Assembly (NCBI GenBank): GCA_048938855.1
Contig: JBHLLT010000001.1
Location: 64,001-128,000, forward strand
Direction: 5' to 3'
DNA from: Promethearchaeota archaeon
Lineage (GTDB): Archaea; Asgardarchaeota; Lokiarchaeia; Sigyniarchaeales; SOKP01
DNA: 64,000 nt
Shown here: one piece after another, positions 1-64,000 of the stretch
How the letters are laid out: each line of letters begins with the position of its first letter
How positions within the stretch are numbered: the first letter of the stretch is position 1
Notes under the pieces: generated by a model
Seen by the model: only the letters and a program-made list of their open reading frames with translations
Told to the model about the DNA's origin: nothing
The model's database searches: none
Program-made: the position numbers and the translations under genes

Positions 1-1080
1 AAAATGTTCAAAAGCGTGTGTTCTCCTGCCCTCAAAATACTCTAATGAAAACGCATTTGAACCTATAATCTCAAGTTCCTTAAAATAATGTAATGTGTTT
101 TCAAATCTTTTTGGATTGCTAACACCAAGAAATACTAACTTAGCTTGAGTTGTTAAAATTCTAATTCCAATTTCTAGTGTATCTGCGGATGCTATTGTAT
201 CTAAAATGCCATCTACTCCATCCATTGTCCATTTTGAACCCCTTTCAGGTTTATACGATTCTACATTTAAGAATTCTATCAGCTCATCTAATAATTTTTC
301 TCCGCTACTCATAAAAACATGTTTAGCTCCCAAATTTAATGCCATTTCTTTTTGAAATTGATATCTACCGACCGCGATTATCTTCTTAACTTTAAAAATC
401 TTATTGAGAAGCATTATTACTAGTAATCCTATTACGCCTATTCCATATACCAATATTGTAGAATCTTCACGCGGATCTAAAATTAAGAGTGAATGAAAAG
501 CGACAGCAAAGGGATCAGCTAAAACGGCTTTTTCAAATGAGACATTATCAGGAATCAAAAAGCATTGTGATTCATGTACAGAAATATAGGGAGCAAATCC
601 ACCAAAACCTTTAGTTGTGCCTAGATGCATTCCTATAGGTAAAGCTCCCTTTTGAAAATTATGACAATGAACATAATCTCCAATTTGACATCTTGAACAC
701 TCTATATTGATTCCACGAGGTTTGCATGGAAACCATGGGCTTAAAGCAACTCGATCCCCAATCTTAATTTTGTTAACGTTTCGACCCTTTTTTACTACTG
801 TACCTACAGGTTCATGACCTAAGATTTGTGGAAATGATATTAATGAACGCAATGGATTATCGCGAGCTCCCTTGAGGGTTAATTCTTTCATATCACTACC
901 ACAAATACCACAATATTCAGTTTTAACTAGTATCCAATTTTCAGTAATAATGGGGGGGATAGGGACTTGTTTTATAACAACAGGACCTCCTTTTTTCCAG
1001 TAGCCGGAGATATTTCTTTTTCCACTGATATATGCTTTTGCTAGCTTGCCCCATTTCATCTCAAAAAGTAGTGCTTCCAT
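1..1080 (-). CDS. Zn-dependent medium-chain dehydrogenase/reductase (MDR), 3' end runs off the window; paralog of 1120..2385
   Basis: Not in the ORF track; translated by hand from ATG 1080: MEALLFEMKWGKLAK...CGICGSD...LGHEPVG...C-x7-C-x2-C-x7-C...GIGVIG, open to position 1. May extend to in-frame ATA 1107/ATT 1110, just after an AGGTGA SD. Confidence 0.9.
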   Translation of the reverse strand, partial: MEALLFEMKWGKLAKAYISGKRNISGYWKKGGPVVIKQVPIPPIITENWILVKTEYCGICGSDMKELTLKGARDNPLRSLISFPQILGHEPVGTVVKKGRNVNKIKIGDRVALSPWFPCKPRGINIECSRCQIGDYVHCHNFQKGALPIGMHLGTTKGFGGFAPYISVHESQCFLIPDNVSFEKAVLADPFAVAFHSLLILDPREDSTILVYGIGVIGLLVIMLLNKIFKVKKIIAVGRYQFQKEMALNLGAKHVFMSSGEKLLDELIEFLNVESYKPERGSKWTMDGVDGILDTIASADTLEIGIRILTTQAKLVFLGVSNPKRFENTLHYFKELEIIGSNAFSLEYFEGRRTHAFEHF

Positions 1081-1119
1081 CGATTCTTGCTTTTTCTTTT
1101 TGACTATAATTGTTCACCT

Positions 1120-2385
1120 TTAATATTCATTGAATGAAAACGCAACTTTTATTGATTTGAATTTTTTCTGTTTTCGAGCAGTAATCATGGCTTTTTTATA
1201 GGCTTTTAAAGGGAATTTATGCGTGATCATAGGTGTTGGATCAATATATCCTTCTTGAAGAAATCGGAAATAATGAAAGTAGGCATGTTCACGCATTCCT
1301 TGGAATTCCTCAATTGAAAAAGCATTACTTCCAATAATACATATCTCTTTAAAATACCATGGAGTCCATTCAAATCTCTTTGGAGAAGACACACCAGTAA
1401 AAATAATAGCTCCAGACGTTAAATGTTTAGTCTGGATATTTTTTTTTCTGGCTTTTACAATACGAAGTCCTGTTTCTAGAGTCTCTGAAGATGCTACTGT
1501 ATCAAATAAAAAATCAACGCCTTCAATTAGCCAAGGTTTTTTCTTTTTAATGTAATAGATATCACAATGAACATAATCAGCAACTTTTTCTATTATTTTA
1601 CTTGGTGGATTAGATTCGATAACTAAGTCTGCTCCAAATTTTTTTGCCATAATTGTCTGATGCGGGTAAAGAGAAATTGCTATTACAATAATATCTTTAA
1701 AAATTTTTTTTAAAATTAAAATTGTTAAAAGCCCTAAATTACCACATCCGTAAACAGCACAAATTGAGCCAGGATTGATTGGAACTTTTAGAATTGAATG
1801 GAATGCTACTGAAAAAGGATCTGAAAGCATTGCTTGATCCCATGAAATACTATCGGGAATTGCGATTAACATTGAACGTTCAGCGGGAAATATTTCTGCA
1901 AATCCTCCTGTAACATCTCTACTATTTCCAGTATGAATACCTGGAGCAAGAAATCCTTTAGTAAAATTACGACAAAGAGTATTTTTTCCCTCTTTACAAG
2001 ATTTACAAGGAGGTATTATATTTCTTGGCAAACAACTTATCCATGGATTTAAAACTACACGATCTCCTTCTTTCAGATTAGTTTTAGAACCAGTATTTTC
2101 AACAACACCAACAGCTTCATGGCCCAATATCTGCGGCCAAGAAATTACTGCTGTCATAGGATTATCCCTATTGCCATCAAGAAAAATTTGTTTATGGTCT
2201 GATCCGCATATACCACATAAAACAGTTTTGACAATACTCCATTTTTCTGTTTTTAAATCAGGATTAGGTAAATCTATTAATCTTAAAAATCCATATTTGG
2301 TAAGATATCCCCTCAAATTAATTAATCCTGCAAATCGTGCCAATGCTAACTTTGAAAGTTTGTATTGGTAAAGTAGAGCTTTAAT
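1120..2385 (-). CDS. Zn-dependent MDR alcohol dehydrogenase; start proposed at ATT 2385 (track start TTG 2343)
   Basis: CGICGSD, GHE, structural Zn Cys cluster and GCGNLG Rossmann motif. The in-frame extension IKALLYQYKLSKLA aligns with the paralog's N-terminus MEALLFEMKWGKLA. Confidence 0.9.
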   Translation of the reverse strand: MKALLYQYKLSKLALARFAGLINLRGYLTKYGFLRLIDLPNPDLKTEKWSIVKTVLCGICGSDHKQIFLDGNRDNPMTAVISWPQILGHEAVGVVENTGSKTNLKEGDRVVLNPWISCLPRNIIPPCKSCKEGKNTLCRNFTKGFLAPGIHTGNSRDVTGGFAEIFPAERSMLIAIPDSISWDQAMLSDPFSVAFHSILKVPINPGSICAVYGCGNLGLLTILILKKIFKDIIVIAISLYPHQTIMAKKFGADLVIESNPPSKIIEKVADYVHCDIYYIKKKKPWLIEGVDFLFDTVASSETLETGLRIVKARKKNIQTKHLTSGAIIFTGVSSPKRFEWTPWYFKEICIIGSNAFSIEEFQGMREHAYFHYFRFLQEGYIDPTPMITHKFPLKAYKKAMITARKQKKFKSIKVAFSFNEY

Positions 2386-2485
2386 ACGAGATCCCCAATA
2401 TAAAATCTTACAATATTATAAATTTATCCTTAAGTTTTAAAGATATTTGAAAATTAATGATTATATAGCAAATTGCGATATTATC

Positions 2486-2983
2486 ATGATGACCACAGAT
2501 ATTATCCTTTATGATACAATTAAAAAATCTGGAATTGACTTAATATTGTCATTACCATGTATCATGTTGAAAGGTCTTTTACAACTTATTGATGAAAGAA
2601 ACGAGATTCAGCATATCCCTATAACGCGTGAAGAAGAAGGAGTTGGGATTGCAGCAGGTGCCTACTTAGGGGGGAGAACGCCAGCAATATTGATGCAAAA
2701 TTCCGGATTAGGGAATTCAATTAATGCAATAAAATCATTATTACAATTATATAGAATTCCTGGTATATTTATAATGAGTCATAGAGGTGCTGAAGGAGAA
2801 AAAATTTTAGCTCAAATTCCCATGGGTAAACTTACTCCAGATCTCTTAGATCTTTTAGAGATTGAAAAATATATTATTGATTCTTTAGACAATATTAATG
2901 ACATTTCTAAAGCGGTAGACAAAAGTAAAAGAACAAATCAATTAGTCGCTATTCTTTTAAAAAGAAGTTTATGGAGGTCTTAG
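2486..2983 (+). CDS. comD: Sulfopyruvate decarboxylase alpha subunit (TPP enzyme, PYR domain)
   Basis: LPC, REEEGVGIAAGAYLGG, MQNSGLGNSIN, SHRG..GE..AQ.PMG. The ATG at 2486/2489 is a more likely start than TTG 2447. Confidence 0.85.
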   Translation: MMTTDIILYDTIKKSGIDLILSLPCIMLKGLLQLIDERNEIQHIPITREEEGVGIAAGAYLGGRTPAILMQNSGLGNSINAIKSLLQLYRIPGIFIMSHRGAEGEKILAQIPMGKLTPDLLDLLEIEKYIIDSLDNINDISKAVDKSKRTNQLVAILLKRSLWRS

Positions 2984-2984
2984 A

Positions 2985-3536
2985 TTGCTTAGATATGATG
3001 CCATAAAAAAAATTGTAGAATCATTAACTGATGAATTAATTGTCTGTAATCTTGGTGCTCCTTCAAGAGAATTATACAATATATTCGATCGAGACAAAAA
3101 CTTTTATATGTTAGGCTCGATGGGTTTAGTTAGTTCGATTGCATTTGGTATTGCTATATCAAGACCTGAGAAGAATGTAATTTGTATTGATGGCGATGGT
3201 TCAATTTTAATGAATCTTGGTAGCTTAAGTACTATAGCTAATAATAACCCAAATAATCTAATGCTAATAGTTATCGATAATTCTTCATATGGCTCTACTG
3301 GAGATCAAAGAACATACACAAAATATAAAACAAGATTAGAAATTATCGCTAAAGGTGCAGGATTTAAATCTATTACGGTTTTAGATAAAGAAGAACAAAT
3401 CAGCTCCTTTTTAAATAAAATAAAACCAGGATGTCATTTTTTACTAATTAAAACTCAACCAGGAAATGCAGAAGTGGAAAATATACCTTTACTTGCTGAG
3501 GAAATAAAAGTGAGGTTTAGAAAAGCAATTTCTTAA
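2985..3536 (+). CDS. comE: Sulfopyruvate decarboxylase beta subunit (TPP-binding domain)
   Basis: NFYMLGSMG and the GDGS...DN TPP motif; GGAGGT SD; directly follows comD. Confidence 0.85.
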   Translation: MLRYDAIKKIVESLTDELIVCNLGAPSRELYNIFDRDKNFYMLGSMGLVSSIAFGIAISRPEKNVICIDGDGSILMNLGSLSTIANNNPNNLMLIVIDNSSYGSTGDQRTYTKYKTRLEIIAKGAGFKSITVLDKEEQISSFLNKIKPGCHFLLIKTQPGNAEVENIPLLAEEIKVRFRKAIS

Positions 3537-3660
3537 AGATCATAAAATTTGGTACTTCTCTATATGTTAAAATTTGGTAAATAAATTTTAAAGCATAATT
3601 TTAATTAAGAGCACACTTATTATTTTTTTAGAAATAATTATTTAATTAGGAAATGTTGAA

Positions 3661-5247
3661 ATGTCTGAGGAATTCAAACAAAAGGACAATGACGAAGATT
3701 CTATAAAAGAAAATTTAGAAGCTGATTCTCAAAAAGAAGAGATTGAAGGAGAACAGCAAACCGAAAAAATTAATAAACCTGTTATTATTAGAGCAGATGC
3801 TTATAAAACAATAATTTTATACGCAAGTAGATATGCAAATAAATCAATTCCTTCTAAAGATTGGAAAGAGATCTATGGAATTTTGATTGGTAAAGCCGAT
3901 GATGATTTCGTTTATGTAGAAAGTGCAGAAGCTTTAACATTTGGGCATGCTACAGATGTTCAGTTAGATGAGAGACATTATGGCTTTATTGAAGAAATAG
4001 AATCTAGACTTGAAAAAGAAGGTAAAAATTTTTATATGGTTGGATGGTTCCATAGTCATCCAGGATTAAACTTATTTTTTTCATATATAGATTTAATTAA
4101 CCAATTAGGTTTTCAGCAATATAATGATGATTTTTGTGGATTAGTGTTTGATCACACATTATTAGGACAAAAGAAGGAGGAAATTATTAAAAGTGAAGAT
4201 GGTTCAGAGCATTCTATGACAAAATACGATACAGGCTTTGAAGTATACAGAATAACAAATATAAGTATGGATATTAACGATCCAGGATTTGATAATAATT
4301 ACAATAAAGTTGATTATGTTATTGATGGATTGAATAAATATTTCTTTGCAAATGTCTTATCTGAGTTATCTGCATTAGTGACTGAAGGAAAACCTTTACA
4401 ATCGGCTTATAAGGAAGAATTTGCACAAGAAACACATACCCCAATTTCTTCAGATCAGCAATCACCTGAAAAAGAATTTTCGAACAAAGAATTTTTGACT
4501 GAAATCCCTATGATTGAAAATATATCCTTTGGGGGGGATGATTTCTTTTATGGTGAAACTAACACGAAAAAAAAGACTAAAGAGATGAAAGTAAAAGAAC
4601 AAGCAGAAGAATTAATCTATGAAGGAAATAAAGCATTTGAAAACAGAGATTCTTTTACAGGAGTAGAAAAATTTAGGCAAGGAATAGAGAAATACAAAGA
4701 AATCAAGGATTTTGATAGAGTTTTAGAATTATTAAGAATAGTTTCTCAAAAATGTATCTCAAACGAACATTTAATTTTTGCTGATGAATTTACTGATGAA
4801 TTATATAAACTTGCTAAAAAACAAAATCAAAATTTCTATTTAGGCGTTGTTTATTATGCTAAAGGATATTTACTATTAAAAAAGGGAGATAATGAAGTCT
4901 TAGAAGAAGCCTTAAATAAAATTCAAGATGCAGCTGTAAATTTCGAAAGGGAGGGTGATTTTGCTGGTGCAGGAATGTGTTTTAATAAGATCGGTTCAAT
5001 TTACCAGACACGTCTAAATAAATTAGAAAATGCCTGCCTTTTCTATCGAGCAGCGATAGAAAATTTTAACAACGCAATTATAAAAATGCATCCTTTAAGA
5101 ACTGATTTTTGGAATAAACCAGAATTACTTATTCAGAAGATTGTAGAACTAAGAGATATTGTTGAAGAGGTATTACCAAAATTGGAAAATAATAATTTAA
5201 AGAAAAAAATTACCCATGATCTTAAGAATATAAATTATAACTTTTAA
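3661..5247 (+). CDS. JAB1/MPN+ (JAMM) metalloprotease domain fused to a C-terminal TPR/SNAP-like helical region
   Basis: EIYGILIG...VGWFHSHPGLNLFFSYID is the complete E...HxH-x7-S-x2-D motif. The C-terminal ~220 aa are helical repeats (AAVNFEREGDFAGAGMCFNKIG). Confidence 0.85.
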   Translation: MSEEFKQKDNDEDSIKENLEADSQKEEIEGEQQTEKINKPVIIRADAYKTIILYASRYANKSIPSKDWKEIYGILIGKADDDFVYVESAEALTFGHATDVQLDERHYGFIEEIESRLEKEGKNFYMVGWFHSHPGLNLFFSYIDLINQLGFQQYNDDFCGLVFDHTLLGQKKEEIIKSEDGSEHSMTKYDTGFEVYRITNISMDINDPGFDNNYNKVDYVIDGLNKYFFANVLSELSALVTEGKPLQSAYKEEFAQETHTPISSDQQSPEKEFSNKEFLTEIPMIENISFGGDDFFYGETNTKKKTKEMKVKEQAEELIYEGNKAFENRDSFTGVEKFRQGIEKYKEIKDFDRVLELLRIVSQKCISNEHLIFADEFTDELYKLAKKQNQNFYLGVVYYAKGYLLLKKGDNEVLEEALNKIQDAAVNFEREGDFAGAGMCFNKIGSIYQTRLNKLENACLFYRAAIENFNNAIIKMHPLRTDFWNKPELLIQKIVELRDIVEEVLPKLENNNLKKKITHDLKNINYNF

Positions 5248-5344
5248 ACAAATTTCTAAAAATACCCATTTTCTTAAACTGCAATTCAAAAAAATTAAAT
5301 TTTAATAATCATTATTTTACATACTTCTTTTAGTGATTTAGATT

Positions 5345-6031
5345 ATGCCAAGACGTAAGCAGAAAATTAAATATTCAAGAAAAATTGTTTGTAAAAATCT
5401 TGAACCTAAAGGTAATATAGGTAATAGTCTTCAATCCCTTTGTTATTGCAATGCCAGAGATTTAATATTAGGTTCTCGAGCATATGTCTGTCAAGTATGT
5501 GCATTGTATGATCCGGGTAAAAATAGCAAACGCTTTTCTGAAGTTTATGAAGAAAGCAAAAAAATAGCTGAGAAGAAAATAAAAGAAAAAGAAATTAAGC
5601 TGGAGGATTTCGAAATTGCTGAGATAACTTCCGATGAGGAAATTGACTTGTCAATTGATGAATTCGAGGAAGAAGACGAAGAAGCACCATTAAAATTCGA
5701 AAAAAGAAAAGCAGGAAAAGCAGACTTAGAGGATTCGGAATTTGAGGGAACAAATGAATGTCCTTTTTGCGGAGAATTTTTTGAGAATTTAGCTTCTCAC
5801 ATTCAAAGTTGTGAGTTTGCACCTGATGATGCAAGTATAGAAGATATTATACCTTCTAAACCAAAGAAAAAAAAGAAAAAATCCAGTACTGATTTAGAAG
5901 GAAAACCTAGTGAATCTACTGAAAAAAAGAAATGCCCATATTGCGGAAAAGAGTTTGTACGACTTGGACGTCACCTAAACTCTTGTTCTAAAAGGCCAGC
6001 TGATGCCAAAAATGAAGAAGAAGAAAATTAA
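5345..6031 (+). CDS. Zinc-finger protein: N-terminal Cys cluster, acidic linker, two C2HC fingers separated by a poly-Lys tract
   Basis: CPFCGEFFENLASHIQSC and CPYCGKEFVRLGRHLNSC (C-x2-C-x9-H-x3-C); KPKKKKKK lies between them. Confidence 0.75.
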   Translation: MPRRKQKIKYSRKIVCKNLEPKGNIGNSLQSLCYCNARDLILGSRAYVCQVCALYDPGKNSKRFSEVYEESKKIAEKKIKEKEIKLEDFEIAEITSDEEIDLSIDEFEEEDEEAPLKFEKRKAGKADLEDSEFEGTNECPFCGEFFENLASHIQSCEFAPDDASIEDIIPSKPKKKKKKSSTDLEGKPSESTEKKKCPYCGKEFVRLGRHLNSCSKRPADAKNEEEEN

Positions 6032-6060
6032 TCATAATTATTCTTATTTTTAAGTAAGCT

Positions 6061-6984
6061 ATGCCTAGTAATGAAGAGATTTACTACAGAGCTCCAATCT
6101 TTAGACCTCCAAGTGAAGCTCATTCTCTATTGATTCAATTGACTGAGGGTTGTACATTTAAATGCGATTTCTGTATATCAAATCTTCGTAAACAATTTTT
6201 GGTTAGAGATGTAAATCTTGTAAAAAAAGATTTAGATATTGCCAAAAAAAAATATGGTTCAAAAGTGAGAAAAATCTTTTTTTTAGATGGAAATGCAATG
6301 GTAACCCCATTTGAAAAACTCTTAGAGGTAACTAAGTATGCATTCAAGCTTTTTCCAACTTTAGAAAGGTGTGGTGTATATGCTCACTCAAAGGATATAA
6401 TTAAAAAATCTGATGAACAACTAAAAATGTTATATGAAGCAGGTCTTAAAATAGCATATGTTGGTTTTGAATCAGGGTTAGATAAATTACTTCAAATGGT
6501 ACATAAACAAGTAACTAAATCGGATCATATTAATGCTTCTAAGAAATTGATGAAGGCAGGGATAACTTTATCAGCTACCTTTATAAATGGTCTTAGTGGA
6601 GGTAACAATCCTGATCTTTCCAATGAACATGCGTTAGAATCTGTTGATTTAGTTAATCAAATATGCCCTGATGATGATCGAATTTGGTATATTGCTTTCC
6701 TTACCCTTATGATTCCTACAGAAACAGAAATCTTTAAAAAAAAGTTAAAAGGAGGATTTCAGGAAATGGATTCAATAGAGATCCTTCAAGAATTAAAAAC
6801 TTTTATAAGTCACGTCGATTTTAAAAACAAAAATGCGAATTGCATTTTCCGAAGTAATCATGCCTCTAATTATTTACCTATAAAAGGAATTTTGGATAGA
6901 GATAAAGAGAATATTTTAAGTACTCTTAATTATGGAATAGAACATAAAGATATTTTAAGACCAGAATTTTATAGAGGTCTTTAA
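6061..6984 (+). CDS. Radical SAM protein
   Basis: RPPSEAHSLLIQLTEGCTFKCDFC (CxxxCxxC), FLDGNA, GFESG, FRSNHASNYL. Confidence 0.9.
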   Translation: MPSNEEIYYRAPIFRPPSEAHSLLIQLTEGCTFKCDFCISNLRKQFLVRDVNLVKKDLDIAKKKYGSKVRKIFFLDGNAMVTPFEKLLEVTKYAFKLFPTLERCGVYAHSKDIIKKSDEQLKMLYEAGLKIAYVGFESGLDKLLQMVHKQVTKSDHINASKKLMKAGITLSATFINGLSGGNNPDLSNEHALESVDLVNQICPDDDRIWYIAFLTLMIPTETEIFKKKLKGGFQEMDSIEILQELKTFISHVDFKNKNANCIFRSNHASNYLPIKGILDRDKENILSTLNYGIEHKDILRPEFYRGL

Positions 6985-7190
6985 CCTTGATTTATTTTTA
7001 AAATCTCGATTTTTTGAATATAACTTCTTGAGTTATAGATTCATAAACTTGTATTGGACTTCTTGTACCCATGTACCTTCTTAGTACAATTTAATGCTGT
7101 ATATTCTTATAATTATACCTAAATAGATACAAAATTTAAATTTAATATTATTCATTTAATAAAACACTTAATTTATTAAAAGAGATAATT

Positions 7191-7823
7191 TTGAATATGA
7201 CAAAAATAACTCTAATTGTTGGCTCACCAAGAAAAAATAAGAGCAGTAATTTTTTGATCGATAAGGCAATTGAAGGTATAAGAACTGTGACTGAGGAATT
7301 TGATATTAAAAAAATTTATATTACAGATTATAAAATAACACCGTGTAATGGTTGCGATAAATGTATAAGACCACCAAATGATTGTCCCTTAGCAGAAAAT
7401 GATGATACAAGGAAATTAGAAGATAATATAATAGGGTCCTCGGCTTTAATTATTGCAGCGCCTAATTATTTTGGGTCTGTAAGTTCTCAAATAAAAGTTC
7501 TTATCGATCGCTCTAGACCATGGAAGATGAAAAATTATTTATTAAAAGATGTAATCTTTGCCCCGATGGCTTCAACTGGTTTGAGAAATAGCGGAGGCGG
7601 TGTAATTCTAGATTTAGTTAACTTTGCTCTCATTCAAGGTATGGTTATTATTGGTAACGCATTAGGAAGTCCAGTACTGGAAGGAAATATACCAATAACA
7701 AGTTTACAGAAATATAATTTAAAAGAATTTTTAGGGAAAGATGAGATTGATGAATTAGGAGGCCTTTTAGCTAAAGATCTAGGAAAAAGAGTAGCAGAAT
7801 TTTTACTCAAAATCAAGAAATAA
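7191..7823 (+). CDS. Iron-sulfur flavoprotein / multimeric flavodoxin family
   Basis: GSPRKN FMN loop, CNGCDKC-x6-C, APNYFGSVSSQIKVLIDR. Confidence 0.85.
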   Translation: MNMTKITLIVGSPRKNKSSNFLIDKAIEGIRTVTEEFDIKKIYITDYKITPCNGCDKCIRPPNDCPLAENDDTRKLEDNIIGSSALIIAAPNYFGSVSSQIKVLIDRSRPWKMKNYLLKDVIFAPMASTGLRNSGGGVILDLVNFALIQGMVIIGNALGSPVLEGNIPITSLQKYNLKEFLGKDEIDELGGLLAKDLGKRVAEFLLKIKK

Positions 7824-7848
7824 TATAAAGATAATAAAAATTTTATTG

Positions 7849-8229
7849 TTAATTACGCGCTCCACATAAAGAACACGTCTCAGCATCACCTATAGGATTA
7901 CCACAATCTTTACATCGTCTAACCATATCGATAATATTCTTTCCTTCACGTAATTCAATTTTATCTTCATAGTCTTCTACTTTTTCTTTTGAGAAGATAC
8001 TTCCTGGACGATCACCTGGCCAAATGATATTAATTATCATACCACCTATTATTAGAACTACACAAATAACAATAAATATTGTTAAGTCACCTCCTAGGTT
8101 CTGTTGTAAAAATCCAATAACAACAGTTATCCAATCAGTCATCCATTGCCCAATTGGAGCAACCAATGGCATTAAGAATGTTAATATAGCGCCTATTAAC
8201 TCAGCAAGAACTTGAAAAAAATCTGTCAA
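7849..8229 (-). CDS. Small membrane protein with C-terminal zinc ribbon
   Basis: Hydrophobic helices; CKDC-x9-CSLC; GGGGTGA SD before the TTG. Confidence 0.7.
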   Translation of the reverse strand: MTDFFQVLAELIGAILTFLMPLVAPIGQWMTDWITVVIGFLQQNLGGDLTIFIVICVVLIIGGMIINIIWPGDRPGSIFSKEKVEDYEDKIELREGKNIIDMVRRCKDCGNPIGDAETCSLCGARN

Positions 8230-8243
8230 AATTTTTCACCCCT

Positions 8244-8726
8244 TTATGATGCTTTCATTCGATCTTCTCGAATTTTCTTTCGATTTACGGTAAAATCTAT
8301 TATATCATACATTTTTATAACAATTGTGAGAAAGTATATCCCCATATAAAGTAAAATCATCTGTTGAATATTTAAAGAAAAATATCCAAAACTCGCTATT
8401 GTAAACTGTATATCCGTTGCACCCGAAAATTTATAACTCCAAATGTATAAGCAATTAACAATCACTTGAATAAGTGCGAAAATAGCTTTCCGGATTGACT
8501 TTTTTGGGGATGAATGTGAAAAAAACGCACAACCACATATTACTAAACCTAAAGCGGTTACCCAAAATAAAACCTTTTGATATTCTTGTTGTTCAAAACT
8601 TATTGGAAAACCTTGAACTGTCAACTCATAGAGCCATGAGAACGTAAGTAATGGAATAATAATGGTTGTAGCAGCATAAATAGCTAAGAACAGAAATCCC
8701 TTTAGCATATTTTTAAAAGAACCCAC
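8244..8726 (-). CDS. Hypothetical 4-TM membrane protein
   Basis: Four hydrophobic segments; GAGGTG SD before the GTG. Confidence 0.7.
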   Translation of the reverse strand: MGSFKNMLKGFLFLAIYAATTIIIPLLTFSWLYELTVQGFPISFEQQEYQKVLFWVTALGLVICGCAFFSHSSPKKSIRKAIFALIQVIVNCLYIWSYKFSGATDIQFTIASFGYFSLNIQQMILLYMGIYFLTIVIKMYDIIDFTVNRKKIREDRMKAS

Positions 8727-8738
8727 TTCTTACACCTC

Positions 8739-9290
8739 TTATGGAAATCCTCCTATAGGTATATTAAGAAATCCAATTGTCAATGAATGTAATCCTAATG
8801 TATAATCTAAACTGATTGTAAAATTAGCAAGAAAAATTATAGCAGGTGGTCCTACACTCCAATCCACATCTGTTGTGAAATTAAACGAAGGTGGAAAATA
8901 GAAATCACTAAACAGTCCAGTAATATTAAAGTTCCCTGTTTCGCCTTTAAGTATAGTTCCAAAATTGTTTGTTTTATTAAATATTTTCATTACACGTGAT
9001 TGATTAACATCTGTATCAGTGTAATTCATAGCAAGATCTAACCTTAGTTTAAGATTTTCTAGATCAAAATATCCTGCATTTGTAAGATTAAATGGTAATG
9101 TAAAATTTATATTTAATGGAGAAGTATTAAAATTCATATCCATCTCACTAGGATCTATTCCTATATTATTAGGATTTCCAAGGATCAGAAATGCAGACCA
9201 TCCTCCAAGTAAAGAAACAAAAGTCACTGAAAATGTCAGTAAATAGATAAATATTTTAAAGATTAATCTAAAAACACGAGAGGTTCTCAT
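8739..9290 (-). CDS. Membrane-anchored beta-rich protein (LEA-2/WHy-like, tentative)
   Basis: N-terminal TM; alternating beta strands with N.G.FDL..L; several NxT/S sequons. Confidence 0.6.
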   Translation of the reverse strand: MRTSRVFRLIFKIFIYLLTFSVTFVSLLGGWSAFLILGNPNNIGIDPSEMDMNFNTSPLNINFTLPFNLTNAGYFDLENLKLRLDLAMNYTDTDVNQSRVMKIFNKTNNFGTILKGETGNFNITGLFSDFYFPPSFNFTTDVDWSVGPPAIIFLANFTISLDYTLGLHSLTIGFLNIPIGGFP

Positions 9291-9618
9291 GATAATTGAA
9301 CGTAATTGTTTTTTTTTTTGAAGACTTAATTTAACTAATTATTAGAATTATGATACATATAAATTTTATATTTATAATTATTAGTGATTTGAACTCTATT
9401 AAATCGATTACTTCAACCATTATACGGATATTTTGACAATAATATAAAATCTTAACTCTTCGTTGGGATGGTATTCATTCAAATTTTAAAACGAATAGGT
9501 TTTTGTATCATAAAGTCTTTATTAATCAGTATAATTGAATTTAAATTTAGTAATTAAATAAATAGAATATAAGAAAAATTTTTTTTTCAAAATCAATATA
9601 AAAAAAGTTGATATAATT

Positions 9619-12474
9619 ATGATGGATTTAGATAATCTCCAAGCACACTCAACGGATTACAAAGAAGTAGCTAAAAAGTTAAATACATTAGTGGAGACTG
9701 GTATAACTGAAAACGAGGCTCAGATCCGACTTGAAAAATATGGTAGAAATGAATTAATTAAGGAAAAGGGTAAAACAGCGTGGGAAATTTTCATAGGACA
9801 ATTTAAAGATTTCTTGATTTATCTTTTATTTTTTGCAATAGCTGTCTCAATAGGTATTGGAGTATTTGAAAATATTGTAAATGGAGTTCCTTGGCCTTCA
9901 GAATATACTGATGCCATAGTAATTGCTGCAATTTTAATAGTTAATGCAGTTTTAGGATTTTATCAAGAGTACCAAGCAGAAAAATCACTCGAAAGTCTTA
10001 AAAAACTTGCGCCACATTTTGCTAAAGTTCGAAGGGATGGAAAGGTTATTGAAATTGGTGTAGAGGAGGTTGTTCCTGGGGATATTGCCCTTTTTGAAGA
10101 GGGAGATAAATTCCCTGCTGATATTAGAATTTATAAAGAATTTTCATTATATGTTGATGAGGCGATTTTGACAGGAGAATCAAAACCAGTCAAAAAACAG
10201 TTAAATCCTGTTGAACAAAAAATGATTTTAGCCGATAGGACTAATCTCGGTTATATGAACACAATTATCACCAGAGGTAATGGAGAAGGAATTGTTATCG
10301 GTACAGGAATGCGAACTGAAATTGGGAAAATAGCAGAAAGTTTACAAGAAGAAGAAATTGAGCTTAGTCCATTTCAAATAGAAGTAAATAGATTTGGAAA
10401 ACTTCTGGGGATAATAATAATAGTTATTTGCTTAGCGGTTTTTGCTATAGAATCAATAATTTTATTTACAACAACATTCAATTTTAATGATCTTATTGAA
10501 GCATTTGAAATATCAATAAGTTTAGCGGTTTCTGCCGTTCCCGAAGGATTAATAGTTGTTATTACAGTAGTAATGTCTTTGGGAATGCGTAAAATGGCTG
10601 ATCGTAATGCTCTTGTTCGTAAACTTACTGCAGTCGAAACGTTAGGAAGAGTTAATGTAATTTGCTCAGATAAGACAGGTACATTAACAAAAAACGAAAT
10701 GACTGTTGTAAAAGTCTTTCTGGGAGGGAAGGAGTATACTGTAGAAGGTGTTGGTTATGCACTTGAAGGTAAGATAGTTGATGAGAAAGGAAAGCAAGTT
10801 ATTGCTACATATGATAATGGTCTTAAACGATTTCTTGATGTATGTATGTATTGCAATAACTCTAATGTATCTCCTAAAAATAATGGAACAAATGATACAG
10901 ATGTAGTCGGAGATCCAACAGAAATTTCACTTAAAGTATTGGCAATGAAAATGGAATTAGACACTGAATCAGAGAAAATATACGAAATCCCTTTTAGTTC
11001 AGATAGGAAGATGATGTCTGTTGTATCTAAAATTGGTAATCAGAACTATGCTTTAATTAAAGGAGCTCCAGATATTCTGATGAATAAAGCGAGTAAAGCT
11101 ATTTTTGATGGACAAGAGAAGCCAATAAATGAAGTAAAAGAAATTATATTGGAAAAAAATGAGGATTTTGCCAAAAACGCTTTAAGAGTCCTTGGAATTG
11201 CTTATAAACCTTTAAATGGCAATTTTACAGAAGAAGAAATAGAACAAAATTACATTTATCTTGGATTAGTTGGTATTATTGATCCCGCTCGAGACGAAGT
11301 TAAGGATGCAATTGAAGAAGCTAGGATGGCAGGAATCAGAACAATTATGATAACAGGAGATCATAAGATAACCGCCATTGCCATTGCTCATGAAATTGGA
11401 TTGACTGAATCAAGTGAAGCTATTACAGGGATAGAATTAGAGGAAATTAGTGATGATGAACTTCGAGAGAAAGTTAAAACTGTTAATATATTTGCTCGTG
11501 TAACCTCAAAACATAAATTACGAATTTTAAGAAGGTTAAAAGAATTAGATTTAGTAGTTTCTATGACTGGTGATGGTGTAAATGACGCTCCAGCTGTAAA
11601 AGGAGCGCACGTAGGTGTAGCGATGGGCTTGAAAGGAACGGAAGTAACACAAGAAGCGTCAGAAATGATATTAATAGATGATAATTATGCAACAATTGTA
11701 AATGCTATAGAAGAAGGACGTGGAATATTCGAAACAACTAAAGGATTTTTCCGTTACATGTTAAGTACAAATTTTGATGAGATATTTCTAATTCTTATTG
11801 CTTATATTTTAATGAGAATACCACTTACGATGGCTACATTTTATGCTATTCCTGTTGCGCCAATCCAGATTTTATGGCTCAATATCGCCACTGATGGGAT
11901 TCCCGCCATGGTGCTGGGTTTAACACCAACAGATCCAGATGTGATGAAAGAAAAACCTAGAAAAGGATTTACTTTATTACCTGAAATTAAAGGCCCAGTT
12001 CTACTGCTTGGAATTTATACTTCAATTACAGATGTATCTCTTTATATTATATTATGGAGTGTACTAATTCCAATTTGGAGAACAACTGGATTGGACCAAG
12101 GATTAGTTTTAGGGGCAACAATATTTGGTGTAACATATACAGCAGAGGAGTATGCAATTGCATTAGCACAAACTATAATATTTTCAAATCTAGTTATTTG
12201 CGAATTAATGTTTGTTTACACATGTACATCCAATATCAAACCATTTTATTTGTTTCCAAATAAACATTTATTTTGGGCAACTGGACTTTCTCTAGCTTTA
12301 CAATTACTTATACTTTGGAGCCCGTTGGGAATAGCATTTCATGTTATACCTATATATCACCCATATTATTGGATAGCCGTTCTCCTTGGTGCTTTCAGTG
12401 TTTCGGTTATGGATGAGGTAAGAAAATGGAGACTTCGCAGAAAAAGAGGGATGACAATATTTAGTAAATCTTAA
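9619..12474 (+). CDS. P-type ATPase, P2A (SERCA-like) Ca2+ pump
   Basis: TGES, VPEGL, DKTGT, KGAP, TGD, GDGVND; M5 STNFDE, M6 WLNIATDG, M8 VICEL. Confidence 0.93.
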   Translation: MMDLDNLQAHSTDYKEVAKKLNTLVETGITENEAQIRLEKYGRNELIKEKGKTAWEIFIGQFKDFLIYLLFFAIAVSIGIGVFENIVNGVPWPSEYTDAIVIAAILIVNAVLGFYQEYQAEKSLESLKKLAPHFAKVRRDGKVIEIGVEEVVPGDIALFEEGDKFPADIRIYKEFSLYVDEAILTGESKPVKKQLNPVEQKMILADRTNLGYMNTIITRGNGEGIVIGTGMRTEIGKIAESLQEEEIELSPFQIEVNRFGKLLGIIIIVICLAVFAIESIILFTTTFNFNDLIEAFEISISLAVSAVPEGLIVVITVVMSLGMRKMADRNALVRKLTAVETLGRVNVICSDKTGTLTKNEMTVVKVFLGGKEYTVEGVGYALEGKIVDEKGKQVIATYDNGLKRFLDVCMYCNNSNVSPKNNGTNDTDVVGDPTEISLKVLAMKMELDTESEKIYEIPFSSDRKMMSVVSKIGNQNYALIKGAPDILMNKASKAIFDGQEKPINEVKEIILEKNEDFAKNALRVLGIAYKPLNGNFTEEEIEQNYIYLGLVGIIDPARDEVKDAIEEARMAGIRTIMITGDHKITAIAIAHEIGLTESSEAITGIELEEISDDELREKVKTVNIFARVTSKHKLRILRRLKELDLVVSMTGDGVNDAPAVKGAHVGVAMGLKGTEVTQEASEMILIDDNYATIVNAIEEGRGIFETTKGFFRYMLSTNFDEIFLILIAYILMRIPLTMATFYAIPVAPIQILWLNIATDGIPAMVLGLTPTDPDVMKEKPRKGFTLLPEIKGPVLLLGIYTSITDVSLYIILWSVLIPIWRTTGLDQGLVLGATIFGVTYTAEEYAIALAQTIIFSNLVICELMFVYTCTSNIKPFYLFPNKHLFWATGLSLALQLLILWSPLGIAFHVIPIYHPYYWIAVLLGAFSVSVMDEVRKWRLRRKRGMTIFSKS

Positions 12475-12640
12475 TTCTTAATCCTTTTTATTATTAAAAT
12501 CTTATATATTTTATTTTTTAGTCAACTGTAATTATATTTAAGTAATTCCTTATTTCTTTTCAATTAATTTTATATTTTTTTTACAATTTAATTTAATAAT
12601 TAGAAATGAATAATTCAAGATTCTAAAACGGGATTTTTTA

Positions 12641-13327
12641 ATGAACATAACGGAAGTTTTGAAAAATAAGATTGAAACAAATCAAACGGTTTTAACTGAA
12701 TTTGAATCTAAGGAACTTCTAAGAGAAATTGGAATTCATGTTCCCGCTCAAAAATTAACCACATCTAAAGAAGAAACAATCTCAGCTGCAGAAGATATAG
12801 GGTTTCCAGTAGTAATGAAACTTATGGCCGAAGATATTGTACATAAATCTGATACAGGAGCCGTAAAGTTAAATTTGAAATCAATTGAAGATGTAGATAG
12901 AGCATATACTGAACTAATGCAAATTCCCTCCCAGACAGAGAAAAAGATTTCTGTGCAAAAAATGGCAGATGAACCCATTACAGAACTTATTATCGGTATG
13001 ACTACAGATCCTCAATTTGGCCCAGCATTAATGTTTGGAATTGGTGGTATCCTTGTTGAACTCTTAGAGGATGTTAGCTTTAGAATTGCTCCAATAACCG
13101 AATATGATGCTAAGGAGATGATTCATGAAATTAAAGGTTTTCCAATTTTGGATGGATATCGTGGAAAGCCTAAAGCAGATATTAATGCTATTATTGAAAC
13201 CCTCTTGAAAATATCTAATCTTGTTATTGAACATGAAGAAATCAACGAAATGGACCTAAATCCTGTATTCATTTATGAAAAGGGATTGATCTGTGTTGAT
13301 GCAAGGATTATTCTTCAAAAAAAATAG
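12641..13327 (+). CDS. acdB: ADP-forming acyl/acetyl-CoA synthetase beta subunit (ATP-grasp)
   Basis: LTEFESKELL, HKSDTGAV, DPQFGPALMFGIGG, EMDLNP, VDARI. Confidence 0.88.
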   Translation: MNITEVLKNKIETNQTVLTEFESKELLREIGIHVPAQKLTTSKEETISAAEDIGFPVVMKLMAEDIVHKSDTGAVKLNLKSIEDVDRAYTELMQIPSQTEKKISVQKMADEPITELIIGMTTDPQFGPALMFGIGGILVELLEDVSFRIAPITEYDAKEMIHEIKGFPILDGYRGKPKADINAIIETLLKISNLVIEHEEINEMDLNPVFIYEKGLICVDARIILQKK

Positions 13328-13563
13328 AATCCAATCTGATTTCTTGCTAATTTTTTATATTCTATATATAGTTCAAATTTGAAATATATTATGTTAGTAC
13401 AACAAGATAAATTCCAGATTTCGAATAAATATATATTAAATTATTTCTATGGATTTCTTAATTAAATAGTATAAATTTTAAAAAAAAATATATAAGGTTG
13501 ATCATACAACCCTATAATTAATATTAACAATTTCTAATAAATATTTAAAACAAGTGTGAATAT

Positions 13564-16500
13564 TTGATTGCTATGTTTAACTCTACAACAAAAAAAAGAA
13601 TACAAGCCTTAGGCTTTCTTCTCTTAATAATAGGGTCATTTACAACTATTTTCAACTTTTCGCAGATAATTTTTCCTTCAAATAAGAACTTAACAAATGA
13701 AGAGAATAATAAAACTGATTTTTTCAATGAAAAAATTACTAAACTTGAAACCGCAGATTATTCCTCAAGTTATTCTAACATTGGTGGCAATTTAGACATT
13801 AATCTACATCAGTCTTATTTAAATAATTCATTTGATACTGCATTGAATAATTCAGATTCAAATAAAAATAAGTTTGCAATACCGTGTCCAACAGATACTA
13901 ATTTTAATTCTAGTTATACAAAGTTTGACATTGAGAATATTAATGCTCCAAATAAATCAATGATTGTTGAAGATGATTCATTAGGTGTAGGATTTGAAAG
14001 TTTTATTATTAGTAATTATTATGTTTCTTTTACTCCAAAAGGGGTTGGTTATCTTGAAAATATATCCTTATTAATCAAATTAATAAATATTTTAGATCCA
14101 GCTAATTTAACTATCAGATTATATAATTCTGAATACATTGGAGGGAATATAAGACCATTAAACAATCTAGGGACCATTGTACCATTAAGTAATGTTACTT
14201 CAGATGTATATTACTGGCACAAAATAACAAACATTCATGCATTTTTTAACTGTTCAGAAACCTATAGTAATACGTTTTTTTTAAGGGTTGGAACAATAGG
14301 AGGATCTGTATATTGGGATTGGTCTAATGATGTAGGGAATGATGGTGTCGATGAAATGATTGCTTTGGATGCAACTGAAGCTCCTCTAACATTTGGTGTT
14401 AATACAATTGATTTTCCACTTAAATTAGATTTTATCCCATTAAATAATACGCCAAAACCTTCTCAAATCGGACTAAAAATAAATGCTTCAAAAGTAACTG
14501 ATAATTTAGGTAATTCTGGATATTGGTTAAAACAAAATCAAGAATATTCAGATTCAGATGGAAATTTAGATTTTGTATTAACAGCAGATTGGTGGGATGT
14601 TACTTGTAGTGTTTCTCATGTCCAGATAAATTATACTAAGACAGATTTAATAGCTAACTCATTTTTTAATATTCTCGGAAATGGTCAATCACTCGATTGG
14701 AATTGTACGCTTGGAGTAATAGATAATTTTGATAATCGATTTAATAATTACGAAATTAACTTTACAATACCTTCAAAATGGGAGAATTTTACTGCTTTCA
14801 ATGGTGCCATAGATAAAACCTCTGACATCAATTTAGGATCGATTATTAATAACTATAGGGATCTTCAGATATTAAATGCAGATAATGGTACCAATTGGTA
14901 TATAACAGCAGAATCGGAAAATTTACTTAAAACAGTCCACACATTCGTAAACACTGCAGATTTATCAACAATGAACTATACTGATACAATTAATTTTATC
15001 GCTAATTTTTCCGAAGTTATTTCGGATGGAACAATAAATTTAAGCGTTTATAGTCCTGCTCCTGGTTTATATTTGAACCATTCTTATGTAGATAGTTCGA
15101 TAACCCCTGGTTCAGAGATCTCATTAGGATCTTGGAAGATTTCTGATGATGCTACTGAATATGGAGTATTTAAAGTTCAAGTGTGGTGGTATAATGATAC
15201 CGCAGGAGGATTTTTAGAAAAAGATATAACGATTATGGCAGTAACAGATTTAGTTTTAAAGTCTCCTCCTATTGACCAAGATTATTTTATCAATGATATT
15301 TTTAATATAACAGTTTTTTACAATAACACAGGTTTGAACTTAGGAGATCAAGGTATAAATGGAGCTACAATTAATACAAATACAACAACCCAGTGGTATG
15401 ATGTAGGTAGTGGTTACTATAATGTTGAAGTAAATTGCAGTGAGAATGATTATAGTTATGGATGGAATTATGTTGGGATTGATGCTACAAAGTCTTATTA
15501 TAATAGTGACTCAATTACTTTTTCCTTCCATTTAAGAATGAACACTACAATATCTCCATCAAATACAAAAGACTATGGAAATGTTATACGGGGAACTATA
15601 ATACAATATGAATTTAATTATTCAGATATATCGGGGACTCCTATAACAAGTGCAATTCAGGACATTATTCAATTAGATGCTGGTTTTGGAGCTCCTGGAC
15701 TAAGTGAGGTTGTAAATGGTAATTATACAATTCAATTAGATACAAGTAATGTTCAAGCCTCTGCTGTACCATATGAATGTATATTTAATATTACTAAAAC
15801 AGGGATGGAAACACAGAATATTACTATTTTTTTAACTGTCATACTTTCCCAAACTGACCTCATCATTATAGATTCGGATTCCTATCTTATCAAAAAAGAT
15901 GGCTTAAACCAAACTATCCTTTTTTATTTCAATGACACAGATAACAATGTTCCCATTACAGGACTTACTGTAGATGATGTTTCTGTTTCTCATAATCAAA
16001 CAGGACAACCTTTGAGTACATGGTTAACTCCTAATGGAACTAATGGATATTATATATTGAATATATCAGTCACAGCTTTGAATTCAGGTTGGATTGAACT
16101 CCAAATTAATGCAACTTTTGAACCAAATTATGCTACAAGTTTAGAAACTGTAGTTTTCTATTATCAAGGGAATTTGACTCAGACGCATCTCATTTCTGTG
16201 ACAGACCCGGGAGGAGAAGGAACTTTAACTGGTACAAGCAACACTTATACTTGTTTTGTAGGGAGAAATCTATACATTGACTTAAACATTACGGATAATG
16301 ATAATAGTGATTCTTTAGTTAGTGGACTAGCTAACTCTTATCTAGTTGAATATGTTGAAGTAGGAAATCCTACAAATCAAGGCTCTATTAGCAATTCTTT
16401 AAATAACGATACAAATTCATATCTGGGTTTGATATATACTTCCGCTCTTACGACAATAGGGACTTATGAGATTACGGTAAAAGTATCAAAAACAGATTTT

Positions 16501-18243
16501 GAGACATCAATACTAAGATTTAATGTAACATTGAGAGCATTATACATAATCAATATATCAATAGTGGATAAACCAACTCAGATTACGGCAGGAGACTCAT
16601 TTCATATAATAGTTCAAGTAGAATATTACAATACAACTAATTGGTTAGTATTAGCCGGTTCGGATATAAGATTAATTCCTATTTTCGATGGAACCCCTGG
16701 TACACCAACATCTTGGACTCCTACTAATGCCACAGGTGAAATTGATTTTGAAATTTTAACCAGTAATACTATTACAAATATAACATTGACAATTGAAGTA
16801 CAAAGTGAATATTTCCATGTAGGGGACACTAAATATGTATATGATATTGTAGTTAAGCCTGTTGATACCATTACTCTTGAAGATTTGATTCCTTATCTTA
16901 TTATGATCGGAGTTGCTGCTGTTGCTATAGCTATTTCTGTTGGAGTTTATAAAGGTGTTGTAGTACCTAAGAAACAAGAAAAAATACGTGTTCTTACTGA
17001 AGTAAAGACAATTTTTGATGATGCTATTAATTTGGAACATATACTTGTTCTTTATAAAGCAACGGGAACTTGTATTTATTTCAAATCTTTTGGTTCTGAA
17101 CAAATTGATCCTGAATTAATTTCAGGTTTTATTTCAGCTATTAGTAGTTTCGGTAAAGATTTAGTGAGTCAAGAAGAATTAAATGAAATATCATATGGAG
17201 ATAAAATGTTACTTTTATCAGATGGAAAACATATAAGAGTTGCGTTAGTGTTAGGTAAAAAAGCTTCATTGATACTGCGTAGAAATTTAATGGAATTTAT
17301 ACACAGATTTGAGAAGGATTATAGTGATAACCTTCCCAATTGGAGAGGTCAGCTAAATATATTTAGAGAAGCGGGAATTATTGTAGATGATGTACTAAGT
17401 ACATCAATAATTTTACCTCATGAGATCACATTTGAGTATTCACCTGCTAAAGCTTTAAAGAAACCACAATCACAGGGTGTGCTAAAGATCGCCAAAAATT
17501 TAATGAAAGATTCAGAAAGGAATTTCTTCTTTATTGCCACATTATTAAAACAAGCTACTGATAAGACTGGTAAAGATACAGCAGAAATATTCATGGGGAT
17601 CAAAGAACTAAGAGATAGGAGAATATTAATGCCTATTGAGATATCAGCCATTGAAGCTAAGCCTATTTCCCAACAAGAATTGAACTTAATTAATCAAAAG
17701 GTTTCTCAGTTAGTGAAATTAACTCCTGAAGAAAAGCAAAAATTAGTTAATGATCTAGCTCAAATGGGACCAGCTGAGAGAGAAGCATATTTTGTAAGCC
17801 TAACTGAACGTCATGAAATTATCTCTGCACCTATTGAGGCAAAACCGGGAACTGCGGTAGTTGAAAATATAAAGGGAGCCAAAAAGGAGATCAAGAATTT
17901 AAAAAAGAACGGTTTGATAGCAAGAAAAGAGAAAGATTATGATACTTCTATTAAAATCTTCCAAAATGCTTTAAAAATTGCTTCGAATTGGGAATTATTA
18001 AAAGAATCTCAAGAATTTGATGATTTAATACGGCTGACAAAAATCGAGGATCTAAAAACTAAGATGAAAACACTAGAGCAAGAGGCTAGACTAGCAGCTA
18101 AAGAAGAAAATTTTAATGAAGCAGCTCAAAAATATAAAATGTCTTCAAAGATCGCTTCTGAAATCTTCAAACTAGGTGAAGATTTAACAAAGGAAGTAAA
18201 ACGTTTATCAAACAAAGCCAAAGAATATGAAAAACTAGTGTGA
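13564..18243 (+). CDS. Large single-pass surface protein: glycosylated beta-sandwich ectodomain, TM, cytoplasmic longin-like domain and C-terminal MIT/TPR-like helices
   Basis: N-terminal signal/anchor; ~1100 aa rich in N/T/S with many sequons; TM LIPYLIMIGVAAVAIAISVGVY; then IDPELISGFISAISSFGKDL...HIRVALVL...LMEFIHRFEKDY. Confidence 0.75.
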   Translation: MIAMFNSTTKKRIQALGFLLLIIGSFTTIFNFSQIIFPSNKNLTNEENNKTDFFNEKITKLETADYSSSYSNIGGNLDINLHQSYLNNSFDTALNNSDSNKNKFAIPCPTDTNFNSSYTKFDIENINAPNKSMIVEDDSLGVGFESFIISNYYVSFTPKGVGYLENISLLIKLINILDPANLTIRLYNSEYIGGNIRPLNNLGTIVPLSNVTSDVYYWHKITNIHAFFNCSETYSNTFFLRVGTIGGSVYWDWSNDVGNDGVDEMIALDATEAPLTFGVNTIDFPLKLDFIPLNNTPKPSQIGLKINASKVTDNLGNSGYWLKQNQEYSDSDGNLDFVLTADWWDVTCSVSHVQINYTKTDLIANSFFNILGNGQSLDWNCTLGVIDNFDNRFNNYEINFTIPSKWENFTAFNGAIDKTSDINLGSIINNYRDLQILNADNGTNWYITAESENLLKTVHTFVNTADLSTMNYTDTINFIANFSEVISDGTINLSVYSPAPGLYLNHSYVDSSITPGSEISLGSWKISDDATEYGVFKVQVWWYNDTAGGFLEKDITIMAVTDLVLKSPPIDQDYFINDIFNITVFYNNTGLNLGDQGINGATINTNTTTQWYDVGSGYYNVEVNCSENDYSYGWNYVGIDATKSYYNSDSITFSFHLRMNTTISPSNTKDYGNVIRGTIIQYEFNYSDISGTPITSAIQDIIQLDAGFGAPGLSEVVNGNYTIQLDTSNVQASAVPYECIFNITKTGMETQNITIFLTVILSQTDLIIIDSDSYLIKKDGLNQTILFYFNDTDNNVPITGLTVDDVSVSHNQTGQPLSTWLTPNGTNGYYILNISVTALNSGWIELQINATFEPNYATSLETVVFYYQGNLTQTHLISVTDPGGEGTLTGTSNTYTCFVGRNLYIDLNITDNDNSDSLVSGLANSYLVEYVEVGNPTNQGSISNSLNNDTNSYLGLIYTSALTTIGTYEITVKVSKTDFETSILRFNVTLRALYIINISIVDKPTQITAGDSFHIIVQVEYYNTTNWLVLAGSDIRLIPIFDGTPGTPTSWTPTNATGEIDFEILTSNTITNITLTIEVQSEYFHVGDTKYVYDIVVKPVDTITLEDLIPYLIMIGVAAVAIAISVGVYKGVVVPKKQEKIRVLTEVKTIFDDAINLEHILVLYKATGTCIYFKSFGSEQIDPELISGFISAISSFGKDLVSQEELNEISYGDKMLLLSDGKHIRVALVLGKKASLILRRNLMEFIHRFEKDYSDNLPNWRGQLNIFREAGIIVDDVLSTSIILPHEITFEYSPAKALKKPQSQGVLKIAKNLMKDSERNFFFIATLLKQATDKTGKDTAEIFMGIKELRDRRILMPIEISAIEAKPISQQELNLINQKVSQLVKLTPEEKQKLVNDLAQMGPAEREAYFVSLTERHEIISAPIEAKPGTAVVENIKGAKKEIKNLKKNGLIARKEKDYDTSIKIFQNALKIASNWELLKESQEFDDLIRLTKIEDLKTKMKTLEQEARLAAKEENFNEAAQKYKMSSKIASEIFKLGEDLTKEVKRLSNKAKEYEKLV

Positions 18244-18245
18244 AA

Positions 18246-18285
18246 TTTTTTTATTTTTTTTATTCTATTTTTCTCTATTTTATTA
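18246..18285 (+). terminator. Oligo-T archaeal terminator after the large receptor gene
   Basis: ttttttttatttttttattctatttttt immediately follows the stop codon. Confidence 0.45.
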
Positions 18286-18433
18286 TAATAGACTTTTTTT
18301 AAATGAGTTTGAATGAAAGTGGGCTAGATATTTAAAGATATAACTATCTTTTTATCTATAAGAAGCAAATTTGAGGGAAAAACATTGAATGTAAACCAAC
18401 AATGAAGAACCATGCCAATGAGTTGATCTTATA

Positions 18434-18682
18434 ATGTCTAATTTTGAATCTGATAAAATATTTACAATTCCCTTAGAAAAAATTGAAAAAATTGTCTTGA
18501 AAAATTTATATGATGAAAAATCAGTAAAATCTTTGAAATTGTTAACAGATAAAATATTAGAAAAAGCAATCAAAGAAAGAATTACAATTTCTGAAAAACC
18601 TATAAACCAGATAATTTATCAAATGAATAAAGCAGAGAAAATAATTTTTACACAAAAAAATGGTTGGAGAATAAGAATCTAG
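18434..18682 (+). CDS. Small hypothetical protein, possibly winged-helix
   Basis: 82-aa basic helical ORF ending in a beta-hairpin-like IIFTQKNGWRI. Confidence 0.5.
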   Translation: MSNFESDKIFTIPLEKIEKIVLKNLYDEKSVKSLKLLTDKILEKAIKERITISEKPINQIIYQMNKAEKIIFTQKNGWRIRI

Positions 18683-18699
18683 GTCGAAAAAGTTTATTA

Positions 18700-19965
18700 T
18701 CAATCAGAAATACCATTTTCAGTTATAGAAAAAATAGCTTCTCCTTCTGGTAAATGTGGTGCATCAACAATTTTAGCAATTCTCTGCTCTCCTTTACCTT
18801 TTCTTAAAAATATCCTAATAGTGGACCCATGTGCTACAACATTTCCACCCGCTGCCTGTAATGGATTCCCATAGAAAACATCTGGTTTTGCTTGAACTTG
18901 GTTTGTCACGACTATTGCTAAATCAGTATAAATATCACATAATCTTAATAAATCATGTAGATGAGAATTAATAAGTTGTTGACGATTTGCTAATGTACCA
19001 CGCCCTATATATTCACTGCGAAAATGCCCTATTAACGAATCCACTACAATTAATTTAATATTTTGTTCTTTAATTAAATTTGCGGCTTCTTTGATTAATA
19101 TAACTTGATGATCAGAATTATACGCTCGTCCAAAAATGATATTTTTTAATATTTTGTTATGATCTAAATCTAACCCTTCCGCCATTTGAATTATTCTTTC
19201 AGGCCTGAATGTACCTTCAGTGTCAATATATAATGCTTTACCTTCAATTCCTCCTTTTTCTAGGGGCAATTGTACATTTACACATAATTGATGCATAATT
19301 TGAGTTTTTCCTGTCCTAAACTCGCCAAAAAACTCAATTAAGCTACCAGTTTCAACTCCACCTCCTAATAAATCATCTAATTCTTGACTTCCAGTAGTAA
19401 TTCGAGCAATATTTTTCCTATGCTCCCATACATCTTCAGCGCTTTTAAATCCAATATTTAACTTTTCCATACATGCCTTTATTAATTTAGCAGTTGTTTT
19501 GTCTCCTAAACCGCTTTCATCTTGGATAATACTAGGCGGTGTAAATGCGATAGATTCTAAACTAGAGAAACCTGCTTTTATTAATTTATTTAGCGTAGCT
19601 TCTCCTACACCAGGAAGTTTTTTTACTTCGTTAATTGATTCTTGGAGACTACCTTTGTTATTTGGAAGAGTTTCATTTTCAATATCTTTGTTATCATCGA
19701 TTTCATTTTCAATTTCAATATCATTTTCATCAATCTTAAATTCTTCAAAAGATTCAGTTAATTCAACATCGTCGTCAAATTCATCATCGTTTGACTCGAT
19801 GTCTTCATCTGGTATATCTTGTTTATTTGGGGTTTCAGATTGAGCAAAACTAATATGCTCTCTATAAATCTTCCCCTTTGTATGATTTCGTTTACATTCA
19901 ATGCAATAATAAGGTTTTCCCATTTCAAAACCATCAATACTTTCAATTTCTGTTGCTTTAGCCAT
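18700..19965 (-). CDS. radA: RadA/Rad51 recombinase with N-terminal Zn-finger and acidic extension
   Basis: HhH LPGVG, FKSA (FxxA), GEFRTGKTQ, YIDTEGTFRPERI, LIVVDS, TNQV. Confidence 0.95.
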   Translation of the reverse strand: MAKATEIESIDGFEMGKPYYCIECKRNHTKGKIYREHISFAQSETPNKQDIPDEDIESNDDEFDDDVELTESFEEFKIDENDIEIENEIDDNKDIENETLPNNKGSLQESINEVKKLPGVGEATLNKLIKAGFSSLESIAFTPPSIIQDESGLGDKTTAKLIKACMEKLNIGFKSAEDVWEHRKNIARITTGSQELDDLLGGGVETGSLIEFFGEFRTGKTQIMHQLCVNVQLPLEKGGIEGKALYIDTEGTFRPERIIQMAEGLDLDHNKILKNIIFGRAYNSDHQVILIKEAANLIKEQNIKLIVVDSLIGHFRSEYIGRGTLANRQQLINSHLHDLLRLCDIYTDLAIVVTNQVQAKPDVFYGNPLQAAGGNVVAHGSTIRIFLRKGKGEQRIAKIVDAPHLPEGEAIFSITENGISD

Positions 19966-20226
19966 AAAAGATCATTAAAATAAGTGTAATTTTTATAGAT
20001 ACTGTTTATTATGCATAGTTAGATAGGTCTTTATTTTAAGTAAAATAGAGTTCTAATTTTCAAATTTGTTTTTATTGGGAAAAGAACCTAAACCGACAAA
20101 AATACTAACAATTACCATTTAGTTATGAATTATTACACCTAATTGTTAATTGATAAAATAATATAAACATAAATAGATTATATAAAGTTATTATTAAAAC
20201 TACTAAGCTATATTAGATGAAATCTT

Positions 20227-21462
20227 ATGAATCTTAAAGTAAAATTTGAAGGCTATCCAGAAATAACAGAGAATCTCCTTAATGATTCTATTAATATTAT
20301 AAAAAAAAATAACCAGAATTGGGATCCTCCATTTTTCTTTGATACTAAGACATATATTGATATTCTAAAGATTCGAGAAACTGTTGATCAATATATCACT
20401 AATGATCTTAAGAATATTATAGTTTTAGGGACTGGGGGTTCAATTCAAACTCTAATTGCCTTAAAACATTTAGCAAGGAGGAAAATTTTCCCTGTTACTA
20501 GCTCCAGAGCAGTGGAATTAAAAGGATGTCTAGATAAAACATCTCCAGAAAATTCAATTGTAATTCCTATATCAAGGGGAGGAGAAACTCTTGATATTAA
20601 TTCAACTATTGGAACTTTTTTAGAAAAAGGATATAAATTTATAGGTTTATCCTCCATGGGAACCATGTATGAAATCTTAAAAGAAATTGATTGCCCTATT
20701 TTAGATGTCCCTAATCTTTCTGGACGTTATGCAGGATCTGTTACTAATGTAGGAATTGTTCCTGCTTATATGGCAGGTATAAATGTTGAGGAGTTTCTAA
20801 AAGGATTGGAAAATGCCTACAGTGTATTTTCAAAATATGAAAATCAACCAGCTATAAAATTTGCCTCTTTTCTTTACAATCTATATGAAAAAAACTATAA
20901 AATGGTTTTTTCAATGCCTTACTCAAAAAACTTAGAGGGGAGTATTGGATTATGGGTCCAAGGAATTTCAGAAAGCACTGGAAAAGATGAAAAAGGTTTG
21001 ATAGGTACATATCAACCCGCTCCTATTTGTCAACATTCAGTTTTAGAATACTTATTAGGGGGTACTAAAGGTGTCACTATCCCAATTTTGTGGTCAATAT
21101 TAAATGAAAATCCGGATTTCAGTTTAAATTCCTCTATCTCATATGTAGATAGTTTTAGTGCTCAGACGATTGTTAAATATCAAGCAAATGCTACATTTCA
21201 AGCTTTAATTCAAGAAAAAGTACCATCAGCAAAAATTTCAATTGAAGAACCAACAGAAATGAATATTGGACATCTTATTGCATTCATATTATCTTCGATC
21301 TATTATCTTTGTTTATTATTAAATGTAAATTGGGCAAATAACCCAAAAGTAATTATTGGAAAGAAAATCTGTAATGAAGCTCTTAAAGAAAAAAGAACTC
21401 AAGAACAAGGGGAGAATTTAAGAAAAGAAATAGCTAAAGAGAAATTTCGAGGATTTTTTTGA
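20227..21462 (+). CDS. pgi: Glucose-6-phosphate isomerase-like (SIS) protein, divergent
   Basis: GTGGS, ISRGGET, GRY, QGISESTGK and QHS motifs. Confidence 0.7.
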   Translation: MNLKVKFEGYPEITENLLNDSINIIKKNNQNWDPPFFFDTKTYIDILKIRETVDQYITNDLKNIIVLGTGGSIQTLIALKHLARRKIFPVTSSRAVELKGCLDKTSPENSIVIPISRGGETLDINSTIGTFLEKGYKFIGLSSMGTMYEILKEIDCPILDVPNLSGRYAGSVTNVGIVPAYMAGINVEEFLKGLENAYSVFSKYENQPAIKFASFLYNLYEKNYKMVFSMPYSKNLEGSIGLWVQGISESTGKDEKGLIGTYQPAPICQHSVLEYLLGGTKGVTIPILWSILNENPDFSLNSSISYVDSFSAQTIVKYQANATFQALIQEKVPSAKISIEEPTEMNIGHLIAFILSSIYYLCLLLNVNWANNPKVIIGKKICNEALKEKRTQEQGENLRKEIAKEKFRGFF

Positions 21463-21531
21463 TATAATTCCTTAAACTCTGATTAAATTTTAAGTAAAAG
21501 AAAAATAGGAAGATTCACATATTTTCTTAAG

Positions 21532-22794
21532 ATGAAAAAAGTAGAATTATTAGCTCCAGCAAAAAATATTAAAGCAATTAAGGCTGCAATGAAATATGCA
21601 GATTCTGTCTACTTTGGGATTAAAAAGTTTAATATGAGGATGCGATCGGAGAATTTTTCCTTAAATGAATTAAACAATGTCGTAGAATTTTGTCATAAAA
21701 ACGATTTAAAAGTATATTTGACAACAAATATTCTGGTTTACGATAATGAATTGAACTTCCTTCGTGAAATAATAAAAAGAAGTAACGAAGCCGAAGTTGA
21801 TGCTGTAATAGTTCATGATATGGCCGCAATACAAATAGCTAAAGAAATTGATATACCATTTCATATTTCAACTCAATGTAATGTTTCTAATTCTCTATCT
21901 GCAAAATTTTATGAAAACCTTGGTGCTGAACGAATAATTTTAGCAAGGGAATTATCACTGGAAAAAATAAAAGAAATTAAAAGAAATTTAATCAAAACAA
22001 AAGTAGAAACTTTTATTCATGGAGCTATGTGTACTTCTGTTAGTGGCAGATGTTATTTTTCCCAAGATATATGTGGAACAGAGAAAAAGTCTGCCAATCG
22101 AGGTAAATGTGAACAACCTTGTAGGAGGAGGTGGTGGCTTCGTGAAGAAAGTGGAGGAGAATATATATACGATGGAGTAAGGTTCTTGAACTCAAGAGAT
22201 TTATGTACAATTGCATATATTCCAGACTTAATTGAAGCTAATATTGATGCTTTCAAAATTGAAGGACGTATACGTCATCCTCATTATGTCGAAGTTGTTT
22301 CAAAAATATATAGAGAAGCTATTGATGCATATTATGAGGGAACATTTTCGAAAGAAAAAGCAGGAAAATGGGTAACTGAACTGAAAAAAGTTTATAATAG
22401 AGGATTCACATCTGGCTTTTACTTTAAAAGAATGACGGAAGAAGATCATCAACACAAATCACCATCTAATTTATCTCATTATAGATATATTAAAGTAGGG
22501 GCGATAATAGATTATGATCAAGAAACTAATATTAGTACTGTTTCATTAGACAATGGATATCTTTCAAAACATGATGACATTATTATTATGGGGAAAAAAA
22601 CTGATACTTATCTTCATCAATGTGTTGAAAAGATTTGGAACCAAGGTAACCTAGTTAATAAAACTCAACGAGGGACAAGTAACAAGAAAGTAAATATAAA
22701 TTTAGAAGTGAAAGACAATGTTATGGGAAATGGACTTGATAAGGTTTATGTTTTTACTGACAAAACATACCATAAAAAGAAATATTCATTATGA
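21532..22794 (+). CDS. U32 family Fe-S protein (TrhP/RlhA-like RNA hydroxylation)
   Basis: ELLAPA, HISTQ, ARELSL, HGAMC.S.SGRC...NRGKCEQPCR, KIEGR. Confidence 0.88.
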   Translation: MKKVELLAPAKNIKAIKAAMKYADSVYFGIKKFNMRMRSENFSLNELNNVVEFCHKNDLKVYLTTNILVYDNELNFLREIIKRSNEAEVDAVIVHDMAAIQIAKEIDIPFHISTQCNVSNSLSAKFYENLGAERIILARELSLEKIKEIKRNLIKTKVETFIHGAMCTSVSGRCYFSQDICGTEKKSANRGKCEQPCRRRWWLREESGGEYIYDGVRFLNSRDLCTIAYIPDLIEANIDAFKIEGRIRHPHYVEVVSKIYREAIDAYYEGTFSKEKAGKWVTELKKVYNRGFTSGFYFKRMTEEDHQHKSPSNLSHYRYIKVGAIIDYDQETNISTVSLDNGYLSKHDDIIIMGKKTDTYLHQCVEKIWNQGNLVNKTQRGTSNKKVNINLEVKDNVMGNGLDKVYVFTDKTYHKKKYSL

Positions 22795-22842
22795 TTATTT
22801 TATATTATTTCAACTAATTAATAAAAAAATAAGGTATTTAAT

Positions 22843-23760
22843 ATGGAAACAAATAAAAAGAAAATAATAGAGTCTGTTCCTAATTTTAGTGAAGGAAGTG
22901 ATAGTGAAAAAATTGAACAGATTGTATCTAAAATTAGGAATACCCCTAATACGCGTATTGTAGATGTACAGTATGATGCCGATTATAATAGAGCTGTTAT
23001 CACTTTTGTAGGTACTCCTGAGGCCGTTTTAAGAGCAAATATTGATGCTGCTAAGAAAGCCATAGAATTAATTGATATGAATACACATAAAGGTCAGCAT
23101 CCTCGAATTGGAGCTGTTGACGTAGTGCCTTTCGTCCCTGCACAAAATGTAACAATGGATGAATGTATCGATTTATCTAAAAGGTTTGCAGAAGAAATAT
23201 CAAAAGAAGGTATTCCCGTTTATCTTTATGAAGAGTCTGCTCAGAAATTGGAAAGAAAAAATATTGATAATATTCGGAAAGGAGAATACGAGAAACTAAA
23301 AGAATTAATTAAAACTGATCTAGAAAAAAAACCTGATTATGGTCCTTCTGAATTTCATCCAACTGCGGGAGCAATCATAACAGGAGCAAGAAATCCATTA
23401 ATTAGCTTTAATATCAACTTAGGAACAAAAGATGTGAGAATTGCTAGGAAAGTTGCAAAAACTATACACCTTCGTTCTGGTGGATTAGTTAATATTAAAG
23501 CAATGGGTACAGAATTAGCTAATAAAGATTATGTTCAGGTTGGAATCTCTAATATTAATTATAGAAAAACTCCTTTATATAGGCAAATGGAACTTGTAAG
23601 AATGGAAGCAGCTCGCTATGGTGTGTCAATAATTGGTTCAGAGTTAGTTGGTGTCTTACCTTTAGGCGCAGTTCTTAATTCACTGGAATATTATCTACAG
23701 CTAGAAACACCTGATAAACTAGGAGAAGAACATTTATTAGAACATTATTTCGATTTTTAA
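22843..23760 (+). CDS. ftcD: Glutamate formiminotransferase (no cyclodeaminase domain)
   Basis: ESVPNFSEG, HKGQHPRIGAVDVVPF, GAR.PLI.FNINL, SELVG. Confidence 0.92.
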   Translation: METNKKKIIESVPNFSEGSDSEKIEQIVSKIRNTPNTRIVDVQYDADYNRAVITFVGTPEAVLRANIDAAKKAIELIDMNTHKGQHPRIGAVDVVPFVPAQNVTMDECIDLSKRFAEEISKEGIPVYLYEESAQKLERKNIDNIRKGEYEKLKELIKTDLEKKPDYGPSEFHPTAGAIITGARNPLISFNINLGTKDVRIARKVAKTIHLRSGGLVNIKAMGTELANKDYVQVGISNINYRKTPLYRQMELVRMEAARYGVSIIGSELVGVLPLGAVLNSLEYYLQLETPDKLGEEHLLEHYFDF

Positions 23761-23763
23761 GAT

Positions 23764-25080
23764 TTAGGCCGATAATTCATTATCAACAACAATCTTGCCA
23801 TTTTTTATAACTTTTGATAATAGATTTACCCCAAAATGGTAAGGTATGAAATGATGATTTGGTATATTAAAAACTAATAAATCTGCTTTTTTTCCAATTT
23901 CAATGCTTCCAATTTCATCTTGTTTTTGAAGAGCACACGCAGCATTAATTGTTGATGCTGTGAGCGCTTCAGCCGGTGAAAGTTTCATATAATAACATGC
24001 TAAGGCAATAATCATTTGCATTGATTCCGTCCAACAATTTGGATTTAGATCTGTAGCTAAAGCAATAGGTATACCTAATTCTATCATTTTTCTTGCAGGA
24101 GCATATTGGTCTAACATTAAACAAAACGGTGTTGCTGGTAAGAGAGTTGCAATTACTCCTTCTTCAGCCATCGCCTTTAAACCCTCATCATTTGACTTCA
24201 ATAAATGCCCCGTTTGAATTGCTCTCAATTCAGAAGCTAATAAAGCCCCATTTGTATCAACAATCTCATCAATGTGAATCTGGGGTTTTAAACCATATCT
24301 GATTGCTGTTTTTAATATTTTACGAGTTTGTTTTATTGAAAAGATTCCTTTCTCACAAAAAACATCACAAAATACTGCAAGTCCTTCTTTAACAATTCTA
24401 GGAATCATCTCTGAAATGATTAAATCTACATATTTATCAGTTTTGTTTTCATATTCAGGTGGGATTGCATGAGCACCTAAAAATGTAGGAACAATATCAA
24501 TTGGGTGGTCGTCATTTAATATTTGTATTGCTTCTAATTGTTTAATTTCACTTTCAGTTGTTAAACCATATCCAGATTTTGTTTCAATAGTGGTTGTTCC
24601 ATATGACATCATAGTGTTGAGTATTTTCTTTCCATTTTGGACTAATTTTTCAATTGGAGCTTTTCTCGTTTCACGAACGGTCTTTAATATACCTCCTCCT
24701 AATTCTAAAATTTCCATATATGACTTTCCTTCTAGTTTCATATTTAATTCATTTTCTCGTGAACCCTCAAAAATTATATGAGTATGAGGATCAACAAACC
24801 CTGGTGTAACTAATTTATTTGATGCATCTATTTTCGTGAGGATTTTACCAAATTCATATTTTGATTGCAGCTCCTCTGTAGAACCAATAAAAATAATTCT
24901 ATCATCTTTTACTGCTACAGCCCCATCATATATTATAGCTAACTCAGACATTTCTTCCCCTATCCTTGGAGCTCCGTATTTAGTATTCATAGTTACTAAT
25001 TCATTACAGTGAAAAATTACTAAATCTGGCTCAACATTTGAAAATAATTCTTTTTTTGAATAGGTCGATGCTACAAACAT
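23764..25080 (-). CDS. hutI: Imidazolonepropionase
   Basis: PGFVDPHTH, GGGILKTV, KSGYGL, FLGAHA, DVFCE, ATDLNP. Confidence 0.95.
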   Translation of the reverse strand: MFVASTYSKKELFSNVEPDLVIFHCNELVTMNTKYGAPRIGEEMSELAIIYDGAVAVKDDRIIFIGSTEELQSKYEFGKILTKIDASNKLVTPGFVDPHTHIIFEGSRENELNMKLEGKSYMEILELGGGILKTVRETRKAPIEKLVQNGKKILNTMMSYGTTTIETKSGYGLTTESEIKQLEAIQILNDDHPIDIVPTFLGAHAIPPEYENKTDKYVDLIISEMIPRIVKEGLAVFCDVFCEKGIFSIKQTRKILKTAIRYGLKPQIHIDEIVDTNGALLASELRAIQTGHLLKSNDEGLKAMAEEGVIATLLPATPFCLMLDQYAPARKMIELGIPIALATDLNPNCWTESMQMIIALACYYMKLSPAEALTASTINAACALQKQDEIGSIEIGKKADLLVFNIPNHHFIPYHFGVNLLSKVIKNGKIVVDNELSA

Positions 25081-25096
25081 TTTAATCCAACTTGAT

Positions 25097-26617
25097 CTAT
25101 TTATTGAAAATTTCTAATAATTTTTTGCTTCTAATAATACTTAAGGCGGAATTAATAAAATCAGACAAAATCGTATCATTAATTATATACGGAATTTTTT
25201 CTCTCACATATTTATGCACTTTTTCTAATATAATGCTAGATTTTAAGGGTCTCCGAAAATCAAGAGCTTGAGAAGCACATAAAAGTTCAATAGCAAGAAT
25301 TTTTTCAAGATTAGATACGATTCTTAGAGCTTTCCTTGCACTAATTGGAGCCATGCTAACATGATCTTCTTGTCCAGCTCCCGTAGGAATGCTATCAGCA
25401 CTTGAAGGGAAGCAGAGTGATTTATTTTCACTAGTTAAAGCTGCTGATGTATATTGTGCTAGCATAAATCCTGAATTTAAACCGGCTTTCGTTATTAAAT
25501 TTGGTGGCAATCCCCATTTTCCTTCAAGTAGTAGGAAAATACGACGATCTGAAATATTACCTATCTCTGATGCTGCAATACTTATATAATCTAAAGGTAA
25601 GGCAAGAGGTTGTCCATGAAAATTCCCACCACTATAAGTTTCATGTTCATCAAAAACAATAGGGTTATCTGTTACAGAATTAAGTTCACACTCCAATTTT
25701 TCGTTTAAATGTGCTAAAGCATCTCTAGATGCGCCATGAACTTGGGGAATACATCGAATTGAATAAGGATCTTGTACTCGTTTACAATTTTTATGAGATT
25801 CTACTAATTCTGAATTTTCAAGTAATGTTCTCATCCTTTTCGCCACTATTAATGCACCATTATGGGGTCTTAATTTTATAAGTTTCTCAGTGAATGGTTG
25901 AGGTGAAGCTAAATAGCCCTCAATAGTAAGAGCTCCAATAAGGTCAGCGTGATCCAAGCAACTTGAAAATTTATCTACTATTTTAATTGCATGGGCAGAA
26001 ATAAATTGAGTACCATTAATTAATGCTAAACCTTCTTTCGCTTCAAGAGTTATTGGTGTTAATTTTACCTTTTTTAATACTTCATCTGTGGGTAAATAGT
26101 TTTCATTATCATTAGTTACATATCCTAGTCCTATTAAGGGTAAAAAAAGATGGGCTAATGGTGCAAGATCTCCAGAAGCTCCAACTGAACCTTGTTTAGG
26201 AACCAATGGGATATAATTATTGTCTATATGCCAACAAATTCTTTCAACTGTTTTAACAGAAATTCCAGAATATCCCAAACATAATGTGTGAGCTTTTAAA
26301 ATTAACATTAATTTTGAAATTTCAGGTTCTACTGGAGATCCTATTCCGGCACTATGACTTTTAAGAAGATTTTCCTGTAACAATCCAGTCTCTTCCTTTG
26401 AAATTCTAGTAGTGCATAGAGAGCCAAATCCTGTATTTATACTATAAACTAACTTATTTCCCTTAACTATTGACTTTACGGCATCATGATTTTTAGCAAT
26501 CCGTTCTTTAACTTCATTAATGACAATGCCTTTTATGGTTTCCCTAGATATTGCTAATGCCTTTTCAACGGAAAGCTTATCAATACCGTACTTAAATTCC
26601 TTATTCATATAAGTCAA
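25097..26617 (-). CDS. hutH: Histidine ammonia-lyase
   Basis: INTGFG, SVGASGDLAPL (MIO-forming ASG), KEGLALINGTQ, QDPYSIRC, SGGNFHGQP, QEDHVSM. Confidence 0.96.
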   Translation of the reverse strand: MTYMNKEFKYGIDKLSVEKALAISRETIKGIVINEVKERIAKNHDAVKSIVKGNKLVYSINTGFGSLCTTRISKEETGLLQENLLKSHSAGIGSPVEPEISKLMLILKAHTLCLGYSGISVKTVERICWHIDNNYIPLVPKQGSVGASGDLAPLAHLFLPLIGLGYVTNDNENYLPTDEVLKKVKLTPITLEAKEGLALINGTQFISAHAIKIVDKFSSCLDHADLIGALTIEGYLASPQPFTEKLIKLRPHNGALIVAKRMRTLLENSELVESHKNCKRVQDPYSIRCIPQVHGASRDALAHLNEKLECELNSVTDNPIVFDEHETYSGGNFHGQPLALPLDYISIAASEIGNISDRRIFLLLEGKWGLPPNLITKAGLNSGFMLAQYTSAALTSENKSLCFPSSADSIPTGAGQEDHVSMAPISARKALRIVSNLEKILAIELLCASQALDFRRPLKSSIILEKVHKYVREKIPYIINDTILSDFINSALSIIRSKKLLEIFNK

Positions 26618-26699
26618 CTTTTAATTATTTTGATCAGAGACCAAAACAGAAATATTCTTCCAATATGAATTTTTTAAATAATTTAAATCGAATTATTAT

Positions 26700-28721
26700 T
26701 TATTTAATTTTATTTAAATAACTATCAATTATATTGTCTAAAAGCTTATCTTCTGTTAAAAAAGGTAAGGTTATATGCCCTCTTACCTTATTTTCTACAT
26801 TCCAATTATAAGCAGTTTCAAGAGCATTGGTATTTCTAGCCCAACTTCTTCTTGCAATACCTCCCATCACATCCCATTCAATAGCATTCTCAATAATTTT
26901 ATCGACTCTCTCAGATCCATCTAAAACTAAACCAAATCCTCCATTAAAACATTTTCCAATTCCCACACCTCCTCCATTTGAAAGAACCACGTAAGTCATT
27001 CCTCTTACAGCATTTCCAGCAAAACAATGAACTGCCATCTCTGCCATAACATTGCTTCCATCTCGAATATTAGATGTTTCTCTGAAAGGTGAATCTGTTC
27101 CCGAAACATCGTGATGATCTCTTCCTAGCATAATTGGTCCAATTTTCCCTTTTTTTACTAAATCATTAAATTTCAAAGCTATATTAATACGTTCCTTAGC
27201 ATCGGCATATAATATCCGTGCTTTAGTCCCAACTACTAATTTATTTTTTTTAGCATCTCGAATCCAGTGATAATTATCGCGATCTTGAGCTCTCCTTTCG
27301 GGATTAATATAACTCATTGCTGCTTGATCTGTTTTATCTAAGTCTTCTTCCTTCCCCGAAAGACAAACCCATCTAAATGGTCCATAACCATAATCAAAAC
27401 AAATTGGACCCATAATATCTTCAACATAGGATGGAAAAATAAAACCCTCTGAGACATTAACTCCATTTTGTAGTATATCCAAAGATCCTGCATCAAAAAC
27501 TGCTTTCATGAAAGAATTTCCATAATCCCAGAAAAAAGTACCTCTCTTAGTCATTGTATTAATGAGTTTAAACTGCTCTATTAATGATTCATCCACTAAT
27601 TGCTTAAATCTTTCAATGTTAGATTTGATTAATTCTCTACCTTCCTTAAAATTTATTTGATAAGGAGTATAACCACCTTCATAAACCGCATGACAAGATG
27701 TTTGATCTGATGCAAGTTCTACTTTAATATTTTTATCAACGACGTATTTCCATAAATCTACCACGTTTCCACTATATGCTATTGATAATGGTTGCTTTGA
27801 TTTTCTAGCATCATCAACCCATTTAAAAATTTCATCTAAATCTTCCGAAATTCTGGAAACCCATCCTTGTTCATGTCTAGTTTTGATTCTTGACTCATCA
27901 ACCTCAGCTATTACTCCTATTCCACCTGCAATTTCTATAGCTTTAGCTTGTGCACCACTCATGCCGCCCAAACCAGATGAAATATATAAAATGCCTTTTA
28001 AATCTGAATCCTGAGGTAAATTTAAATATAATCTACCAGCATTTAATAGAGTAATATAGGTCCCGTGCACAATACCTTGAGGTCCAATATACATCCAACC
28101 TCCCGCAGTCATTTGACCATAATTGGCTACCCCTAGAGCGGCTGCAATTGAAAAATCATCTGGATTATCGAACATGCCTACCATTAATCCATTGGTTGAA
28201 ATAACTCTAGGAGAATTCTGTAATGTTGGAAAAAGACCAATAGGATGGCCTGATGCTATAATTAAGGTTTGAGTGTCATTCATTACTTCCAAATATTTTT
28301 TAACTAATTGGTACTGCATCCAATTTTGAAAAACTTGTCCACTTTCACCATAAGTTACTAATTCATAAGGATAAAGGGCTACATCGAAATCAAGATTATT
28401 ATCAATCATTACTTGTAATGCTTTTGCCTCTATAATATTTCCAATATATTCATTTATAGATTTAGCTTTAATAGGTCCTTCAGGTCTGTATCTATAACCA
28501 TAGATTCTTCCTCTTGATACTAATTCGTCCATAAATTCAACAGCTAAATTTTCATGTAAAGAAGGAGGAATGTATCTTAAAGCATTTTTTAAAGCTAATT
28601 TTGTTTGATGAGAAGTTAGTATGAATCCTCTCGAAGGAGCTCTTCTTATACCGTCAATGAATTTGGGGTAAGAAGGTAATTTATCTGGTAATTTAATTTT
28701 CATAGCTTTTGAAATTTCCAT
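26700..28721 (-). CDS. hutU: Urocanate hydratase, long (~670 aa) type
   Basis: PYELVTYG, YGQMTAGGWMYIGPQGIVHGT, GLGGMSGAQ, SDQTSCH, GRDHHDVSGTDSPFRET. Confidence 0.96.
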   Translation of the reverse strand: MEISKAMKIKLPDKLPSYPKFIDGIRRAPSRGFILTSHQTKLALKNALRYIPPSLHENLAVEFMDELVSRGRIYGYRYRPEGPIKAKSINEYIGNIIEAKALQVMIDNNLDFDVALYPYELVTYGESGQVFQNWMQYQLVKKYLEVMNDTQTLIIASGHPIGLFPTLQNSPRVISTNGLMVGMFDNPDDFSIAAALGVANYGQMTAGGWMYIGPQGIVHGTYITLLNAGRLYLNLPQDSDLKGILYISSGLGGMSGAQAKAIEIAGGIGVIAEVDESRIKTRHEQGWVSRISEDLDEIFKWVDDARKSKQPLSIAYSGNVVDLWKYVVDKNIKVELASDQTSCHAVYEGGYTPYQINFKEGRELIKSNIERFKQLVDESLIEQFKLINTMTKRGTFFWDYGNSFMKAVFDAGSLDILQNGVNVSEGFIFPSYVEDIMGPICFDYGYGPFRWVCLSGKEEDLDKTDQAAMSYINPERRAQDRDNYHWIRDAKKNKLVVGTKARILYADAKERINIALKFNDLVKKGKIGPIMLGRDHHDVSGTDSPFRETSNIRDGSNVMAEMAVHCFAGNAVRGMTYVVLSNGGGVGIGKCFNGGFGLVLDGSERVDKIIENAIEWDVMGGIARRSWARNTNALETAYNWNVENKVRGHITLPFLTEDKLLDNIIDSYLNKIK

Positions 28722-28805
28722 AGTTCTATCTAACTTCGTCTAATATATAAATAATATGATTTTAAAGATGTTTCTGGTCAAAATTAAATTTCTTAGAAAT
28801 AATAA

Positions 28806-30539
28806 TTATTTTAAAATTTTTATTCCTCTAAGTTCTAATTTATGTAAGAAATCCAAGTAACCCTTAAGATTATTTTTCTCTATATTTAGATATTGAAGTG
28901 AAGGTAAGGTTTCTAGAGATTCCGGAAGATCAGTTAGATAATTTGATCTCAAAAACAAATATTTCAACTTCTTAAGTCTTCCAATTGAAATGGGAAGACT
29001 TGATAACTTATTATTCCCCAGATATAAATATTTCAAAGATTGTAAGGAACCTATTGTTTCTGGTATCTCTTCTAATTCATTATAATATAAATATAAATGT
29101 TTAAGTGAGGTTAGAGATCCTAATGTCTCTGGAACAGCGATTAAATGATTTTTACCTAAATCTAATACCTCTAAAGTTGTAAGAAAGCCGAGGGATTTAG
29201 GAATTGAAATTAATTTATTAAATCCAAGGATGAGGGTTTTTATTTGGGGAAGAGCTCCAATTGATGGAGGAATATTTTCTAATTTATTAGTAGAAATATC
29301 TAATTCAATCAAGGATTCTAGTGTCCCTATTGACTCTGGTACTTTTGTTATTTCATTTTTACTCAGATCTAATATTTCTAACGATAATAGATTGCCAATA
29401 GATTGAGGTAAATATTCAATTTTATTATCATATAAATTTAATTCACGAAGAGATTTTAGGTGTCCAATTGATTCAGGTAATTCTATGATATTATTGGTAT
29501 CAAGTTCTAAAGTCTGAAGATTCTTCAACTTACCTATAGTTTCTGGAATAAGCATTAAATCATTCCGAGCACCTCTTAATATCATAAGTAATGATAATTC
29601 TCCTATCGAATCTGGCAGGTTTTCTATATTATTATCTGTAATTTCAAAACGTAATAAAGAATTAAGAGATCCTATTGAATTTGGTATCTCTTTTAATTTA
29701 TTAGATGAGGCACTTATATTTTCCAATAGGGAAAGCGATCCAATACTTTCAGGAAGAGAAGTTAATTCATTTGAAGATAAACCTAAATATTTTAGATTTT
29801 TTAATTGACCAATTGAGTCTGGTAATTGAGAAAGATTATTTCCTTTTAAAAATAAAGATGTTAAAGAAGTCAAATCACCAATTAGCTCAGGAAGTATTGT
29901 TATTTTATTATTCCTTAGATTTAACTTCTTCAATGAGTTTAATTCACATATAGCATCGGGAAGACTATTTAATTTGTTATTTCCAAGGAAAAATATTTCT
30001 AATGACTTTAATCCACCAATAGAATCAGGTAATAGCTCAATTTTATTACGACTGAGATCTAATGTTTTGAGTCTTTGCATTTCTCCAATCGATTTTGGAA
30101 TGCTCTTTAATTTATTTTCACTTAAATCAAGAATTTCCAAAGATTTTAATGATCCAATAGTTTCGGGTAAAATATTTAATTTATTTGATTCTAAATGGAG
30201 TTCCTTAAGAGAAGAAAGTAAATTTATAGATGTGGGTAGATGTGTTAAATGATTTTCGCTTAAATCTAAGATTTCTAGTCTTGGAAGAGAAAATAGTTGT
30301 TCAGTAATGGTAGCTAAATTATTCCCTCGGGCGAAAATCTTCCTCAGTGAAGTAAATAACGCTATTTCTCTAGGAATTTCCGATAATCCACAAGAAAAAA
30401 GATTTAATCCTGAAATATGATCATCTTCTACATAATATCCAAGTGAGTATCTCTCGAGCTGAGGAATTTCAGATATTGGTTCTCCTATTTGGTTTTTTAA
30501 TATCTCTAATGCTTCTAATTCTTTTTCTGTAATTGTCAT
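28806..30539 (-). CDS. Leucine-rich repeat protein (~23 repeats of 23 aa)
   Basis: Repeated LxxLxLxxNxLxxLPxSIGxL over nearly the whole length; no signal peptide. Confidence 0.93.
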   Translation of the reverse strand: MTITEKELEALEILKNQIGEPISEIPQLERYSLGYYVEDDHISGLNLFSCGLSEIPREIALFTSLRKIFARGNNLATITEQLFSLPRLEILDLSENHLTHLPTSINLLSSLKELHLESNKLNILPETIGSLKSLEILDLSENKLKSIPKSIGEMQRLKTLDLSRNKIELLPDSIGGLKSLEIFFLGNNKLNSLPDAICELNSLKKLNLRNNKITILPELIGDLTSLTSLFLKGNNLSQLPDSIGQLKNLKYLGLSSNELTSLPESIGSLSLLENISASSNKLKEIPNSIGSLNSLLRFEITDNNIENLPDSIGELSLLMILRGARNDLMLIPETIGKLKNLQTLELDTNNIIELPESIGHLKSLRELNLYDNKIEYLPQSIGNLLSLEILDLSKNEITKVPESIGTLESLIELDISTNKLENIPPSIGALPQIKTLILGFNKLISIPKSLGFLTTLEVLDLGKNHLIAVPETLGSLTSLKHLYLYYNELEEIPETIGSLQSLKYLYLGNNKLSSLPISIGRLKKLKYLFLRSNYLTDLPESLETLPSLQYLNIEKNNLKGYLDFLHKLELRGIKILK

Positions 30540-30694
30540 TTTTGAAGTATTAGTTCTAATATCCTTCTAGAAATATTATATATTATTCTTTAAAAAATAA
30601 TATAATCTGGTGATATTAATGCTTATTGCATTAGAATTTAGATCAAATAAAAAATAAATATAGAAATTGAAATCAAATTGGCTTAAAATGCAAT

Positions 30695-31897
30695 TTAAAA
30701 ATCAATTTCTTTTCCATCATATGCATATGTATAAAGTCTTGAGAAATCATCTTTACTAGGGCTTCTTGGAGCCATCACACCACTAGGATCTTGATAACAT
30801 AAAGAAATTAAAGCACCCAAATGTTTTTCGAATTCTTCTCTTTCTATGCCTAAATCTTTAAGAGATGTAGGAAATTCTACTAATTTTTGAAGCTCTTTTA
30901 TTTTTTCTAAAACTATGTTAGCTGCTTTCTTATCTTCATCTTCCCATTTTGCCCATCCTAATTTTTTTGCTAATTCTGAATATAACTGAATAGCTTCATT
31001 TGTATCACCTGGAGCATTTATACAATACTGCAAAACATATGGTAGAAAAAGACCTACTAAACTGCCGTGAGGAAATGGAAAAATCGCCGCAAAACTATGT
31101 CCAAGTGCATGAACTATATGAACTTGAGAATTACTAAATGCTATTCCCGCCATTGTTGCCGCTTGGTGTAAAAAATCCCTAGCTTCCATGTTATTTCCCT
31201 CTTTAAAAGCAACAGGGAGATATTTAAAGATTAATTCAATAGCTTTTGGTACTAATGCATTACTGAATTCATTTCTCCAAGCAGAAATATAAGCTTCAAA
31301 CGAGTGTGAGAGAGCATCAAATGCAGTACTAATTGTTAACTTCTGAGGCATTCCACTAGGAAAGATCGGGTCAACTATTGCATATGTTGGAACTAATGAT
31401 TCATGAGCAAAAGACCCTTTTCTCCAAACACCATTTTTGTATTGTGAAACAATAGCTGCCCAAGTTGCTTCAGATCCAGTTCCTGAAGTAGTAGGAATTG
31501 CTATAAATTTTGCTTTTTTAGCAAAATTAAATAATTCAGGGTTGTTAAAATTTATATCATCAATTGTAAAACTAGGATACTCATACATTGCCCAAACGAC
31601 TTTAGCTGTATCCATTACTGAGCCCCCACCTAAAGCTATTATTAAATCTGGAGCAAATTTATTGCAATCCTCCTTTCCCTTCATTACATCATCTTCATGT
31701 GGATCTGGAATAACATCTTTAAATACGCGGAATTCCTTCCCAAACTTATCTAGTACATCTGTAAGGATTTTTAAATACCCTAATTCTTCAAGAGTATTAT
31801 CAGTTACTATAAAACATTTTTTTCCAGGTATATTTTCAAAAGCAGCTAAAGAACCTTCACCATAAAATACTTTTGGACTAAAAAAATGCCACATCAT
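30695..31897 (-). CDS. Iron-containing alcohol dehydrogenase
   Basis: GGGSVMD, PTTSGTGSE, DALSH, HALGH...HG. Confidence 0.92.
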   Translation of the reverse strand: MMWHFFSPKVFYGEGSLAAFENIPGKKCFIVTDNTLEELGYLKILTDVLDKFGKEFRVFKDVIPDPHEDDVMKGKEDCNKFAPDLIIALGGGSVMDTAKVVWAMYEYPSFTIDDINFNNPELFNFAKKAKFIAIPTTSGTGSEATWAAIVSQYKNGVWRKGSFAHESLVPTYAIVDPIFPSGMPQKLTISTAFDALSHSFEAYISAWRNEFSNALVPKAIELIFKYLPVAFKEGNNMEARDFLHQAATMAGIAFSNSQVHIVHALGHSFAAIFPFPHGSLVGLFLPYVLQYCINAPGDTNEAIQLYSELAKKLGWAKWEDEDKKAANIVLEKIKELQKLVEFPTSLKDLGIEREEFEKHLGALISLCYQDPSGVMAPRSPSKDDFSRLYTYAYDGKEIDF

Positions 31898-32066
31898 AAG
31901 CTTTAACCTTCGATTTTGCTTTACTAATTTGAGATTTATTAAATTGATTTAATTTGTAAATAATATTTTTGGTTTTATTAAATTTTATATTTACATTAAA
32001 TGCAAATTTAATAATATACAAGCTTCATTTAAGAATAATTATGAAATTATAAAGGATGATTAAAAT

Positions 32067-32474
32067 ATGGAAGAATCTGAACAAGATAATTTATTCACAA
32101 CATTTCAACAAACAATTGAAAGTGTTATAAAAGAAAAGAGGAGTGACCCAAAAAATAATAAATTATTAGATAAATTCAATGCTAGGATAATTATCGGTTT
32201 ACAAATTGAAGCAGATTATTATTTTTGGGTAAATCTAGTTGGAAAAGATGGAAATTTTACCTTAGGCAAAGGAAAATTAGATGAATATGATTTAGAATTA
32301 AGAGCAGCCCCAGAAGATTTAGTTTTTTTTGTTAATGGAGAAAATTCAGTTCTTAATATGATGTTTAAAAAAAGTCAATTTGGACATAAGAAATTGAGAT
32401 TTTCAAAAGGATCAACAGGGAAACGTAACTTGGGAATATTATTAAAACTTTCGAAAATTTTAGTATTAGATTAG
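32067..32474 (+). CDS. SCP2 (sterol carrier)-like lipid-binding protein
   Basis: DLELRAAPEDLVFFVNGENSVLNMMF...KLRF pattern. Confidence 0.6.
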   Translation: MEESEQDNLFTTFQQTIESVIKEKRSDPKNNKLLDKFNARIIIGLQIEADYYFWVNLVGKDGNFTLGKGKLDEYDLELRAAPEDLVFFVNGENSVLNMMFKKSQFGHKKLRFSKGSTGKRNLGILLKLSKILVLD

Positions 32475-33121
32475 TCTTTAATGAAAATTAATTTATTTTT
32501 TTCAAATATTTGGTTCTTTTTAAAAGCAAATTTGTATTCAAAATTTTCAATTTTTCTGGTTTGCTTATTAATTTGGTAAAGCTGTACACTAATTTCTTTA
32601 TTTCTAACATTTATAGATAATTCAATAAAAGAAGGAGTACCACTCGCAATGAATGACCATGCGCCAGTAACACTTCCAGGATTAATTAAAAGAATCCCTT
32701 CATTTGTTAAAAAAACTTCTTCTTTATGAGTGTGACCAGATACCATAATATTATACCTTCTGTCCTGAGCTAAGATTCCTAATTGATCGTGGTCTCCTCG
32801 GGGACTTACTTGTGCTCCATGTGTTAAACCTAGGATAATTTTATCGTTATCTTCAAAAGAAATGACTAATTTTTGATAATTTGGTGCATCACGATTCCCG
32901 TAATAATAATCCATATTTCCAATTACTTTAAATAAATTTATTATTGTTTTCTGATTCAAGTAATCAATTAATTTTGGGAAATTAATTAAATCACCTGTAA
33001 ATAAAGTATAATGAAAAGAAGATTTTTCTGTTAATTCATCCAGTTTTTCATATATTTGCACAGGTAGATCTTTTGCACGAACAGGTACATGCGAGTCTCC
33101 AATGCATAATATTCGAACCAT
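32471..33121 (-). CDS. Vps29/YfcE-like metallophosphoesterase
   Basis: ILCIGDSHVPVRA, TGDL, GNMD, THG, SGHTH, INPGSVTGA. Confidence 0.88.
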   Translation of the reverse strand: MVRILCIGDSHVPVRAKDLPVQIYEKLDELTEKSSFHYTLFTGDLINFPKLIDYLNQKTIINLFKVIGNMDYYYGNRDAPNYQKLVISFEDNDKIILGLTHGAQVSPRGDHDQLGILAQDRRYNIMVSGHTHKEEVFLTNEGILLINPGSVTGAWSFIASGTPSFIELSINVRNKEISVQLYQINKQTRKIENFEYKFAFKKNQIFEKNKLIFIKD

Positions 33122-33130
33122 GATAATAAA

Positions 33131-34609
33131 TCAAATATAACTTTTATTTTTAGAATCTTGAACTAAAATCCAGAAGTTTTTAATCATATCTCCTAAATTA
33201 GGAAATGTAGGTATGTTATTGTCAGCCATATACTTTGCTACTTTTTGAACTTCTTTTTCCTCACCAATTAACCAAAAGAATATTGGTTTGGATGCATTTA
33301 TGATGCTATCAACTATTTGTTTGTAATTGATAGAACTTCTAAATTGTTTTGAACAAAACATCATATTAAGAATACCCTCTATTCTATCATCTTTTAATAG
33401 AAGATCATAAAGATAAATTGTAAGTTCTCCTGGATTTTTATTATTCATCATTGCTTTTTCCATTGCTGGCCAAAAATCTATGAGGGCAAATCGATTTGGA
33501 GGCATCCATTTAGGAAACATGTCTACAAGAGAATTATATAGTTGATCTCCAAAAATAGGAAACTTCAGACCATATTCTGCAGTTATATCAGCAACAATTG
33601 TACCTGCACCACCTGATCCAGTAATTAAAGATACATTTCCTTCTTTTGGCATGATTTTATTTTTATTATACATTATTGAGAAGGTTCGAGCAAATCGAAA
33701 TAGTTCGTAGAAATCTTTAGCTGGAATTATTCCAGATTGTTTTATTACCGCTTTAGTCAATTCCGCTTTTTCTGCTAATGATCCTGTATGGCTTAAAGTA
33801 GCTTTCTGTCCCTGCTGCGTTATACCGCCTTTTAAAAAAATAATTGTCTTGTTAGTAATTTTCCTTGCTTTTCTACACAATTCGATAAATCTTCTTGGAT
33901 TCTTAAAGGATTCAAGGTATATTGCAATAACATTAACAGTTGGATCTTCTAAAAAATATTCTAAAAATTCAATTTCACTTAAGTCCATCTTGTTTCCAAT
34001 TGAACAAGAATATCTAATACCTAAATCAGGATACTTTTCCATCATATACAACAAATATCCACCATTCAACATCCCAGACTGACTAATTATAGCGATATTA
34101 CCTCTTTTATATTTATAAAAAACAGCAAAACTGCTAAAAAATCCCCCTTTTTTATTAATTTTTGAATTACTACTCTCATCAATTCGAGTAAGCCCCATGC
34201 AATTTGGCCCTAAAATCCGGATTTTTGAGAAATTTTCTGTAATTTTTAAGATTTGATCTCTTAACTCAAGGCCTTTCTCACCTACTTCTTCAAATCCTGA
34301 AGCTTCAATAATAGCTCCTTTAACTCCTTTTTGAATGCATTCTTCTAATATCCCAGGAATTATCTGATTTGGGACATAGAATACAGCAATATCTACATTT
34401 TCCTGAATATCCAAAACTGATTTTTTGAATTCTAGACCAAACAATTCGTCATCTGAGTTAGGGTTAACAGGGTAAATTTTTCCCCCGAAATTATTAGTAA
34501 CAAGATTATCTACAATTCGGTTTCCTCCCTTTGTAAAATTTTTAGAGGCTCCAATTACAGCAACAGATTTTGGATTTAAAAACAAATCAATGATTTTATT
34601 ACTTGACAA
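33131..34609 (-). CDS. acdA: ADP-forming acyl-CoA synthetase alpha subunit
   Basis: PKSVAVIGAS, GPNCMG, ISQSG, GNKMD, SHTGSLA (phospho-His), GSGGAG. Confidence 0.88.
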   Translation of the reverse strand: MSSNKIIDLFLNPKSVAVIGASKNFTKGGNRIVDNLVTNNFGGKIYPVNPNSDDELFGLEFKKSVLDIQENVDIAVFYVPNQIIPGILEECIQKGVKGAIIEASGFEEVGEKGLELRDQILKITENFSKIRILGPNCMGLTRIDESSNSKINKKGGFFSSFAVFYKYKRGNIAIISQSGMLNGGYLLYMMEKYPDLGIRYSCSIGNKMDLSEIEFLEYFLEDPTVNVIAIYLESFKNPRRFIELCRKARKITNKTIIFLKGGITQQGQKATLSHTGSLAEKAELTKAVIKQSGIIPAKDFYELFRFARTFSIMYNKNKIMPKEGNVSLITGSGGAGTIVADITAEYGLKFPIFGDQLYNSLVDMFPKWMPPNRFALIDFWPAMEKAMMNNKNPGELTIYLYDLLLKDDRIEGILNMMFCSKQFRSSINYKQIVDSIINASKPIFFWLIGEEKEVQKVAKYMADNNIPTFPNLGDMIKNFWILVQDSKNKSYI

Positions 34610-34636
34610 AATTAAATCAGTTTCTAATTTTTTCGT

Positions 34637-35752
34637 TTAGGCTTCTTTATATTTTTCATATTCTCTTTGAACAAATTGATATAACTCTTTTGCATTTTCA
34701 TCTTCATTGAAATGTTTTATAACAGGAGCTAGAAATTGGTTAAGATATTTTACTACAGCTAATTTTAAATCAGGTGGATTTAATCTACCTTCACTATAGT
34801 CTTTTTCCAATTCCTCATATGAGTTATATTTAACATTTCCACCATATTTTTCCGGGCGCTCAACTTGAATAATATCTACAAGTTCAAAAATAATATATTT
34901 ACAATATTCTAAAACGGGATTTTCTTTAGTTTGTTTAGGCGGGCAATATGCTTTATTTATCTTATGTTTTACAACTTTAGGAGAGTCAAGCATAAATATT
35001 GATGAATCAGGATCAGATTTAGACATTTTTATTTGGATAGCTTTATCAATACCAGTTAATTCTGAAGGAGGAGGTTTATTTAATCCCATTAGCATATGAT
35101 GATGAATTGCGACTGGTTTGGGTTTATTTAGCTTTTTAGCAACTTCTCTTGCTAACATATTTACTTTTCTTTGATCTAAACCAAGTTGACAAATATCTGC
35201 AGGAAGATAGAAAATATCTGCGCACTGCATCAATGGATAAAGAATTTGAGAAGCATAGAGTTTATCAGATTCACTTCTTCCCATAATTTGAGTACATCTT
35301 TTTACTCTTTTTAAGGTAGTTTCTATTCCAATTTTAAGAACTAATTCCCAATACTTATCTTCTTTTACAAGATCCGAAGCATAAATAAATTCAATTTTAG
35401 TTAAATCCATTCCACAAACTTTCCAAACATCTATAAAAAAATCTCCTACTTTTTTAATTACTTCTAAATTACCACCAAACTTCTTATTAGCGGCAGCATG
35501 CCAGTCTGCAACCAGAAATTTAAAACGTACTCCTGCTCTTGTTATTTTATTTACATTAATTGCTCTTAAAAGACCTTGAGCTATATGAATATTTCCTGAA
35601 GGTTCAAAGCCATCATAAGCATAAATCTCCTTATTATGTTTAACTTTCCATGCAATCATTTCTCTTAATTCATCAAAACTAATAATTTCTTCCCCAACTT
35701 CTTCTAATAAAGAGACCTTTTCGTCTAAAGTTAAACCCATATTATCATTCAC
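34637..35752 (-). CDS. tyrS: Tyrosyl-tRNA synthetase, HIAQG type (as in plants, protists and giant viruses)
   Basis: YDGFEPSGNIHIAQG, YPLMQCAD, QLGLDQRKVNMLARE, KMSKSDP. Confidence 0.93.
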   Translation of the reverse strand: MNDNMGLTLDEKVSLLEEVGEEIISFDELREMIAWKVKHNKEIYAYDGFEPSGNIHIAQGLLRAINVNKITRAGVRFKFLVADWHAAANKKFGGNLEVIKKVGDFFIDVWKVCGMDLTKIEFIYASDLVKEDKYWELVLKIGIETTLKRVKRCTQIMGRSESDKLYASQILYPLMQCADIFYLPADICQLGLDQRKVNMLAREVAKKLNKPKPVAIHHHMLMGLNKPPPSELTGIDKAIQIKMSKSDPDSSIFMLDSPKVVKHKINKAYCPPKQTKENPVLEYCKYIIFELVDIIQVERPEKYGGNVKYNSYEELEKDYSEGRLNPPDLKLAVVKYLNQFLAPVIKHFNEDENAKELYQFVQREYEKYKEA

Positions 35753-35874
35753 TAAATATTATATAATTTAGGTAATAGTTTGCTTGATATAACCTTTATG
35801 GATTTTAGAAATTCATTGTTAATCATTATCATAACGTAGTAAGAAATAGAAATTAAATCTAAATAGAAATAAAT

Positions 35875-37011
35875 TTAACCCAAAATTAATAATTCTTCTA
35901 ACTCTTTTTTCATTTTTTGAATATGAGGTTGCCCAAAATGAACTCTGACAGGTTTTAACATCTCAATAATTTTATTTGCAACACCTGATTTCAAATCGAG
36001 AGGATGTAGGCTTTTTGAGAAATATGCTTCTTCGACTTCCTTGTATGAATAAAATTCTATATCTCCACCAAATTTAGATTTTCTTTCAATCGGAAGACTT
36101 GATTCAATATTTCTAAAAATAAGGTATTTTGTCCAATCTAATATGGGATTAAATGTAATGTTACCTTCTGGGCAAAATGCTGAATTAACTTTGGCTCGTA
36201 TATCATCGGGATTATCATTTATAAAAACTGCTGAATTTGGTATTGATTTACTCATTTTCATATCTGACCAAATTTCTTGAAATTTTTTCTCGTCTTCAAT
36301 AGGCCAAATCGATGGTTTTGTCAATCCTAGTATTAAATGATGATGCACACAAATTGGTTTTATTTTTTCTCCATCTATATTTTTTAGGTTATTTTTTTTC
36401 ATCTTTAAAGCAACATCCCTAGCTACTACATGAGCTTTTCGCTGATCATATCCAGCGTGAGCTAGATTAACGTTTTGAATAAAGATATCAGCAACTTGCA
36501 TGGCAGGATATAAGAGTTTTGCAAAATCTACTCCTTCACCTAACTTCCGTCCCATTATTGTAATACTTCTATGCATCCTACTTAATGTAGTATTCTTACA
36601 TACATCGATAAATGTTTCCCAATATGCATCATTATTATGATAGAGATCTGTACCAAGTGTGAATTTTACTTGCTCTGGATCAGCCCCAACACTTATTAAA
36701 CAAGCTTTCAAGCCTTCTTTAAAATATCCCAATCCAATCTTTTGGATTTTCTCTCTATCACCTCCAAGTTTATCGTTTATCCAACTATGCCAATCTGCAA
36801 GAAATATCGAGCATTTAACGCCAGCATCAATAAAATCTTTGATTTTTGACATACAAATAATTCCTGTCCCTAAGTGAATCTTTCCAGAAATTTCAAATCC
36901 AATATAATGATTTAATTGAGTATCGGTTTCGAGATAAAGTTTTAAATCTTCTTCGGTAAGAACTTCCTCTGTTCCTTGCTTTATCAAATCAATCTTTTCA
37001 GAAATATCCAT
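35875..37011 (-). CDS. tyrS: Tyrosyl-tRNA synthetase, crenarchaeal-like type
   Basis: YIGFEISGKIHLGTG, YPAMQVAD, HAGYDQRKAHV, KMSKSIP. Confidence 0.93.
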   Translation of the reverse strand: MDISEKIDLIKQGTEEVLTEEDLKLYLETDTQLNHYIGFEISGKIHLGTGIICMSKIKDFIDAGVKCSIFLADWHSWINDKLGGDREKIQKIGLGYFKEGLKACLISVGADPEQVKFTLGTDLYHNNDAYWETFIDVCKNTTLSRMHRSITIMGRKLGEGVDFAKLLYPAMQVADIFIQNVNLAHAGYDQRKAHVVARDVALKMKKNNLKNIDGEKIKPICVHHHLILGLTKPSIWPIEDEKKFQEIWSDMKMSKSIPNSAVFINDNPDDIRAKVNSAFCPEGNITFNPILDWTKYLIFRNIESSLPIERKSKFGGDIEFYSYKEVEEAYFSKSLHPLDLKSGVANKIIEMLKPVRVHFGQPHIQKMKKELEELLILG

Positions 37012-37110
37012 ATTCTCAAATGACTTGTAGATTCTTTACACAATTAATGGTCTTCGTAGTTTTTATAGTTTAATAAATGAGATTTAAAGGGTAAGAATAG
37101 AATTTTATTT

Positions 37111-37686
37111 TTATTTTAATTTTTTTTGAATTTTTAATCGATAAATACCTCCTGGAAGCCATAAAACGATTCCTAATAGACCCCCGAGAAAAAAAGTAAT
37201 AGAATCGTTCCATAAAAAAAATTTATAGACGATTGTTATTATTAGGACTAAAATTCCAATCAGAAATCTTAATGGATTTTTAAATTCATTATTTATTACC
37301 TGATGAAGTATGAAGAAAAACAGGATTATCGCATGTCCACTTAAAGGGATAATGATGATATACCTAACGAATGAAAAAATTGCTACAATAAAACATTCAC
37401 ATAATAATAAAATGTAGAATACTCGTTCCTTTTCCTTTCCCTTCTCATTCCAGAGCCAAATTGCTTCTCCTAATAGAATCCCAAAAGGGAAAAAAACTGG
37501 AATCATGTATATTGGCGGTGTTAAAATACTAAGAGTTTCAGTAGCAGTAATAACAAAGGGGTAACCTCTAATAGCGAAAAATAAAATTGAGAAAATTGTT
37601 ATAATTAATCCAGTTCCATAAATAATAATACCTTCCCTTACTGAAGGTTTTAAATTAGTTAAAAAAGGCCTAATTTTTCTTATCAA
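37111..37686 (-). CDS. Hypothetical multi-pass membrane protein
   Basis: About 6 hydrophobic segments; PLSGHA motif. Confidence 0.65.
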   Translation of the reverse strand: MIRKIRPFLTNLKPSVREGIIIYGTGLIITIFSILFFAIRGYPFVITATETLSILTPPIYMIPVFFPFGILLGEAIWLWNEKGKEKERVFYILLLCECFIVAIFSFVRYIIIIPLSGHAIILFFFILHQVINNEFKNPLRFLIGILVLIITIVYKFFLWNDSITFFLGGLLGIVLWLPGGIYRLKIQKKLK

Positions 37687-37775
37687 TTAAGTAGTTTAAG
37701 AACTCTAATTTAAGATTTGAGAATTAATATAAAAATAAATAACAGAACCAGAGTTAATAAAAATAGATTCTGAAC

Positions 37776-40469
37776 CTATTTTTGCCTTTCTTCTATTACA
37801 GCTTGAGCTGCTGCTATTCGGGCTACAGGGATTCTATATGGTGAACATGATACATAATCTAAACCAATTGAATGTGCAAATTTGATTGAACTTGGCTCTC
37901 CTCCATGTTCTCCACAAATTCCAGTCTTCAAGTCTGGTCTGGTTTTCTTACCAAGCTCTAATGCCATTTTCATTAACTTCCCTACACCATCTTGATCGAG
38001 AACTTCAAAAGGATTTTCACTCAAAATTTCCTTGTTTAAGTAAATTGGGAGAAATTTACCCTCCGCATCGTCTCGAGAGAAACCATAAGTCATTTGGGTT
38101 AAGTCATTAGTGCCAAAACTAAAAAACTCGGCTTCAATAGCTATTTCATCTGCGGTTAAGGCAGCTCTAGGAATTTCAATCATTGTACCAAACTTATATT
38201 CTAACTCCACACCATAGCTTTTTATTATTTCTTCGGCGATCTCGAGAAGTTGCGACTTAACTAATTGTAACTCCGATATCATACCCACTAGTGGAATCAT
38301 GACTTCTGGGATGACATCAATCCCTTTAAGTTTAAGCTCACAAGCAGCTTCAAAAATTGCCCGTACTTGCATCTCATTAATTTCTGGCCAGACTATTCCC
38401 AGTCTGCAGCCTCTTAAGCCGAGCATGGGATTTTCCTCAGAGAGGGACCGGATAAGGCTGATTACTTTATTCTTCTTCTTAATTTCGGCATCCAATGGGC
38501 TTGTACCTAGTAATGCATTAGATAACGCATTGGTCATTTTAAGTTCCTGACTCTCGAGCAGAACCGTCGATAACTCAGGTAAGAATTCATGTAAGGGAGG
38601 ATCTAATAGTCGGATTGTTACTGGTTTACCTTCCATTATTATAAAAATTTCGTAGAAATCTCCTTTTTGCATGGGCAGTAATTTATTTAACGCATCTTGG
38701 CGATCTTCGGTCGTTCTTGCCATAATCATTGCTTGCACAATTGGCAGACGATCTTGAGCCATAAACATATGCTCGGTCCTGCAAAGCCCGATACCTTGAG
38801 CACCAAATTCAATCGCTTTTTTTGCATCAACAGGAGTATCTGCATTTGCTCTAACTCCCAAAAATTTCATCTCATCAGCCATCTTTAGCAATTCAAGGAA
38901 TTCCCCTCTTATTTCAGGTTCAACTAAAGGAACTTTGCCCTCAATAATTCTGCCCGTCGTCCCATCAATTGTAATAAATTCCCCTTCTTTTACAACCATT
39001 TCAGCAACTCTAAATTCTCTTTTTTCTTCATCAATCTCGACATCTTGAGCACCCACAACAGCAGGTTTACCCATACCTCTAGCAACCACTGCGGCATGGG
39101 AAGTTTTTCCACCAAATTGAGTTAATACACCGCTAGCAGCATAAAGTCCGTGTACATCTTCAGGTTTAGTTTGTGGTCTTACAAGAATTATTTCTGCATT
39201 TTCTTGATTTGCCAACGCTTCTGCTCTATCAGAATCAAAAACAGCTACTCCAGAAACTGCTCCTGGAGATGCGTTAATACCATGAGCTAAAACATGGATA
39301 ATTGAATTTTCATCAATGCTTTTAAATAATAATTTTGCTACTTTTTTTGAATCTATACTCATTATCGCTTTTTCTTTAGAAATTAATCCCTCTTTAACCA
39401 TATCAACTGCAATTTTAACAGCAGCTGATGGGGTTCGTTTTCCATCTCGTGTTTGTAGAATATTTAATTTTCCGTCCTCAATGGTAAATTCTATATCTTG
39501 CATGTCTCTATAGTGTTTTTCAAGGTCAATCATAGTTTTCAAAAGTTCCTTATATACTTTAGGAAACTCGTCCTTCATTTCTTCGAGCTTTTTAGGTGTT
39601 CTTATACCTGCAACTACGTCTTCTCCTTGAGCATTTGCTAAATATTCACCAAATTTGACATTTTCTCCAGTTGAGGGATCTCTAGTGAAAGCAACTCCTG
39701 TAGCAGAATTCCAACCTTTATTTCCAAACACCATTGTTTGAATATTGACTGCTGTACCAAAATCGGGAATATTGTTAATTTTTCGATATGTTATAGCCCG
39801 TCTATTATTCCAAGATTTAAAGACTGCTTCGATTGCTATAAACAATTGTTTAAAAGGATCTTGTGGAAACGGAGTACCAATTTCATTTTCATAAAGTGTT
39901 TTATAATCTGCTATAATCTTTTGTAAATCATTTACTTTTAAATCTGTATCTTGAGCATTTCGACCAAGAGCTCTTTTATATTTATTTAAAATTCTCTCGA
40001 ATTTTTCATCACCGATTCCCATACAGACATCTCCAAACATTTGGATAAATCTTCTCCATGAATCATAAGCGAATCGAGTATTTCCCGTTTGTTCCGCTAA
40101 TCCTAATACACTATCATCATTTAACCCTAAATTAAGAACTGTATCCATCATTCCTGGCATGCTCATTGGAGCCCCAGATCGCACGCTTACTAGCAAAGGG
40201 TTTTTAAGATCACCAAACTTCTTTCCTGTAGTTTCTTCTAACTTTTTAAGATATTCCATGACTTTTGGTTTTAATTCTTTCATTATTTTTTCTGGATTCC
40301 CAAAATAAAGAAGACATGCTTCTGTTGTTATTGTAAATCCTGGGGGGATCTTAAGTCCTAAATTGGTCATTTCTGCTAGATTTGCTCCTTTTCCTCCGAG
40401 GAGATTTTTCAAATCTTTATTTCCTTCGTTAAATCCATAGACAAATTTCTTGTTTTCCGTAGTTGTCAT
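37776..40469 (-). CDS. ppdK: Pyruvate, phosphate dikinase
   Basis: GGKGANL, SVRSGA.SMPGMMDT, GGKTSHAAVVARG (phospho-His), GLCRTEHM, SFGTNDLTQ, GICGEH. Confidence 0.97.
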   Translation of the reverse strand: MTTTENKKFVYGFNEGNKDLKNLLGGKGANLAEMTNLGLKIPPGFTITTEACLLYFGNPEKIMKELKPKVMEYLKKLEETTGKKFGDLKNPLLVSVRSGAPMSMPGMMDTVLNLGLNDDSVLGLAEQTGNTRFAYDSWRRFIQMFGDVCMGIGDEKFERILNKYKRALGRNAQDTDLKVNDLQKIIADYKTLYENEIGTPFPQDPFKQLFIAIEAVFKSWNNRRAITYRKINNIPDFGTAVNIQTMVFGNKGWNSATGVAFTRDPSTGENVKFGEYLANAQGEDVVAGIRTPKKLEEMKDEFPKVYKELLKTMIDLEKHYRDMQDIEFTIEDGKLNILQTRDGKRTPSAAVKIAVDMVKEGLISKEKAIMSIDSKKVAKLLFKSIDENSIIHVLAHGINASPGAVSGVAVFDSDRAEALANQENAEIILVRPQTKPEDVHGLYAASGVLTQFGGKTSHAAVVARGMGKPAVVGAQDVEIDEEKREFRVAEMVVKEGEFITIDGTTGRIIEGKVPLVEPEIRGEFLELLKMADEMKFLGVRANADTPVDAKKAIEFGAQGIGLCRTEHMFMAQDRLPIVQAMIMARTTEDRQDALNKLLPMQKGDFYEIFIIMEGKPVTIRLLDPPLHEFLPELSTVLLESQELKMTNALSNALLGTSPLDAEIKKKNKVISLIRSLSEENPMLGLRGCRLGIVWPEINEMQVRAIFEAACELKLKGIDVIPEVMIPLVGMISELQLVKSQLLEIAEEIIKSYGVELEYKFGTMIEIPRAALTADEIAIEAEFFSFGTNDLTQMTYGFSRDDAEGKFLPIYLNKEILSENPFEVLDQDGVGKLMKMALELGKKTRPDLKTGICGEHGGEPSSIKFAHSIGLDYVSCSPYRIPVARIAAAQAVIEERQK

Positions 40470-40638
40470 ACTTTTTTACCAAACTCTTAATAATCATCAA
40501 CTCGATAAAATACAAACAACACTCTTAGTTTTTATATTTTACTTTGATGACTTGTAATACTACTCTTATTATAGAAAAGGTTTTAGATTGAAATAAAATT
40601 TACGGAAAAACGAATAAAGCGGGACAACTATTCAATTA

Positions 40639-41445
40639 TTATTTATTAAAAGCGTCAAGTAAGTCCCAAATTCCATTTATAACAAAATCAGGTTTATATT
40701 CACTTTTTTTTATATCTTCTAGAGTTGTTTCTCCAGATAAAACGCAACAAGTTGTCACTCCTGTCTCAATACCCATTTTAATATCAGTATATAAGCGATC
40801 TCCAAAAATGACAGCACTTTTAGGTGATAGATCTAACTGATTTAATTTAAAAAGAAGCATTTCTTTACTCGGTTTGCCAAAGACCTTAGGCATTCTTTTA
40901 GTAGCTTTGAATAGAAGTGCGGCTATTCCTCCAGCATCAGGAATATATCCATTTTCAGTTGGGCATCTATTATCAAGGTGTGTAGCTATATATGGAAAAT
41001 TTTCCTTTTGAAGCAAATACGATGCTTTTGCTAAACGTTCATATGTTAATTCTTGATCAAATGCAAGCACTAAAATTTCCGGATTATCTTCAGTTAATAT
41101 AAATCCCTCATTTAAAAACTCGGTTTTAAGTGATTGAGTTCCTAACAAAAAGATATTTTTAGCATTATGTCTTTTAAGGTAATCTATTGTGGGATGCTGA
41201 GATAAAATTAAATCTTCTCGAGTAATATTTAGGTTAAACCCATCTAATTTTTTTAGGTAATCGTTTGTTGATTTGCTTGAATTATTAGAAAGAAAGAAAA
41301 CATCCTTATTCTTTTTTCTTAATGTTCCTATCAGTTCTTGAACACCTTGGAATAATGTATCTCCTAAATAAAGAGTACCATCTAAATCAAAGAAGTAGAC
41401 TTGCTTATTAAGTAGTTCGAATATTTTTCTACTGTGATTACTCAT
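40639..41445 (-). CDS. HAD-IIA (NagD-like) phosphatase
   Basis: FDLDGT, SNNS, GKPS, GDRLYTDI. Confidence 0.92.
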   Translation of the reverse strand: MSNHSRKIFELLNKQVYFFDLDGTLYLGDTLFQGVQELIGTLRKKNKDVFFLSNNSSKSTNDYLKKLDGFNLNITREDLILSQHPTIDYLKRHNAKNIFLLGTQSLKTEFLNEGFILTEDNPEILVLAFDQELTYERLAKASYLLQKENFPYIATHLDNRCPTENGYIPDAGGIAALLFKATKRMPKVFGKPSKEMLLFKLNQLDLSPKSAVIFGDRLYTDIKMGIETGVTTCCVLSGETTLEDIKKSEYKPDFVINGIWDLLDAFNK

Positions 41446-41508
41446 CTTAGATTTATTGAATAATTTAGATTTTAATTAATAAGAAAAAAAAATTGAAAGT
41501 TACTAATT

Positions 41509-41931
41509 TTAATAAAATTCCGTATCTATCATTGTGGTAGAAACTACAAGTTCTTGCGCAGCTCTAGTAGCTCTTAGAACTTTAGCCATGTCGCCTTTAA
41601 GTTTAAATTTACCAGCAAGTAACCCACGAATTGGATCTAATTCTTTTTTTAAGACTTGTACCCAAGCATCATAAGGACCTGAATAAATGTATTCTGTATC
41701 AACTTCCTCACCTTTTTCTAGTACTCTAGCTCCTGTACATTCTCCATGGTAAAGTCCAACAAACATCCTAATTTCATGGTCTAAATTTCCGGAAGGTTCT
41801 ACAATAAAAAGAAAATCACCTTCCCATCCATCAGGGGGAAAACCCTCTGGCCCAGCGGCATCCTTATAATTAGGATTGTCATTAATTGCTTTTTGATATG
41901 CTTCAGCCCATTCTGGGCTCCCAAATTTCAT
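41509..41931 (-). CDS. SCP2 sterol/lipid carrier domain protein
   Basis: FGSPEW, YDAWVQVLKKELDPIRGLLAGKFKLKGD. The ATG of MKFGS follows a GGAGTG SD. Confidence 0.85.
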   Translation of the reverse strand: MKFGSPEWAEAYQKAINDNPNYKDAAGPEGFPPDGWEGDFLFIVEPSGNLDHEIRMFVGLYHGECTGARVLEKGEEVDTEYIYSGPYDAWVQVLKKELDPIRGLLAGKFKLKGDMAKVLRATRAAQELVVSTTMIDTEFY

Positions 41932-42051
41932 TTTTATCACTCCATACCTATTATATTTTTTGGTTTTTATTTGTATATTTTATTTAATTCAATTTTCAAT
42001 AAATATTTCATTTTTATTTTAAAACAAAAAGTTATGTATATTTTTTAATTA

Positions 42052-43776
42052 TTATTTAATTTCTCCTCTTTCCCTCATCTTAGAGATTTCTTCATCTCTA
42101 AGTTTTCTCTTAAAAAGTTTCATAACCATTGTTAGGGGTAGATCTTTCCTAAATTCGACATATTTAGGCACTGCATAAGGTTTCACTTTAGGTTTCAAGT
42201 AGTCGATTATATCTTGTTCAGTTACTTTTCCTTCATATTCTTTATTAAGAGCTACAAATGCCTTTACTCTTTCACTACCAGGCCTTTCTGGATCTGGTAC
42301 TCCAATTACCCCTGCAACTTTAACTGCAGGATGCTCATGTAGAATATCATCAATTACTCTAGAATATACCTTATTACCAGATACATTAATCATGTCTTTG
42401 ATACGATCTTCAATGTAGAAATAACCATCTTCATCCATTCTTCCAATATCACCCATCCTGAGCCATCCATCCTCAGTTAAACCTTTTTTTGCTGTGGGCC
42501 AATATCCTTTCATAAGTTGAGGGCCACGGACCCAAATTTCCCCCGATCCACCAAATGGAACCTCTTCTTCCGTTGTTGGATCTACAATTTTTACTTCCGT
42601 ATCAGGTAAAGGTACACCTACCCCAGTTTTCTTCTTTAGCATGATTCCAGTAACTTTAGAAAGAGGTGAAATATTAACCGTTGAGACTGCTGTAGTTTCT
42701 GTAGCACCGTACCCTTCTCCCATTGGAATACCAGTTTTATTCTCAAAATGACCGACAACTTCCTCGGGTATGGGTGCCGCCCCTGATAGATAAAAAATGG
42801 ATGCTTTAGGTATATCCAAATCTAAGAATCTTATGTAATGTGCAGGAACTGCGGTTACCATGAAAGGACGATTTTTTTTTATTGTTTCTACAATTCTAAA
42901 CATATCTCTCGGATCCAGTAAAAAGATTTTTAGTCCCCATGAGATGCTGGCGTGAATAGCGAGATGCCCGTATGCGTGGAAAATAGGAACACAAACTACA
43001 ACAGCAGCTTTTCCAATAATCCCGGGTTTAATTGGATCCATCATCCAATGTATACATTGAATTACATTAGTGGTAATATTATAATGAGTTAACATTGTAC
43101 CTTTTGGAAGGCCTGTTGTACCCCCTGTAAAAGGTAAAAGAGCGAGATCTTCCATTGGATCTATTTCAACCGCTTTTTCAAGAGGCTCATACTTTTCAAG
43201 TAAATCCAAAAATGAAAAATATCCTTCATCGGAGATTTCTTCCATTTCAAGTAATTTATAATCAGGAAATATTCTTGTTGGAGTATAAATAATAGTGTTT
43301 ATTTCAACTTCATCTTTTACTTCATTAATACGTTCAAGACGTCTATAAGAGCAAACTACAGTTTTACCTCCACATTCTTTTATCTCATGGATTAAATCAC
43401 CCGTTTTATGTAAAATACTTAATGGAACATGCACAGCTCCAATTTTAAGCGCAGCGTAATCTACAAAAATAAATTCAGGGCAGGAAGGTAGAACAGAAAC
43501 CACTTTATCTCCTTTTTTTAAGCCTAGATCTAAAAAAGCATTTGCTAGCTTATCAACTTTTAATTTCAATTCCTTATATGTAATTTCTTCATCAAGATAG
43601 ACACAAGCTATATTATCAGGATATTTATTTGCACTATCTTCAAGAAATTGATATATATTGATTTTAGGATATGGCTCCATTGAATGTTTTAGCTTAAAAG
43701 GTCCCACAAAATATGATTTTAACCAAGGTTTATCTGCATAAGAATACTTTTTTTCTTCACCCATTATTCTCACCAT
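42052..43776 (-). CDS. fadD: Long-chain fatty acid-CoA ligase
   Basis: FTGGTTGLPKG, EGYGATE, GEIWVRGPQLMKGYW, GDIG, RIKDMI. Confidence 0.92.
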   Translation of the reverse strand: MVRIMGEEKKYSYADKPWLKSYFVGPFKLKHSMEPYPKINIYQFLEDSANKYPDNIACVYLDEEITYKELKLKVDKLANAFLDLGLKKGDKVVSVLPSCPEFIFVDYAALKIGAVHVPLSILHKTGDLIHEIKECGGKTVVCSYRRLERINEVKDEVEINTIIYTPTRIFPDYKLLEMEEISDEGYFSFLDLLEKYEPLEKAVEIDPMEDLALLPFTGGTTGLPKGTMLTHYNITTNVIQCIHWMMDPIKPGIIGKAAVVVCVPIFHAYGHLAIHASISWGLKIFLLDPRDMFRIVETIKKNRPFMVTAVPAHYIRFLDLDIPKASIFYLSGAAPIPEEVVGHFENKTGIPMGEGYGATETTAVSTVNISPLSKVTGIMLKKKTGVGVPLPDTEVKIVDPTTEEEVPFGGSGEIWVRGPQLMKGYWPTAKKGLTEDGWLRMGDIGRMDEDGYFYIEDRIKDMINVSGNKVYSRVIDDILHEHPAVKVAGVIGVPDPERPGSERVKAFVALNKEYEGKVTEQDIIDYLKPKVKPYAVPKYVEFRKDLPLTMVMKLFKRKLRDEEISKMRERGEIK

Positions 43777-43798
43777 AAAAAAAATAAATCGAGAAAAA

Positions 43799-45676
43799 TT
43801 AAAAAATTAAATCAATAGTCCAATCTAATCCAAGCTCTTTAAGTTTCTCCTTAGTTGGAATACCATTTTTATCCCAACCACGAAATTCATAATAACTATC
43901 TAGAAGGGGCGCTAGATTAACTGTTTGTCCTTTCCCGGGTCCTTCGGGGAGAGGTTCCTCTAATAAACGAGCAGGAAGTGTATCATCTTTCCTATCTAAT
44001 CCTTCTCTTACATTATAGACCCTAGCAAGATTAAAAAGTCTTTCACCAGTTTTTCGAAAATCTGATGCTGTAAATGAATATCCTAATAATTTAGATATTA
44101 AAGCTGCCCAATCATCAGCACTTAGAACAATACCCATAAATTTACAACCCCCAATTGCATCAAATACGCTAAACCCATCTTCTAATTCCTTTAGAATAAA
44201 TGTTTTTTCTGGGATTTCTTGAAGTGGATCACCTACATCAGCATCATCAATCAACATAAAAGGCATCGATAAAAATGCAGGGCCTTCAATCCAAGCAGTA
44301 ATATGATCACCTCCTCGATTTGCTGTAGCATATGCTAATCCCGTGATTTTAGCGGCTCTACTATCATATGCGGGAAGTTCTAACCCTTTAACTTGCATAG
44401 CAAATTTAATTGAATCTTTATCTAATTTTTGTGCCATTATTCTTGTTCCCTCTGCTAATAAATCACCAATTCCCTCCCTTTTACTTATTTTTGCTAGGAG
44501 ATCAATCATTACATCAGCATCCCCAAATTTTAATTCAATTCCTCCAGTTTGTTCGTTTGTTAATATTCCTTTCTCATAGCATTCCATTGAAAAACCTATT
44601 ACATTTCCAGCGGATATTGTATCAAGTCCATATTCATTACATAGAAAATGGGCATATGTAATCGCTTCTAAATCATCAATACCGCACATAGTCCCTAGAG
44701 CTCCTATTGACTCGTATTCTGGTCCTTCTCCTTGACTCTTATATTTTCCTTCCTTAATTTCAGCAAGACGCCCACAAGCAATGGGGCAAGCGAAACATGG
44801 TTTTCGATCAGTAAGAATTGTTTCATTGATTGCTGTTCCATTTATTTTTTCCATATTAGGAAAAACACCAGTTTGCCAGTTTCTTGTAGGTAGCCCACCT
44901 TTAATTCCAACTAAATCAACCATAGTAGCTGTTCCATATACCTCAAGAGTCATTTTTAATAGACTTTGATTTACCCAGTCATACCTTTGTTTTGCTTCTT
45001 CTTTGTATTCGTCTGGATTTGCTACTTGAATTTTAGCATTACCTTTAGCAGCAAGAGCTTTAACTCTTTTAGAGCCCATTACAGCTCCCACTCCGCATCT
45101 TCCAGCAGCACGTCCCCAATATGGTTTATCGCAATCATTCATTATTGCGGCATATTTAACAAGATTTTCTCCTGAAATACCAATACATGAGACATTAAAT
45201 TTATCTCCCAGTTCTTCTTTTATGATTTTTGTTGTTTCAGAGGTATTTTTACCCCAAAGATGACTAGCATCCTTCAATTCAGCCTTTCCATCTTCTGTAA
45301 CTAAATAAACAGGCTTTGGAGAAATTCCCTCGAATATAACGCCATCGAAGCCTGATCTTTTTAGGTCACGCCCCCAAAATCCCGCAGAATTTGCTTCTGC
45401 CCAAATACCTGTGAGGGGAGATTTTGTCACTACAGCATATCTTCCTGTACTTGGTGAGGGTGTTCCTGTTAAAGGTCCTGTCATAAAAATTAATTTATTT
45501 TCTGGTCCTAATGGCTCGATTCCTTTTGGTACTTCTTCTAACAAATATTTTGTAGCTAATCCTGCTCCTCCTATGTATAATTTTAAAGTCTCTTCATCTG
45601 GAAATTCTTCGCTAATTTTCCCAGTTGTCAAATCAACCCTTAGAATCTTTCCCATATAACCGTATATCTTTTTCAC
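43799..45676 (-). CDS. aor: Tungsten aldehyde:ferredoxin oxidoreductase (start possibly ATA 45667)
   Basis: GYMGKILRVDL, KSPLTG, AAGRCGVGAVMGSK, CFACPIAC, EYE, GLDTIS. Confidence 0.94.
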   Translation of the reverse strand: MKKIYGYMGKILRVDLTTGKISEEFPDEETLKLYIGGAGLATKYLLEEVPKGIEPLGPENKLIFMTGPLTGTPSPSTGRYAVVTKSPLTGIWAEANSAGFWGRDLKRSGFDGVIFEGISPKPVYLVTEDGKAELKDASHLWGKNTSETTKIIKEELGDKFNVSCIGISGENLVKYAAIMNDCDKPYWGRAAGRCGVGAVMGSKRVKALAAKGNAKIQVANPDEYKEEAKQRYDWVNQSLLKMTLEVYGTATMVDLVGIKGGLPTRNWQTGVFPNMEKINGTAINETILTDRKPCFACPIACGRLAEIKEGKYKSQGEGPEYESIGALGTMCGIDDLEAITYAHFLCNEYGLDTISAGNVIGFSMECYEKGILTNEQTGGIELKFGDADVMIDLLAKISKREGIGDLLAEGTRIMAQKLDKDSIKFAMQVKGLELPAYDSRAAKITGLAYATANRGGDHITAWIEGPAFLSMPFMLIDDADVGDPLQEIPEKTFILKELEDGFSVFDAIGGCKFMGIVLSADDWAALISKLLGYSFTASDFRKTGERLFNLARVYNVREGLDRKDDTLPARLLEEPLPEGPGKGQTVNLAPLLDSYYEFRGWDKNGIPTKEKLKELGLDWTIDLIF

Positions 45677-45871
45677 ACCTCAATACAATTTTTAGTTTAC
45701 TTTTTTTTTATCGAGTAATTAAAAATTTCGATTAATTATTCTTATTTCTTTAATTATAAAATAATTTCTATTTTTCAAACTAACTAATAATAATACTTTA
45801 CTTTCAATGTTAAAAGACGAATTTAAAAGCATTAAAATAAAAAGGTAAGATATTAAAAAAATTAAATAAAT

Positions 45872-47011
45872 TTAGACACCAATTCCAATAGTATTGCCAA
45901 TACCAGCAATAATAATTTTTGAGCCTTTAATTGTCCGTTTTCGAATAGCTATCTTTATTTTTTCAACGAATTTTGGGACAGATTGAGTAATTGGTCGTTT
46001 CATGGTTGTAATAGCATCTTCCAACGATTGTTTACAAATTAGAGCATCAATCGGAATTGATTTACCTGTTGATGATTCTTCAATGTAATGCTTTTCAATA
46101 CCAATTCCTCCAATCGCAGCACCAACTCCAACTGCCATGGAACCCGTTTTATCTCCTGTAAGTTTTAAACCAGCATCAATCATAATTATTCTTGATATCG
46201 AATCACCGTGTTGATCGATTAATTCCTTGATGGCTTTGCCTGGTTTTCCAACGGTACCACCTGGACCTTTAGCTCGAACGATATATATTGTTCTTTCTTC
46301 AAATTCTAATTCTTGTACGATTGTATCTCTTTCAACTTCATTAGCAACAATATCATTATTTACAACTGACCTTACAAAACTTGCAGCAACTAGCGGTCCA
46401 AGTCCATCTCCTATAGGACTTCCTTCTGAGAAAGCCTTAGCTGCATGATAATAGGCTTTAGCCATGGTCATAATTAATCCTAACTGGTATGAAATTTGAA
46501 GTAGCAGTATCATTGATTTAGATTTCTTTCCTAAAATTAGGTAGTGTCGGATTAATCTATAAATAAAGTCAATTGCCATTGTTGCCTCCAATAAATTCTC
46601 TAAATTAGCTCTTTGTACAATATCAGCATTTGGGGCTAAAAATTCAACTTCTTCCTTGAACCTATTGTCTCTTACATCAACAATATGATCAAATTTGGGA
46701 ACAATTCCATATGGATCGAGAGATACAGGGGAAATGGTTACGAAAGTAAGAAAATCTTCAAGCTGAAGCATTAAATCCTTTTGAGTCTTTTTTTTATTTG
46801 CGAATTCTTTAAAGTTTGTAATTAATATTTCTTTACATTCATCATTCCATTTTTTTAATTTCTCTAGGGCAGCTTGGATTTGTCTAGATGCTATCCATGC
46901 CTGTAGTTTTTGCCCATAAAACATAGAAATAAAAATAAGCAAAAACCATAATAAAGATATTATGAGAGAAATCGGATCTGTGCCTGTGGTTCCTTGATAA
47001 ATATTATTCAT
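45872..47011 (-). CDS. DUF1512-family archaeal membrane-anchored protein
   Basis: N-terminal TM; PIGDGLGPLVA, KGPGGTVG, MIDAGLKL, GIGNTIGIG. Confidence 0.75.
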   Translation of the reverse strand: MNNIYQGTTGTDPISLIISLLWFLLIFISMFYGQKLQAWIASRQIQAALEKLKKWNDECKEILITNFKEFANKKKTQKDLMLQLEDFLTFVTISPVSLDPYGIVPKFDHIVDVRDNRFKEEVEFLAPNADIVQRANLENLLEATMAIDFIYRLIRHYLILGKKSKSMILLLQISYQLGLIMTMAKAYYHAAKAFSEGSPIGDGLGPLVAASFVRSVVNNDIVANEVERDTIVQELEFEERTIYIVRAKGPGGTVGKPGKAIKELIDQHGDSISRIIMIDAGLKLTGDKTGSMAVGVGAAIGGIGIEKHYIEESSTGKSIPIDALICKQSLEDAITTMKRPITQSVPKFVEKIKIAIRKRTIKGSKIIIAGIGNTIGIGV

Positions 47012-47131
47012 CTCTTTGTTAAAATTAAAGATTGATCTAAAATATCAACCTTCTAAATTTTTATAATAAAAAAATTTATTTATTCTTTTCGATTATAAAG
47101 CATTAGAAAACAAGATAATTCGGCATGTTAT

Positions 47132-47572
47132 ATGATTGAAGACGAAGATGATGAGGATGTTTTAAAAAAAGGTATAACACTTAAAAGCATTTTAAAAAAC
47201 CTTGCGTTTATTTTACTTATTGTAGTTGGTATCTTATTAATATATGTAGATTTTGGATTTGACCAATTAACAAGATGGTCAATTGGTTTCATGCTAATTT
47301 GTTTTGGAGCAACATTAATACAATTCCAGAAAAGTCCTGCTGAACCTGTTAGACAGACTTTAACAATTTTAATCTGTAAATTATGTGGACTTACTAAAGT
47401 CAGAAATTATCAAAAAGGAGACTTTGTCTTTAAAAAATTGGATAGATGTGATAAATGTAATAACTCAATGGAAATAAAACAAATATATTCCGTGAGATTA
47501 AAAAGTCACACTGAGAAATCTAAAACACAAGAAGATAAGAAAGAAGATTTAAAAGTTAAAAAAGAAAATTAA
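47132..47572 (+). CDS. 2-TM membrane protein with zinc ribbon
   Basis: Two TM helices; CKLC...GDFVFK...CDKC. Confidence 0.7.
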   Translation: MIEDEDDEDVLKKGITLKSILKNLAFILLIVVGILLIYVDFGFDQLTRWSIGFMLICFGATLIQFQKSPAEPVRQTLTILICKLCGLTKVRNYQKGDFVFKKLDRCDKCNNSMEIKQIYSVRLKSHTEKSKTQEDKKEDLKVKKEN

Positions 47573-47607
47573 TACTATCATCTTCTAATTTGTGTGGTGT
47601 TTTTTAG

Positions 47608-48054
47608 ATTCTAAAGAAAGTTGGGTTAGGTGGAACTTTCGATCATCTACATGAAGGTCATAAATTCCTTTTAAGAACTGCCTTATCTGTAGCCGAATTT
47701 GTAGAAATCGGATTAACCTCCCAAGATTTACTGAAAAATAAACAATTTACATCAAAATTAGAAGATTATAAAACAAGAAAAGAAAATTTGTTAATGTATA
47801 TTGAATCTATTGCTGATTTAAAACGTATAAAAATAGTTGAAATACGAAACTGGACAGATATGGATAAATATGCTCAAGATCCTGAATATGAAGGACTAGT
47901 TGTCAGTTTTGAAACATATGAAAATGCCCAAAAATTAAATGAAAATAGGGAAAAAGAAGGATTAAATCCTCTCGTTTTAATTGTTATTCCACTTCTCAAA
48001 GATAAAGATAATATAAAAATCAGTTCTACTTCAATAAGAGAAAAATTAATATAA
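47608..48054 (+). CDS. coaD: Archaeal/eukaryotic-type phosphopantetheine adenylyltransferase (148 aa from ATT; the track shows only the last 88 aa)
   Basis: The in-frame 5' extension reads ILKKVGLGGTFDHLHEGH (HxGH); VVSFET and KISSTSIR follow. A TAG lies immediately before ATT 47608. Confidence 0.9.
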   Translation: MLKKVGLGGTFDHLHEGHKFLLRTALSVAEFVEIGLTSQDLLKNKQFTSKLEDYKTRKENLLMYIESIADLKRIKIVEIRNWTDMDKYAQDPEYEGLVVSFETYENAQKLNENREKEGLNPLVLIVIPLLKDKDNIKISSTSIREKLI

Positions 48055-48076
48055 TAAAAAAGAATATTTTGAAGAT

Positions 48077-51000
48077 CTAGAAGTCTTTAGTAATTTTATC
48101 AATTCTTTTTTTTTTTTCATCTATAAAGATTCTTGATTTGTTTCTGTCGTGGAGAATTGAAGCAGCAAAAATAGATATCGCAATTCCGATTGAAGCTACC
48201 AGGATTATTGAGAGGGTTAATGGTACTGAAATTTCAGAAATTCGGTCAGGGGTGTTATATAAATTTACTACATTGGTCTGTTCTGATTCAATATTGCCTA
48301 CTAAATCAAATGCTTGATATGTGATAAGATAATCTCCCGGTGAAAACCCCGATAATCTGAAAGCTCCTGAATAAATTATCCAACTAGAGCTATTAATCCT
48401 GTATCTTATTATAGATACGCCAGATTCAAAATGATCGTCTGCTATAAGGTAAAAAACTGTTAAGTCAGTCACTACATTTAAACCAGAATAGGGCGTAAAT
48501 AAGAGAGTAGTGTTAGGAGGACTAAGATCTTTATTTATTGTTATTTTAGCATAACTTTCTTGACCAAATGTATCATTAGCATAAAATTTTATTGTAACGG
48601 GTCCATGTCCGTAATTTTCCCACTCCAATTGATTAATAGTTCCCGATAAACCTTCAAAAGTGATTTTAGTCATTCCATTATCTAATGTGTACCATTTTGC
48701 ATCTAAATATAAACTTGTGATTGAAACTTCAAAATATGGAGCATTATATCCATAGAAATCCCCAGCTTGAGGAAAATTTATTGAAATTTGAGGAGGAGCT
48801 ATCGGTATGTTTAATGTAAAATATCTTATGTCCGATGAATAGAAATATCCTAAGGAATTATTCCCAAACAATTGAATTGAATGAAGTCCATTATCTAACA
48901 TGGGTAATGTGATATTTCCAATAATAGTGATATTATTATTACCATCTAAAGAATATCCTATCCATTTAAAATTAGGTGTTTTTTCAAAACTTAGTAATAA
49001 ACCTTCATTAAAATTATCTCCAATGGCATAATATGGGTCCCATGAAAAGCCAATAGCATCTATATAAAAATTGTAATCGACTCCTCCTGCCCCACCCGAA
49101 TAAAATTCAATACCACCAATGTTGTTGACTGGATTCCAAAAATTACCATTTGTAATTTTTTGTACACCATTAACTGAAACATTTATTTTATCAGTATCAC
49201 AATTAAATTCTAACTTAATATGATACCAGGTATTAGGGGTATAGTCTTGAATATTTTGACTCGCACCATCACAATATTGTAGCCATCCATTATAATTAAA
49301 AGCAATATAGGTAGCATACGCACCAGAAACATCATTTTCTCGAAAAGCAACATAACTCTGCCTTAAAGCAGATATTCTCATCCACCATTCAACTTCTCCA
49401 TGAATTTGTGTTGAACAAAGATCTCTTCTCATATAAGCTATATTGGTATTATCATTATCATAGAATTCAGCCACTTTATGATGCCCATCTAAACCAGAGA
49501 TAATTTGAAATGTGGTTCCAGACTCTTCTTCAATCTTCCATCCATTTGGATAAGAACCATCTCTAGTATCTTCAAATCCATATGTAGCTGGATAATATCC
49601 ACTCATTGGTTCTGTATAGGTAATATTTTCAGGAGTAATTATATTGAGATAATAGGAAGTATTAATTGTAAAATATCTAATGTCAGACTCGTAAAAAGTT
49701 CCTATAGAATTATTGCTAAAAACTTGGATGGTGTGTATTCCATCTAAACTAGGATATGGAAATGTAGTATTTCCTAGAATCGTTTTATTGGTTTGTCCAT
49801 CTAAAGAATATCCTATCCATTCTGGAGTAAAGTTAGTTTCAAGACTAAGTAATAAACCTTCATTCTCATTATCTCCAATCTCATAATTTGGATCCCATGA
49901 GTATCCAACAGCATCTACATAATGATGATATCCTGAGACAAAATTGCCACTATTAAAATCGATTCTATTGAAATTATCCCCTGTAACAACTGCTTCAAAA
50001 GTAAAGTCAGTCCCACTCTGTTTTAAATTACCCTGATCATCAAAAATAGAAAAACTATAGGTATCTGTACTCATATTGATGTCTACTGAAACCAAATACC
50101 ATGTATCTGCTGAATAGGTAAAACCATAATACCAATTACCCTGATCATGATAACGCAACATTGAATTATCATATAATGAAAGGGTTATCAATCTAATAGA
50201 ATTTTCAAATACCATAAAATGAGTTATTTTACTTGTACTTGTAACTCTCCACCAAAATTCAATAGTTCCGCTTGTTTGATTATCAATATCTTGCGAGAAA
50301 CCACAACTTATCCCTGAACCTGCTGAAGTTTTATAAATGTCTACTATTTTATTATGACCTCCTATATTTGCCTCAATGGAGACTTGGCCTCCGATATCAA
50401 CAACTGTCCATCCTTGTGGATTTTCGCCATTACCTGAATCTTCAAACCCATACGTAGCTGGATAATAACCACTCATTGGTTCTGTATAGGTAATATTTTC
50501 AGGAGTAATTATATTGAGATAATAGGAACTATTAATTGTAAAGTATCTAATATCAGATTCATACATAGTTCCAATTGAATCATTACCAAAAACTTGTATG
50601 GTGTGTATCCCATTTAAACTAGGATATGGAAATGTCGTATTTCCTAGAATCGTTTTATTTAATTGGTTATCTAATGAATATCCTATCCATTCTGGAGTAA
50701 AGCTAGTATCAAAACTAAGTAATAAGCCTTCATTCACATTATCTCCAATCTCATAATTTGGATCCCATGAATATCCGATAGCATCAATATACATATTATA
50801 ACTAGTATGAGCTGTAGAAGTACTCATATAGAAATTATCACTATAAAATTCATTACTTTGGAATGGCATCTCAGCTGATTCTACCCCATCTATCCAACAC
50901 TTCCATGTATACTGATCTAGTCCCAAATAATTTCCAGTAGTACATTCAAAAGCAATTCTAATATGGTACCATGTATTATCTAATGGTGCAGGCATGTTAC

Positions 51001-52504
51001 CTCCAGTAGCCTTCTGAATAATCAAATCTGTTTGAGTTGCTGTTTGATATCTCCATTGATCATACCGACTTCCCATACTCACTAGATTATTTTTTTCTTG
51101 TCTAATTGCAAGTCCGGTTCTATCATATGCATCATCAACTAAAAACCAGTACTCAATAGTTCCATTATCAACATTCATACTAAAATTATTATAGCAGCTT
51201 GCCCTATAAGAATATCCATTATCATCAAACCATAATACTTTATTATGGCCACTCCTACTCGAAACCACCGAAATAGGATAATTATCTGCGTTTATAAGGT
51301 AGGAAGGAAGAGTTCCATCTGGATCACTTTCAAATCCATATGTCGCGGGATAATATCCACTCATTGGTTCTGTATAGGTAATATTTTCAGGAGTAATTAT
51401 ATTGAGATAATATGAAGTATTAATTGTAAAATATCTAATATCAGACTTGTACATAGTTCCCATAGTATTATTACCAAAAACTTGGATGGTGTGTATCCCA
51501 TCTAAACTAGGATATGGGAATGTAGTATTTCCTAGAATCGTTTTATTTAATTGGTTATCAAAAGAATATCCCTGCCAATCAGGTATAAAAGAAGTATCAT
51601 AACTAAATAATAATCCTTCATCAAGGTTATCTCCGACATTATAGTGAGGATCCCAAGAGTATCCAATTGCATCAATATACATGTTATAACTGGTATGAGC
51701 TGTTGAGGTGCTCATATAAAAATTATCAGCAAAAGTCGCATTATTTTGGAATGGCATCTCTGCCGATTCTATTCCATCAATCCAACATTTCCATGCATAT
51801 TGATCTAATCCGGAATATTTTCCAGTAGTACATTCAAAATCAATTCTAATATGGTGCCATGTATTATCCAAAGGACTTGGCATATCACCTCCAGTTGCCC
51901 TTTGCATATTGAGATCTGTCTGAGTACTTGTGTGATATTTCCATTTATCATACCTACTTGAAAATTGAACTAAAGCAGTATCCCCTTGCCTTGTAATCAA
52001 TCCTGTTCGGTCATAAGCATCATCAATTAAAAACCATAATTCGATAGTACCATTATCAACATTTAGACTAAAGTTATTATAACAGCTTGCTCTATATGAA
52101 TATCCATTATCGTCAAACCATAATACTTTATTATGGCCACTCCTACTCGAAACCACTGAAATAGGAAAATCACCTAAGTTTACAATGTAGGAAGGAAGAG
52201 TTCCATCTGTATCACTTTCAAATCCATATGTTGCAGGATAATATCCACTCATCGGTTCTGTGTAGGTTATATTTTCTGGAGTATTAATATTAATCTCTGG
52301 TCCGCTTATTCTTAGTTCATGTAAATTAATAGGATCTTCTTTTAAATTTTCTAAAATAAAACTATAATTAACCGAACTAAAGAGCATAAAAGCACTAAAA
52401 ACAGAAATTAATAACATCAATAAAACAAATCTATTTGATTTCACATTTACCATTCTATTATATCCTATTTTTTTGTCTAATTTAATAATTATAATATTGA
52501 GCAT
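48077..52504 (-). CDS. Large surface protein with four tandem ~290-aa modules (lectin/LamG-like insert in an Ig-like scaffold) and a C-terminal TM anchor
   Basis: N-terminal signal; TPENITYTEPMSGYYPATYGFE occurs four times; WYHIRI.F, YIDAIGYSWD; C-terminal TM then a basic tail. Confidence 0.85.
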   Translation of the reverse strand: MLNIIIIKLDKKIGYNRMVNVKSNRFVLLMLLISVFSAFMLFSSVNYSFILENLKEDPINLHELRISGPEININTPENITYTEPMSGYYPATYGFESDTDGTLPSYIVNLGDFPISVVSSRSGHNKVLWFDDNGYSYRASCYNNFSLNVDNGTIELWFLIDDAYDRTGLITRQGDTALVQFSSRYDKWKYHTSTQTDLNMQRATGGDMPSPLDNTWHHIRIDFECTTGKYSGLDQYAWKCWIDGIESAEMPFQNNATFADNFYMSTSTAHTSYNMYIDAIGYSWDPHYNVGDNLDEGLLFSYDTSFIPDWQGYSFDNQLNKTILGNTTFPYPSLDGIHTIQVFGNNTMGTMYKSDIRYFTINTSYYLNIITPENITYTEPMSGYYPATYGFESDPDGTLPSYLINADNYPISVVSSRSGHNKVLWFDDNGYSYRASCYNNFSMNVDNGTIEYWFLVDDAYDRTGLAIRQEKNNLVSMGSRYDQWRYQTATQTDLIIQKATGGNMPAPLDNTWYHIRIAFECTTGNYLGLDQYTWKCWIDGVESAEMPFQSNEFYSDNFYMSTSTAHTSYNMYIDAIGYSWDPNYEIGDNVNEGLLLSFDTSFTPEWIGYSLDNQLNKTILGNTTFPYPSLNGIHTIQVFGNDSIGTMYESDIRYFTINSSYYLNIITPENITYTEPMSGYYPATYGFEDSGNGENPQGWTVVDIGGQVSIEANIGGHNKIVDIYKTSAGSGISCGFSQDIDNQTSGTIEFWWRVTSTSKITHFMVFENSIRLITLSLYDNSMLRYHDQGNWYYGFTYSADTWYLVSVDINMSTDTYSFSIFDDQGNLKQSGTDFTFEAVVTGDNFNRIDFNSGNFVSGYHHYVDAVGYSWDPNYEIGDNENEGLLLSLETNFTPEWIGYSLDGQTNKTILGNTTFPYPSLDGIHTIQVFSNNSIGTFYESDIRYFTINTSYYLNIITPENITYTEPMSGYYPATYGFEDTRDGSYPNGWKIEEESGTTFQIISGLDGHHKVAEFYDNDNTNIAYMRRDLCSTQIHGEVEWWMRISALRQSYVAFRENDVSGAYATYIAFNYNGWLQYCDGASQNIQDYTPNTWYHIKLEFNCDTDKINVSVNGVQKITNGNFWNPVNNIGGIEFYSGGAGGVDYNFYIDAIGFSWDPYYAIGDNFNEGLLLSFEKTPNFKWIGYSLDGNNNITIIGNITLPMLDNGLHSIQLFGNNSLGYFYSSDIRYFTLNIPIAPPQISINFPQAGDFYGYNAPYFEVSITSLYLDAKWYTLDNGMTKITFEGLSGTINQLEWENYGHGPVTIKFYANDTFGQESYAKITINKDLSPPNTTLLFTPYSGLNVVTDLTVFYLIADDHFESGVSIIRYRINSSSWIIYSGAFRLSGFSPGDYLITYQAFDLVGNIESEQTNVVNLYNTPDRISEISVPLTLSIILVASIGIAISIFAASILHDRNKSRIFIDEKKKRIDKITKDF
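48810..52300 (-). repeat. Four intragenic tandem modules spaced 888, 888 and 870 bp
   Basis: The anchor actcat(t/c)ggttctgt occurs at 52247, 51359, 50471 and 49601. A 56-nt block is identical at 49599, 50469 and 51357. Confidence 0.92.
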
Positions 52505-52750
52505 ATTATTAATAACTTTCTTTTGGTAGCTTTCCTATTAACTCTATACATAAAAATCTTATAATATTTTAAGTAATTCAATAATTTTTATTATAATTCA
52601 AGAAAATAGAGCGAAAAAGATTAATTGTTCTTTTTGAATTGTAAGAAAAATATAATTAATAAGGATTTTAGCTGTTAAAGAATAATAATTTTTTTTTAGG
52701 ATTGAATTATATATTTATTTAAGTTGATATGGAGTCTTGATGAGAAGAAT

Positions 52751-52849
52751 ATGAGTTTAAAAAAATCAATCTTTGAATTGAAAAAAATTTTTCATCCTGA
52801 TTCATTTTTCTTTTTATTATTTATTTTGCCAAGGGAATATCGCTTTTAA
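52751..52849 (+). CDS. Putative Phe-rich leader peptide (MSLKKSIFELKKIFHPDSFFFLLFILPREYRF)
   Basis: ATG 52751 to TAA 52849; 7 of 32 codons are Phe, including an FFF run; lies upstream of pheS on the same strand. Confidence 0.45.
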   Translation: MSLKKSIFELKKIFHPDSFFFLLFILPREYRF

Positions 52850-52885
52850 TTTAAAATTATTCACTTGGCTGCGGATTTTTATATT
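52828..52885 (+). promoter_or_regulatory. Hairpin followed by a U-rich tract; candidate attenuator element
   Basis: GCCAAG-g-GAATA (52828-52839) pairs with TATTC-a-CTTGGC (52858-52869), with an inner TTTTA/TAAAA stem; followed by ggatttttatattt. Confidence 0.45.
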
Positions 52886-52973
52886 TATCATTATTCAAAA
52901 ACAAAATTTTTATTGTGAAAAAAGACAAAAAATCTTTCTAATTCAAGATAGGGCTATTTGGAATGATTTAATT

Positions 52974-52990
52974 CACGAAAGATTTAAATA
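52974..52990 (+). promoter_or_regulatory. BRE/TATA-like promoter proximal to pheS
   Basis: cacgaaag a TTTAAATA, about 45 nt before the pheS start. Confidence 0.4.
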
Positions 52991-53032
52991 CATTCGAGAT
53001 CTTAAAAGATATAATAAAAAAGAAAAATTTTA

Positions 53033-54580
53033 TTGATGAAGTTCATGACTATTAAACTGAGAAGGCAAGCTATTGAAATATTAAAAGAGCTGAAAAAAAG
53101 ATCGGGTGTGGCATTAGCAAAGGATCTTGCTAGTGAATTAAAGATTGATTACATTGTTCTTATGTCAGCCATTAATGATTTGATAGAGCATGATTTAGGG
53201 GGTTTCGAAGAAGAGGAAATATATCAGATTTCTCTAAATGATGAGGGTAAGGATTACTTAGCAAAGGGACTTCCTGAACGTCAATTACTTAATATTTTGC
53301 TAGATAATAATATCAAAGAAATAAAATTAGACGATTTACTTAAAAAGTCAAAGTTAGAAACAAGTATTTTTTATATTGGAATTGCTAATTTGAAAAAAAA
53401 TAGATGGATTGCTCAGAGTAAAGCTTCTGGAGAAAATGAAATCTACTTAATAGCAGATGATTTTCCTCAAACAGAAATCGAAAAATTTCTCCAAAAATTC
53501 AAGGGAAATACTACAATAGATTATTCTACGTTATTGAAAAAAGATATACAGCAACATGATCAATTAAATAAAAGAAAATTAATAATAAAAAAGCAAAAGA
53601 CCGAAAGGAAAATATATCTAACAGATACGGGAAAAAAAATTTCTGCATCTAATATACAGGAATTGAAACAGGTTAGTAAGATTACATCAGATATGCTTAG
53701 TTCAGGAACTTGGAAAAATTATGAATTAAAATCTTTCGATGTATCTAAACCAGGACCTTTATTAAAAGCGGGAAAAATACATCCTATGATTCGGTTAATA
53801 AATGAAATACGAGAAATATTTTTATCTATGGGATTTACAGAAATTAGAGGCCCCATCATTGAGAGTGCTTTTTATAATTTTGATGCATTATTTCAACCAC
53901 AAGATCATCCAGCTCGCGAAATGCAAGATACATTCTATTTAAGCAACCCAAAAACCGCTAAATTACCTGAAAGTGATAGAGTAAAAGCAGTTAAGGAGAC
54001 TCATGAAAATGGTGGTGATTCGGGTTCTATTGGATGGGGTTATGAATGGGATAGTGAAACAGCAAAAAAGACTGTTTTAAGAACACATACAACAGCTACA
54101 ACAATAAGAAGATTAGCCCAATTTTATAGAAATAATGAAAAAGTACCATTAAAGGTATTTTGTATTGATAGAGTATTTCGAAATGAAAAACTCGATAAAT
54201 CACATTTAGCAGAATTCACTCAAGTTGAGGGTATTGTTATCGATGACCATTTAAATCTATGTGATTTAATTGGTTTGTTATCAGAGTTTTATAAAAAATT
54301 AGGATTTGAAAAAATTATAACAAGACCTGGATTTTTTCCCTATACGGAGCCTAGTATGGAAGTATCAGTATATTTCGAGAAATTAGGTGAATGGCTAGAA
54401 TTTGGAGGCTCAGGAATTTTTAGACCGGAGGTTACATATCCCTGGGGTATTAAAGATCCAACTCGTGTTTTAGCATGGGGTCAAGGACTTGAGAGAATTG
54501 CGATGCTATATTTTGATCGGAAGGATATTAGAGATTTATATATTAATCCAATAAAATGGTTGAGGAATCAATCATATTAA
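53033..54580 (+). CDS. pheS: Phenylalanyl-tRNA synthetase alpha subunit (archaeal/eukaryotic type)
   Basis: GLPE, NFDALFQPQDHPAREMQDTF, LRTHTT, FRNE, FPYTEPS, GIFRPE, GLERIAM. Confidence 0.97.
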   Translation: MMKFMTIKLRRQAIEILKELKKRSGVALAKDLASELKIDYIVLMSAINDLIEHDLGGFEEEEIYQISLNDEGKDYLAKGLPERQLLNILLDNNIKEIKLDDLLKKSKLETSIFYIGIANLKKNRWIAQSKASGENEIYLIADDFPQTEIEKFLQKFKGNTTIDYSTLLKKDIQQHDQLNKRKLIIKKQKTERKIYLTDTGKKISASNIQELKQVSKITSDMLSSGTWKNYELKSFDVSKPGPLLKAGKIHPMIRLINEIREIFLSMGFTEIRGPIIESAFYNFDALFQPQDHPAREMQDTFYLSNPKTAKLPESDRVKAVKETHENGGDSGSIGWGYEWDSETAKKTVLRTHTTATTIRRLAQFYRNNEKVPLKVFCIDRVFRNEKLDKSHLAEFTQVEGIVIDDHLNLCDLIGLLSEFYKKLGFEKIITRPGFFPYTEPSMEVSVYFEKLGEWLEFGGSGIFRPEVTYPWGIKDPTRVLAWGQGLERIAMLYFDRKDIRDLYINPIKWLRNQSY

Positions 54581-54598
54581 AATGGAGGAGTAAGAGTT

Positions 54599-56284
54599 AT
54601 GCCGACTTTAGAATTAAAAATTGAAAGATTAGAAAAGTTAGTTGGTAAAAAATTAGAGATTAAGGATTTAGAATACGATTTACAATGGATAGGGTTAGAT
54701 TTGGAAGATATTAATGAGGAAGAGCAAAAAATTAAAGTTGAATATGATCCAAATAGACCTGATTTTTCTAGTCCTGAAGGGATTGCTAGAGCTCTTAAGG
54801 GTTATTATGAAATAGAATTAGGAATACCTTCATTCGAAATTTTACCGGGTAAAATTGAATTAAATGTTGATCCAATTGTTAATAGAGTCCGACCATATAT
54901 TGTCTGTGGTGTTATCAGAGATATTGATTTAGATGAGGATGAAGTTGCTACTTTAATGAATATTCAAGAACACTTACATTGGGCAGTAGGCCGAGATAGA
55001 AAAAAGGTAGCAATTGGTGTTCATGATCTTGATAAAATTACACCCCCTTATCGATATACTGCAGTTAAACCAGATTCTGTAAGTTTTATACCATTACATG
55101 GGGATGGTTATCCCATGAATTTAGAAGAAATATTACTTTTGCATGAGAAAGGTATTGAATATGCTCATATCTTAGAAGGAAAAGAAGTTTACCCTATAAT
55201 TTATGATAATAACAATGAAGTTTTGTCTTTTCCACCTGTGATAAATGGAGTTTTAACAACTGTTACTGACGATACTAAAAATTTATTTTTGGATTTAACG
55301 GGAACAGATTTTAAAGCGGTAAATTTAGCTTTAAACATTTTATCAACAACTTTAGCAGATATGAGTGCAAAGATTGAAAGTGTTAAAGTGAATTATGAAA
55401 AAGGAAAAGAAATTGTAACTCCAAATTTAAAGCCTGAAAAATGGGAGGTAGAAATTGACTATATTAATGATTATATGGGGTTAAAATTATCTCCGAAAGA
55501 TATGATAAAATGCTTTAATAAAGTTAGATTTGACGCTAAACAATCTAGTAAAAAAGGTTATTTAGATATCATGATTCCAGCATATAGAGGAGATATTATG
55601 CATAAAGTCGATTTCACTGAAGATTGTGCTATTGGATATGGATACGATAAATTACCAAGAACAATTAGGGAAGGAGGGATAGGAAAGTATCATCCAATTC
55701 AGTCATTTTCAAATAAAATTCGAACTATAATGATTGGTGCTGGATACTTAGAAGTCTTGAACCTTATCTTATCTAACTCTGAGAAGCATTATGAATATAT
55801 GAAGCAAGAATTTAAAGAAAAAGAAAATGTCCAGATTTTAAATCCTGTTTCAAAAGAATACAACACAACAAGAACAAGTCTTTTACCAAAATTATTAGAA
55901 ACTTTATTGAACAACCGTTCTGAAGAAAAACCAATAAGAATATTTGAAGTTGGTGATGTCATATTACTTGATAAAAGCGAAGAAACTGGTGCTAAAAGAG
56001 AAGTTCATCTTTCAGCTACTACATATCATGAAAACGCAGATTTTACAGAGATTAGATCGACTTTAGACTTTATAATGACTTCACTTGGCTATGAGAACGA
56101 ATATGAGGTTAAATCTGAGAAACATCCAAGTTATATTAATGGTCGCTTCGGCAATGTTTATTTAAATAATACTAATATTGGAGAAATTGGTGAATTACAT
56201 CCAGAAGTGCTTTTAAATTTTAAATTAGAATTTCCCGTTGCTGCCTTAGAACTCAATTTTCAACATTTATTAAACAATATATAA
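54599..56284 (+). CDS. pheT: Phenylalanyl-tRNA synthetase beta subunit
   Basis: NRPDFSSPEG, RKKVAIGVHD, SFPPVIN, YRGDIMH.VDFTED, FEVGDV, GELHP; GGAGG SD. Confidence 0.96.
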   Translation: MPTLELKIERLEKLVGKKLEIKDLEYDLQWIGLDLEDINEEEQKIKVEYDPNRPDFSSPEGIARALKGYYEIELGIPSFEILPGKIELNVDPIVNRVRPYIVCGVIRDIDLDEDEVATLMNIQEHLHWAVGRDRKKVAIGVHDLDKITPPYRYTAVKPDSVSFIPLHGDGYPMNLEEILLLHEKGIEYAHILEGKEVYPIIYDNNNEVLSFPPVINGVLTTVTDDTKNLFLDLTGTDFKAVNLALNILSTTLADMSAKIESVKVNYEKGKEIVTPNLKPEKWEVEIDYINDYMGLKLSPKDMIKCFNKVRFDAKQSSKKGYLDIMIPAYRGDIMHKVDFTEDCAIGYGYDKLPRTIREGGIGKYHPIQSFSNKIRTIMIGAGYLEVLNLILSNSEKHYEYMKQEFKEKENVQILNPVSKEYNTTRTSLLPKLLETLLNNRSEEKPIRIFEVGDVILLDKSEETGAKREVHLSATTYHENADFTEIRSTLDFIMTSLGYENEYEVKSEKHPSYINGRFGNVYLNNTNIGEIGELHPEVLLNFKLEFPVAALELNFQHLLNNI

Positions 56285-56322
56285 TATTAGGGATATTAAA
56301 AAAAATATGAAGAAGATTATCA

Positions 56323-56577
56323 ATGGAAGAAATTGAGATTTTAAGAAAAGATATCGATAAAATTGACGATAAAATCGTTGATTTATTAAATATGCGAGCA
56401 GAGCTTGTTGTGGAAATTGGAAAAATTAAAAAACAAATGAAAATAGAAGTGTTACAACCTCAGAGAGAAAAGGAAATCTTAAAGCGAGTTAAGGAAAAGT
56501 CAATCTTATTAAAGAGCACTAGTATTGAAGCAATATGGAAAGAAATTCTAAATGCATGTAGATTAATCCAATCTTAA
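56323..56577 (+). CDS. Stand-alone AroQ chorismate mutase
   Basis: LRKDIDKIDDKIVDLLNMR...IGKIK...QPQRE...IQ. Confidence 0.9.
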   Translation: MEEIEILRKDIDKIDDKIVDLLNMRAELVVEIGKIKKQMKIEVLQPQREKEILKRVKEKSILLKSTSIEAIWKEILNACRLIQS

Positions 56578-56676
56578 ATTCTATTTTTAGAAACTTTTTT
56601 ACATAGCAAAATATATACTAACTTATTCTATGATTTGAAGGTAAAAATTCTATTACCTTAAGCATAAAAATATTGA

Positions 56677-57411
56677 ATGAAAAAGATACTTGAAATGTCA
56701 GGAAATATAAGATTTGATGGTCGGAAATTTGATGAACTAAGAAATACCTCAATAGAAAGAAATTATCTTAAATATCCCGAAGGTTCTGTTCTAATAATTC
56801 AAGGAAACACAAAAGTTATTGTGACGGCGTCTATTATAGATTCTGTACCACGATTTTTGGTAGATACAGGAACTGGATGGATTACAGCAGAGTATTCAAT
56901 GCTACCAAGAGCTACCCAAATTAGAAATCAAAGAGAAATTCATAAAGGACGAACCTTCGAGATTCAAAGATTAATTGGTCGTAGTATTCGAGCAGCTTTT
57001 AATTATGAAAAACTTGGAGAACGAACTATTAGAATTGATTGTGATGTTATTCAAGCTGATGGGGGCACTAGGTGTGCCTCAATAACTGGTGCGTTTGTAG
57101 CTGTGTTTGACGCTATAAATTACCTTTATAATGAGCAATTAATCTATGAATTCCCAGATTACAATGTTATAGCAGCAATATCTTTAGGTATTAAGAATAA
57201 CCAAGTTCTATTGGATTTAGATTATGGTGAAGATTCAAAAGTAGATGTAGATTTTAACTTGGTTATGAATGATAATACTGAAATTATTGAATTACAAGGA
57301 ACAGCAGAAGGTGCAACATTCACAAAAAAGAAATTGGGTGAAATTATAGAATTAGGAGAAAAAGGGATTTTAGAATTAATAAAAATTCAAAAAAAAGTAT
57401 TAAATCTATAA
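56677..57411 (+). CDS. rph: Ribonuclease PH, bacterial type
   Basis: R.DGR..DELR, GWITAEYSMLPRAT, GRTFEIQRLIGRSIR, DCDVIQADGGTR, DLDYGEDS, ELQGTAE. Confidence 0.92.
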   Translation: MKKILEMSGNIRFDGRKFDELRNTSIERNYLKYPEGSVLIIQGNTKVIVTASIIDSVPRFLVDTGTGWITAEYSMLPRATQIRNQREIHKGRTFEIQRLIGRSIRAAFNYEKLGERTIRIDCDVIQADGGTRCASITGAFVAVFDAINYLYNEQLIYEFPDYNVIAAISLGIKNNQVLLDLDYGEDSKVDVDFNLVMNDNTEIIELQGTAEGATFTKKKLGEIIELGEKGILELIKIQKKVLNL

Positions 57412-57457
57412 ATTAAAGTTTCTATAAATTTAAGTTTCAATAAATAGCAATAAAATA

Positions 57458-58915
57458 CTATTTAAATTTATCTAAATCTAATTTATCTATAGATTTAGTT
57501 ATTTTCAATTTTTCTCTCGATGATTCAGCTATCTTCTTAAGGTGATGCTGTTTTATAGTTCTAAATTCAGATAATTTTTCTTTATTTATATCAATCAAAT
57601 TATTATTCTCTCTAGGATCTAATTCCAAATTAAATAAGAATTCTGTATTATTTTCTTCATCATATATGTATTTCCAACCTTGATTTCGAATTGCTAATAA
57701 GAGAAATCCTTCTTTTTCATTTCTTTTCATAGAACCACTTTTTTGATAACATTCGGAAATGATAATACCAGTTTTTCTAAGAGTTTTACCTTTAATCAAT
57801 GAAAGTAGACTTACTCCCTGGAAGTTATCAGGAATTTCTATTCCATAATAATCTAAGATTGTTGGGGTTACATCAATTAATTGAATTGTATCATTTATCT
57901 TATTTTTGATTGATTTCTTACCTAATTCTACAATTATTAAAGGTACTCTCAAAACCTCATCAAAAATGGTCCCTTGATGGCCAAAAAACTCATGTTCATA
58001 AAAGCTTTCACCATGATCAGCAGTTATAATAATTAAACAGTCATTTTTAATTTCCTTTTTGACTGTTTCTAAAAAAAGGGCTAGATATTCATCAACAAAG
58101 TTAATTTCAGCATCATACAATGTTTTTAAATCATCTACATATTTAGGAGTTATTTCTATGTCCTTTACATTTGGATAAACTTGTTCTACAAGGAATTTTC
58201 TTTCCGATATATTAAAATCTTTTTTCCTAAAACTTAAAACATTTCGCATGGGAGGATTATAAGGACTATGAACATCCATAAAATGTGCCCAAATAAAACT
58301 AGGTTTTTTAAGGGTTTTTAAAAATGAATTTAATTTGTTTACAACATAGGGTGCATTATAAGCGATAGGTGTAAATGGTAGTAAAATGTCTGTAAGAAAG
58401 GGTATTTTCTTTCTTAACCATGTTTTTAATCTATTAAATCCTTTGATTCGGTACATTAACTTGTTTGATAGGTTATGATAGTCAAGAATTTTTTTCAAAT
58501 TAGCAATTAATTTGAGTTTTAAACTATTCTTAGGTTCTTTTTTATACCGTTCTCCGTCAAGAAAAGTGTCGAATCCACGGTCAAAATTAAAATATTTCCC
58601 AAGATTAGGGTTACTGTGAATTGCAAAGGTATTTATATTGTTTTCTTTTAACAGCTGTGGTAACGTGATTTTTTCAGGAGGTAATGGACTAAAACCGCCA
58701 TCTAATAAAGGTAAAATTGAAGTAAAGAGTGAAGAGAATGCAGTAGGTGACTCCGGTCCGTTTGTAATTGCGTTTAAAAAAATAGAACCTTCTTCAGCGA
58801 ATTTTTCCAAATATGGTGCAGTATTTCGGTGATATCCATAAGACTTCAAATGGTCGGCTCTTAAAGCATCAATAGTTAATAATATTACTGTCTTTTTTTG
58901 CTGTTCAGGAATCAT
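57458..58915 (-). CDS. Sulfatase/alkaline-phosphatase superfamily protein
   Basis: TIDALRAD, HFMDVHSPY, TADHGE, GHQ, LFNLELDPRE; the nucleophile loop is atypical (ESPTAF). Confidence 0.85.
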   Translation of the reverse strand: MIPEQQKKTVILLTIDALRADHLKSYGYHRNTAPYLEKFAEEGSIFLNAITNGPESPTAFSSLFTSILPLLDGGFSPLPPEKITLPQLLKENNINTFAIHSNPNLGKYFNFDRGFDTFLDGERYKKEPKNSLKLKLIANLKKILDYHNLSNKLMYRIKGFNRLKTWLRKKIPFLTDILLPFTPIAYNAPYVVNKLNSFLKTLKKPSFIWAHFMDVHSPYNPPMRNVLSFRKKDFNISERKFLVEQVYPNVKDIEITPKYVDDLKTLYDAEINFVDEYLALFLETVKKEIKNDCLIIITADHGESFYEHEFFGHQGTIFDEVLRVPLIIVELGKKSIKNKINDTIQLIDVTPTILDYYGIEIPDNFQGVSLLSLIKGKTLRKTGIIISECYQKSGSMKRNEKEGFLLLAIRNQGWKYIYDEENNTEFLFNLELDPRENNNLIDINKEKLSEFRTIKQHHLKKIAESSREKLKITKSIDKLDLDKFK

Positions 58916-59012
58916 CGTAATATATAATAAATATGGATAAATAAAATTTTGGAATAATTAGTAGGGACACTCACAATAAATTTGAACCAGCTAATATTAT
59001 TTGGAAAAAACG

Positions 59013-60164
59013 TTAATGAGCTTCAATTCCTAATTGTTCTGGATGTTCTTGGAAATACTTAACTCCCTCTTTAATAATATCAACTATCGACTTGAGAGGT
59101 CTCCATCCAATTTCATTAATTATCTTATCATTTCTTCCAATTAATAATGGCACTTCACTTGGCCTTAATCTATTTTTATCAACAAATACACCAGTAGATA
59201 TATTAAATAATTTTTTTGCTAATTTAACATAATTTGCTATAGTAATTCCTTTACCAGAACATACATTATAAGGTTCACCGTATTTTTTTTTTTCACTAAC
59301 CAATATATATGCATTGACTGTATCGTTAACATGAGTATAATCTCTAATAGCATTTGGGTTCCCAATTACAATTTTTTCTCTTAAATTATTTAAAACTTCG
59401 ACGATTTGTCGATGAACTACGCTAGTAACAAATTGAATTCCTCTTCGTGGACCCTCATGGTTAAAGCCACGAGTTATAATGCTAGGAATCCCATAAGAAT
59501 TATGATATAACCAAGCTATTTGTTCAGTAGCGCATTTTGATATTCCATAAACACTTCTAGGACGAAAAGGATTTTTTTTTATATCTTCAGTTACAGGAAC
59601 CTCATTTGGATCAACTAAACCATATTGTTCACTACTACATGCCACTTGAATGCTATCTAAATTACTGTTAAACCGTCTAGCGGCTTCGAAAAGTTTTACA
59701 GTTCCAATTATGTTATTATGAGCAACTCTTGCAGGTTCTCTAAATGAAGTGGGTATAAATGACTCTGCAGCAAGATGAAATACAGCATTTGGTTCTACTT
59801 CTTCAAATATTCTATAAATTCTTTCTGCACTTGTAATATCCGCTTCATGTAAAATAATCTTCCCCCGTAAATGTTCAATATTCTCATGCATAGGAACAGC
59901 ATGTCTCCGAATAGTACCATATATTTCAGCACCTAAATCTAATAACTGTTCAGCAAGATGACTCCCAGCAAACCCACTTATACCGGTTATCAAAACTCTT
60001 TTTTCATTCCAATAATTTTTATTAGGTTTGGCAGAAGTGCGATTCTTAAAATCTTCTAAGTATTTTTCAATTTTTTCTGGTACAATAATAAATCCTTGGT
60101 GTTCAAGTTCTTTAACACGTGGATTTTCCTCAATTATTTTCTCAATTGGTATTAGGTTATTCAT
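59013..60164 (-). CDS. gmd: GDP-mannose 4,6-dehydratase-like NDP-sugar SDR
   Basis: TGISGFAG, HLAAES, SSEQYG, YGISK, FNHEGPRRG.QFVT, RDYT, RLRPSE. Confidence 0.8.
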   Translation of the reverse strand: MNNLIPIEKIIEENPRVKELEHQGFIIVPEKIEKYLEDFKNRTSAKPNKNYWNEKRVLITGISGFAGSHLAEQLLDLGAEIYGTIRRHAVPMHENIEHLRGKIILHEADITSAERIYRIFEEVEPNAVFHLAAESFIPTSFREPARVAHNNIIGTVKLFEAARRFNSNLDSIQVACSSEQYGLVDPNEVPVTEDIKKNPFRPRSVYGISKCATEQIAWLYHNSYGIPSIITRGFNHEGPRRGIQFVTSVVHRQIVEVLNNLREKIVIGNPNAIRDYTHVNDTVNAYILVSEKKKYGEPYNVCSGKGITIANYVKLAKKLFNISTGVFVDKNRLRPSEVPLLIGRNDKIINEIGWRPLKSIVDIIKEGVKYFQEHPEQLGIEAH

Positions 60165-60423
60165 AGTATAAGTTATTTTAAATTAAAGATTTATTTTTAA
60201 GTTAATTATTAATTTTTTGGGTTAATTTTATTAAATACAAGTGAAATGTGTTGAAAAAATATTATATAGCAAGAATTTCCATAGATAAAATGGTTTAGAG
60301 AATTTATTTTCTTCAAACAGAGACAACATTAGTAAAAATCTTAATATCAAAAATCATCTATCAAAAAATATTAATCTTAATAGATTTTTATTAAATAATT
60401 GGAAAAAAAAATCATTATCTTCA

Positions 60424-61626
60424 TTGTTCTCCATTGTTATGAATAAAAAAATAAACATCCTGATTTTGTCTCCTTTATCTCTAGAAAATGGCAGAGGTGG
60501 TGAGATATCATCCATGGAATTAGCTGCTGGTTTAAGTAAATATCATAATATAACCCTTATTGATAGTAATGTTTCTTTTGGTAATAATCTATTGAGTAAA
60601 ACGTCAATTCTTAAAAAATTAAACGGAGTTAAGAGAAATGATAGAATAAAATTCGCAACTTTAAATTTATTTAATAAAACCTTTACATTTCCTTATGTTA
60701 GGGATATAATACGGTTATATAAGAAAATAAAAAAATCCGATATTATCTATACATCGAATTTTACAATAAAAACAAATCTAATACTTATGCTTTTTAGTCT
60801 ACTTCATCGAAAAGGTAAATTTGTGATTGGTCATAGAAAACCTATGTTTAGTGATAAGGTTCTTTCTATTTATAATTTAAAAAATAGAAGTTCGATCCTC
60901 TTGTTTTCATTATTAAAGAAGAGATTGCACCATCATACAATTTCTTATCACGCGAAAAAATATTTAGAATATTTTATTCCTTCAAATAAAATTACACATA
61001 TTATACATGGAATAGATCTAGAAAACTTTCTTAAAGACCAAAAAGAAATTTCAAAGAAAGACACTTTAAATTTTATTTATGTAGGCTCTATTGATGCTAT
61101 TCATAAAGGAGTAGATGTTTTATTAGATGGAATTGAAAAAACTATAGAAGAAAACAAAAATCTAAAGGTATTTTTTGAATTTTGTGGAGTGGGTCCATTA
61201 GAAGAAAGATTAAAAAAGCTGGAACTAAGATACCCTAATTTCATAAGCTACAATGGTTATGTTGATAATGAAATAATTCATACATATTTTAAAAGAAATG
61301 ATGTTTTTTTATTTTCTTCTAGAAGAGAACCATTTGGTAGAGTTTTAATTGAGGCTTTAGCGGCTAAATTAATTATTCTTTGTAGCAAAACATTTGGTTC
61401 AATCGAAGTTTTAAAGAATCAAGAATTTGCCTTTTTCTTCCATAAATTAAATCCTGAAGAAATAAGAGATAGGATTTTAGAAGTATATAATTTATGGAAA
61501 AATGATATAATGAAATTCAATGAACTTAAAGAATTAGCTATTAAATATGTTGTTCAAAAATATTCATTGTCGCAAGAAATTGAGTCATTTAGAAAACTAT
61601 TCGAAAATCTCGTAGGTATTAGATAA
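60424..61626 (+). CDS. Glycosyltransferase family 4
   Basis: GGE, HGID, KGVD, SRREPFGRVLIEALA. Confidence 0.9.
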   Translation: MFSIVMNKKINILILSPLSLENGRGGEISSMELAAGLSKYHNITLIDSNVSFGNNLLSKTSILKKLNGVKRNDRIKFATLNLFNKTFTFPYVRDIIRLYKKIKKSDIIYTSNFTIKTNLILMLFSLLHRKGKFVIGHRKPMFSDKVLSIYNLKNRSSILLFSLLKKRLHHHTISYHAKKYLEYFIPSNKITHIIHGIDLENFLKDQKEISKKDTLNFIYVGSIDAIHKGVDVLLDGIEKTIEENKNLKVFFEFCGVGPLEERLKKLELRYPNFISYNGYVDNEIIHTYFKRNDVFLFSSRREPFGRVLIEALAAKLIILCSKTFGSIEVLKNQEFAFFFHKLNPEEIRDRILEVYNLWKNDIMKFNELKELAIKYVVQKYSLSQEIESFRKLFENLVGIR

Positions 61627-61628
61627 TT

Positions 61629-62888
61629 ATGAAAATTGCATTATTTACTTATCAATTTTATCCTAAATATGGGGGTATTTCTCACACAACTACTAGTTTA
61701 TGTAAATTATTTCGAGAAAAAGAACATGATTTGCATATCTTTAATCCATACCACAAAGGTAAAAATATTCACAATATTTTAGATAAAAACTACTACACTA
61801 TAAAAGATATTTACAAGTTTTTAAAAAATAAACAGCTATTATATTTTCTTATCTTAGCAATTTGGAATATAGTACGAGAAAAAAGAATTAGCTTAGAAGA
61901 TCGAATAAAAATGGTATTATTTCTATTTGTACCAAAATTCGGTATAAAATTTACGATAAATCTCCTAAAAACTTATCCATATTTTAAAAAGATAGATTTT
62001 GATGTTATATTTGGTTGTGCTACAGGTGGTTTCACATTGCCACTAATTTTTGTGCTCTCCAGAATTTTTAAAAAAAAAGTTATTTGCTTATCTCATGGCC
62101 AAGATTTCTTAATAAAGAGACTAATTTCACTTAAAGCTAGCTATATAAAAAATTTGGATAAGATTATCCTGAGTAATACAGTAATGAAAGATCTAATAAA
62201 GTCAATATATAATTTACCTGAAGATAAATTAACCATTATTAATCGCGGAATTGTCCTAAATGATTATGAAGTAAAAGAATCAAAAGAAGAATTAAGAAGA
62301 AAATTGAAGATTAAAGATAATTGTTTTGTTATACTAAGTGTAGGGAACCATGTTAAAAGAAAAGGTTTTGATTTAGTGATAAAAGCAGTTGATAAAATCG
62401 TAAAAAAAGATCCAAATATTCCCATTAAGTATTATTTAATTGGTCGAGGTCATTATACACAAAAATTAAAACAAATAACTGAAGAATTAAATCTTAAAAA
62501 TTTTATAGAATTTCTTGGAGAAATTGATGATAATGAAAGAAATAGATATTATAAATTATCAGATGTCTTTTTAATGCCTTCCACTATAGAAAAAAGTTCA
62601 ATTGAGGGTTTTGGGATTACATTTCTAGAAGCTAATTATTTCAAGTTGCCTGTAATTGGAGCTGCAACAGGCGGTATAACTGAGGCGATCATAAATGGGA
62701 CAACAGGGTTACTTGTTAAACCAAATGATATAAATGACCTAACTGAAAAAATCTTGTTTTTCTATAATCAACCGGAAAAAACAAAAGAAATGGGAGAAGA
62801 GGGATATAATAGAGTTATAAATAATTATAATTGGCATAAAATTTACGAGGAATATATTAAAGTTTTCAGAAATGTAATACAAGAGTAA
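61629..62888 (+). CDS. Glycosyltransferase family 4
   Basis: YPKYGG, HGQD, RKGFD, EGFGITFLEA, GGITEAI. Confidence 0.92.
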   Translation: MKIALFTYQFYPKYGGISHTTTSLCKLFREKEHDLHIFNPYHKGKNIHNILDKNYYTIKDIYKFLKNKQLLYFLILAIWNIVREKRISLEDRIKMVLFLFVPKFGIKFTINLLKTYPYFKKIDFDVIFGCATGGFTLPLIFVLSRIFKKKVICLSHGQDFLIKRLISLKASYIKNLDKIILSNTVMKDLIKSIYNLPEDKLTIINRGIVLNDYEVKESKEELRRKLKIKDNCFVILSVGNHVKRKGFDLVIKAVDKIVKKDPNIPIKYYLIGRGHYTQKLKQITEELNLKNFIEFLGEIDDNERNRYYKLSDVFLMPSTIEKSSIEGFGITFLEANYFKLPVIGAATGGITEAIINGTTGLLVKPNDINDLTEKILFFYNQPEKTKEMGEEGYNRVINNYNWHKIYEEYIKVFRNVIQE

Positions 62889-62936
62889 TGAAAATAGTTA
62901 AGTCCATTATAAATTTGTATATAATGATGTTATAAA

Positions 62937-63680
62937 TTAAGCTTTTATCCCAACAACACAGGCTACTTTTTTTAATTTATTTGATTGATTTTCAGATATA
63001 ACCCAACCATTTTTACTCCTTTCATATATCTCAAATTCAAGTATTCTAAATCTATGAATTAATTGCTCTAATGATTTTTGATCATAATTTCTTTCAAACG
63101 GATCTACAATTGCTTTTCCAAAAGGCACCGTTAAAATTAGTTTCCCTCCAATCTTTAGGAGATTATATATTTTTTCAATAGCTTTTTTATCACCATGCTC
63201 AAATGGTTTTATATTATACGCAGGAAGACCAATATGTTCTATAGTGCTAATACAGATAACACAATCAAATGATTCATTAGGTAGATCAATATCAAAAAAA
63301 TTTCCTTGAATAAACTCTAAGTTCTTATGCTTAAATATAAAAGGTCTATAATCAATTCCTACAACTTTGTATCCTAATGAAGCAAGTTGCATTGAAATCT
63401 TACTTCCTACACATCCTAGATCCAATATCTTTTCCATTTCGTTAAAATCAAAATTTTTATATAAAAATGGAATTTCTACGATCCTTTCTCCGATATTTAT
63501 CTTTTTAGATTTCAAATTAATTATTCTGTAAATCAAATTAAAAAAATTTACAATCTTTGCTTTAAGACCTGAGATTTCATAGTATATATCGTCATCAAAC
63601 TCAATGTAATGCCTTGCTTTCGAATATGATAAAAATTTCTTTATTTCAGTTAATATATGGTTTGAAGTCATGTTATTCAT
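62937..63680 (-). CDS. Class I SAM-dependent methyltransferase (DUF268-like)
   Basis: ERIVE, ILDLGC, GID, ISTIEHIG, LILTVPFG. Confidence 0.85.
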   Translation of the reverse strand: MNNMTSNHILTEIKKFLSYSKARHYIEFDDDIYYEISGLKAKIVNFFNLIYRIINLKSKKINIGERIVEIPFLYKNFDFNEMEKILDLGCVGSKISMQLASLGYKVVGIDYRPFIFKHKNLEFIQGNFFDIDLPNESFDCVICISTIEHIGLPAYNIKPFEHGDKKAIEKIYNLLKIGGKLILTVPFGKAIVDPFERNYDQKSLEQLIHRFRILEFEIYERSKNGWVISENQSNKLKKVACVVGIKA

Positions 63681-63835
63681 AGTAAAAATGATTAATCCAA
63701 ATAGTCTTACTTAAAATTTATAATTTTTTAATAAATTAAGGAATGGTTTTTTATGGAATTTTATAGTAGTGAAGTATTTTTGATCTGTTCCTGAATTTTC
63801 ATAACATTGTTAAATCTAGCTTTAAACTTGTCTCC

Positions 63836-64000
63836 TTATTTTTTTGAAAAAATTCTCCTTGCTGATCTTTCAATTTTGCTTTCCTCAGATTTATAGTATT
63901 CAATGTATGGCAATATTTTACTAAATAGATGTTTTTTTATATCAATAATATTATTTTTTGTTGATTTACTAAGATCATATACTTCTCCAGGGTCGGCTTT
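63836..64000 (-). CDS. C-terminal end of a probable second sulfatase-family protein (5' part outside the window)
   Basis: Hand translation KADPGEVYDLSKST...RIFSKK*; DPGE..L matches the sulfatase C-terminal motif. Confidence 0.55.
   Translation of the reverse strand, partial: KADPGEVYDLSKSTKNNIIDIKKHLFSKILPYIEYYKSEESKIERSARRIFSKK

Follow-up and report, generated by a model that had tools for sequence, protein, structure and literature searches.

ATT, ATC and ATA are all start codons in NCBI translation table 11. In bacteria, translation from AUU or AUA behind a Shine-Dalgarno (SD) sequence has been described for infC, which encodes IF3, and pcnB in Escherichia coli, and for infC (AUA), cvfC1 (AUU), ccpN (AUA) and citZ (AUA) in Staphylococcus aureus. 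The S. aureus AUU and AUA starts lie behind extended SDs and gave about 10-30% of the AUG yield in reporters (PMC13009471), and the AUU of infC makes IF3 synthesis respond to the level of IF3 (PMC4705826). Among the papers searched, reviews of archaeal translation list only AUG, GUG and UUG as starts (PMC7531240), and in ribosome profiling of H. volcanii about 30% of the putative alternative sites were near-cognate and were set aside by the authors (PMC7261190). Archaeal ATT starts receive only passing mention in the searchable literature, such as the "rare ATT start codon" that a 2026 paper proposes for the Asgard (Kariarchaeaceae) tubulin gene atubA (PMC13394414).

Here, we report that the gene for phosphopantetheine adenylyltransferase (PPAT), coaD, in the genome of an uncultured member of the Lokiarchaeia is very probably translated from an AUU codon at position 47608 of the window, by which we mean the whole stretch of 64,000 nucleotides that was analysed (genome G000, contig C34, positions 64001-128000; all coordinates below are those of the window unless a contig is named). 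The assembly comprises 3.95 Mb in 93 contigs and is 97% complete, with 30% G+C. Like the bacterial genes, coaD carries a near-cognate AUH codon that is suitably spaced from a strong SD before it, and the arrangement is conserved among relatives. As for infC and pcnB, no canonical start would keep the N-terminus, the SD stands at a functional spacing and some orthologs have a canonical start. Unlike in the bacterial set, the machinery is archaeal (aIF1, aIF1A, aIF2 and Met-tRNAi), and whereas bacteria start a handful of genes in this way, ATT equals ATG among the GGTG-led genes of this genome. Textbook archaeal initiation, with its SD-led mRNAs and aIF1/aIF2 machinery, supplies the setting in which the coaD AUU would have to function (PMC7531240, PMC6237735). 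The reasoning for atubA was similar to ours, in that ATT was inferred from a first beta strand that was otherwise missing and from a ribosome-binding site that was then plausibly spaced (PMC13394414); it differs in concerning a single gene from another Asgard class, mentioned in a Methods section without comparative or genome-wide analysis. The features of the locus are as follows.

45872-47011, minus strand: DUF1512 gene, neighbour of coaD.
47132-47572, plus strand: upstream open reading frame (ORF) of 146 aa; two membrane helices are predicted, the C-terminal part is rich in Cys and the tail in Lys.
47596-47599, plus strand: SD core GGTG, complementary to the 16S rRNA 3' end, 8 nt before the ATT.
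47600-47607, plus strand: T-rich spacer of 8 nt, its last three being an in-frame stop, TAG (47605-07), which is no conserved element.
47608-47610, plus strand: ATT, putative coaD initiation codon, from frame reading and ortholog alignment.
47608-48054, plus strand: coaD coding sequence for an archaeal PPAT, 148 codons plus TAA (48052-54), from profile and structure matches.
47629-47661, plus strand: GGTFDHLHEGH at codons 8-18, the nucleotide-binding motif; all canonical starts lie downstream of it.
47788-47790, plus strand: TTG, first in-frame canonical start (codon 61), which opens an ORF of 88 aa.

On the plus strand the frame reads TTG TGT GGT GTT TTT TAG (47605-07) ATT (47608-10) CTA AAG AAA GTT GGG TTA GGT GGA ACT TTC GAT CAT CTA CAT GAA GGT CAT, and a second TAA follows the stop TAA at 48052-54. 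We read no in-frame ATG, GTG or TTG after the TAG until codon 61, and the GGTFDHLHEGH motif precedes the first canonical start, TTG 47788, by 43 codons. A canonical ORF search at coaD accordingly gives the 88-aa ORF only. TTG 47788 was rejected as the coaD start, since it would delete the active-site motif and the profile match begins at residue 3. A start at codon 5 or 7, which is GTG, TTG or ATG in some orthologs and underlies public models of 141-143 aa, was also rejected: these codons are not conserved as starts, and beginning there would remove the first beta strand, which aligns to residues 2-6 of the solved PPAT structure 3DO8.

Because the genome's own 16S rRNA ends in GGATCACCTCCT, GGTG is a true complement of the anti-SD. 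The coaD core is only 4 nt long in this genome and its spacer measures 8 nt, versus 7 in most ATT and ATA genes here. This spacing is functional to judge from the ATG genes, which use GGTG spacers of 5-11 nt: genome-wide, GGTG stands before the first ATGs of long ORFs in 8-23 cases per position at 5-11 nt versus about one at 12-26 nt. The original prediction had placed the catalytic motif upstream of the first canonical start, a TAG directly before ATT CTA AAG AAA and an SD-like GGTG about 8 nt upstream, and all three hold on reading the frame and the 16S rRNA end. As a separate observation, GGTG-type SDs precede only about 4% of the first-ATG long ORFs in the whole genome, so that most genes would be SD-less or leaderless.

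How could such a codon be used? We propose that the 16S rRNA 3' end pairs with GGTG at 47596-99 and would thereby set the ATT, 8 nt downstream, in the P site; there, initiator Met-tRNA would read AUU as a near-cognate codon with two of its three positions paired. The predicted protein would begin Met-Leu-Lys-Lys-Val. Anchoring by the SD may offset the weak codon, with a yield that is probably below that from AUG. Many genes of the lineage would be started in the same manner, as ATT, ATA and ATC behind GGTG(A) appear to be about as common as ATG among SD-led genes. The gene for aIF1, the start-codon proofreader, seems itself to start with ATT, which fits a relaxed or self-tuned stringency and is no proof of it. 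Searches of the assembly with aragorn and regular expressions found no initiator tRNA; aragorn returned 24 tRNAs, among them one intron-bearing elongator Met tRNA. The initiator may therefore be unusual.

A ribosome might also reach the ATT at 47608 mainly by termination at the TAA of the upstream ORF (47570-72) and reinitiation within an operon, in place of de novo binding by the small subunit, a route that would leave the coaD start codon unchanged and that we regard as unlikely. The upstream ORF, whose Pfam matches are all sub-threshold, shares its strand with coaD and terminates 35 nt ahead of the ATT; in congeners, the same 3' end (LKVKKEN-stop) stands in synteny before coaD. The two may be co-transcribed, and reinitiation tolerates weak start codons. 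However, 35 nt is long for coupling, and what is conserved is the distance from SD to ATT rather than that to the upstream stop: the spacer varies in sequence between species while its length is kept at 6-8 nt. Many other ATT and ATA genes of this genome, moreover, follow AT-rich intergenic DNA.

Alternatively, translation might begin at the in-frame TTG 47590 and pass the TAG at 47605 by read-through, through pyrrolysine or suppression, to give MCGVF-X-ILKK... A strain of 97% identity has CAG in place of the TAG, and its stored protein model starts LCGVFQILKK (P0002). Against this very improbable reading, most species have an in-frame stop 0-5 codons upstream of the ATT and no canonical start in the interval, as in TAG GGT GTT TTT CAG ATT. 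Nor is the TTG conserved or preceded by an SD, and the GGTG would fall inside coding sequence. A search of the genome for PylS gave a best match of 23.8 bits versus a cut-off of 178, and thus no PylS. The codon that precedes the ATT is TAG, TAA, CAG, CGT, CTA, CAA, CCT, TAT or another depending on the species, and the strain with CAG shows no more than that this position varies freely.

Initiation at AUU 47608 is thus the reading that we follow across relatives. The aligned first codon is ATT in all 28 congeneric genomes with coaD, this one included; orthologs came from 18 of the 24 genomes in a first draw and from nine more in a second. ATT is invariant in these 28 genomes while the flanking bases vary, the second codon being CTA, CTT, CTC or TTA. 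Two other invariant Ile columns, taken as controls, are mixed (ATT/ATA/ATC 8/8/3 and 7/11/1), 57% of the Ile codons elsewhere in the coaD genes are ATT, and within the genus codon 1 is never ATA. Pairwise dS against the window's gene amounts to 0.8-1.75. Since silent sites have turned over to this extent and other Ile columns are mixed while codon 1 is unchanged, codon 1 appears to be constrained as a codon, beyond its amino acid alone.

Across the family, 62 orthologs from 12 genera have ATT (41), ATA (5) or ATG (12) at the aligned codon, and in the remaining four (three from genus g17, one from g16) an ATG lies further upstream, which is also the case in the order's other families. ATT, ATA and ATG interchange immediately ahead of the conserved L-(K/N)-x-(V/I)-G-(L/M)-GGTFD, and the position therefore behaves as an initiation codon. 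The original prediction had suggested aligning the Loki orthologs at this codon and had named an assembly error hiding an ATG as one outcome that would overturn it. Such an error is scarcely credible, as ATT stands in 28 independent congeneric assemblies and in 13 genomes of other genera, with ATA in five more.

The protein that starts at the ATT is an ordinary archaeal PPAT by sequence, and its activity, the formation of dephospho-CoA from 4'-phosphopantetheine and ATP, is predicted. It scores 131.6 bits against NCBIfam NF001985 (PPAT; cut-off 104), with residues 3-148 on profile positions 5-146 of 157, and PF01467 covers residues 8-146 at 54.1 bits versus a cut-off of 21. Both signature motifs, GGTFDHLHEGH at codons 8-18 and ISSTSIRE near the C-terminus, align to PDB 3DO8 (E 2e-15), and the first of them is invariant or nearly so in 73 coaD orthologs. 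Residue 2 of 3DO8 (KVALGGTFEPLHEGHK) aligns to residue 4 of the coaD product, which would thus extend two residues beyond the crystallised enzyme and would need no further upstream sequence. The gene shares with archaeal PPATs (CoaD; COG1019 type; PDB 3DO8) the length of 148 aa, the GGTF(D/E)xLHEGH and ISST motifs and a score above the NCBIfam cut-off; it differs in its start codon only. That 148 aa from the ATT is a normal length, as proposed at the outset, agrees with the solved 148-aa enzyme.

Could the locus instead be a pseudogene, or yield only an 88-aa fragment from TTG 47788, with PPAT supplied by another gene? Canonical ORF finders do give 88 aa only, and the original prediction had named decay together with a second, intact coaD as a further way to be wrong. 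This reading is hardly tenable, as the median dN/dS of 0.12 over 165 pairs places coaD under purifying selection, its N-terminal motif is kept, and a family search of the whole 97%-complete genome finds coaD as the sole locus above the PPAT cut-off. The next-best match reaches 49 bits; this generic cytidylyltransferase is encoded directly upstream of a gene that resembles riboflavin kinase, which makes it probably RibL-like. The third is a Nudix-NMNAT fusion. The central proposal, that a CoA enzyme initiates at AUU, is accordingly supported by the lack of a usable canonical start, the SD, the product length, the single PPAT locus and purifying selection. Least plausible, to the point of being negligible, is a start at the GTG within GGTG (47597-99) with a subsequent programmed shift to the frame of coaD. 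Although a T6 run follows the GTG, the GTG frame (GTG TTT TTT AGA TTC TAA) stops after five codons, slippage in that run leads into the TAG, beyond which there is no slippery site, and the spacer keeps its length and not its sequence between species.

With initiation at AUU as the preferred reading, what might compensate for the weak codon in other species? Of the 46 orthologs with ATT or ATA, 41 have an SD of 4 nt or more at a distance of 3-12 nt upstream, versus two of the 12 with ATG (Fisher p 3e-6, which is overstated as relatives are not independent). GGTG, AGGTG or AGGAGGT occupies the same place in those 41 of 46; the other five have GGGG(G)T in four cases and GTGTGGT in one (L103). On the PPAT tree, at least five changes between ATG and ATH (ATT, ATA or ATC) are counted over all branches and one contrast on well-supported branches, so the link between SD and start codon in coaD orthologs may be called suggestive. 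When the tree is rooted on other families, the deepest branches of this family (g19 and g20) have ATG without SD, a weakly supported hint that ATH with an SD may be the derived state.

Is coaD an exception within its genome? We scanned the whole genome for codons of any kind that stand 5-11 nt after a GGTG and begin a frame of 100 codons or more, with an in-frame stop no more than 12 codons upstream and no canonical start between, a design that covers SD-led genes only; non-canonical codons additionally had to have no canonical start in the next 10 codons. At a spacer of 7 nt the counts are ATT 23, ATG 22, TTG 15, ATA 11, GTG 3 and ATC 3, with at most two for any other codon. Coding sequence uses AAA, AAT, GAA and TTA as often as ATT, yet each occurs at most twice at this spacer. 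ATT, ATA and ATC make up 37 of the 56 non-canonical codons versus an expected share of 0.107 (binomial p 7e-23), and at control spacers of 14-20 nt the signal is gone. The scan is biased in that GGTGA with a spacer of 7 makes TGA itself the in-frame upstream stop; this bias does not explain the ATH excess, because it is equal for every codon. Spacers of 6-9 nt yield 49 distinct genes, of which 33 start with ATT, 12 with ATA and four with ATC.

These 49 include genes for an XPD helicase, an aldehyde:ferredoxin oxidoreductase (AOR), rubrerythrin, an IscU-like protein, small GTPases and a short-chain dehydrogenase (SDR). Examples outside the window lie in the same genome (G000) at C34:465984-467951 (L041), C60:5518-7407 (L045) and C27:1645-2421 (L052). 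Among 20 candidates tested, a Pfam domain begins before the first canonical start in nine, given below; the other 11 either gave no domain or have their first one downstream of that start.

XPD-type helicase, ATA: domain from residue 12; first canonical start at codon 64.
Rubrerythrin with N-terminal rubredoxin domain, ATA: domain at residues 6-34; first canonical start at codon 63.
BcrAD/BadFG ATPase, ATA: domain from residue 19; first canonical start at codon 30.
AOR, ATA: domain from residue 6; first canonical start at codon 30.
Response regulator, ATA: domain from residue 4; first canonical start at codon 22.
Arf-like GTPase, ATT: domain from residue 123; first canonical start at codon 169.
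SDR, ATT: domain from residue 6; first canonical start at codon 71.
Alpha/beta hydrolase, ATT: domain from residue 20; first canonical start at codon 65.
Ras-like GTPase, ATT: domain from residue 27; first canonical start at codon 53.

Among orthologs of XPD, 17 congeners carry ATA at the aligned codon, one carries ATT and one ATG; in the species with ATG, GCTG replaces the GGTG of the others. Because of the excess in the scan, the Pfam cases and this ortholog pattern, the use of ATH starts appears to be both genome-wide and genus-wide. In this light coaD is one of about 50 such genes rather than a singular regulatory oddity, and its conservation is typical; all that sets it apart is the 8-nt spacer and the lack of ATA within the genus. 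Within the window, a search with looser SD motifs returned no ATT-, ATA- or ATC-start candidate besides coaD.

The list of such genes may extend to the initiation machinery. The single SUI1/aIF1 gene of the genome lies outside the window (G000, contig C31:6353-6667; locus L133:1426-1740). Its frame runs through two in-frame stops, TGA TAA, then GAG AGT ATT, then KDDDICPICSFPKELCICD (KDDDICPICSF...), with no canonical start until near the C-terminus. In 22 of 22 congeners this ATT is conserved, as is a leader of 20 nt (AAAGGTTGTGATAAGAGAGY), and in the sister families sampled the likely starts, by frame reading, are ATA, GTG or TTG and never ATG. Formally this parallels bacterial infC, and by analogy a weak start on its own mRNA may permit an infC-like feedback on aIF1. 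The parallel is probably confined to aIF1 since, unlike infC, coaD is tied by nothing to start-codon fidelity. In Sulfolobus (S. solfataricus), aIF1 rejects AUU complexes in vitro (PMC4705826), a point against initiation at the coaD AUU. Tentatively, and as a reading that we consider somewhat less probable than its opposite, this Lokiarchaeia family may follow a relaxed start rule in which SD-led AUU, AUA and AUC are regular starts at about the frequency of AUG, essential genes included and coaD among these, with stringency set through aIF1 feedback from its own weak start.

The consequences for annotation are practical. Callers limited to ATG, GTG and TTG cut or misplace the N-terminus of PPAT, and the same holds for about 50 other genes per genome. 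Public coaD models of 141-143 aa or 152-155 aa stand beside correct ones of 147-148 aa, some starting at codon 5 or 7 and others upstream. The original prediction that standard callers would truncate the gene applies to the 141-143-aa models and fails for the window's own stored protein (P0001) and for NCBI ortholog records, which begin MLKKVGLGG; the ATT start is thus already called in NCBI MAG records for coaD orthologs. For Asgard genomes, misplaced N-termini impair the prediction of structures, the design of expression constructs and the calling of pathways. More broadly, AUU has been kept genus-wide on a single-copy gene of the CoA pathway while synonymous changes came near saturation, which points to near-cognate initiation as a stable, selected state. 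The archaeal lineage concerned carries eukaryote-like initiation factors, and the coaD AUU together with the weak start of aIF1 offers a testable handle on start-codon stringency in relatives of eukaryotes.

Finally, some observations concern the wider locus. Genome G012 has a second, partial coaD copy (C54:675-929) in which residues 62-148 are matched at 49% identity; with its two TAA stops, it is a decayed 3' fragment. In congeners G005, G006, G013, G014 and G016 neither coaD nor the neighbouring DUF1512 gene was found by a search whose first-look filter is lossy, which makes this weak evidence, and the same lossy search did not find coaD in G007. The congeners without a coaD match are 86-100% complete, one of them being a single 3.3-Mb contig, and both XPD and aIF1 were recovered from them; a subclade may lack the locus, or the search may have failed at its first look. 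Downstream of coaD, an ORF of 1475 aa on the minus strand (48077-52504) converges on the gene, with 22 nt between both stop codons. It contains internal repeats of about 300 aa, in which blocks of ITYTEPMSGYYPATYGFE and AHTSYNMYIDAIGYSWDP recur. It has a membrane anchor at its C-terminus and is probably a repetitive surface protein.
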